Shown one piece after another: positions 1 through 5,079 of a DNA stretch of 5,079 nt. The notes under the pieces were generated by a model. That model was given only the letters and a program-made list of their open reading frames with translations. It did not search any database and was not told the origin of the DNA. Source of the stretch: a virus (lineage: Duplodnaviria; Heunggongvirae; Uroviricota; Caudoviricetes); the IMG/VR virus record IMGVR_UViG_2671180986_000013. One strand, written 5' to 3'. How positions within the stretch are numbered: the first letter of the stretch is position 1; each line of letters opens with the position of its first letter. The position numbers and the translations under genes were made by a program.

Positions 1-12
1 AGTGTAGCGGTA

Positions 13-2511
13 TTAAGCGCAGCTATTTAGTGAATTAAGTAAATTAGTCAGTGACCTTGTAAAGTCTGTTAAACCTTCCTGTGAACCATCGAACATTAAG
101 GCCAGATTATTATTCCATGAATTACTTAAGCGGCCTAACTGCGTCTGAGTAGAGTTAATAATCTTTTCCCATCCACCAGCTTTATCAATCATCCTTCCCA
201 TTTCAGCGGATACTTTAGGAAGAACATCTTTAGAAAGAACCTTACCGTCTTTCATGGCCTTGTCTAATTCTTCCGTAGTCATCCCAAGACTTCTGGCAAA
301 TAACTGAAAAGCACCTGCCATTCTGTCACCTAATTGACCGCGTAGCTCTTCAGCCTGAATCTTTCCTTTAGATGCCATCTGCTCGAAAGCTTTTAAAATC
401 CCGTTAATTTCATCGGTGCTTAGCCCCATTAATCTGGATGTACCAATCACATTAGAAAATAAGGATTCTTTCTGGTCTGCATTCATATCACCAGCACCAG
501 CGGAAAACTTAGCAAAACTGCTTAATGTTTCAATCTGGTCTACACCACTACTATCAGCAAGATTCTTAACAAATTCTGTAGCTCGTTTAGCACCTTCATC
601 ACCTAAAACGAATTGTGCCGCTCGTTGTGATGCTTCTTTTTTCAGACCAACCTCCATAATCCGCCTGTAAGCTTCTAAGGCTGTCTGAAAACTATAAATG
701 GCTGTACCTGCTTTGATTGCACTCGTAGCTAATACATCCAGACTATTTGAAGCATTTTCACTGTGATTATTTTTGCTGGTGGTCTTGTTAAACTTAGAAA
801 GTGTTTCACGAAGAGACTGATTTAACTTTGCTAACTCACGATTAAAAGTTTCGTTTCCAAGTGTCTTGGATTTACTGCTTAAGCTGTAATACTGGCTTTT
901 AAAATACTTCTCAAGCATAGGATTAAAGTCACGAAGCTTGCTCATATTCGCTGAGTAAGCTGCTGTGATTGCTCTGCTTCCGCTAATTCGTGGCTGTCTT
1001 GGTTGTCTAAGTGGCTTTAAAGTATCCTCAATTTCAGTTTTAATCTTAAACGCTCTAGTGTTTTTAAGACGCTGCTCAATCTTGGAAACAGTTTTATCGA
1101 CATTTCTTTCCATTAGTTTGAGAGAATCATTTAAAGGCGTAGGATTAACTCTAAACGACTTATTCAATCGCTTCTCAATTCGTGATGCTACCTGCATCGT
1201 TTGTTTCTCGGCTTTTTCCAAGCCTTTTAAAACTTTCTGAGAGTTAAAACTTNNNNNNNNNNNNNNNNNNNNNNNNNNNNNNNNNNNNNNNNNNNNNNNN
1301 NNNNNNNNNNNNNNNNNNNNNNNNNNNNNNNNNNNNNNNNNNNNNNNNNNNNNNNNNNNNNNNNNNNNNNNNNNNNNNNNNNNNNNNNNNNNNNNNNNNN
1401 NNNNNNNNNNNNNNNNNNNNNNNNNNNNNNNNNNNNNNNNNNNNNNNNNNNNNNNNNNNNNNNNNNNNNNNNNNNNNNNNNNNNNNNNNNNNNNNNNNNN
1501 NNNNNNNNNNNNNNNNNNNNNNNNNNNNNNNNNNNNNNNNNNNNNNNNNNNNNNNNNNNNNNNNNNNNNNNNNNNNNNNNNNNNNNNNNNNNNNNNNNNN
1601 NNNNNNNNNNNNNNNNNNNNNNNNNNNNNNNNNNNNNNNNNNNNNNNNNNNNNNNNNNNNNNNNNNNNNNNNNNNNNNNNNNNNNNNNNNNNNNNNNNNN
1701 NNNNNNNNNNNNNNNNNNNNNNNNNNNNNNNNNNNNNNNNNNNNNNNNNNNNNNNNNNNNNNNNNNNNNNNNNNNNNNNNNNNNNNNNNNNNNNNNNNNN
1801 NNNNNNNNNNNNNNNNNNNNNNNNNNNNNNNNNNNNNNNNNNNNNNNNNNNNNNNNNNNNNNNNNNNNNNNNNNNNNNNNNNNNNNNNNNNNNNNNNNNN
1901 NNNNNNNNNNNNNGTTCTTTTTTAAGCTTTTGCTTTAACTTATCCAGTTTACCGGAATAATGCTTAGTCAAATTAGCTTCAGCTAACTGAAGAATCTCTT
2001 CATCTGTTTTATCAGTCATCAGAATAAATTGACCAGAACCCCTTAATGCTTGTCTGACATCAATTAACCGGAACCCTTCAGGGATACTTTGAAGAACTTT
2101 AGGAACGTCTTCAATCGCTGTACCAAAACCATCATTAAAGTTTCCTTCATAATAGATAAACGGGTTTGACTTAATCTCGTAAGCAATATCATATTCTGAA
2201 GGTTTCGAGGTTTCTTCGAAGTTCTTAACAGCATCGTAAGCGACATCAAGTCTAAGACGCTGTGATTTTAAAGCTGGGTAATATTCACGCTCAAGCTCAA
2301 ATAGTGCTTCAGTTTTGCAGATATCAGGCATTTCTTGAGGCTCAGGAGACACAAAGGAAATTACCTTTGGTGACATCTTTAGCTCTTGCTCAAGCTCAAT
2401 GCGCTTGTCATGCTCTTGACGCTGAATAGTATGTAGCGGATGTTCACCCTGTGGTGACCAGTCTCCGAAGCTATCAACCTTTTTACCGTTAATATATAAA
2501 TCGTTTGTCAT
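13..2511 (-). CDS. putative phage tail tape-measure-domain protein (832 codons as represented; interior masked by N)
   Basis: Longest ORF in the window. ATG at 2511..2509 is preceded by GAGGA (plus 2519..2523) with a 7-nt spacer; stop TAA at 15..13. The C-terminal region (about residues 690-790: ...GILKAFEQMASKGKIQAEELRGQLGDRMAGAFQLFARSLGMTTEELDKAMKDGKVLSKDVL...) matches, from memory, the conserved tape-measure domain pattern of phage TMPs; upstream of it are K/E/Q-rich coiled-coil-like stretches. At both edges of the N run only this frame is open, and the two edges are in the same phase for a 661-nt gap, so a single ORF is plausible but a gene boundary inside the gap cannot be excluded. Confidence 0.55.
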   Translation of the reverse strand: MTNDLYINGKKVDSFGDWSPQGEHPLHTIQRQEHDKRIELEQELKMSPKVISFVSPEPQEMPDICKTEALFELEREYYPALKSQRLRLDVAYDAVKNFEETSKPSEYDIAYEIKSNPFIYYEGNFNDGFGTAIEDVPKVLQSIPEGFRLIDVRQALRGSGQFILMTDKTDEEILQLAEANLTKHYSGKLDKLKQKLKKEXXXXXXXXXXXXXXXXXXXXXXXXXXXXXXXXXXXXXXXXXXXXXXXXXXXXXXXXXXXXXXXXXXXXXXXXXXXXXXXXXXXXXXXXXXXXXXXXXXXXXXXXXXXXXXXXXXXXXXXXXXXXXXXXXXXXXXXXXXXXXXXXXXXXXXXXXXXXXXXXXXXXXXXXXXXXXXXXXXXXXXXXXXXXXXXXXXXXXXXXXXXXXXXXXXXXXXXXXXXXXSFNSQKVLKGLEKAEKQTMQVASRIEKRLNKSFRVNPTPLNDSLKLMERNVDKTVSKIEQRLKNTRAFKIKTEIEDTLKPLRQPRQPRISGSRAITAAYSANMSKLRDFNPMLEKYFKSQYYSLSSKSKTLGNETFNRELAKLNQSLRETLSKFNKTTSKNNHSENASNSLDVLATSAIKAGTAIYSFQTALEAYRRIMEVGLKKEASQRAAQFVLGDEGAKRATEFVKNLADSSGVDQIETLSSFAKFSAGAGDMNADQKESLFSNVIGTSRLMGLSTDEINGILKAFEQMASKGKIQAEELRGQLGDRMAGAFQLFARSLGMTTEELDKAMKDGKVLSKDVLPKVSAEMGRMIDKAGGWEKIINSTQTQLGRLSNSWNNNLALMFDGSQEGLTDFTRSLTNLLNSLNSCA
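1253..1913. other. run of 661 N (masked or unresolved sequence) inside the large ORF
   Basis: Directly visible. Length is not a multiple of 3, but codon phase is preserved across it in the only open frame, which suggests exact-length masking rather than an arbitrary assembly gap. Confidence 0.99.
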
Positions 2512-2535
2512 TATAATTTCCTCTAAGTGTGGTTA

Positions 2536-2550
2536 TTTCTTAATAGAGCA
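2536..2550. repeat. inverted copy of the 15-mer TGCTCTATTAAGAAA that heads each A repeat
   Basis: Plus 2536..2550 tttcttaatagagca is the exact reverse complement of plus 2599..2613 and 3201..3215 (tgctctattaagaaa). It lies 25-39 nt upstream of the large ORF start codon, on its coding strand. Confidence 0.8.
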
Positions 2551-2598
2551 CCTTCAACGCCAATACACTTAGAAGATGACTTAACGATTTATTAAAGA

Positions 2599-2719
2599 TG
2601 CTCTATTAAGAAAAGCCCTAAACATAATCTGTGAAGGGCTTTGGAGGTTTGCTTATAACGTTAACGAAGTTTCAGGAAAACTTTCTTTAAAAGCTCTGTT
2701 TAAAAACTCTTAAAGAAAG
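2599..2719. repeat. direct repeat A, copy 1 (121 bp, identical to 3201..3321)
   Basis: Base-by-base comparison of 2599..2719 with 3201..3321 gives 121/121 identity; the copies diverge immediately after (t at 2720, c at 3322). Confidence 0.95.
2605..2642 (-). terminator. candidate rho-independent terminator (minus-strand sense) inside A copy 1
   Basis: Stem aaagccct (2612..2619) pairs with agggcttt (2635..2642) around a 15-nt loop; on the minus strand the GC core GCCCU/AGGGC is followed by UUUUCUU. Short stem, so moderate support. Confidence 0.4.
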
Positions 2720-2749
2720 TTTTCCTGAAACTTCGTTAACGTTATAAGC
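2651..2749. repeat. perfect 40-bp inverted repeat (palindrome) with 19-nt spacer
   Basis: 2651..2690 gcttataacgttaacgaagtttcaggaaaactttctttaa is the exact reverse complement of 2710..2749; loop 2691..2709. The left arm and loop belong to repeat A; the right arm is unique to this copy and is followed directly by 11 N. Confidence 0.9.
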
Positions 2750-2760
2750 NNNNNNNNNNN
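2750..2760. other. run of 11 N abutting the palindrome
   Basis: Directly visible; a single ambiguous base also occurs at 3200 immediately before A copy 2. Confidence 0.99.
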
Positions 2761-2762
2761 GC

Positions 2763-2936
2763 TTAAAAAAAGAACAAATGGTAGTGTCCGCTATTGCCAG
2801 TACACCTCAATGGACCTTTATTTACTTCGTGTGATTCCCGCCAAGCTCTATCAAAAGATTCACGCAAAGTTAATTCGTGAATATCAAGTGCACTTGGTCT
2901 GTGTTCGATAAGCATTTCATGTTCATTTCTAATCAT
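2763..2936 (-). CDS. hypothetical small protein (57 aa)
   Basis: Minus-strand ORF MIRNEHEMLIEHRPSALDIHELTLRESFDRAWRESHEVNKGPLRCTGNSGHYHLFFF, hand-translated (below the ORF-track size cut-off). ATG at 2936..2934 is preceded by AAGGGGTGA with a 5-nt spacer; stop TAA at 2765..2763. A TATAAAT motif sits about 32 nt upstream on the minus strand (plus 2968..2974). No recognisable domain. Confidence 0.35.
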   Translation of the reverse strand: MIRNEHEMLIEHRPSALDIHELTLRESFDRAWRESHEVNKGPLRCTGNSGHYHLFFF

Positions 2937-3040
2937 TCGTTCACCCCTTAGTTTATTTGTTATTTCAATTTATAGAAGCACACTCAGCAATCAGAGGTGA
3001 AGAGTCTGACTGAACAAGAACCTGCCAAGTGTGCTTTTAA

Positions 3041-3075
3041 AAACTGAAAAAGCCCTAAACATTTCTGTGAAGGGC
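3041..3075 (-). terminator. candidate rho-independent terminator (minus-strand sense)
   Basis: Stem gccct (3052..3056) pairs with agggc (3071..3075) around a 14-nt loop aaacatttctgtga; the minus-strand RNA continues UUUUUCAGUUUUU (plus 3041..3051). The loop is nearly identical to the hairpin loop inside repeat A. Confidence 0.5.
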
Positions 3076-3077
3076 AA

Positions 3078-3199
3078 AGGATTCAATAATGAATGAACAA
3101 GAGTACTTTTTGAGATAGCCTCTCAGACTAACCTGAAAGGCCATGACGAAAAGCATTGCACCTTTCCAACTCAGAATATCCATCCATCGGATTATTGAA
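3078..3199. repeat. repeat B, copy 1 (about 122 bp)
   Basis: Aligns with 3351..3471 with one short indel (gagtac vs agac) and three substitutions (t/c at 3129 vs 3400; cat vs tag at 3141..3143 vs 3412..3414). Ends are a 9-bp inverted pair, ttcaataat (3082..3090) and attattgaa (3191..3199). Confidence 0.9.
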
Positions 3200-3200
3200 N

Positions 3201-3321
3201 TGCTCTATTAAGAAAAGCCCTAAACATAATCTGTGAAGGGCTTTGGAGGTTTGCTTATAACGTTAACGAAGTTTCAGGAAAACTTTCTTTAAAAGCTCTG
3301 TTTAAAAACTCTTAAAGAAAG
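3201..3321. repeat. direct repeat A, copy 2 (121 bp, identical to 2599..2719)
   Basis: 121/121 identity with copy 1; contains the same left palindrome arm and loop but only the first 10 nt of the right arm (3312..3321). Confidence 0.95.
3207..3244 (-). terminator. candidate rho-independent terminator (minus-strand sense) inside A copy 2
   Basis: Same hairpin as in A copy 1 (stem 3214..3221 / 3237..3244, 15-nt loop), followed on the minus strand by UUUUCUU. Confidence 0.4.
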
Positions 3322-3341
3322 CCCTAACTCATGATTAGGGC
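3312..3341 (-). terminator. candidate rho-independent terminator (minus-strand sense)
   Basis: Stem gccctaa (3321..3327) pairs with ttagggc (3335..3341) around a 7-nt loop ctcatga; the minus-strand RNA continues UUUCUUUAAG (plus 3312..3320). Confidence 0.5.
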
Positions 3342-3350
3342 AAAGCTGTA

Positions 3351-3471
3351 AAGGATTCAATAATGAATGAACAAAGACTTTTTGAGATAGCCTCTCAGAC
3401 CAACCTGAAAGGCTAGGACGAAAAGCATTGCACCTTTCCAACTCAGAATATCCATCCATCGGATTATTGAA
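3351..3471. repeat. repeat B, copy 2 (about 121 bp)
   Basis: See B copy 1; about 95% identical, with the same 9-bp terminal inverted pair (3355..3363 and 3462..3470). Confidence 0.9.
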
Positions 3472-3497
3472 AGAAAAAATAAGAGAGAATTGCTCTC
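3471..3497 (-). terminator. small hairpin plus U-tract in the first ~30 nt of the predicted transcript (possible attenuator)
   Basis: Minus-strand sequence GGGGAGAGCAAUUCUCUCUUAUUUUUUCUUUC: stem GAGAG/CUCUC (plus 3483..3497) with a 5-nt loop, followed by UUAUUUUUU. The stem is only 5 bp, so support is weak. Confidence 0.3.
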
Positions 3498-3510
3498 CCC
3501 CATATATACA

Positions 3511-3539
3511 ATTATGTCATGCTCAAGGTTGTTTGTCAA
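3511..3539 (-). promoter_or_regulatory. near-consensus sigma70-type promoter (TTGACA, 17-nt spacer, extended -10 TGaCATAAT)
   Basis: Minus strand reads TTGACA (plus 3534..3539), a 17-nt spacer AACAACCTTGAGCATGA, then CATAAT (plus 3511..3516) with TG two bases upstream of the -10; an AT-rich stretch lies upstream of the -35. Predicted start near plus 3503, transcribing toward lower coordinates into the repeats. Confidence 0.55.
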
Positions 3540-3563
3540 CAGCTTTTAACAGATTGGTAACAT

Positions 3564-3629
3564 TTATACTTTAATAGATGCACCTGCAATCATACCAATC
3601 AATACAAAACAGATAATCACCAATTCCAT
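3564..3629 (-). CDS. 21-aa hydrophobic peptide (predicted single transmembrane helix)
   Basis: Hand-translated minus-strand ORF MELVIICFVLIGMIAGASIKV with stop TAA at 3566..3564. Its ATG (3629..3627) shares one base with the TAA stop of the upstream gene (TAATG) and is preceded by AGGTGG with a 7-nt spacer. Too short for the ORF track; coding status is not proven. Confidence 0.4.
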   Translation of the reverse strand: MELVIICFVLIGMIAGASIKV

Positions 3630-3952
3630 TAATGCACCACCTTCGAATCCGTCACCAGAATATTATCGCTATACAAAATTGCTATAGCCGCCTTGAGATA
3701 TTTTTCAGGGCTAACGCTGTATTTGTTCGTTTCTTCGATAATAAGACGCTTCATGTTTGAGTCGGTAACAGGAAACATAAAACGCGGTTCACCAGTTTCA
3801 ATTTCCTGAATAAAGTCTTCAATTTCTTCTGAGTTTTCAGCCATTAGCTTTAGTAATTTATCAAGGTCAATTGATACACCGGAATCAGCGAAAGCCTGCA
3901 CCATCATAGCAGTGTCGCTATCAATGAAAATCTGTAATTCATATTCGTTCAT
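3629..3952 (-). CDS. hypothetical acidic protein (107 aa)
   Basis: ORF-track entry 3629..3985 trimmed to ATG at 3952..3950, which has AAGGAG 9 nt upstream; the track start is a TTG inside a GAGGAGG motif. Product MNEYELQIFIDSDTAMMVQAFADSGVSIDLDKLLKLMAENSEEIEDFIQEIETGEPRF... has roughly 21 acidic versus 10 basic residues. No recognisable domain. Confidence 0.65.
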   Translation of the reverse strand: MNEYELQIFIDSDTAMMVQAFADSGVSIDLDKLLKLMAENSEEIEDFIQEIETGEPRFMFPVTDSNMKRLIIEETNKYSVSPEKYLKAAIAILYSDNILVTDSKVVH

Positions 3953-4130
3953 TTTTAAAATCTCCTTTTTACCAGACCTCCTCAATCGCTCTGTAACGAG
4001 CTAAACAGTCTTTTTCAGGGGTAGCCTGTACAGTGGTATTACCCACCCTAAAATAAGATAGTTTTTTGCGTTAGAATGCGATTGAGAGCGTCTGATAAGC
4101 TGTTTTTCTAATTTCTCTTAAAGTCTCGGA

Positions 4131-4331
4131 CTACCAATAACCTAATTCCGCTTTATTTCGTTCAAACCATTCCGCTGTAACTGCTGTCTTTAGTGTTGCG
4201 TTTGGGCTGGTGGCATGAATGAAGATATCTTTTGGATTGCAAGCATCACCGAAACCACCTTCTTTGATGAGCAGGTCTGATACATGCTTAATCATTTTAT
4301 CTGTCAAATATTCGAATTTAATACATAACAT
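4131..4331 (-). CDS. hypothetical protein (66 aa)
   Basis: ORF-track entry 4131..4364 trimmed to ATG at 4331..4329 (MLCIKFEYLTDKMIKHVSDLLIKEGGFGDACNPKDIFIHATSPNATLKTAVTAEWFERNKAELGYW). GGAG lies 5 nt upstream and the ATG overlaps the HNH gene stop (TAATG). Stop TAG at 4133..4131. Confidence 0.55.
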   Translation of the reverse strand: MLCIKFEYLTDKMIKHVSDLLIKEGGFGDACNPKDIFIHATSPNATLKTAVTAEWFERNKAELGYW

Positions 4332-4603
4332 TAAATCTCCAGGAGTAAATTGTTTGGGTGGCAATTTCTTTTATTACCATCCCTGAAGATAATCTTTTTA
4401 GTTGCCTGAACTTCATGATGCAAAAACCAGATGACATACTTCAGATAATAATCACGAGTGCCATAACGAATCATTGGATTACCGTAAGCATCATCTCTTG
4501 TCTTAACCTCTCCACCATCAATCCATTCAAGCATTCCTGTCTCATAATTAATCATGAAGTAAGTTGCAAAGAACCGTTTAATATCATCTCGCCATTGCTT
4601 CAT
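4331..4603 (-). CDS. small HNH-family endonuclease (HNH_3-like), 90 aa
   Basis: ATG at 4603..4601 preceded by AGGAGG with a 7-nt spacer. The C-terminal half YLKYVIWFLHHEVQATKKIIFRDGNKRNCHPNNL resembles the HNH_3 signature (..vHrlva..f.....vnH.DGNK.NN...NL), but Arg replaces the usual first His before DGNK and the protein ends straight after NL. Confidence 0.55.
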   Translation of the reverse strand: MKQWRDDIKRFFATYFMINYETGMLEWIDGGEVKTRDDAYGNPMIRYGTRDYYLKYVIWFLHHEVQATKKIIFRDGNKRNCHPNNLLLEI

Positions 4604-4605
4604 AA

Positions 4606-4884
4606 TCAGACCTCCTGAGACAGTTTGTGAATTTTGATACTTAGTAACCTTGCTAAATCCAGTCCAAAAGCATTTAAGGATTTCAGACTATCAAGGTCAT
4701 CTTGCTTAATCCTGATATGGTGTCTTGCAGCCTCTAAGCGACTATTAAGCAAATCCTGTTCGTTAATATCACGGTTAATTGCAAGCTTCATCACTGCTGA
4801 GTGTGGCAGACCTGTAATGTTTTTGATTCGGTTCAGTTCATCAAAGGCTGTCTTTGTAACTCTGGTTAATGTGTGTTTATTCAT
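4606..4884 (-). CDS. putative ribbon-helix-helix (CopG/Arc-like) DNA-binding protein, 92 aa
   Basis: ATG at 4884..4882 preceded by GAGGA with a 7-nt spacer. The N-terminus HTLTRVTKTAFDELNRIKNITGLPHSAVMKLAINR fits a strand / helix / loop / helix RHH pattern. Stop TGA at 4608..4606, 2 nt before the HNH start and overlapping its RBS. Confidence 0.4.
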   Translation of the reverse strand: MNKHTLTRVTKTAFDELNRIKNITGLPHSAVMKLAINRDINEQDLLNSRLEAARHHIRIKQDDLDSLKSLNAFGLDLARLLSIKIHKLSQEV

Positions 4885-5079
4885 TTAAAAATCCTCTGTA
4901 ACTAAATAGGGGTCAAACTCGAAATCTGGTTGCTCGTTTTCCATTGGCTCAATATTCCCAACGGCAATATGATGTTCAACAATGCCAATTAATTTCGCGC
5001 ACATCACAGCAAGCAAAGCGCAATATTTATCGCTTGGTAATTCGTAACTGGATTTGCCCCTATATTTCCAGACATCTGT
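4885..5079 (-). CDS. C-terminal fragment of a hypothetical protein (N-terminus beyond window edge)
   Basis: Minus-strand frame open from the window edge to TAA at 4887..4885 (...CALLAVMCAKLIGIVEHHIAVGNIEPMENEQPDFEFDPYLVTEDF); the stop is immediately followed by the ATG of the next gene (TAAATG). Confidence 0.4.
   Translation of the reverse strand, partial: TDVWKYRGKSSYELPSDKYCALLAVMCAKLIGIVEHHIAVGNIEPMENEQPDFEFDPYLVTEDF

Follow-up and report, generated by a model that had tools for sequence, protein, structure and literature searches.

On the minus strand of the window analysed here (the whole DNA stretch of 5,079 nucleotides), a frame of 832 codons runs from position 2511 to position 13 and had been described as a single tape-measure-like gene with a masked interior. 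The question that it raises is whether such a gene exists and to what kind of element it belongs. The ORF proved to be a reading artefact, in which a run of N is all that connects three minus-strand genes: the gene of a 236-aa protein (hereafter p236), a gene of 69-71 aa, and the first 421 codons of a 689-codon tape measure protein (TMP) gene. The frame is free of stops only when the 661 N at positions 1253-1913 are read as X. Of the original prediction, the tape-measure signal was confirmed and the single ORF was not; likewise, its interpretation stands as regards the TMP identity, the foreign N-terminal part, the hidden gene boundary and the atypical context, and falls as regards an 832-aa product. 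The features of the window are collected in Table 1.

Table 1. Features of the window, with positions numbered from its first nucleotide.
Feature	Position	Strand	Remark
Right-hand terminal sequence of IS630	1..27		Target dinucleotide TA at 28-29
5' part of TMP gene, residues 1-421 of 689, pseudogene	28..1290	-	Visible 28-1252
TMP_3 domain	about 103-606	-	Pfam match
Predicted TMP start codon	1288-1290	-	13 codons inside the N run
Run of 661 N	1253..1913		Probably a scaffold gap of estimated size
p236, gene of the 236-aa island-specific protein	1801..2511	-	Visible 1914-2511; first gene after the leader
Predicted p236 stop	near 1801-1803	-	If collinear with relatives
Leader between two operons	2512..3628	-	Sequence analysis
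Exact 121-nt direct repeat	2599-2719 = 3201-3321		Leader
43-nt inverted repeat	2651-2693/2707-2749		Leader
11-N gap, then IS600 right end	2750-2760, then 2761 to about 2815	-	Match to IS600 end
Second, divergent p236 allele, first 42 codons	ORF 2763-2936	-	Abuts IS600 end
95-nt repeat	3105-3199 / 3377-3471		Leader
Terminator-like hairpins	3503-3479; 3341-3321	-	Leader
Sigma-70-like promoter (predicted)	3539-3511	-	Leader
107-aa gene	3629-3952	-	Upstream operon, collinear with annotated L001 genes
66-aa gene	4131-4331	-	Upstream operon, collinear with L001
90-aa HNH endonuclease gene	4331-4603	-	Upstream operon; weak HNH PHROG matches
92-aa gene	4606-4884	-	Upstream operon, collinear with L001
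3' part of 185-aa island gene	4885..5048	-	Cut off by IS2; relative L001
Terminal sequence of IS2 (TGGATTTGCCCCTATATTTCCAGACATCTGT)	5049..5079		Matches annotated as IS2 family; divergence from L001 starts exactly here

The masked sequence could be approached through the Shigella sonnei contig L004, which corresponds at 3109-1893 to window positions 36-1252 (99.75% identity) and at 1353-548 to positions 1914-2719 (100% identity). In this contig the counterpart of the N run has 539 nt, the run in the window being 122 nt longer, and the continuity of the frame across it is therefore accidental. The 539 nt of L004 hold the last 37 codons and the stop of the 236-aa gene, then a complete 69-aa gene with its own ribosome binding site (RBS), followed by an intrinsic terminator, and finally the RBS and the first 13 codons, including the ATG, of the TMP gene. 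It should be noted that this gene content was read from L004 1340-1910 and that the masked content of the window itself may differ. The check on unmasked sequence, made in this way on the relative and not on the window's own bases, gave two gene boundaries and no open frame; the in-frame stop and restart named beforehand as the finding that would count against a single 832-aa ORF is thus present in a sequence 99.75-100% identical to the visible parts. Of the contents that had been imagined under the mask, the gene boundary was correct; an intein, a homing-endonuclease insertion and a frameshift are all absent from L004. An intein or homing endonuclease within the TMP was rejected, the L004 stretch being made up of the p236 3' end, the 69-aa gene and the terminator, with the TMP beginning 13 codons into the mask; in addition, the alignment of an intact relative showed no insertion relative to gp17 of phage Bas63. 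The idea that a programmed frameshift connects p236 with the TMP was likewise rejected.

The frame being formally open through the N run, one could still suppose that a single TMP-like protein of 832 aa exists, that its N-terminal domain is novel, that the mask hides an insertion (intein or homing endonuclease) or a frameshift, and that its TMP domain lies at the C-terminus by nature. We consider this extremely improbable: the hidden stretch of L004 contains two stops, two RBS/ATG restarts and a terminator, p236 and TMP lie there in different frames, no such architecture was seen among thousands of relatives of either half, and the stop codon of the ORF is IS630 sequence.

The two visible segments were searched separately with profile HMMs, as had been recommended; the C-terminal segment was recognized as TMP and the N-terminal segment gave no match. 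The C-terminal segment (window 16-1251, minus strand, 412 aa) matched TMP_3 (PF20155) at its residues 216-383 (E=4.8e-21, 75.8 bits, cut-off 41), TIGR02675 (E=1e-16, 61 bits, threshold 21.35) and phrog_4036, 'tail length tape measure protein' (E=1.9e-65), so that the tape-measure-type motif was well founded. Regarding the start of the protein, a 689-aa relative that is 99% identical (P0002) and the S. sonnei partial proteins P0001 and P0003 begin with MAQFKVDDFLIEL, directly before the visible SFNSQ. At the opposite end, the last residue common to the window TMP and the 689-aa relative is L421. At this point the intact relative has ..CACCTAGTGAATT.. and the window ..GCTATTTAGTGAATT.., that is, an insertion at a CTAG site. 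Furthermore, bases 1-31/34 of the window match the termini of IS630/ISEc33 copies annotated in 2146 E. coli genomes, and this match sits at the 3' end of the IS630 transposase gene. The TMP gene of the window is a pseudogene, from which IS630 took the C-terminal 268 residues (422-689). The conserved domain does lie close to the apparent stop, ending 29 residues short of it, but the C-terminal placement that had been noticed is not the native architecture, since it results from this insertion and deletion; the codon at 15..13, taken for the stop of the gene, falls within the terminal 27 nt of IS630. In the top 120 database entries listed, of which some each represent hundreds of contigs, TMP relatives are intact at 684-691 aa, apart from partial proteins at contig ends. 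The S. sonnei partial protein P0003 represents 667 member sequences and recurs as a contig-end fragment.

The window is a fragment with IS630 on one side, IS2 on the other and an IS600 scar in the leader, and IS630 and IS2 are the reason why it lacks both ends of the element to which it belongs. Such bounding and scarring by insertion sequences is expected, and routine, in Shigella. IS-disrupted pseudogenes of S. sonnei show the same pattern (IS630 at CTAG, IS2 and IS600 ends within 5 kb), and there is nothing unusual in it. A megablast search of the whole window against phages and plasmids returned the IS ends only. The reported ORF is an artefact together with an IS-made pseudogene, and the island behind it matters more.

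The N-terminal part of the ORF had been described as unlike the rest (196 residues, of which we count 199 visible), and in agreement with this, these 199 residues had no match in Pfam, PHROGs or NCBIfam and no tblastn match in 50,697 phage records. They belong to p236, which has 2959 relatives in the database; the best 120 listed are all of 235-237 aa, extending 37 residues beyond the visible portion. Only 18 clusters of p236 were found among 1.84 billion representatives, the full-length ones being stand-alone proteins of 231-249 aa, none of them fused to a TMP, and a lone long match (P0257, 1484 aa) aligns only with the C-terminal helix of the query. The AF2 model of p236 (pLDDT 78) gave no significant Foldseek match against PDB and BFVD (best E=0.06-0.1), which speaks neither for nor against a role as tail chaperone or scaffold. 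Neither p236, judged by this model and the Foldseek search, nor the 69-aa protein could be identified as a tail chaperone. In intact relatives dN/dS of p236 is 0.19-0.28. The protein is specific to the island family described below.

DNA of the island TMP was found in 393 of 5426 complete E. coli genomes (about 7%), always in the chromosome. The intact islands have 11-17 kb and are bounded by a large serine recombinase; that is, these relatives of the window are integrase-bounded islands in the range of about 10-20 kb that lack most virion genes. Intact examples are carried by E. coli A0 34/86 (NZ_CP120567 3017672-3028284) and ECONIH4. In the five islands examined (L001, L002, L003, L012 and L015), the gene order is p236, (a small gene), TMP, a Dit-like protein and the large serine recombinase, and no head, sheath, tube or terminase genes were found. 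The comparison of gene order with relatives thus places p236 and the small gene before the TMP, and not the TMP as the first gene after the leader as had been proposed; the remark that the context is atypical for a phage tail module was right, there being no tube or sheath gene nearby. No replication initiator, packaging protein or capsid-size factor was recognizable among the island genes. No island-like sequence appeared among the 50,697 phage records. A scan of genome contigs with the p236 alignment found nothing, and one with the tube initiator (see below) found only a degraded copy in E. albertii.

The phage genes most similar to those of the islands are found in Felixounavirus. The intact island TMP is 29-31% identical to gp17 of Bas63, a Felixounavirus related to Felix O1, and the two are collinear from end to end. 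The conserved parts are the first 45 residues, the central TMP_3 and the C-terminal LDGK..QED.L.SS.YPEE (ending ..SSYPEE); in Bas63, the last ~25 residues of the TMP dock on the baseplate hub. This collinearity with a virion-proven TMP over the full length, hub-contacting C-terminus included, holds for intact relatives such as P0002 and is lost in the window copy, which ends at residue 421 of 689. There are also differences: the island version (689 aa) is about 52 residues shorter than gp17 (742 aa), and the Felixounavirus TMP lies in a phage tail module, whereas that of the island lies in a bacterial island without sheath, tube or gp15/gp16 genes. The Dit-like protein of the island is 65-74% identical to the product of the Felixounavirus gene directly after the TMP gene, which in Bas63 is gp18, the tube initiator (PMC12609058). 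In the intact islands, the tube-initiator homologue is also directly downstream of the TMP. A local tblastn of all island ORFs against the whole Bas63 genome gave no homologue beyond these two. Full-length TMP and tube initiator are the only phage-structural genes of the intact islands. The base composition is also Felix-O1-like, with 37.8% G+C in the window against 39% in Felix O1 (PMC3185647).

It could be argued that the island is the decayed remnant of a temperate phage with a Felix-O1-like tail module, in which the TMP and the tube initiator are functionless leftovers. PGAP labels the island genes as ordinary phage genes, five island loci from IMG/VR carry IMGVR_UViG names, i.e. they are listed as viral contigs (UViGs), and decay is evident in the Shigella copy of the window. 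However, the same minimal gene set and order recurs at different integration sites (next to tonB, or inside yecE) with different serine recombinases, and also in a lineage with no more than 60-64% identity in p236. The TMP is intact in the entries listed above, and dN/dS of about 0.2 (TMP 0.19-0.27, tube initiator 0.17-0.26) at dS 0.2-0.4 indicates that both genes are under purifying selection. In addition, no larger version of the island with head genes was seen, and the 299-301 phage records with a tube-initiator homologue all bear organism names of the kind given to Felix-O1-like (Ounavirinae) phages; of these, Bas63 and JLBYU28, both Felixounavirus, were the two verified for lifestyle and taxonomy. 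A remnant of this kind is, in our opinion, rather improbable. An intact prophage was rejected, as the five islands examined contain no head, packaging, lysis or lysogeny modules, nor traces of them.

Felixounavirus is lytic (PMC11737134; PMC3185647). The tail genes of the island are consequently homologous to those of a phage that, according to the literature, could not be a prophage. Given the strictly lytic life of Felixounaviruses, the island most probably does not represent a prophage of this group. We infer that it is more likely a parasite of these phages, working like the PLE satellites of Vibrio cholerae. Upon infection by a Felixounavirus, TMP and tube initiator would come from the island; the helper's sheath, tube and baseplate components would then assemble around the satellite proteins into chimeric tails about 50 residues shorter (roughly 8 nm, by the rule of thumb of about 0.15 nm per residue), and/or the island proteins might disturb tail assembly of the helper. 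The degraded copy in the window would no longer be able to do so. Taken as a whole, an artefactual ORF, an IS-cut TMP and a PLE-like island parasitic on Felixounaviruses appear to be the best explanation, which we regard as moderately probable. A more specific proposal is that the window is a decayed Shigella copy of an undescribed Escherichia/Shigella/Salmonella satellite family that introduces its own TMP and tube initiator into the helper tails of lytic Felixounaviruses (Felix O1, Bas61-63), possibly with mimicry of a cis-acting site from the repeat-rich non-coding region of the phage; this we put forward tentatively, giving it somewhat less than an even chance.

The same proteins could also serve defence alone. 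In such an island the divergent TMP, the near-identical tube initiator or p236 would poison Felixounavirus tail assembly as dominant-negative or decoy components, and the island would never be packaged or transferred. Defences encoded by satellites and islands are known to target tail assembly, e.g. Tai (PMC11364771) and Rta of PLE11, and this reading agrees with the lack of recognizable packaging or replication genes, with the variable cargo of one island (L002, e.g. an FRG-domain protein) and with the strong mosaicism of the TMP gene from strain to strain, which an arms race would lead one to expect. Nevertheless, the full-length collinearity of the TMP, the preservation of its N- and C-terminal contact regions and the 65-74% identity of the tube initiator to its phage counterpart fit incorporation into tails at least as well. 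The island is moreover mobile, as its different recombinases and integration sites indicate, and within its conserved non-coding region of ~2 kb lies a phage-like element of 44 nt. PADLOC gave only two marginal matches with nine island proteins (E=3e-4 and 7e-4). A role purely in defence therefore seems unlikely to us.

The 44-nt piece of the ~2 kb non-coding region is 89-95% identical to part of a repeat-rich non-coding region of Felixounaviruses (Bas63 71246-71288), and this shared element is the sole hint of helper-dependent excision, replication, packaging or transfer. The record of JLBYU28, in which we sought the genome ends relative to it, has no terminal repeat in its sequence.

For the parasitic reading, the closest precedent is that of the PLE satellites; for the island, satellite function is inferred. 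PLEs integrate by means of a large serine recombinase, parasitise the lytic myovirus ICP1 and build chimeric tails with a partial module, TAC-TMP-BhuB (Mathur, Boyd et al., Nature 2026, PMC12987554); the tail assembly chaperone, TMP and baseplate hub protein that they encode are 20%, 20% and 41% identical to the ICP1 proteins (PMC12987554). By its gene make-up, the island resembles them in being small, in having a large serine recombinase and no capsid genes, in its association with a strictly lytic myovirus, in combining a strongly diverged TMP with a better-conserved baseplate-proximal protein, and in consisting mostly of small ORFs without known function plus a long non-coding region. It differs in its host (Escherichia/Shigella) and presumed helper (Felixounavirus), in that its second tail gene is a tube initiator and not BhuB, and in having no recognizable TAC, RepA, TcaP or nuclease genes; we do not claim membership in the PLEs.

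Other satellites are less similar. Like PICIs, cf-PICIs and P4, the island is chromosomal, integrase-bounded and of similar size, and putative tmp genes have been reported in some cf-PICIs. However, it has no capsid, portal, protease or terminase genes, which are the cf-PICI hallmark; a cf-PICI was rejected on finding neither domains nor homologues of capsid, portal, protease, small or large terminase. Compared with PICIs and P4, the island showed no AlpA/Pri-Rep, Sid/Psu/Delta or cos-type features, it integrates by a serine and not a tyrosine recombinase, and its tail genes match lytic and not temperate phages.

If the parasitic reading is true, E. coli would have its first satellite of a lytic phage, and the 'chimeric tail' strategy, only recently reported from the Vibrio PLEs, would have arisen independently a second time. 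In the literature we found no description of a Felixounavirus satellite, of a PLE-like element in E. coli or of the RefSeq proteins of the island. Whether satellite or tail-targeting defence, the island would extend the tail-hijacking strategy of the Vibrio PLEs to the best model organism. K-12 derivatives and the publicly available BASEL Felixounaviruses would then allow a direct test, and the island would be relevant to phage therapy and to the typing and biocontrol of Salmonella, for which Felix-O1-like phages are in wide use. Routine labels such as 'tape measure protein', 'phage baseplate protein' and 'transposase' conceal such elements as supposed prophage remnants.

Some minor observations concern the upstream half of the window. 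Apart from the HNH gene, Pfam gave no other matches for the small island genes of the upstream operon. Searches of the window and of L003 against Rfam at gathering thresholds were negative, and a blastn-short comparison of the leader with Bas63 gave chance-level matches only. The segment present twice in the leader (2589-2719 and 3192-3322) exists as a single copy in L004. Finally, window positions 2812-3062 match L003 4176-3913, the start of a 234-aa gene in that island, and the N-terminus of the second p236 allele, MIRNEHEM..HEVNKGP, aligns with the L003 and P0250 alleles.

On the minus strand of the window, the frame running from 2511 to 13, which the original prediction took as a single tape-measure-like ORF, is stop-free only when the 661 N at 1253-1913 are counted as unknown residues. 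The visible portions on either side of the N run were analyzed separately (see table). The C-terminal portion matched the Pfam model TMP_3 at residues 216-383 (E=4.8e-21; 75.8 bits, cut-off 41), TIGR02675 (E=1e-16) and phrog_4036, "tail length tape measure protein" (E=1.9e-65), so the motif does lie close to the apparent C-terminus, as had been noticed. The N-terminal 199 visible residues had no match in Pfam, PHROGs or NCBIfam, and a tblastn search of 50,697 phage records likewise gave nothing; the earlier remark that the N-terminus looks unlike the rest is borne out.

The masked stretch could be examined through relatives. A protein search with the tail tape-measure protein (TMP) segment returned 99% identical proteins, including full-length forms of 689 aa (P0002) and fragments at Shigella sonnei contig ends (P0001, and P0003, which represents 667 member sequences). 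All begin with MAQFKVDDFLIEL directly ahead of SFNSQ, the first visible TMP residues, which places the TMP start codon 13 codons within the mask, at approximately 1288-1290. An S. sonnei contig (L004) matches the window at 36-1252 (99.75% identity) and 1914-2719 (100%), and the interval between both blocks measures 539 nt, against 661 N in the window. These 539 nt contain the stop of p236, a 236-aa island-specific protein, followed by ATG restarts; a gene boundary, one of the options raised for the mask, is what L004 carries there. The p236 and TMP genes are out of frame with each other in L004; it is the N run's length alone that brings their frames into agreement in the window. All three N runs of the window (661, 11 and 1) coincide with repeat boundaries and look like scaffold gaps of estimated size.

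Features of the window, of the stretch of L004 corresponding to the mask, and of related loci
Feature	Position	Strand	Remark
IS630 right end	window 1-27		sequence match
C-terminal visible portion	window 16-1251	-	412 aa, tape-measure-like
Hidden stretch in L004, 1st			last 37 codons of p236 gene and TGA stop
Hidden stretch in L004, 2nd			69-aa gene: RBS, ATG, TAA stop
Hidden stretch in L004, 3rd			G+C-rich hairpin, then T run
Hidden stretch in L004, 4th			RBS and ATG of TMP gene
N-terminal visible portion	window 1915-2511	-	199 aa
Exact 121-nt direct repeat	window 2599-2719 and 3201-3321		flanks ~600-nt block missing from L004
Short N runs	window 2750-2760; 3200		exactly at repeat edges
IS600 right end	window 2761 to ~2815		in leader; adjoins p236 allele start
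Second p236 allele, first 42 codons	within window 2761-2936	-	next to IS600 end
Near-consensus sigma-70 promoter with hairpin	window 3539-3479	-	TTGACA-17-CATAAT, extended TG; terminator-like hairpin immediately after
~27-nt motif (AGAATGCGATTGAGAGCGTCT..)	window 4063-4099; L001 24991-25027 and 26259-26285		
IS2	window 5049-5079		truncates 185-aa gene at the far end from IS630

The relatives of p236 agree with this boundary. The database held 2959 of them, with lengths of 235-237 aa in the best 120, and a library of 1.84 billion representatives yielded only 18 related clusters, whose full-length members are stand-alone proteins of 231-249 aa, none fused to a TMP. The lone long match (P0257, 1484 aa) aligned only with the C-terminal helix of the query. 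Given the gene boundaries of L004 and these stand-alone relatives, the supposed ORF runs across separate genes, with the stop and restart under the mask that had been named beforehand as grounds for rejecting it. The AF2 model of p236 (pLDDT 78) presents a long helical hairpin and a small alpha/beta domain, with no significant fold match in a structure search. It should be noted that NCBI records call p236 (window 1914-2511) a "transposase", a name that no Pfam, NCBIfam or PHROG model supports and that was probably propagated by similarity alone.

Nor is the C-terminal placement of the domain natural, as the stop codon at window 13-15 belongs to IS630. The intact TMP gene has ..CACCTAGTGAATT.. 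where the window has ..GCTATTTAGTGAATT..; judged from the sequence, IS630 inserted here into a CTAG site, TA forming the junction, and CTAG is a known target preference of IS630. The window gene retains residues 1-421 of 689 and lacks the C-terminal third, which is rich in glycine and hydrophobic residues and contains the conserved end ..SSYPEE. Taken as first described, the feature combines a composite artefact with a pseudogene created by IS630, and as such is ordinary. With its IS630, IS2 and IS600 ends and truncated genes, the window is an IS-riddled, decaying Shigella copy.

Apart from the IS ends, the window had no close match in phages and plasmids; it is ~90% identical to chromosomal islands in many E. 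coli genomes. Intact relatives were examined in E. coli A0 34/86 (L001), ECONIH4 (L002), a 15-kb contig (L003) and two IMG/VR loci (L012 and L015, with p236 only 60-64% identical). All share the gene order small genes (one of them, in some copies, for an HNH endonuclease), leader, p236, a 69-71-aa gene, TMP (688-716 aa), a Dit-like protein (256-269 aa) and, at the island edge, a large serine recombinase; on the opposite side lie ~2 kb of conserved non-coding DNA. The islands measure 11-17 kb, some with variable cargo, and are integrated adjoining tonB or, with a very different recombinase, within yecE. In the yecE-inserted L002, the cargo (21837-28373) comprises an ISLad2 transposase, an FRG-domain protein and several hypothetical proteins, and may be a variable defence-gene region as in other satellites. 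The recombinases of L001 (16715-18235) and L002 (11712-13235) are very divergent (dN ~0.70), against 90-95% identity for the tail genes; the recombinase thus appears to be exchanged as a module. In L012 (7909-9222) and L015 (11770-13056), a tyrosine-integrase gene of another element directly adjoins the island recombinase, an arrangement that points to tandem integration; two elements may be covered by the IMG/VR contig. Of 5426 complete E. coli genomes, 393 contain TMP DNA of this family; it lies on the chromosome in every case, mostly as a single copy, and is strongly mosaic. E. albertii is the sole GTDB species representative with the family.

The tail genes point to Felixounavirus. In ~300 phage records, classed by organism names typical of Felix-O1-like phages, the gene right after the TMP gene encodes a product with 65-74% identity to the Dit-like protein. 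For the Felixounavirus Bas63 this product is gp18, the tube initiator observed by cryo-EM (PMC12609058). The island TMP aligns end to end with the Bas63 TMP, gp17, at 29% identity. Conservation is seen in the 45 N-terminal residues, in the TMP_3 core and over the ~30 residues at the C-terminus; the final 25 residues of gp17 touch the baseplate hub (PMC12609058). The other island ORFs had no homologue in the 87-kb Bas63 genome. The G+C content of the window is 37.8%, and that of Felix O1 is 39% (PMC3185647).

Two short pieces of the island non-coding region also resemble phage DNA. A 44-nt piece (L001 25898-25939) has 89-95% identity to a non-coding region found in many Felixounaviruses; its position in Bas63 (MZ501086.1) is 71246-71288, within a 1.66-kb non-coding region between convergent genes, where the motif YTGTTAR reaches 26 copies per kb against a genome mean of 1.4. 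The islands present a mild local enrichment of this motif, and the 44-nt element could be a site for replication or packaging that the island has copied. A second piece, of 43 nt (L001 26252-26294), shares 90.7% identity with non-coding DNA in Salmonella phage records of ~110-115 kb (S113, rokbiter, polluks), near the beginning of several of them; by size and names, we take these phages to be T5-like.

What kind of element, then, is the island? No head, sheath, tube, terminase or lysis genes were found in the islands examined, and a domesticated or decaying prophage remnant has to be considered. Comparison between islands gave dN/dS values of 0.19-0.27 (TMP), 0.17-0.26 (tube initiator) and 0.19-0.28 (p236), at dS of 0.1-0.5; these genes are maintained and not decaying. 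Felixounaviruses are lytic, with direct terminal repeats (PMC11737134; PMC3185647), which makes a Felixounavirus prophage an unlikely origin. The nearest precedent is found in the PLEs of Vibrio cholerae, which use a large serine recombinase for integration and live as satellites of ICP1, a lytic myovirus. They encode a tail assembly chaperone, TMP and baseplate hub protein 20%, 20% and 41% identical to their ICP1 counterparts, and they build chimeric tails (PMC12987554). The island too combines a strongly diverged TMP with a better-conserved baseplate-proximal partner, and too has a serine recombinase, a long non-coding region and no capsid genes. A PLE protein, Rta of PLE11, also blocks the TMP of the helper (PMC12987554), and a defence-only decoy element is the other rival. 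We favour a PLE-like way of working, as distinct from membership of the PLE family, since the pattern of tail genes, recombinase and non-coding DNA is the same. A literature search found no description of such an island element, and the 2026 Nature paper on the PLEs mentions putative tmp genes only in Vibrio PLE-like elements and cf-PICIs (PMC12987554). The gene family and its island deserve follow-up: they probably represent a new satellite-like element that occurs in E. coli and Shigella and is linked to Felix-O1-type phages.

Other aspects to mention concern the leader of the window and a short motif. The second p236 allele is of the L003 type and only ~21% identical to the main one; as it remains there, the genome must once have carried two different versions of the module. 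The direct repeat and the short N runs suggest either that small contigs from two island copies were scaffolded or a local duplication. More hairpins follow the promoter and its terminator-like hairpin, an arrangement that looks like an attenuated or antitermination-controlled entry to the p236-TMP operon. Finally, copies of the ~27-nt motif, both direct and inverted, occur between the small genes as well as within the non-coding region, and the motif may be a candidate operator.

Follow-up and report, generated by a model that had tools for sequence, protein, structure and literature searches.

Interleaved repeats in a viral scaffold most likely arise from assembly and overlie a single-copy promoter and structured leader of a small E. 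coli island

Late control in phage lambda runs from the PR' promoter through the 6S leader RNA and the tR' terminator, under the Q antiterminator. In the satellite P4, the constitutive PLE promoter produces a long untranslated structured leader, with the CI RNA, that decides transcription into the downstream genes. The promoter-early stem-loop elements (PeSLs) of T4-type phages occur several times in a single phage genome, flanking small variable ORFs. We analyzed a 5,079-nt stretch of IMG/VR virus record IMGVR_UViG_2671180986_000013 (hereafter, the window), in which an initial annotation had described a repeat-rich leader of ~1 kb between a near-consensus promoter and a tape-measure-like gene, with comparison to the PeSLs. 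The interleaved repeats were found to be most likely an assembly artifact that joins a small E. coli island to a related copy of itself across N gaps. The genuine feature is a near-consensus sigma70 promoter that is predicted to drive a 186–284-nt non-coding leader, followed by one or two intrinsic-terminator-like hairpins. Table 1 lists the features of the window.

Table 1. Features of the window, by position (strand "." marks an unstranded feature; energies are predicted folding energies)
Feature	Position	Strand	Details
First gene of operon, first 199 codons of ~236 aa	1914..2511	-	Cut by 661-N gap
Type-a 5'UTR	2512..2612	-	RBS AGAGGAAA, then ATG at 2511
Long stem-loop of type-a 5'UTR	2537-2612	-	At least 21 contiguous bp; 5' arm is the T2 U-tract; -33 kcal/mol, z -6.2
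Unit A, copy A1	2599..2719	-	Contiguous with 5'UTR and gene
T2 hairpin	3214-3244 (A2), 2612-2642 (A1)	-	Identical copies; -14.3 kcal/mol, then UUUUCUUAAU
Foldback artifact and 11-N scaffold gap	2720..2760	.	Foldback 2720-2749
IS600 terminal 49 nt	2761..2809	-	IS3-family end, TGAGGTGTACTGGC...; similarity matches overlying IS600-annotated features
Segment Y, second allelic island	2810..3199	-	100% identity to L015
First 42 codons of allelic ~234-aa gene	2810-2936	-	Protein match
Type-b 5'UTR stem	2963-3049	-	In segment Y
T2-type hairpin of segment Y	3052-3075	-	-11.3 kcal/mol, then UUUUUCAG
Unit B1	3076-3199	-	In segment Y
Unit A, copy A2 (optional cassette)	3201..3321	-	Contiguous with T1, B2 and promoter
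18-21-bp hairpin in A2	3283-3321	-	5' arm is the U-tract of T1
T1 hairpin	3321..3341	-	GCCCUAAUCAUGAGUUAGGGC, then UUUCUUUAAG; -11.4 kcal/mol, z -3.6
Central hairpin of unit B2	3377..3426	-	Outer stem GCUUUU/AAAAGU invariant
Core	3427..3438	-	GAAAGGUGCAAU; predicted single-stranded, nearly invariant; just 5' of central hairpin
SL1 stem-loop, leader 5' end	3481..3501	-	-10 kcal/mol, z -3.7
Sigma70-type promoter	3511..3539	-	TTGACA, 17 nt, CATAAT, extended -10 TG; 11/12 matches

The repeats themselves are present as first described. Units A1 and A2 are identical at 121 of 121 positions, while B1 and B2 share 97% identity (3105-3199 against 3377-3471) and positions 3076-3100 equal 3350-3374. Every repeat junction of the window is also an assembly gap position, with 11 Ns at 2750-2760 and one isolated n at position 3200. 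Directly after A1, positions 2720-2749 are the reverse complement of 2651-2680, forming a foldback with 43-nt arms that are 98% complementary and seeded at a natural hairpin of unit A. The foldback-specific 32-mer was absent from IMG/VR, and this continuation after A was seen in no other locus. Patterns specific to the junctions, the foldback, and the promoter did not locate the source assembly in IMG/VR or the metagenome collection. The segment beyond the 11 Ns opens with the end of an IS600, the body of which would extend into the gap. A further IS end, from IS2, occupies the edge of the window (5049-5079). The run of 661 Ns exceeds the homologous distance in relatives by 93-174 nt and is therefore an estimated gap, which ruled out N runs as equal-length masks in this case.

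In our view, the window was very probably scaffolded from short-read contigs of an IS-rich E. coli/Shigella-type genome carrying two related ~11-kb integrative islands. Contig X would extend up to 2749 and end in unit A plus the foldback, contig Y (2761-3199) would come from the second island, with its first late gene interrupted by IS600, and contig Z would begin at 3201 with the same unit A as X. X and Z would then be one locus overlapping by A, with Y threaded between them because it is paralogous, and this would account for the interleaving of A and B as well as for the 121/121 identity. Copy A1 is thus most likely the same genomic A as A2, written twice where two contigs overlap. On locus L094, the stretches matched by window positions 1914-2718 and by 3192-5049 have exactly unit A in common. 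If X and Z are merged at A, the result is a 521-nt region that is colinear with the closest relatives of X (96% identity), which have a single 528-nt intergenic region. X is 96% and Z 86% identical to L094, a difference that could mean that they are different islands merely sharing an identical A.

Segment Y is identical over all 390 nt to positions 9091-9480 of the IMG/VR locus L015, and 95.9% identical to L004. It lacks unit A, which is also absent from the short-type loci L004, L008, L015, and L020. The 57-aa ORF that the initial annotation placed within the repeats consists of these 42 codons, from an allelic copy of the downstream gene, followed by a continuation of the frame into IS600. 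In L015, B1 runs directly into its own SL1 and promoter.

That the doubled layout is genuine, produced by recombination of two co-resident islands with an IS600 insertion to give a composite leader in which A and B each occur twice, is improbable in our assessment. The sequence as given does show two of each unit, the island family is highly mosaic with cassettes reshuffled among loci, and two islands do occur in one genome, as in NZ_CP180694.1, with matches at 0.24 Mb and 0.87 Mb. However, all three junctions are Ns, one of them is preceded by the foldback, and the next segment opens with just 49 nt of a ~1.3-kb IS. Even with the contig order right, at least the IS600 body would lie in the 11-N gap, and the units would not form one compact leader. 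In L015, the native right-hand neighbor of B1 is the promoter and not A. The doubled arrangement was observed in none of the 92 homologous loci, and window positions 1914-5079 were reproduced in none of 5,426 complete E. coli genomes, where the best coverage was 86% in 4 pieces. Uninterrupted copies and recurrence elsewhere, which would mark a true tandem or segmental duplication, were thus not found in the window or in these genomes, so the perfect identity of the A copies no longer speaks for recent duplication, gene conversion, or selection. The initial annotation had allowed that the repeat layout might prove unique to one assembly, and we count it as such.

The homologous loci give a consistent picture of the single-copy state. 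All 92 have one B and at most one A, none has two of either unit, and the order is always promoter, B, an optional block of T1 and A, the T2 hairpin, a long 5'UTR stem, and the gene. Variation among loci is modular: hairpin inserts of 28-30 nt and the T1 and A block are optional, and the 5'UTR is one of three types. The leader sits in a small integrative E. coli/Shigella island of ~11 kb that encodes serine recombinases and was found in at least 396 of the 5,426 complete E. coli genomes. Islands of this family span E. coli, Shigella, Salmonella, and E. albertii, and carry no more than genes for a tape measure protein and a Dit-like protein together with a few small genes. None of the INPHARED phages shares the sequence beyond IS600, and similarity searches of phages and plasmids matched only the IS600 and IS2 ends. 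A tRNA scan found nothing, and no description of an E. coli satellite with a tape measure protein, Dit, and serine recombinase was found in the literature searched.

Five proteins are encoded upstream of the leader in locus L002 (107, 66, 90, 92, and 185 aa). Searches of the upstream island proteins against Pfam, NCBIfam, and PADLOC returned no matches to Q/N-type or other regulators, and Pfam, PHROGs, NCBIfam, and PADLOC assigned no function to the 236-, 107-, 92-, 66-, and 185-aa proteins. The adjacent 107-aa protein is acidic in appearance. A search of genome contigs with this protein returned only one E. albertii locus.

The near-consensus promoter was confirmed on the minus strand and is conserved in more than 90 loci, of which L002-L004 and L094-L097 were ascertained independently and 88 were retrieved by pattern. 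In the E. albertii locus L018, the -10 element is degenerate. The promoter lies right after an upstream same-strand gene block, and no terminator belonging to that upstream operon precedes it. Transcription is predicted to start at ~3504, and no other minus-strand promoter-like site was found between 3510 and 2512. The distance from this start to the ATG is 282-481 nt across 85 loci (median 407), well below the leader length of ~1 kb proposed initially. We ruled out B as a coding region, given that the frames of B1 and B2 differ and that indels and cassettes break any ORF.

Two parts of the leader show evidence of conserved RNA structure. In SL1 (helix 1), 99% of the aligned cells are paired, with compensatory changes in 3 of 5 pairs. 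SL1 was ruled out as a terminator because its U-run is not conserved, varying among loci (TAAAATCA and TGAATTAA variants), and it is probably a 5' stabilizing or structural hairpin. The central hairpin (helices 4 and 5; B1 copy at 3105-3154) is paired in 100% of cells; its inner stem varies by compensatory changes, with both partners altered in 4 of 9 inner pairs, and occurs in at least four cassette types. Controls with slid partners paired in at most 62% of cells. Together, SL1 and the central hairpin show double-sided changes in 7 pairs and 62 cells, compared with 17 ± 4.8 cells in shuffles and no more than 11 in slid controls; none of 500 shuffles reached 62 cells and 17 of 500 reached 7 pairs, and these changes are carried by a few recombining cassette types and so represent a small number of independent events. 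Compensatory pairs beyond controls, as expected of a structured non-coding RNA, are thus present in both hairpins. Of 75 aligned leaders, 72 have an intact core adjoining the central hairpin (B1 copy at 3155-3166), some of them from loci retrieved by the promoter alone; the other 3 have a one-base deletion in the A-run.

Some candidate pairings were discarded. A long-range stem that would enclose the B domain (UUCAAUAAU with AUUAUUGAA, and GAUG repeats with CAUU repeats; helices 2 and 3) was predicted from the single sequence and was unsupported across loci. Scanning the whole window with Rfam cmscan at E up to 1 gave only sub-threshold matches, namely miRNA-type families on the foldback and the type-b 5'UTR stem, which are below gathering scores and are generic matches to long hairpins, and SpF44, a Streptococcus sRNA, on the foldback. 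The leader is an ordinary kind of element, yet not a described member of any family.

All four minus-strand GC hairpins with U-runs in the initial annotation were recovered. T1, T2, and the hairpin of segment Y combine a stable GC-rich hairpin with a U-rich tract, as intrinsic terminators do; the T1 and T2 tracts are interrupted, and terminator activity is a prediction from sequence. T1 would end the leader RNA at ~190 nt. It occurs in most A-carrying loci, and in roughly one third of these it takes the form of the exact reverse complement. At least one GC-hairpin with a U-run was observed before the ATG in 82 of 85 leaders, and two were observed in 59. The earlier view of a structured non-coding or attenuating leader that meets terminators in series therefore named the right general class, with one or two terminator-like hairpins, while misplacing the tape measure gene as the one directly controlled.

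The ORF at 13..2511 (832 aa), previously read as tape-measure-like, is an artificial fusion across the 661 Ns, and relatives have three genes over the same stretch, encoding proteins of 236 aa and 67 aa and the tape measure protein. The first gene downstream of the leader is therefore that of the ~236-aa protein, the family of which has no Pfam domain and has an NCBI label of "transposase" without domain support. The operon comprises tail-module genes (hyp236, hyp67, tape measure (TMP_3), and Dit (Dit_like)) and has no sigma70-type promoter of its own. The stems of 5'UTR types b and c are structurally analogous to that of type a, with unrelated sequences. What had been called a remnant of B is a resemblance of only ~12 nt at ~2583-2598, within the conserved 5'UTR stem and unreported by the repeat finder.

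The sequence elements, their conservation, the covariation of the hairpins, and the single-copy state are directly supported here. We infer transcription, termination, gating, and the trigger, and the function is most likely that of a terminator-gated leader or a small RNA. For the single-copy locus (3539 to 3201, then 2598 to 2512), a terminator-gated leader is our tentative choice, with a probability somewhat short of even. A constitutive-looking sigma70 promoter would produce an untranslated leader of ~190 nt, with the 5' stem-loop, the single-stranded core, and the central hairpin, and most RNA polymerases would halt at one or both of T1 and T2. Lacking a sigma70-type promoter of its own, the operon beyond them would depend entirely on read-through, for which either the island or an infecting helper phage presumably has to supply a processive antitermination signal. 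The long stems that start in the terminator U-tracts may be processing or stabilizing sites for the read-through mRNA. A more specific form of this model, in which the leader is an undescribed structured RNA that serves as the early-to-late switch of an undescribed, satellite-type family of ~11-kb serine-recombinase islands, with helper-phage antitermination unlocking the tail operon and the core acting as recognition site, is doubtful at present. Taken as a whole, the combination of a doubled scaffold with a single-copy gated leader is a probable explanation of the window.

Promoter, B, and terminator might also constitute a free-standing sRNA gene of the intergenic or 3'UTR type, sharing its terminator with the upstream operon and acting in trans through the core, for example on helper-phage or host mRNAs, with any gating of the operon incidental. 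The strong promoter with a terminator within 186-284 nt is consistent with this, as are the nearly invariant core next to covarying hairpins and an upstream operon without its own terminator before the promoter. However, the tail-gene operon has no sigma70-like promoter, so the terminators would necessarily gate it too. Short, interrupted U-tails are atypical of Hfq-dependent sRNAs, and such tails are what we observed; no Rfam family matches either. The 5' arm of the 5'UTR stems was weighed as a pairing target of the core (GAAAGGUGC) and dropped, as the core is nearly invariant while the arms are of three unrelated types. We regard the sRNA gene as rather unlikely.

These results caution against a biological reading of N-flanked perfect repeats beside IS ends in draft scaffolds. 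The interleaving, the 121/121 identity, the small ORF, and the tape-measure-like ORF all dissolve on inspection. What is left is a testable regulatory module, with a conserved strong promoter, a structured RNA of ~190 nt, and predicted tandem terminators that precede the tail genes within a compact island. Should a helper phage prove to trigger the gate, the module would illustrate how a minimal element with tail genes times its expression.

Among known systems, the T4-type PeSLs resemble the island cassette in having an early-type sigma70 promoter followed by a stem-loop and in their cassette-like, recombinogenic look. The initial comparison, with shuffled and recently duplicated promoter/stem-loop cassettes flanking variable small ORFs, nevertheless seems extremely improbable. 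Modularity across loci is real, but each island has one promoter and one cassette series, single-copy in all 92 loci, and what was taken for a variable small ORF is the downstream gene in a truncated allelic form. The host is an integrative E. coli/Shigella island with serine recombinases and not a T4-type genome, no INPHARED phage matches it outside IS600, and dispersed copies flanking variable small ORFs in a T4-type phage were not found. Bacterial attenuator leaders likewise have GC-rich hairpins and U-runs between the promoter and the first gene, whereas the island leader has no leader peptide, recognizable alternative antiterminator/anti-antiterminator pairing, or riboswitch match.

The P4 leader with CI RNA and the related C4 antisense RNA family share with the island a satellite-like setting, a constitutive-type promoter, and a long structured untranslated leader, which controls entry into the downstream genes in P4 and would do so in the island. 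The island leader differs from them in that it matches neither RF01695 nor any phage RNA family in Rfam (E up to 1), and no internal complementary repeats of the seqA/seqB/seqC type were found in it. Its termination also looks intrinsic (hairpin plus U-run), in contrast to the dependence on RNA-RNA pairing in P4. The lambda PR'/6S/tR' arrangement offers a further likeness, with a strong constitutive-type promoter directly after an upstream gene block, an untranslated transcript of ~190 nt predicted to end at an intrinsic terminator, and late structural genes downstream that would depend on read-through. A strong promoter leading into a short terminated leader before late structural genes, the mark of lambdoid late modules, is present at the level of sequence anatomy alone. 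Unlike lambda, the island leader has no sequence similarity to any phage, and no Q-family antiterminator was found next to or upstream of the promoter by Pfam, NCBIfam, or PHROG among the five upstream L002 proteins; an antitermination factor may instead be encoded by a helper. Lambdoid late modules also have a Q-binding element and a sigma70-dependent promoter-proximal pause element, whereas the initially transcribed region of the island leader is taken up by SL1. The island leader also differs from that of lambda in usually having two terminator-like hairpins, each followed by a long stem, and in belonging to a ~11-kb island instead of a complete prophage.

The two A units in the window (A1, 2599-2719; A2, 3201-3321) are identical at 121/121 positions, and the B units (B1, 3105-3199; B2, 3377-3471) share 97% identity across 95 nt and one identical 25-mer. 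The interleaved repeats, hairpins, and promoter reported in the initial annotation are all present in the sequence, but the DNA between the units is interrupted by Ns, a foldback, and an IS600 end. The Ns sit exactly at the unit junctions (11 of them at 2750-2760, one at 3200). The foldback, in which 2720-2749 repeats 2651-2680 as its reverse complement, is centred on the natural hairpin loop of A and is absent from every relative and from IMG/VR. On both strands of 2652-2748, Rfam miRNA-precursor models (MIR1888, MIR7696, mir-4659, and further ones) score 30-52 bits, in each case under the gathering score; these hits are generic ones to the long, near-perfect foldback hairpin. Only the terminal 49 nt of IS600 is found (2761-2809), the body of which would point into the 11-N gap, and the last 31 bases of the window (5049-5079) are an IS2 end. 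IS ends at contig boundaries suggest an IS-rich (Shigella or EIEC-like) draft genome, broken at insertion sequences.

Of the 92 homologous loci across which the architecture was compared, three come from complete E. coli genomes, 13 from IMG/VR contigs (the same set by the B-core pattern and by the promoter pattern), one from an E. albertii contig, and 75 from metagenome contigs retrieved by the promoter pattern. Four additional contigs were fetched for the 236-aa gene of the window, whose closest homologue they encode. The order promoter, B, optional T1 and A, T2-type hairpin, long 5'UTR stem, RBS, and gene was observed in 92/92 loci, where T1 and T2 are intrinsic-terminator-like hairpins. 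The closest relatives of 1914-2718 (96% identity) have one single 528-nt intergenic region; when 1914-2718 and 3192-5049 are both mapped onto these relatives, the overlap between the two matches is exactly A. Complete E. coli genomes cover at most 86% of window 1914-5079, the best one in four pieces. With Ns at the unit junctions and two A or two B units in 0/92 loci, the doubled architecture and the very recent duplication, gene conversion or selection suggested initially for A are not borne out; nor is a leader of ~1 kb, given a TSS-to-ATG distance of 282-481 nt among 85 complete leaders.

Segment 2810-3199 matches the IMG/VR locus L015 at 100% identity and L004 at 95.9%; these two islands represent a second allelic type, which lacks A. 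What directly follows B1 in L015 is a 5' stem-loop and promoter of its own rather than A. The 57-aa ORF of the initial annotation consists of the first 42 codons of the second allele's gene (90% identity to the L004 protein) and then reads on into IS600; the proteins of the two alleles are 27% identical. The most economical reading, which we hold with considerable confidence, is a scaffold of three contigs. In plus-strand order, contig X (up to 2749) would comprise the gene, a type a 5'UTR, A, and the foldback; contig Y (2761-3199) the IS600 end, the truncated allelic gene, a type b 5'UTR, a hairpin, and B1; and contig Z (3201 onward) A, T1, B2, the promoter, and the upstream genes. X would overlap Z by A, and the scaffolder would have threaded the paralogous contig Y between them. 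Merged at A, X and Z give a region of 521 nt that is colinear with relatives. Some genomes do carry two islands, as in NZ_CP180694.1, with hits at 0.24 and 0.87 Mb.

The 661-N run at 1253-1913 exceeds the homologous distance in relatives by 93-174 nt and is therefore an estimated scaffold gap. It yields an artificial 832-aa ORF (window 13-2511, minus strand), which had been read as a tape-measure-like gene downstream of the leader; in relatives, the 236-aa gene ends within this stretch, a 67-aa gene follows, and the tape measure gene begins. Since the tape measure fragment at 29-1252 is closer to L004/L005-type islands (94% identity, only 87% to locus L094), unlike 1914-2718 (96% to L094), the two flanks of this gap may come from different islands too. 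Most of the finding as first written, a recently duplicated, repeat-rich stretch of ~1 kb in front of a tape measure gene, is artefactual.

All long ORFs of the window are on the minus strand. No close relatives were found among 50,697 phage records, where the sole match was 49-51 nt (2761-2811) belonging to IS600; the window matches thousands of E. coli chromosomes at 84-92% identity. In annotated relatives, it lies in an island of ~11 kb inserted at yecE (L002, island span 1043-12200) or between tonB and yciI (L003, 767-11900; L004, 468-11300). In the direction of the island genes, a small serine recombinase is followed by a Dam methylase (present only sometimes), several small hypothetical genes ending in that for a 107-aa protein, an intergenic region of ~430-580 nt that is the site of the promoter, leader, and repeats, genes for ~236-aa and then ~67-aa proteins, a tape measure protein (TMP_3) and a Dit-like protein, and a convergent large serine recombinase. 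The annotation is without capsid, terminase, tail tube, or lysis genes, and the island looks like a satellite-type or tail-interfering element; no published description of it was found in the literature searched. B-like DNA was observed in 396/5,426 complete E. coli genomes. Clustered at 90% identity, the family of the 236-aa protein falls into 2,959 groups from E. coli, Shigella, Salmonella, and E. albertii. This family (window 1914-2511, minus strand; homologues P0001-P0120) is named 'transposase' by NCBI, has no match in Pfam, NCBIfam, PHROG, or PADLOC, and its gene is placed as a tail-module gene would be; the name seems to have been carried over between annotations.

Elements of the single-copy locus, in transcript order
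Element	Window position	Strand	Description
Short hydrophobic peptide ORF (MELVIICFVLIGMIAGASIKV)	3564-3629	-	21 aa in window; ATG overlaps stop of 107-aa gene (TAATG)
Promoter	3539-3511	-	score 11/12, extended -10 TG; nearly invariant across loci
SL1	3481-3501	-	stem-loop at transcript 5' end
Linker, variable	between SL1 and core	-	(GATG)n repeats, optional ~28-nt hairpin inserts
Core GAAAGGUGCAAU	3427-3438	-	nearly invariant
Central hairpin	3377-3426	-	after core
T1	3321-3341	-	terminator-like hairpin
Cassette A, optional	after T1	-	~20-bp hairpin built on T1 U-tract, plus T2 hairpin
Long stem, at least 20 bp	after T2	-	built on T2 U-tract; three unrelated sequence types
RBS and gene	after long stem	-	RBS, then gene

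The near-consensus sigma70-type promoter of the initial annotation was confirmed in this comparison, and B holds no conserved reading frame. The position of the hydrophobic peptide ORF, which ends ~25 nt before the promoter -35 element, is conserved in 17 aligned loci, with about three sequence types of 21-24 aa. For roughly a third of loci (L002, L010, L011, L014, L017, and others), the 21-nt T1 hairpin is the exact reverse complement (GCCCTAACTCATGATTAGGGC vs GCCCTAATCATGAGTTAGGGC), a small inversion of the hairpin that flips the loop and leaves the stem intact. Leader tetranucleotide repeats differ in copy number between loci such as L037, L040, and L062 ((GATG)n 2-5, window 3450-3460; (TCAT)n 2-4, window 3360-3372). 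Three short palindromic inserts, absent from the window, come and go cleanly between otherwise alike leaders (L003 6732-6955, L017 6170-6396, L002 ~6713-6742): a ~28-nt 5' hairpin (GGATAGTCTTCTATCC...), 28 nt before the core (GTGAGGTATGTTCTATACCGAACATTCT), and 30 nt in the T2 loop (GAGGATGATTCCATGAATATCCGAATCACC).

Each of the four GC hairpins that precede a U-run has a stable fold (-11 to -14 kcal/mol, z about -3 to -3.6). From 75 distinct leaders, RNAalifold recovered SL1 and the central hairpin, and in a pairing test run on a structure that we specified, 99-100% of cells in their helices were paired. In the two hairpins, both sides had changed in 62 cells and at seven pairs, against 17 +/- 4.8 such cells under column shuffling (0/500 shuffles reached 62 cells, and 17/500 reached seven pairs) and at most 11 cells in slid-partner controls. 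The structure of both hairpins is supported, with few independent compensatory events because a small number of recombining cassette types carry the variation. The single-sequence fold also suggested a long-range closing stem, which was rejected for want of support across loci in the pairing test. At least one GC-hairpin and U-run site lies between the TSS and start codon in 82/85 complete leaders, and two sites in 59/85. Each terminator-like hairpin directly abuts a ~20-27-bp stem whose 5' arm is the terminator's own U-tract, and this holds in three 5'UTR cassette types of unrelated sequence (2537-2612, 2963-3049, 3283-3321; L006 leader). The long 5'UTR stems have energies of -33 kcal/mol (z -6.2) for type a, -31.9 for type b, and -49.9 for type c including the terminator. 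These U-tract-anchored stems may serve for processing of the RNase III type or for stabilisation.

At the locus, a strong and conserved promoter precedes a non-coding, structured leader with terminator-like hairpins in series; the tail-module operon downstream lacks a sigma70-type promoter of its own, no further minus-strand sigma70-like site being found between promoter and gene. From the earlier suggestion of a structured non-coding RNA or attenuating leader, the structured leader and its serial hairpins before the gene are retained, and transcription and gating are inferred. The promoter would constitutively make a ~190-nt RNA, or ~290 nt on T1 read-through, and the downstream operon would be expressed solely by read-through, so that the promoter-leader-terminator unit would gate the island late genes. 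No antiterminator was identified among the island proteins, so naming a helper-phage factor as the trigger is guesswork. In the main rival reading, the leader RNA would primarily be a trans-acting sRNA, a role that is compatible with gating and does not exclude it.

Membership in the C4/P4-CI RNA family was rejected, as Rfam gave no match for the leader. The likeness to T4-type PeSL arrays drawn initially was also dropped, the unit being single-copy and the host not a T4-type genome. A Q-dependent module was not demonstrable, the Q gene not being found. The conserved leader and the unusual island carrying it are worth a note. The proposed read-through gating has the same logic as lambda PR', 6S RNA, and tR', and as the P4 leader. 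The unit belongs to a familiar kind, the promoter-proximal terminated leader, of which it is a new and undescribed case.

Follow-up and report, generated by a model that had tools for sequence, protein, structure and literature searches.

Long perfect inverted repeats are known from phage genomes, an example being the protelomerase targets of linear plasmid-prophages such as telRL of N15. Intrinsic, or rho-independent, terminators are recognized by a different structure, a short G+C-rich stem with a loop of 3 to 8 nt and a T-run. Inverted repeats can also arise during library preparation: in end repair, short reverse-complementary regions, among them hairpins, allow single strands to anneal, after which T4 DNA polymerase trims the 3' overhang and fills in, producing inverted-repeat chimeras (PMC8458033). 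At the assembly stage, SSPACE and GapFiller are described as greedy and prone to false joins, and one widely used pipeline has fed these two programs only with reads that were not proper pairs (PMC5320598). Such an input would be expected to enrich for chimeras.

The locus studied here lies near the middle of a stretch of 5,079 bp that was analysed as a whole (the window), and consists of a 40-bp perfect palindrome that runs up to a block of N. This palindrome is almost certainly an artefact and not a biological site, and the outer part of its right arm, positions 2720 to 2749, is very probably no part of the genome but an extension by fold-back, added where an internal contig of a short-read scaffold has its 3' end. 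The best explanation is a hairpin-primed chimeric library molecule or a wrong extension of the contig end.

The likeness to end-repair chimeric reads is close. In both, the symmetry is centred on a short natural inverted repeat (10 bp here), the new arm repeats the neighbouring upstream sequence as its exact reverse complement, the asymmetric loop is present in its single natural orientation, and the product is an inverted repeat of one locus. The described chimeras came from FFPE human DNA, where they caused false structural-variant calls (PMC8458033), whereas ours stands at a contig end of a bacterial draft assembly for whose library the same chemistry is presumed. With the false joins and duplications of scaffolded short-read assemblies (PMC5320598) the locus shares N gaps of arbitrary or estimated size (661, 11, and 1), contigs that break at copies of insertion sequences, an overlap of 121 nt that passes for a direct repeat, and an interposed paralogous contig. 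In contrast to telRL of N15, the palindrome has an asymmetric 19-nt spacer and is not kept in relatives; the 8-kb neighbourhoods showed no protelomerase gene. Nor does it resemble a rho-independent terminator, having an A/T-rich stem of 40 bp, a loop of 19 nt, no T-run, and an outer part that is not genuine.

In the deposited sequence, the arms at 2651 to 2690 (GCTTATAACGTTAACGAAGTTTCAGGAAAACTTTCTTTAA) and 2710 to 2749 are exact reverse complements, and a repeat search could extend them to 43 nt at 98% identity. The 11 N at 2750 to 2760 follow directly on the last base of the right arm. When the non-N sequence was shuffled 100 times, the longest perfect inverted repeat with a loop of 3 to 60 nt was 8 to 13 bp; the observed 40 bp is far beyond chance. 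Folded as single-stranded DNA, the 99-mer that comprises both arms and the spacer has an energy of -42.3 kcal/mol (z = -15). An earlier note, made from the letters of the sequence alone, had reported a perfect 40-bp inverted repeat with a 19-nt spacer, and in this it was accurate. It had also placed the left arm within a repeat that it called "repeat A," which again agrees with our results: an exact direct repeat of 121 nt, in which 2599 to 2719 equal 3201 to 3321, takes in the left arm and the spacer together with the right arm as far as its tenth base. Its further statement that the full right arm exists only in the first copy needs to be narrowed, being true of 2720 to 2749, the only bases private to that copy, and untrue of 2710 to 2719, which recur in the second.

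The analysis shows which bases are genuine, where the contigs end, and that the relatives lack the right arm, and the features of the window are as follows.

1253 to 1913: scaffold gap of 661 N, of estimated size; 539 bp in relatives L009 and L011 to L013.
2651 to 2690: left arm of the palindrome; genuine prophage intergenic sequence, near-identical in all aligned relatives, with its second copy at 3253 to 3292.
2691 to 2709: spacer of 19 nt, AAGCTCTGTTTAAAAACTC; genuine, present in relatives and in copy 2.
2710 to 2719: natural short right arm, TTAAAGAAAG; genuine, kept in relatives and in copy 2.
2720 to 2749: fold-back extension, very probably artefactual; exact reverse complement of 2651 to 2680, displacing the natural CCCTAACTCATGATTAGGGC.
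2750 to 2760: scaffold gap of 11 N and internal contig boundary; the N are already in the public record.
2761 to 2809, plus strand: right end of IS600 (IS3 family), with which the next contig opens; 100% match to IS600 ends.
2810 to 3199, minus strand: contig c3, with the IS600-truncated 5' end of a variant 236-aa gene and a variant intergenic region.
3200: join of 1 N between contigs c3 and c4; the exact repeat begins at the next base, 3201.
3201 to 3321: copy 2 of the 121-nt repeat, the overlap of contigs c2 and c4, followed by the true downstream sequence.
3321 to 3341, minus strand: natural intrinsic-terminator hairpin, GCCCTAATCATGAGTTAGGGC then TTTCTTTAAG; called by a terminator scan and kept in all relatives.
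5049 to 5079, plus strand: IS2 end, where the scaffold stops; homology to relatives ends at 5049.

The window is, base for base and with its N included, the reverse complement of the whole of CXDQ01000253.1 (5,079 bp; assembly GCA_001252575.1). It is thus one entire draft-assembly scaffold, whose N were put there by the depositors. A look-up of the 57-aa open reading frame at 2763 to 2936 on the minus strand, a fusion of the IS600 end with the variant 236-aa gene, returned CXDQ01000253.1 as its one public record. The earlier note had taken the N for masked bases. They are scaffold gaps, because the 661 N stand for 539 bp in four relatives (L009 and L011 to L013) that are 99.9 to 100% identical on both sides of the gap. 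Deliberate masking was considered and rejected, the N being in the public record and the length of the 661-N run differing from the true length. The same gap happens to preserve the reading frame, which yields a single 832-aa open reading frame in the list of open reading frames; in the relatives the 539 bp run from the last part of the 236-aa gene through a 69-aa gene into the beginning of the tape-measure gene. A sister record from the same accession series, the draft CXCX01000061.1 (L010), has N runs of 11, 87, and 1, gaps of the same style, and its 11-N gap lies in the same region and likewise adjoins an IS600 end. Eleven N are too few for the approximately 1.2 kb of IS600 that is missing.

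Insertion sequences bound and break the scaffold. The stretch from 2761 to 2809 matches, at 100% over 49 to 51 nt, the ends of IS600 in 2,674 E. coli genomes, where the element is annotated "IS3-like element IS600 family transposase"; it is identical to the annotated right end, finishing in ...CA, and equals the end of the full IS600 copy in L010. A search of a phage collection gave as its sole matches the 51-nt piece that is this IS600 end, and no close phage relative of the window was present in that collection. At the other end of the scaffold, 5049 to 5079 matches thousands of sites annotated "IS3-like element IS2 family transposase." In relatives L009 and L011 the tape-measure gene is truncated by an IS630-family (DDE_3) element, and positions 1 to 12 of the window are a continuation of the end of that element. 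Because of this content of IS600, IS2, and IS630-family elements, and because the 99.9% identical relatives are absent from the set of complete E. coli genomes, we suspect a Shigella-like host.

The relatives agree on what the locus looks like in genuine DNA. Five records, the complete genome CP061367.1 (L009) and L011 to L014, are 99.8 to 100% identical to the window, and in all five the segments 1914 to 2719 and 3192 to 5049 map to overlapping, contiguous coordinates. These five carry one copy of "repeat A," no IS600, and nothing of the segment from 2761 to 3199. The outer right arm, 2720 to 2749, was missing from 12 of 12 relatives, namely six that are 99.8 to 100% identical (L009 to L014, with L010 now included) and six that are more distant. 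In the first five records, all that the right arm matched was the left arm on the reverse strand, and the mismatched loop accounts for the 86% identity. An alignment of nine distinct sequences, which took in more distant E. coli prophages (84 to 91% identity) and one metagenome contig, showed ...TTAAAGAAAG followed by CCCTAAC...TTAGGGC in every one. The natural continuation of ...TTAAAGAAAG is CCCTAACTCATGATTAGGGC, both in the relatives and in the same scaffold from 3322 onward. The comparison with related genomes that the earlier note had proposed thus found the right arm absent from all those examined, an outcome that the note itself had named, along with the lack of a coverage or termini signal, as counting against it.

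Wider searches gave the same picture. The full palindrome occurred in none of 5,426 complete E. coli genomes; the best matches there covered 2681 to 2749 at about 86%, which is the span and the identity of the window's own reverse-strand match to itself. A 29-mer across the junction had no exact match in 185,579 species-representative genomes and none in IMG/VR. The single metagenome match to this 29-mer proved to be a false lead: it lies on the opposite strand and consists of the left arm and a variant loop whose first bases are GAG. Exact scans for genuine sequence were also negative: IMG/VR did not contain the left arm with its loop, nor did the species-representative genomes contain the natural junction; the relatives described here are not in these two collections in exact form.

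The order of the contigs in the scaffold explains the remaining irregularities. Contig c3 (2761 to 3199) is composed of 49 nt of IS600, the 5' end of a variant 236-aa gene, and a variant intergenic region without the hairpin segment. Its allele is 100% identical to L010, in which that record's own version of the downstream genes comes next; a single unbroken match at 95.9% was obtained to E. coli strain 4012, and the variant gene occupies the equivalent position in E. coli PK8566 (L006). At this locus in the contiguous relatives, L009 and L011 to L014, the c3 segment is absent. By these alignments, c3 belongs to a second, related prophage and carries that prophage's version of the locus. Since the contig after the 11-N gap starts with an IS600 end and carries the other prophage's allele, the scaffold is mis-joined here. 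The scaffolder set c3 between c2 and c4, contigs that are truly contiguous with a 121-nt overlap. This contig overlap, left standing in the scaffold as a false direct repeat, is "repeat A." A real duplication was rejected for "repeat A," since the relatives have one copy and copy 2 starts right after the 1-N join.

Against this background, the palindrome has every defining feature that could be tested for a chimeric artefact produced by fold-back at the end of a contig. It is centred on a short inverted repeat that the genuine sequence already contains, the 10-bp stem with its 19-nt loop. The extra bases, 2720 to 2749, are identical at 30 of 30 positions to the reverse complement of 2651 to 2680 and begin right after the natural stem, the divergence falling at 2720, where deposited copy 1 has T and the natural sequence has C. 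The extra arm stops at a scaffold gap, with N from 2750, and at no boundary defined by sequence; its total length of 40 bp is fixed by where the contig stops and not by biology. Finally, a conflicting junction exists, the arm being absent from L009 to L014 and the natural junction, 3321/3322, being present in the same assembly.

The most likely course of events begins in library preparation. A single-stranded fragment would have folded back on the short inverted repeat, and the end-repair polymerase would then have trimmed the unpaired 3' tail and copied the upstream strand, giving a molecule in which the left flank and the loop are followed by the left flank again as its exact reverse complement. 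Reads of this kind, one or a few in number, would subsequently have been taken up at the contig end, plausibly by greedy extension or in a gap-filling step. The true path at this contig end would have been left unresolved because the genome has a second, related prophage and several copies of insertion sequences. The step that made the fold-back would presumably be either library chemistry or gap filling and contig extension. A self-complementarity of 10 to 13 bp is shorter than the seed or overlap lengths of the usual assemblers and extenders. The assembler alone is therefore an unlikely source, and at least one read probably carries the fold-back. From the accession series and the gap pattern, we would guess that the record was made with the pipeline described in PMC5320598.

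In the record, a fold-back read would be indistinguishable from a real minority variant of the culture. One alternative is that the isolate, or a subpopulation of it, has a real inverted duplication. In such a case, a break near the short inverted repeat would have been followed by fold-back priming in vivo, perhaps linked to IS600, and the true palindrome would be of unknown full length. The inference that at least one read must carry the junction, the 10-bp stem being too short for an assembler to fold back on, would fit a real duplication, as would the IS600 end scaffolded next to the palindrome. However, the same assembly has the natural junction 3321/3322 with 121 identical nucleotides upstream of it, the scaffold's only other allele of the locus, c3, is without the hairpin segment, and relatives of 99.8 to 100% identity are without the right arm; moreover, the link to IS600 depends on an 11-N gap too small for the element. 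We consider a real duplication in the isolate or a subpopulation improbable, and its most specific form, a recent, hairpin-primed inverted duplication seeded by the 10-bp repeat after a break, possibly IS600-associated and captured by chance in a draft assembly, a shade more improbable still. A second, rearranged copy of the repeat stays formally conceivable in a genome with at least two related prophages. An error that was computational throughout, in which a read was appended in the wrong orientation at gap filling or extension, or a graph tip was mis-resolved, with no chimeric molecule at all, is very unlikely. It might draw on two lengths: the stretch that opens with the contig overlap and closes with the contig end, 2599 to 2749, measures exactly 151 nt, a common read length, and the overlap of 121 nt resembles a k-mer size. 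These are suggestive only; 151 nt is what one read, or a 121-mer with a graph tip of 30 nt, would give, and may be a coincidence. On the other side, the self-complementarity within genuine sequence amounts to just 10 bp, or to 13 bp with one mismatch.

That the palindrome functions in the phage, as a replication origin, a packaging or recombination site, a telomere-resolution site, or a very strong bidirectional terminator, is extremely unlikely. Its very high predicted stability and its position in a hairpin-rich intergenic region speak for such a function, but the arm boundary is a contig end and no relative keeps the outer arm, those of 100% identity included. A conserved phage cis-site (origin, cos or pac, recombination, or telomere-resolution) does not agree with an outer arm found in 0 of 12 relatives and 0 of 5,426 E. 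coli genomes. The asymmetric spacer and A/T-rich stem do not have the form of an intrinsic terminator, and the terminator scan made no call on the palindrome. Matches to Rfam at a permissive threshold were to generic long-hairpin microRNA models, all below their gathering scores; these microRNA-precursor models match any long hairpin, and we rejected them as candidates. Among the roles that the earlier note had listed, only the assembly artefact, in the form of a chimeric read or inverted-duplication join, has found support. Its biological candidates (a cruciform or protein-binding site, origin, packaging site, recombination site, or bidirectional terminator) have not, because the outer arm is absent from relatives, the continuation at 3322 onward conflicts with it, and the arm ends at a gap.

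A fold-back at a contig end, as we read the palindrome, has a practical meaning that lies mainly in quality control; no new biology comes from it. A public draft record contains three errors, which are a fabricated arm of 30 nt, a false direct repeat of 121 nt, and a contig of another prophage set between two contiguous ones. Fold-backs at contig ends will stand out as striking in scans for long palindromes, origins, packaging sites, or repeats. As a filter, we propose that a perfect inverted repeat be treated as an artefact until reads say otherwise if three conditions hold: an arm adjoins an N run or contig end, the axis lies on a short natural inverted repeat, and relatives are without the outer arm.

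What the genuine sequence holds at the palindrome is only a weak hairpin. Its 10-bp A/T-rich stem (2681 to 2690 with 2710 to 2719) and 19-nt loop have a folding energy as DNA of -5.8 kcal/mol (z = 0.2), and a stem of this length falls within the range of 8 to 13 bp obtained from the shuffles. The rho-independent terminator that does occur here is the genuine neighbour called by the terminator scan at 3341 to 3321 on the minus strand, in copy 2. The natural short right arm supplies its T-tract, TTTCTTTAA being the complement of TTAAAGAAAG. In one relative, E. coli 2017-19-1CC (L004), the region at approximately 2335 to 2360 corresponds to 3321 to 3341 of the window and has the terminator GCCCTAA-loop-TTAGGGC with its loop inverted, GCCCTAATCATGAGTTAGGGC against GCCCTAACTCATGATTAGGGC, compared with all other relatives, a small natural flip of a hairpin.

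The earlier note had described the palindrome as lying immediately upstream of a structural gene. A gene is indeed nearby, with its start codon at 2511 on the minus strand and a length of 236 aa in relatives, although it is 140 nt from the palindrome, and the label "structural" stays unverified, the gene having no PHROG match and being annotated "hypothetical protein." A PHROG scan of seven neighbouring proteins gave one weak match, of a 90-aa protein to an HNH endonuclease.

Between a 107-aa gene and the 236-aa gene lies a gene-free region of approximately 520 nt that is hairpin-rich and kept across the prophage family. Within it, on the minus strand at 3479 to 3539, is a promoter-like site close to the consensus (TTGACA, 17 nt, and CATAAT with TG upstream), which directly precedes a terminator-like hairpin with a long T-run. 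The region could encode a small RNA. Once the artefact is set aside, the longest remaining inverted repeat is a genuine one of 22 nt at 2536 to 2557 and 2592 to 2613, with 91% identity and a perfect 15-bp core, which precedes the start codon of the 236-aa gene by a short distance and recurs in aligned relatives.

Follow-up and report, generated by a model that had tools for sequence, protein, structure and literature searches.

Genes and features of the locus

The DNA under study, referred to below as the window, corresponds to the whole stretch of 5,079 nucleotides of the Caudoviricetes record IMGVR_UViG_2671180986_000013, which is part of a scaffolded draft and contains stretches of N at positions 1253-1913, 2750-2760 (N x 11) and 3200 (a single N). 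All of the genes of the window are read from the minus strand. An apparent open reading frame of 832 aa (13..2511) is an artefact, its reading frame passing through the N run, and its counterpart in related complete genomes consists of three genes, coding for a 236-aa protein, a protein of 67-71 aa and a tape measure protein (TMP) of about 690 aa. The DNA that precedes the 236-aa gene in the direction of reading contains two copies each of a leader unit A and of a sequence of about 120 nt, called B, which is the main subject of the present analysis.

The two copies of B announced in a preliminary description of this sequence are indeed present, at 3078-3199 (B1) and 3351/3352-3471 (B2), and consist of an identical block of 25 nt, a 2-nt indel and a block of 95 nt with three substitutions. 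The inverted pair described at their ends was equally recovered, TTCAATAAT occurring at 3082-3090 and 3355-3363, and ATTATTGAA at 3191-3199 and 3463-3471. A covariance model for B, made from relatives, finds exactly two matches in the window, B1 and B2, both of them on the minus strand (144.6 and 143.4 bits), whereas the opposite, plus strand of the copies reaches merely 25 and 18 bits. A degenerate third unit, formerly suspected at 2566-2598, did not withstand comparison with shuffled sequence. Its local alignment score against B is 15, for a shuffle mean of 15.0 +/- 2.5, so that 234 of 500 shuffles score at least as well, and the covariance-model search of the window returned no match at this place. 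The segment makes up the loop and one side of the stem of a 22-bp leader hairpin of high stability (z = -7.2).

Promoter, leader modules and terminators

A single sigma-70 promoter (3511..3539, minus strand) stands ahead of B2. It comprises a TTGACA box, a 17-nt spacer and a TG-extended CATAAT box, i.e., 11 of the 12 consensus positions plus the TG, and represents the sole promoter-like site of the minus strand within 2400-3700. Among unique relatives, TTGACA is found in 96 of 97, the 17-nt spacer and the TGn motif in 97 of 97, and CATAAT as the -10 box in 83, which makes the promoter far better conserved than the mosaic RNA located downstream. The same single strong promoter occurs in the loci L015, L123 and L005, and in four loci no other strong promoter-like site was seen between the upstream gene and the 236-aa gene.

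Downstream of the promoter, the predicted fold begins with a 5'-terminal hairpin H1 (3483..3503, minus strand), made of GGGGGAGAG, the loop CAAUU and a CUCUC... arm, and continues with a U-rich linker (3472-3482). The purine/pyrimidine stem of H1 varies in sequence and keeps its pairing throughout 22 variants. The U-run that follows H1 is missing in other linker variants, which argues that H1 is not conserved as a terminator. The body of the resident B RNA, B2 (3351..3471, minus strand; covariance-model match 3353-3472), lies collinear with the one B that each relative possesses. According to structure prediction, it contains a hairpin H2 (GAAAGGU-GCAAU-GCUUUUC, 3420..3438, minus strand), followed by a hairpin H3 (3387..3416, minus strand), the sequence of which is variable while its pairing is always kept. 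An intrinsic terminator consisting of GCCCUAAUCAUGAGUUAGGGC and UUUCUUUAAG (3311..3341, minus strand) closes the unit. In B1 (3078..3199, minus strand), which probably comes from a paralogous element, H2 and H3 are located at 3148-3166 and 3115-3144, respectively, and the terminator, made of GCCCUUCACAGAAAUGUUUAGGGC followed by UUUUUCAGUUUUU, occupies 3041..3075 on the same strand.

In minus-strand sense, a GC hairpin and a U-run do follow each copy of B, in agreement with the preliminary description, but they are not a single hairpin with differing loops, as had been proposed. The hairpin that follows B2 (3341->3321) was detected by scan and belongs to a module found after B in 69 of 103 unique relatives, while the hairpin that follows B1 (3075->3052, plus UUUUUCAGUUUUU) was recognised by eye and belongs to a different and rare module, identical in L005 and found in only 3 of the 103. 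Depending on the locus, three types of downstream modules occur, all of them with a terminator after B (detected by scan for the A-type, and by eye for the B1-type and for type iii).

In the leader type of the window, the terminator of B is followed by unit A with a terminator of its own, and then by the 22-bp hairpin and an anti-SD segment. The second unit A2 (3201..3321, minus strand), delineated by comparison and by its fold, is composed of a hairpin, an unstructured stretch containing CCUCC, and the terminator at 3213-3240. To the right of the single N at 3200, the window resumes at 3201 with the letters TGCTCTATT. The last part of the leader (2512..2613, minus strand), recognised from its inverted repeat and its fold (z = -7.2), carries the leader hairpin and the RBS of the 236-aa gene, the start codon of which lies at 2509-2511. 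In this part, UCUUCUAAGUGU (2564-2575) is complementary to ACACUUAGAGGA, the segment that spans the RBS of the 236-aa gene. As judged by eye, the type-iii leader of L123 has kept an anti-SD/SD complementarity of this kind although its sequences differ. B is accordingly framed by a promoter upstream and a Rho-independent terminator downstream, as are sRNA genes, and the whole, in which a terminated leader separates late structural genes from a constitutive promoter, follows the plan of the Q-type leaders.

Origin of the second copy

B1 occurs on a short contig of 439 nt (2761-3199), enclosed between the N gaps at 2750-2760 and 3200, and B2 belongs to another contig. The left end of the B1 contig (2761..2809) corresponds to the terminal 49 nt of an insertion sequence of the IS3 family. 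L005 contains two inverted copies that match these 49 nt at 100% identity, one of them adjoining ORFs of IS3-type transposases, and sequences in 89 Stx-phage records share about 91% identity with the 49 nt. Since the interior of the IS points to the left, into the 11-N gap, this gap hides at least an IS. Next to the IS end, family alignment disclosed a homologue of the 236-aa proteins, cut short by the IS after its first 42 codons (2810..2936, minus strand); the corresponding protein of L005 has 203 aa, and the membership of this segment in the family is indicated by the presence of a close homologue of the L005 protein in the alignment (row P0131). From 2810 to 3199, the window is 100% identical to L005 (IMGVR_UViG_2869953405_000008), which represents a different element lineage, whereas to the right of the gap, from 3350 to 3980, its identity to L005 does not exceed 75%.

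The B1 contig is flanked by the two A units, A1 and A2, which are 100% identical over 121 nt. By sequence comparison, A1 (2599-2719) is prolonged by a fold-back extension (2720-2749), the two together covering 2599..2749 on the minus strand and forming a perfect 43-bp palindrome at the end of the contig. The extended palindrome is found in none of the related loci (0), and the A-to-terminator junction as it occurs in A2 is present in 79 loci. Matches of Rfam miRNA families at the A1 palindrome remained below threshold and merely reflect the long hairpin. Once the B1 contig is deleted and A1 is overlapped with A2, the exact architecture of every relative is restored; if the second copy is taken as an artefact, position 2719 would run on into CCCTAACTCATG, as the window does at 3322.

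Taken together, the N gaps, the identity of the B1 contig to L005, the IS end, the identity of A1 and A2 in the presence of a divergent pair B1/B2, the fold-back, and the occurrence of a single B everywhere else make it very probable, from comparison of the sequences, that B1 stems from another element of this genome, a paralogue resembling L005, and was stitched into the scaffold by the scaffolder. A genuine B1-A2-B2 tandem, created by a recent rearrangement or recombination that imported an L005-type segment and left a locus with two B genes, has little probability. The order of the contigs was set by the scaffolder, presumably using read pairs, and the junction of B1 with A2 (ATTATTGAA|N|TGCTC) looks like the one that normally joins the leader to A (ATTTATTAAAGA|TGCTC), so that a recombination by microhomology would be conceivable; yet the IS end faces the 11-N gap, and A1 and A2 are 100% alike while B1 and B2 differ by three substitutions, a 2-nt indel and their terminators. 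Moreover, all relatives possess a single B, none shows the fold-back end of A1, and the B1 contig is 100% L005. The tandem arrangement of B is unique to the window among the related loci. The view of B as a repeated small RNA gene is probably wrong as far as the repetition is concerned. In this respect, a practical warning should be kept in mind, namely that near-identical 'tandem repeats' separated by N in draft scaffolds can be stitched paralogues.

Structure and strand of the B RNA

When read from the minus strand, both copies fold with their ends paired (z = -3.6 and -4.1), compared to z values of -1.6 and -2.7 for the plus strand. Among relatives, the B RNA behaves as a mosaic of modules consisting of H1, the linker, a 5' arm, an optional inserted hairpin, H2, H3, the motif AUCUC(A/G)AAAAG and a 3' arm. 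The 5' arm exists in four types, a to d, of which type a carries (GAUG)n repeats. The 3' arm contains (CAUU)n repeats and ends with UUGAAYCC, except in the rare type d, which possesses another 3' arm.

The most informative module is H3. Its pairs were counted gap-free from the base of the stem, the MAFFT alignment having gaps inside the stem. Over the first 10 pairs of 27 unique variants, 267 of 270 cells are canonical on the minus strand, versus 224 of 270 on the plus strand, and 44 of the canonical pairs are G-U. None of 2000 column shuffles attains the observed pairing, and slid registers give 83-116 of 270. Six positions of the stem show two or three types of pairs, including double changes (G-C/A-U, U-G/A-U, A-U/U-A), and the apical part of H3 exists in at least 3 discrete types. 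The pairing of H3 on the minus strand, with its 44 G-U pairs, indicates that the structure is that of an RNA read from this strand. Most of the relatives were retrieved with the H2 sequence as the search word, so that the constancy of H2 among them is uninformative; H2 stem variants that keep both the pairing and the GCAAU loop were, however, found independently, by BLAST for L015 (GAAAAGU/GCUUUUC) and L126 (GAGAGU/GCUUUC), and via the neighbouring protein for L129 (GUAAGU/GCUUGC). The structure is thus backed by compensatory changes in both H3 and H2, as expected for the product of an sRNA gene.

The idea that the 9-bp inverted repeats would pair the ends of the RNA holds for part of the family. 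The long closing stem built on these repeats is predicted in 32 of 36 variants with an arm of type a and in 2 of 2 of type d, but in 6 of 26 of type b and 0 of 18 of type c; the 9-bp repeats themselves are confined to type a and are not conserved in types b and c, which form local hairpins of their own in place of the closing stem. The 5' and 3' arm types assort freely, and it follows that, in arm types a and c, no more than a closing of about 5 bp, UUCAA/UUGAA, is of general occurrence. The objection formerly raised against a coding function was borne out: every reading frame is broken between variants by the indel, by the number of 4-nt repeats or by the length variants of H3, and no RBS is present. 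The promoter and the terminator are conserved, the pairing is compensatory, rich in G-U and specific to the minus strand, and no reading frame is kept among the variants. The small RNA gene considered in the preliminary description is thereby supported, and we regard it as highly probable that B is a transcribed structured RNA; the transcription of B itself and the length of the RNA are what we infer from these features.

Distribution, copy number and annotation

The promoter-plus-B unit was identified in 477 of 5426 complete E. coli genomes (9%), at 1 unit per genome in the median and 3 at most, all of these E. coli occurrences being chromosomal. The E. coli matches amount to 526 places, and A0 34/86 and ECONIH4 are among the carrier strains. 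B also occurs in E. albertii, in another Escherichia species and in Citrobacter, as well as in 99 metagenome contigs, many of them from the gut, and in 13 IMG/VR contigs. Public records additionally label protein relatives of the neighbouring gene as Shigella, Salmonella and E. marmotae. No match to B was obtained by BLAST in the INPHARED phages and the PLSDB plasmids.

Within the loci, B is a single-copy component. The B core is found exactly once in 120 of 120 fetched loci that had been found with this core, the covariance model gives one match per locus in 100 loci totalling 809 kb, and one multi-copy genome that was inspected shows a single B within the 12-kb locus fetched. Further copies and target-site duplications, for which a search had been recommended earlier, did not come to light, B showing neither dispersed copies in the genomes and loci covered nor duplicated flanks in the window. 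In all of the loci inspected, B stands between a 107-aa gene (100-107 aa) and the gene of the 236-aa family, and this position is held even in L129, the 236-aa-family protein of which shows merely 27% identity. A related element, L128, has kept the promoter and possesses a different leader without B, which indicates that B is dispensable for the architecture and represents one of several interchangeable leader modules.

No annotated feature lies under the B match in any RefSeq record listed or inspected. The proposed comparison with Rfam was negative, nothing in Rfam 15 overlapping B in the window (E <= 10) or in a complete related element (E <= 0.1), and ARAGORN reports neither tRNA nor tmRNA. 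Literature searches for this element or this RNA gave nothing relevant.

The host element and its tail-gene operon

The operon that is co-oriented with B codes for the 236-aa protein, the 71-aa (67-71 aa) protein, the tape measure protein and a Dit-like baseplate hub. It belongs to a chromosomal element of about 10-17 kb, which integrates by means of a large serine recombinase. In the gene order of the element, a small serine recombinase, a Dam methylase, a 321-aa HTH protein and small ORFs (sometimes with an HNH endonuclease) precede B, which is followed by the 236-aa gene, the 71-aa gene, the TMP, the hub and the large serine recombinase. The element was found at tonB/yciI, within yecE and close to ymdF, and sometimes contains a variable cargo. 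Literature searches gave no description of this integrative element, which occurs in E. coli and related bacteria.

Two of the products of the operon resemble proteins of FelixO1-like myoviruses. The hub shares about 70% identity with the product of the gene beside the TMP in these phages, 299 phage records giving matches, and the first 47 residues of the TMP show 79% identity to a FelixO1-like phage; the remaining genes of the element have no homologue in such a phage. The 236-aa family is a narrow one, with lengths of 203-249 aa and 18 representatives among 1.84 billion proteins. The 236-aa protein has no match in Pfam, PHROG, NCBIfam or the PDB sequences. Its AlphaFold2 model (pLDDT 80) consists of a coiled-coil hairpin and a small alpha/beta domain, and Foldseek finds no match to this model in the PDB at E < 0.1. 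The label 'transposase' given to the family in public records is unsupported.

Among the ORFs of the element, several of which lack an assigned function, no antiterminator gene was recognised by Pfam, PHROG or NCBIfam. A helper phage could supply an antiterminator factor. A coupling of the B modules to variants of the neighbouring proteins was also considered, on account of a Cramér's V of 0.60 between the type of 5' arm and the type of downstream protein, and vanished on inspection, the categories involved being rare.

Alternative readings of B

The inverted repeats of 9 bp that end both window copies had suggested a miniature mobile element (MITE), and this reading has become scarcely credible. 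B is present as one copy per element at a fixed, syntenic position, with at most 3 copies per genome and none in plasmids or phages; with AAGGA on their left and AGAAA or N on their right, the window copies have unlike flanks and thus no target-site duplication. The inverted repeats, as noted above, are not conserved in arm types b and c. The pairing within B makes use of G-U and is therefore strand-specific at the RNA level. The same G-U pairs bear on the idea that B acts as DNA, e.g., as a replication origin or as a site for a recombinase or for packaging, for which its conserved intergenic position in a mobile element could speak: the opposite strand, and likewise a DNA cruciform, would have A-C mismatches in place of the 44 G-U pairs of H3. 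Short ORFs do cross B, so that a small protein could also be imagined, and the frame shifts between variants and the missing RBS argue against it; taken together, a function as DNA or as a peptide gene is very unlikely.

The readings that take B for an RNA differ by the partner assigned to it. A trans-acting regulatory sRNA, pairing with mRNAs of the host or of a helper phage and using the discrete H3 and 5'-arm variants as specificity determinants, is possible, if on balance doubtful, and is compatible with a role as leader. The strong promoter of its own, the 5' stem-loop, the intrinsic terminator with its U-tail in every variant of the downstream module and the conserved H2 loop all agree with this reading, as does the free assortment of discrete H3 and 5'-arm types, which is the behaviour expected of specificity modules. 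Satellite-encoded sRNAs that target helper phages do exist, e.g., SviR of PLE. Nevertheless, the element contains no conserved or co-varying complementary site of at least 10 nt, and within it nothing consistent emerged as a cis target for the loops of H2 and H3, for the 3' arm or for the conserved motifs that are left single-stranded. Duplex energies with the start regions of both neighbouring genes resemble those of shuffled sequence (z ~ +0.5), no complementarity of at least 14 nt exists to the FelixO1-like phage mistaenkt, for which 13-mers are at chance level, and the variable parts of B are stems rather than evident single-stranded seeds. An antisense immunity RNA of the P4 CI / P1 c4 type found no support in comparable searches, no complementary 10-mers tracking the H3 type and no conserved anti-motif sites being found, and a type III toxin-antitoxin system (ToxIN-like) was not supported either, B being single-copy in relatives and the 236-aa protein having neither a family nor a significant fold match. 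Two adjacent conserved stem-loops between a strong promoter and one or two terminators plus an operon also recall the put RNAs, in which case the nascent H2-H3 domain would bind RNA polymerase and permit read-through of the terminators into the operon; however, the terminator directly after B in all module types is better explained by a discrete RNA, and the sequence of H3 is too variable for an expected polymerase-binding surface, which renders such a cis antitermination unlikely. Finally, B could be the specificity or immunity RNA of a new PLE-like family of satellites or tail-interference systems that parasitise virulent FelixO1-like phages, an improbable proposal at present. A decoy tape measure/hub operon would then remain silent until infection, with freely recombining modules (H3 types, 5' arms, number of 4-nt repeats) defining the helper or the competitor to be recognised, and this scenario has to be considered with the same reserve.

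Proposed function and relation to known systems

As far as the sequence allows to judge, B probably forms part of an RNA of about 190 nt, a terminated leader or sRNA, by which the tail-gene operon is gated, with one B per element. The RNA would start about 7 nt past the promoter (3539->3511), display the 5' hairpin followed by B with H2 and H3, and end at the intrinsic terminator (3341->3311), giving a minus-strand transcript of about 190 nt. The B unit would thus represent the first part of the leader of the operon formed by the 236-aa, 71-aa, tape measure and hub genes, ahead of which no further recognisable promoter occurs. The promoter is assumed to be constitutive, and most transcripts would stop at the terminator after B and, in the variant of the window, also after unit A. 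Such a termination would at once yield a discrete, stable RNA and keep the tail-gene operon off, the expression of which would require both the read-through of the terminators and the opening of the hairpin that sequesters the RBS. That this gating represents the main role of B is put forward tentatively and falls somewhat short of being probable. The conserved loop of H2 and the co-varying H3 would be superfluous in a plain terminated leader, which points to an additional function, e.g., the binding of a protein or RNA partner.

B constitutes a new family of RNAs, although of a familiar kind, the leader RNAs or sRNAs of prophage- or satellite-like elements. With respect to its organization, it comes close to the pR'-6S RNA-tR' region of lambda, which is governed by Q-dependent antitermination. 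The two share a strong promoter of the constitutive type, an RNA terminated after about 190 nt, and co-oriented tail genes devoid of any recognisable promoter of their own. In contrast to the late leader of lambda, no Q-like gene or qut site was recognised here and no sequence similarity exists, the B leader possesses two terminators and an RBS-sequestering hairpin, and its body contains conserved co-varying hairpins, which the 6S RNA of lambda is not known to require. The CI RNA of P4 and the c4 RNAs of P1/P7 (Rfam C4, RF01695) similarly associate a small structured leader RNA, a constitutive operon, premature termination and discrete types; these RNAs are hosted by an 11-kb satellite or by a prophage. 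B differs from them by the absence of an Rfam match (E <= 10), of complementary target boxes in the leader and of any sign of processing. The likeness to the put RNAs of HK022, which consist of two stem-loops just past the promoter and ahead of terminators, concerns the architecture only, and B differs by its own terminator located directly behind.

At the level of the whole element, the PLE of Vibrio cholerae offers a comparison. PLE resides in the chromosome, possesses a large serine recombinase, is related to a virulent myovirus and encodes the non-coding RNA SviR. The element that carries B is also chromosomal and also associates a large serine recombinase, a relation to virulent myoviruses and a non-coding RNA, its behaviour as a satellite being putative; the two have no gene in common beyond the class of the recombinase. 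Enterobacterial repeats of the MITE-like kind, such as ERIC, REP/BIME and the Correia type, resemble B by a size of about 120 nt, terminal inverted repeats, an intergenic location and the capacity to fold if transcribed, and differ from it in that B is single-copy, occupies a fixed locus, owns a promoter and a terminator, and lacks target-site duplications.

Significance

About one in 11 complete E. coli genomes contains this unit of promoter, RNA and terminator, for which neither an annotation nor an Rfam family exists, and B therefore represents an easy new model for Rfam and for the annotation of genomes. In addition, B provides a handle on an uncharacterised element that combines a serine recombinase, a FelixO1-like tape measure and hub, and a variable cargo. 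The element may live as a satellite on phages employed in therapy and in the typing of Salmonella, or may protect against them, and the interest of B would grow if the element proves to be a satellite or a tail-interference system directed against FelixO1-like phages.

Small hydrophobic ORF preceding the B promoter

On the minus strand, the promoter of the structured RNA B is preceded by an unannotated ORF of 21 aa (window 3564-3629) encoding the hydrophobic peptide MELVIICFVLIGMIAGASIKV. The ORF starts with an ATG that shares bases with the stop codon (TAATG) of the 107/118-aa gene before it, and its end is separated by ~25-30 nt from the -35 box of the B promoter. A hydrophobic peptide of 21-25 aa with the same stop/start overlap occurs in 116 of 117 related loci where, depending on the locus, the residues vary while the hydrophobicity is kept. 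Possible identities of the product are a small membrane protein and a toxin-like peptide.

Repeats of B and organization of the leader modules

The B RNA contains tetranucleotide repeats in both its 5' arm (window 3447-3459) and its 3' arm (3362-3372). Their copy number differs among loci, from 2 to 5 for (GAUG) and from 1 to 4 for (CAUU), and the two copy numbers are not correlated across loci, which suggests slipped-strand variation within an RNA gene. B is followed by a second leader module on the minus strand, unit A (3201-3321 and 2599-2719), which possesses its own hairpin and its own terminator, and the unpaired stretch of which contains ACCUCCAAA, similar to the anti-Shine-Dalgarno end of 16S rRNA. 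An alternative downstream module, referred to as type iii, stands in place of both the A-type terminator and unit A in 26 of 103 relatives.

Directly before the 236-aa gene, its leader (window 2512-2613, minus strand) comprises a 22-bp hairpin that takes in the U-tract of the preceding terminator (fold z = -7.2). The loop of this hairpin contains UCUUCUAAGUGU, complementary to ACACUUAGAGGA, which spans the ribosome-binding site; this complementarity hints at a pseudoknot or a lock on translation. A complementarity to the ribosome-binding site, built from another sequence and read by eye, is present again in the type iii leader of the related locus L123.

Assembly artefacts and insertion sequence terminus

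The window is a scaffold, as demonstrated by the N stretches occurring at 1253-1913 (661 N), 2750-2760 and 3200. The 832-aa ORF located at 13..2511 was rejected as a false fusion of three genes, encoding the 236-aa protein, a product of ~70 aa and the tape measure protein (TMP), across the 661-N run. The end of the first contig is occupied by a perfect palindrome with 43-bp arms (2651-2749), whose matches to Rfam miRNA families are sub-threshold (52 bits vs a gathering score of 72). No relative has the part at 2720-2749 that extends the palindrome; this extension is therefore an assembly artefact, a fold-back added to the genuine 13-bp hairpin of unit A.

A homologue of the 236-aa family is broken after codon 42 by the 49-nt end of an IS3-family element (2761-2809). 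This IS end also occurs, with ~91% identity, in Stx-converting phages (89 records), and is present twice in L005, the IMG/VR contig to which the B1 contig is 100% identical.

The 236-aa protein

The gene located downstream of B (4672-5382 in the element copy L007) encodes a 236-aa protein with homologues P0001-P0120, labelled as 'transposase' in most NCBI-named records among the matches listed. No match was found in Pfam, PHROG, NCBIfam or PDB, and the predicted fold consists of a long coiled-coil hairpin and a small alpha/beta domain. The 'transposase' name appears to be a mis-annotation that has been propagated.

The host element and its variants

The chromosomal element harbouring B (L007, L009 and L127) measures ~10-17 kb and encodes one large and one small serine recombinase. 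The element of E. coli A0 34/86 (L009) contains a 2-kb stretch devoid of annotated genes (20681-22710), in which neither an ORF >86 aa nor an Rfam match was found. In the fuller copy L127, the corresponding place, flanked by the small recombinase on one side and the small ORFs on the other, encodes a Dam methylase and also a protein of 321 aa; judged by this position, the 2-kb stretch may be a decayed region. In the more distant element L128, whose neighbouring protein is 42% identical, the TTGACA-17-TGnCATAGT promoter is kept (3560-4000 region) at the same position as in the B-carrying elements, and an unrelated, terminator-rich leader stands where B would be.

No capsid, terminase or lysis genes occur in the host element, which was not found among sequenced phages or plasmids, and no description of it was found in the literature searched. 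It encodes a TMP, the window part of which falls within 13-2511, together with a Dit-like hub ~70% identical to that of the virulent FelixO1-like myoviruses (Ounavirinae); residues 1-47 of the TMP share 79% identity with the FelixO1-like TMP. One possibility is that the host element is a satellite, another that it interferes with tail assembly.

Follow-up and report, generated by a model that had tools for sequence, protein, structure and literature searches.

In the window (the whole stretch of 5,079 nucleotides that was analysed), an acidic 107-aa protein and a hydrophobic peptide of 21 codons are encoded by two overlapping genes. These genes make up the invariant core of a small chromosomal island of E. 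coli and Shigella, which resembles a satellite of FelixO1-like phages. The explanation that we favor, at a confidence falling slightly short of even, is that the pair joins a regulator of two island promoters, which share an operator, to a co-translated effector of the inner membrane.

In this model, the upstream, regulatory operon of a satellite-like Enterobacteriaceae island of ~10-11 kb would end invariably with the pair. The 107-aa protein, predicted to be a tandem ribbon-helix-helix (RHH) protein, would act as a DNA-binding regulator, and its candidate targets are TGTTA direct repeats extending into the -35 element of the promoter that follows the pair, together with the same repeats at the other strong promoter of the island. 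By way of these repeats it would control transcription of a leader RNA and of the downstream tail module, which consists of two small genes occupying the chaperone position and of those for a tape-measure protein and a Dit-like hub. Ribosomes terminating at the end of the 107-aa gene would re-initiate at TAATG, aided by an internal Shine-Dalgarno sequence, and would thus produce a single-pass inner-membrane peptide of 21-25 residues in fixed proportion to the regulator. The central GxxxG of the peptide would be a packing motif and its single Lys/Arg is probably cytoplasmic; we infer that the peptide acts through helix-helix association in the membrane, either with itself or with a membrane protein of the phage or the host. 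When FelixO1-like phages (Ounavirinae), the source of the island tail genes, infect the cell, the peptide would most likely affect the timing of lysis, the integrity of the membrane or the entry of DNA.

Organization of the locus

The features referred to below are, in coordinates of the window:

3967-3962, minus strand: Shine-Dalgarno sequence AAGGAG of the 107-aa gene, 9 nt before its ATG
3952-3632, minus strand: gene for the acidic 107-aa protein (ATG at 3952-3950, stop codon TAA at 3631-3629)
3643-3637, minus strand: Shine-Dalgarno-like AAGGTGG of the peptide gene, 7 nt before its ATG
3631-3627, minus strand: TAATG stop/start overlap of the 107-aa gene and the peptide gene, with one base in common
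3629-3564, minus strand: gene for the hydrophobic micropeptide of 21 codons, MELVIICFVLIGMIAGASIKV (ATG at 3629-3627, stop codon TAA at 3566-3564)
3562-3537, minus strand: operator-like direct repeats TGTTA (3562-3558), TGTTA (3551-3547) and TGTTG (3541-3537)
3539-3511, minus strand: sigma-70-type promoter TTGACA-17-CATAAT with TG before the -10 element, 11 of 12 consensus matches
3504-3320, minus strand: structured leader RNA from the sigma-70-type promoter
3503-3479, minus strand: 5' hairpin of the leader, with a T-run
3447-3418, minus strand: invariant block of the leader
3415-3388, minus strand: covarying hairpin of the leader
3341-3321, minus strand: terminator of the leader
4098-3970, minus strand: imperfect palindrome of ~130 nt in the spacer between a 66-aa gene and the 107-aa gene
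4606-4884: basic 92-aa protein, encoded in the same operon as the 107-aa protein

Both ORFs are real genes, as a preliminary description, made from the letters of this DNA alone, had assumed, and they are kept across related loci. The stop/start overlap that it reported is read as TAATG at 3631-3627, the separate Shine-Dalgarno sequence of the peptide ORF as AAGGTGG at 3643-3637, and the strong promoter that it placed 3' of the pair is the near-consensus sigma-70 promoter at 3539-3511. It was mistaken about the carrier, which it took for a phage; the element is an integrative, satellite-like chromosomal island of E. coli and Shigella, ~10-11 kb in length. An '832-aa ORF' to the left of the gene pair in the window proved to be an artefact of an N-run.

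The micropeptide gene

A coupled short hydrophobic ORF of 21-25 aa is kept in all 83 complete related loci, and in these it is the last gene before the sigma-70-type promoter. The TAATG overlap at offset +2 was scored in 80 of 85 loci; four loci scored at offset -3 (L073-L076) read TAATG too, and L066 has ATGA. Where a 74-aa gene is inserted, which is the case in two loci, the peptide gene is TAATG-coupled to this newcomer. In the window, AAGGTGG lies within the last codons of the 107-aa gene, and a purine-rich AAGGTGG, GTGAGGG or GTGAGGT is present in all alleles, the overlapping C-terminus of the upstream protein being variable (KVVH, VRVH, SEVM).

Comparative data argue strongly for translation of the 21-codon ORF. 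In frame, all 45 unique alleles of the 25-codon length are free of stops, whereas each other forward frame is interrupted in 45 of 45. The pN/pS ratio of the 25-aa class (n=45, pS 0.51, pN 0.15) is 0.29 in the peptide frame, and rises to 1.11 and 1.38 in the two other frames. The 21-aa class, with seven unique nucleotide sequences and pS of 0.08, is nearly invariant in nucleotides and is thus uninformative when taken alone. For the 107-aa gene pN/pS equals 0.35 and, as judged from these ratios, both genes of the pair are under purifying selection.

As had been supposed, the peptide could well be a membrane protein with a single helix: MELVIICFVLIGMIAGASIKV has a GRAVY of 2.21, and its best 17-residue Kyte-Doolittle window reaches 2.81. 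Across the peptide variants GRAVY ranges from 1.0 to 2.6 and the best 17-residue windows from 2.1 to 2.8, each variant having one helix of transmembrane (TM) length. There are two very different classes of the peptide and one hybrid, all of which retain the TM helix and the terminal K/R; exactly one K/R is present per variant, one or two residues from the C-terminal end. Of 33 variants, 32 contain GxxxG, and the hybrid has small-xxx-small instead. Such conservation of GxxxG suggests a specific packing of the putative helix.

We are thus dealing with a comparatively validated micropeptide gene that was missed in every annotation examined. RefSeq annotation lacks it, and an exact look-up of five coupled-peptide variants and of a leader ORF found none of them in a collection of 15 billion proteins. 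Pfam and NCBIfam searches with the peptides returned no toxin or other family, the only match, to PetG, being a chance one. When both peptide classes were compared by tblastn with 50,697 phage records, a search of low power for such short queries, there was no match. The class of the peptide shows no association with alleles of other island genes, which are freely reassorted, so no partner is indicated in this way. A programmed -1 frameshift fusing both ORFs was considered in view of a natural +1 insertion in E. coli E110019, which produces just this fusion, and was rejected: there is no slippery heptamer, and in the -1 frame a stop follows after only 11 open codons.

Composition and predicted fold of the 107-aa protein

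The roughly twofold excess of acidic over basic residues reported before is real (21 D+E versus 9 K+R), and corresponds to a pI of 4.25 and a net charge of about -9. It is unevenly distributed: residues 1-56 comprise 15 acidic and 2 basic ones, versus 6 and 7 in residues 57-107, and the main acidic cluster (residues 39-56, net -7) is the linker between two structural repeats described below. This cluster is missing in a divergent subfamily (net 0), in which the whole protein is still at about -6. Overall acidity, as computed from sequence, is therefore a trait of the family. Conservation is highest in the first strand and the second repeat, and not on an acidic surface; the subfamilies are only ~30% identical, yet both keep these two parts, and both adjoin the same TGTTA repeats. 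The family is narrow, with 3132 clusters at 90% identity versus only 18 at 50%.

The AF2 model of the protein (pLDDT 78, pTM 0.72; a single model built on a shallow alignment) consists of two beta-alpha-alpha units, which according to DSSP span E6-10, H12-23 and H30-39, and then E58-62, H65-78 and H82-95. In this model the strands form one antiparallel ribbon on a four-helix pseudo-dimer, which superposes on solved members of the fold. The 107-aa protein is thus predicted to be a single-chain tandem RHH protein like TraY, AvtR and DndE. In BFVD the best matches are RHH proteins of the tandem type from rod-shaped and filamentous viruses of archaea, with TM-scores of up to 0.64 and Foldseek E-values that are not significant (0.013-0.18). 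Comparison of the N-terminal with the C-terminal half by hhalign was not significant either (E 0.2-0.7, at Neff of ~2.2 for the half-alignments), and hence internal duplication of the protein rests on structure only.

At the level of sequence, the earlier statement that there is no recognisable domain holds: the protein is outside every curated RHH family in Pfam, NCBIfam and PHROG, searches of Pfam, PHROGs, NCBIfam, PADLOC and PDB profiles gave no usable match (those to PDB profiles were chance ones, as was a match to Casc1_C with E of 0.014), and neither megablast of the region nor tblastn of the protein matched any of 50,697 phage records. It does not hold for structure, in view of the predicted tandem RHH fold. 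Homology to structural or housekeeping phage proteins was found for neither member of the pair.

Among the systems closest in kind are AvtR and further single-chain regulators with a tandem RHH, which come from rudi- and lipothrixviruses of archaea, as well as the engineered single-chain Arc. Proteins of the AvtR type are documented DNA binders from another domain of life and share no sequence similarity with the 107-aa protein, which is highly acidic and an RHH protein by prediction. From the conserved TGTTA repeats we infer that it may bind DNA sequence-specifically through the ribbon. Its strong acidity, unusual in DNA-binding proteins, counts against such a function, and among RHH proteins the predicted DNA-facing residues of the ribbon (E/P5, Q7, F/M9, R57, M59, P61, T63) would be atypical as base readers. 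Moreover, the basic 92-aa neighbour (pI 9.8) is at least as good a candidate for the binder of the TGTTA repeats, as it has a canonical-looking N-terminal RHH motif and weak matches to DndE; its single-sequence AF2 model shows two long helices at pTM of 0.46, the other four models being poor, and is uninformative. In any case, an orphan family of 'hypothetical proteins' with >3000 sequence clusters gains a predicted fold and a testable candidate DNA target.

Promoters, repeats and leader RNA

The segment 3567-3508 is the most conserved part of the locus, above either coding region; for the repeats within it (3562-3537), column identity is 0.90-0.98 among 74 unique loci. The TGTTA/TGTTA/TGTTG repeats, spaced by 11 and 10 bp, begin just beyond the stop codon of the peptide gene, at a distance of 2 nt, and end in the -35 element of the promoter, which is itself conserved in nearly all loci. 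TGTTA-N6-TGTTA also lies ~100 bp ahead of the gene that opens the upstream operon (10 of 10 loci examined), where it precedes a second near-consensus promoter and is accompanied by an inverted copy just downstream of that promoter in every locus examined. The promoter at 3539-3511 is a paralogue of this upstream-operon promoter (8431-8459 in locus L087), and the two have a common start region, TGTATATAT(G/A)GG.

No family was assigned to the structured leader RNA by an Rfam scan. A leader ORF, MLFVLAFQ... (3429-3358), was considered as a second micropeptide and rejected, because elsewhere its length falls to 4-12 codons, while the hairpins of the RNA show covariation.

The island and its resemblance to phage satellites

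The island encodes a large serine recombinase and proteins with TMP_3 and Dit_like domains, and no lysis genes were found in it. It is present in 8.5% of complete E. coli genomes; the peptide gene occurs in the same 8.5%, and also in Shigella sonnei. Carriers include E. coli E166 (NZ_CP032066) and 1EC213 (NZ_CP061101), and E. coli provides at least 463 alleles. The order 107-aa gene, peptide gene, promoter/leader, 234-aa gene, 69-aa gene, tape-measure gene, Dit-like gene, serine recombinase gene recurs in dozens of loci with mosaic alleles. In tblastn searches the Dit-like/hub protein was ~70% and the tape-measure protein ~29% identical to proteins of Ounavirinae phages, in which their homologues neighbour each other (for example, in phage mistaenkt). 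The pair is the invariant neighbour of a promoter driving a tape-measure and hub module of FelixO1-like derivation. In some alleles the upstream region encodes a 310-aa HTH protein; that it could be a replication initiator is our guess from its sequence.

The gene content of the island suggests its satellite status. To our knowledge, it was not until 2025-2026 that satellites assembling chimeric tails around a tape-measure protein of their own were reported, namely Vibrio PLE and mycobacterial EPIPs. Like the island, PLE combines a serine recombinase with a partial tail module, whose proteins show distant to moderate similarity to their equivalents in a virulent myovirus: PLE TAC, TMP and BhuB are 20%, 20% and 41% identical to their ICP1 counterparts, and the same TAC-TMP-hub logic is apparent in both elements (PMC12987554). 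The island differs from PLE in the host family and in the putative helper, is smaller (~10-11 kb), and is known from its gene content. We found no description of an E. coli island of this type in the literature, which by itself does not prove that it is undescribed.

Alternative explanations

One could consider the pair as a toxin-antitoxin-like or abortive-infection module, in which the peptide is a membrane-depolarizing toxin and the acidic RHH protein its antidote and/or an autoregulator; we regard this as unlikely. Toxins such as Ibs, ShoB, TisB and Ldr are single hydrophobic helices of ~19-35 aa with a polar or charged end. The micropeptide matches the Ibs, ShoB and TisB type in size and hydrophobicity and, as judged from its sequence, would resemble all four as a small membrane-type peptide with a single helix and a charged end. 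The putative antitoxin gene precedes the second gene and overlaps it (TAATG), as in type II systems. The pair is also intact in Shigella sonnei, in which IS elements destroyed the tape-measure gene of the island; since four other genes of the upstream operon are intact there too, this retention is only weak evidence of addiction. On the other hand, there is no obvious route by which a soluble acidic protein would neutralize a TM peptide, and we know of no type II toxin that is a transmembrane peptide of 21-25 aa. Type II operons with RHH antitoxins (ParD, MazE, TacA, VapB) encode a folded toxin and an antitoxin that is a homodimer with a toxin-binding tail, whereas here a 21-25-aa TM peptide accompanies a tandem single chain. 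Such operons have an autoregulated promoter in front, and a consensus scan detected no sigma-70-like promoter directly upstream of the pair (4130-3953, minus strand). Type I toxins are controlled by antisense RNA, whereas the peptide is coupled to an upstream ORF, has no HMM similarity to any toxin family, and has no promoter-like site opposite its gene in a consensus scan of the plus strand near 3500-3700. The two partners are parted by the 74-aa gene in two loci, and both are retained; in E. coli E110019 a natural +1 insertion fuses the two ORFs, and the locus shows no evident loss. Far less credible still is that the 21-codon ORF is non-functional, with constraint imposed at the level of DNA or RNA by the promoter, or by a need for translation up to the operator. 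Its tiny size, its absence from RefSeq annotation, the absence of the variants looked up from the protein catalogue and the near-invariance of the 21-aa class (7 unique sequences, pS 0.08) would fit such a view, but selection in the 25-aa class (45 sequences) is frame-specific, length and hydrophobicity are strictly kept, the two classes and the hybrid all preserve the TM helix, GxxxG or small-xxx-small and the terminal K/R, and the ORF is retained when its upstream partner changes.

Other alternatives concern the 107-aa protein. It might be a TraY-like DNA-processing factor, a tandem RHH protein that bends or marks an island site for recombination (as a directionality factor), replication or packaging, the peptide being unrelated; this seems to us quite improbable. 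Large serine recombinases need a directionality factor, and the island has such a recombinase, as well as an HNH endonuclease encoded two genes upstream of the 107-aa gene and, in some alleles, the 310-aa putative initiator; another TGTTA-type site is located in a non-coding stretch, ~1 kb ahead of the operon. However, the only strongly conserved candidate sites are on promoters, the 107-aa gene is ~5 kb away from the recombinase gene, and acidity argues here against any DNA binding, just as it does in the explanation that we favor. TraY of the F plasmid, a relaxosome accessory protein (PDB 9f0x chain E), is 8% identical to the 107-aa protein with no profile-level relationship; TraY is basic, whereas the pI of the latter is 4.25, and there is no relaxase or oriT context around its gene. 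The preliminary description proposed instead a DNA mimic or anti-defence factor. In such a case, which we consider very unlikely, the protein would serve takeover or anti-defence by binding proteins and not DNA, with the RHH-like fold as a mere scaffold. The net charge, about -9 for members of the main family and still about -6 for those of the divergent subfamily, agrees with this, and a narrow, fast-evolving family (3132 clusters at 90%, 18 at 50%) is expected for arms-race proteins. Nevertheless, Ocr- and ArdA-type mimics display a conserved acidic array on a mimic fold, whereas the acidic linker cluster (39-56) is not conserved in position (net -7 versus 0) and the modelled fold is RHH-like. 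The structure prediction that had been recommended thus returned a fold of the DNA-binder type, unlike known mimics, and there was no match in PADLOC or any anti-defence family. Host takeover is also less apt for a resident chromosomal island than for an invading phage. No result favors this proposal.

With respect to the favored combination of a promoter regulator and a membrane effector, a useful parallel to the peptide is LidI of the Vibrio cholerae PLE, a small TM protein, originally unannotated and conserved across satellite variants, which alters lysis timing and lowers phage yield (PMC7182436). The peptide is likewise small, unannotated, probably transmembrane and borne by a satellite-type element; the effect of LidI was demonstrated experimentally, whereas the role of the peptide is hypothetical. 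LidI has 66 or 121 aa versus 21-25 aa of the peptide, and no homology is expected. More generally, the peptide is like holins, antiholins and LidI-like proteins in having one helix of TM length; these typically have ~60 aa or more and are linked to endolysin or spanin genes, whereas the peptide has 21-25 aa and no lysis genes were found in the island.

A bolder form of our explanation, which is possible but in our opinion doubtful, would see in the pair the conserved switch-and-effector core of an as yet undescribed PLE-like satellite family (or of tail-interfering defence islands) in Enterobacteriaceae, targeting virulent FelixO1-like phages (Ounavirinae). The RHH protein would then sense infection and gate the two promoters and the tape-measure/hub module, and the GxxxG micropeptide would be a new phage-directed membrane effector influencing lysis timing, abortive infection or DNA entry. 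If this is true, an enterobacterial counterpart of PLE would allow E. coli genetics to be applied directly to testing how such elements are regulated and how they act against phages. Candidate helpers are readily available among Felixounavirus, Suspvirus and Mooglevirus phages, which are used in therapy and biocontrol.

A separate matter is that of inverted repeats in the window. A perfect one at 2652-2748 drew only spurious matches to miRNA models in the Rfam scan. The imperfect palindrome of ~130 nt at 3970-4098 folds with -51.6 kcal/mol in RNAfold, and its second copy adjoins the upstream promoter of the island (8226-8340 in locus L087).

Results

Every gene in the right half of the window lies on the minus strand, and the two ORFs with their overlap were accurately drawn in the preliminary description: our reading of the sequence agrees in coordinates and composition on an acidic 107-aa ORF whose stop overlaps a 21-codon hydrophobic ORF, on a Shine-Dalgarno sequence belonging to the latter, and on a strong promoter just past the pair. 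The final A of the first stop codon is the first base of the peptide ATG. The 107-aa product (pI 4.25) contains 21 Asp and Glu residues against 9 Lys and Arg; the acid excess falls in the N-terminal half (acidic to basic, 15:2), the C-terminal half being slightly basic (6:7). The peptide, MELVIICFVLIGMIAGASIKV, is nearly all hydrophobic (GRAVY 2.21). The promoter begins 25 nt downstream of the peptide ORF and is the best match within the scanned region; all promoter and terminator calls come from consensus scans.

Features of the pair and its surroundings in the window
4331-4884, minus: upstream neighbors of the pair, a 92-aa protein and a 90-aa truncated HNH_3 endonuclease
4606-4884, minus: the 92-aa protein, basic (pI 9.8), ribbon-helix-helix (RHH)-like with a canonical-looking N-terminus, in the same operon as the 107-aa gene
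3970-4098, minus: imperfect palindrome of ~130 nt (AGACGCTCTCAATCGC ... GCGATTGAGGAGGTCT), -51.6 kcal/mol, filling the spacer before the 107-aa gene
9 nt before the ATG of the 107-aa gene, minus: AAGGAG
ATG at 3952, TAA 3631-3629, minus: 107-aa ORF
7 nt before the peptide ATG, minus: AAGGTGG, within the last codons of the 107-aa gene
ATG 3629-3627, TAA 3566-3564, minus: 21-codon ORF
3562-3558, 3551-3547 and 3541-3537: direct repeats TGTTA, TGTTA and TGTTG, spaced by 11 and 10 bp, reaching into the -35 element, with the -10 element after them
3539-3511, minus: promoter TTGACA-17-CATAAT with TG extension
3320-3504, minus: structured leader RNA, transcribed from the strong promoter, before the tail genes
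3503-3479, minus: 5' hairpin and T-run of the leader
3447-3418, minus: invariant block of the leader, GGAAAGGUGCAAUGCUUUUCG
3415-3388, minus: 11-13-bp hairpin of the leader; allele sequences differ, pairing is kept
3341-3321, minus: leader terminator, ahead of the tail genes

Conservation of the short ORF was followed in 84 related loci drawn from genome, metagenome and viral-contig collections, to which complete E. coli and Shigella chromosomes were added. In 81 of the 83 loci complete at this site, a 21-, 22- or 25-codon ORF starts on the stop codon of the gene before it, through a TAATG overlap. The other two, metagenomic loci L066 and L068, carry an extra 74-aa gene (MKVQID...; L066 1869-2170, L068 9499-9800) between the RHH gene and the peptide gene, and there a 25-aa peptide ORF is TAATG-coupled to the inserted gene; the junction of the RHH and 74-aa genes is again TAATG in L068 and ATGA in L066. 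Thus, the peptide gene is always present, coupled, and last before the promoter.

The peptides fall into a 21-aa class (MELVIICFVLIGMIAGASIKV) and a 25-aa class (M[GT]LI[IV][AL]WTxLGLFVGC..N.VNKN), with a single hybrid, MELVIMWTLLGIAIAFAISMEK. For the 45 distinct nucleotide sequences of the 25-aa class, pairwise Nei-Gojobori comparison over all pairs of unique alleles, kinship being ignored, gave pS 0.51 and pN 0.15 in the peptide frame (ratio 0.29), against pN/pS of 1.11 and 1.38 when the frame is shifted. In-frame stops are absent from all alleles, and both other forward frames are stopped in every one. With pN/pS of 0.35 for the 107-aa gene, constraint on the peptide gene is equally strong. 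A mid-helix GxxxG occurs in 32 of the 33 distinct peptides (G-xxx-A in the hybrid), and all 33 carry a single basic residue, which sits one or two positions from the C-terminal end. A purine-rich, Shine-Dalgarno-like run precedes the peptide ATG throughout (AAGGTGG, GTGAGGG or GTGAGGT), while the upstream C-terminal residues that it overlaps vary. The ORF lacks RefSeq annotation, the peptide matched no small-protein family, and none of six variants looked up was present among ~15 billion predicted proteins. Such frame specificity, and a design kept across two unrelated-looking classes, are hard to explain without a translated, functional product. In E. coli E110019 (L001 20560-20620), the 107-aa gene has one extra base in a T-run close to its end and is thereby placed in the frame of the peptide ORF; this would give an RHH protein joined to a transmembrane helix, and RefSeq lists the gene as a frameshifted pseudogene.

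By sequence, the 107-aa protein is an orphan. At 90% identity its family forms 3132 clusters, all 'hypothetical', from E. coli, Shigella, Salmonella and E. albertii; at 50% identity, 1.84 billion representatives yielded no more than 18 clusters. E. coli, Shigella flexneri and Citrobacter have a divergent subfamily, ~30% identical. The 107-aa protein had been described as having no recognizable domain, which holds for sequence databases (no match in Pfam, PHROGs, PADLOC, NCBIfam or PDB sequences) but not for the predicted structure. An AlphaFold2 model built on a 71-sequence alignment covering both subfamilies (pLDDT 78, pTM 0.72) consists of two beta-alpha-alpha units: strand 6-10, helices 12-23 and 30-39, a linker helix 41-50, strand 58-62, and helices 65-78 and 82-95. 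The top Foldseek matches were TraY in the PDB and, in BFVD, tandem RHH proteins from rod-shaped and filamentous viruses of archaea, with weak E-values (0.013-0.18). The protein thus probably has a single-chain tandem RHH fold, an assignment drawn from one moderately confident model and a shallow alignment; comparison of its two halves by sequence gave no significant similarity. Conservation between the subfamilies centers on the first strand and its N-cap (MNxY[PE][LM]QI..D.[DE]T) and on the second repeat (VTD...KR.IIEE.N...SPE..LK). In the main family, a striking acidic cluster occupies linker residues 39-56 (mean net charge -7); the divergent subfamily lacks it (net 0), yet has an overall net charge of -6.

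Across the region, conservation among 74 unique loci peaks in noncoding sequence, at 3567-3508 (column identity 0.90-0.98; 0.66-0.91 for 15-nt windows of the two genes). In each of the ten loci examined, the TGTTA-N6-TGTTA element of this stretch recurs ~100 bp ahead of the gene that opens the upstream operon. At this second position it lies directly upstream of another near-consensus promoter (TTGACA-17-TAATAT, 8431-8459, in the related locus L087), with an inverted copy just downstream. The repeats at the two strong promoters (window 3537-3562; L087 8408-8423 and 8473-8488) are syntenic in every locus checked, against a chance expectation of ~0.15 per 20 kb on both strands, estimated with equal base frequencies. 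Both promoters have the same -35 and spacing, and a common start region, TGTATATAT(G/A)GG. The island therefore has two paralogous strong promoters with a common operator-like element, one of them abutting the 107-aa gene, and this arrangement suggests that one regulator controls both operons. The leader RNA matched no Rfam family. A second copy of the ~130-nt palindrome adjoins the upstream promoter (L087 8226-8340); the palindrome might serve in RNA processing, as an insulator or as a recombination site, or might represent a MITE-like repeat.

The source of the window is not a phage: the exact 107-aa protein is found in Shigella sonnei chromosomes, in an IS-riddled island between yciI and tonB. 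E. coli E166 also has its island between these genes, and E110019 has one at a second site, inside mdtG, so that at least two integration sites exist.

Organization of the integrative island (~10-11 kb; examples, L002 6188-16032 and L087 4789-20263)
Upstream operon: 184-185-aa gene, ~93-aa RHH-like gene and optional HNH 90-aa and 66-aa genes, then the 107-aa gene and the peptide
After the pair, in transcription order: strong promoter, structured leader, 234-236-aa gene, 69-aa gene, tape-measure protein (Pfam TMP_3), Dit-like tail protein
Island end: large serine recombinase, convergent
L087 8043-8230, minus (outside the window): 62-aa ORF, divergent from the upstream promoter region, in most loci

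Gene order is kept in dozens of loci, each gene occurring as several very divergent, freely reassorted alleles; the recombinase is a large or a small serine recombinase. The 448-nt module of both genes and the promoter was present in 463 of 5426 complete E. coli genomes (8.5%), always on the chromosome, in up to three copies per genome and at 69-99% identity. The Dit-like and tape-measure proteins are ~70% and ~29% identical, respectively, to proteins of FelixO1-like myoviruses (Ounavirinae), in which the homologous genes lie side by side, after two tape-measure chaperone genes; the 234-236-aa and 69-aa genes are two small genes in that chaperone position. No island protein matched PADLOC defense models. 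The 92-aa protein gave weak, below-threshold matches to DndE and P27 small terminase, and the HNH_3 gene beside it is present in only about one-third of loci; the placing of an HNH gene beside one for a small-terminase-like protein recalls cos-packaging modules. Since the 62-aa ORF contains a hydrophobic stretch, it may encode a second small membrane protein.

Discussion

The best explanation as a whole, which we hold tentatively at somewhat less than even odds, is that of a tandem-RHH regulator acting on the TGTTA repeats at one or both promoters together with a co-made membrane peptide. The two genes, their coupling, the selection on them, the predicted fold, the promoter and operator layout and the island setting are shown by the analysis; for this reading we infer DNA binding by the 107-aa protein, which would gate the leader RNA and the tail module, as well as membrane insertion of the peptide, its target and its phenotype. 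Termination-reinitiation would yield the peptide in fixed proportion to the regulator. The peptide would form a single-pass inner-membrane helix, its lone Lys or Arg cytoplasmic, and would work by GxxxG-mediated helix packing; when phages that the island would exploit or block infect the cell, it would most likely affect the timing of lysis, the integrity of the membrane or the entry of DNA. The main weakness of the regulator reading is the acidity of the 107-aa protein, and the operator might instead be bound by the basic, canonical-looking 92-aa RHH protein encoded in the same operon.

An acidic RHH gene followed by an overlapping second gene would also suit a toxin-antitoxin-like or abortive module. 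We consider this unlikely: we know of no type II toxin that is a transmembrane peptide of 21-25 aa, the scan gave neither a promoter ahead of the pair nor an antisense one facing the peptide, and the partners are separable by another gene. Somewhat less probable still is TraY-like DNA processing in recombination directionality, replication or packaging. Such a role fits the best structural match and the serine recombinase; there is no candidate site for it apart from the promoters. The DNA-mimic or anti-defense role proposed in the preliminary description now seems improbable, the predicted fold lending it no support and the position of the acidic cluster not being conserved. That the 21-codon ORF is non-functional is contradicted by the comparative data, and we give this possibility hardly any weight.

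The nearest parallels come from the PLE satellites of Vibrio cholerae. These carry chaperone, tape-measure and baseplate-hub genes of their own, whose products share 20%, 20% and 41% identity with their counterparts in the virulent helper ICP1, and they were recently shown to assemble chimeric tails (PMC12987554). The gene content of the island matches this layout (serine recombinase, chaperone-position genes, tape-measure, hub); tape-measure genes were otherwise unknown in satellites according to a December 2025 preprint (PMC12822802). By analogy with the PLE sRNA SviR, the leader may gate read-through into the tape-measure operon. The closest functional precedent for the proposed role of the peptide is LidI, a small, originally unannotated transmembrane protein conserved in all PLEs, which collapses lysis inhibition and lowers phage yield (PMC7182436). 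The island may be a satellite of FelixO1-like phages, with the pair as its possible switch and effector. We found no papers on such an enterobacterial island in the open-access literature and preprints; this island, with its own tape-measure and hub module, appears undescribed, as do the 107-aa family, the micropeptide family and their invariant pairing by an operator-bearing promoter. The pair is not a new category, because the RHH fold and small transmembrane proteins on mobile elements are already known.

The window itself is a patchwork with masked stretches. An apparent 832-aa ORF (13-2511, minus) is an artefact in which an N-run (1254-1913) fuses what are three genes in S. sonnei CP061367: a 236-aa gene from 2511, a 69-aa gene and a tape-measure gene, of which the N-terminal 425 aa are included and which IS elements interrupt in that genome. 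A direct duplication (2589-2719 = 3192-3322) flanks an insert, 2720-3191. This structure suggests either a rearrangement mediated by IS elements between two copies of the island or an artefact of scaffolding.

Content of the insert
2761-2810: IS end, the remainder masked as N
2763-2936: truncated second allele of the 234/236-aa gene (57-aa ORF)
3076-3199: second leader-block copy, 96% identical
2652-2748: near-perfect inverted repeat

Matches of Rfam miRNA models to this inverted repeat are spurious.
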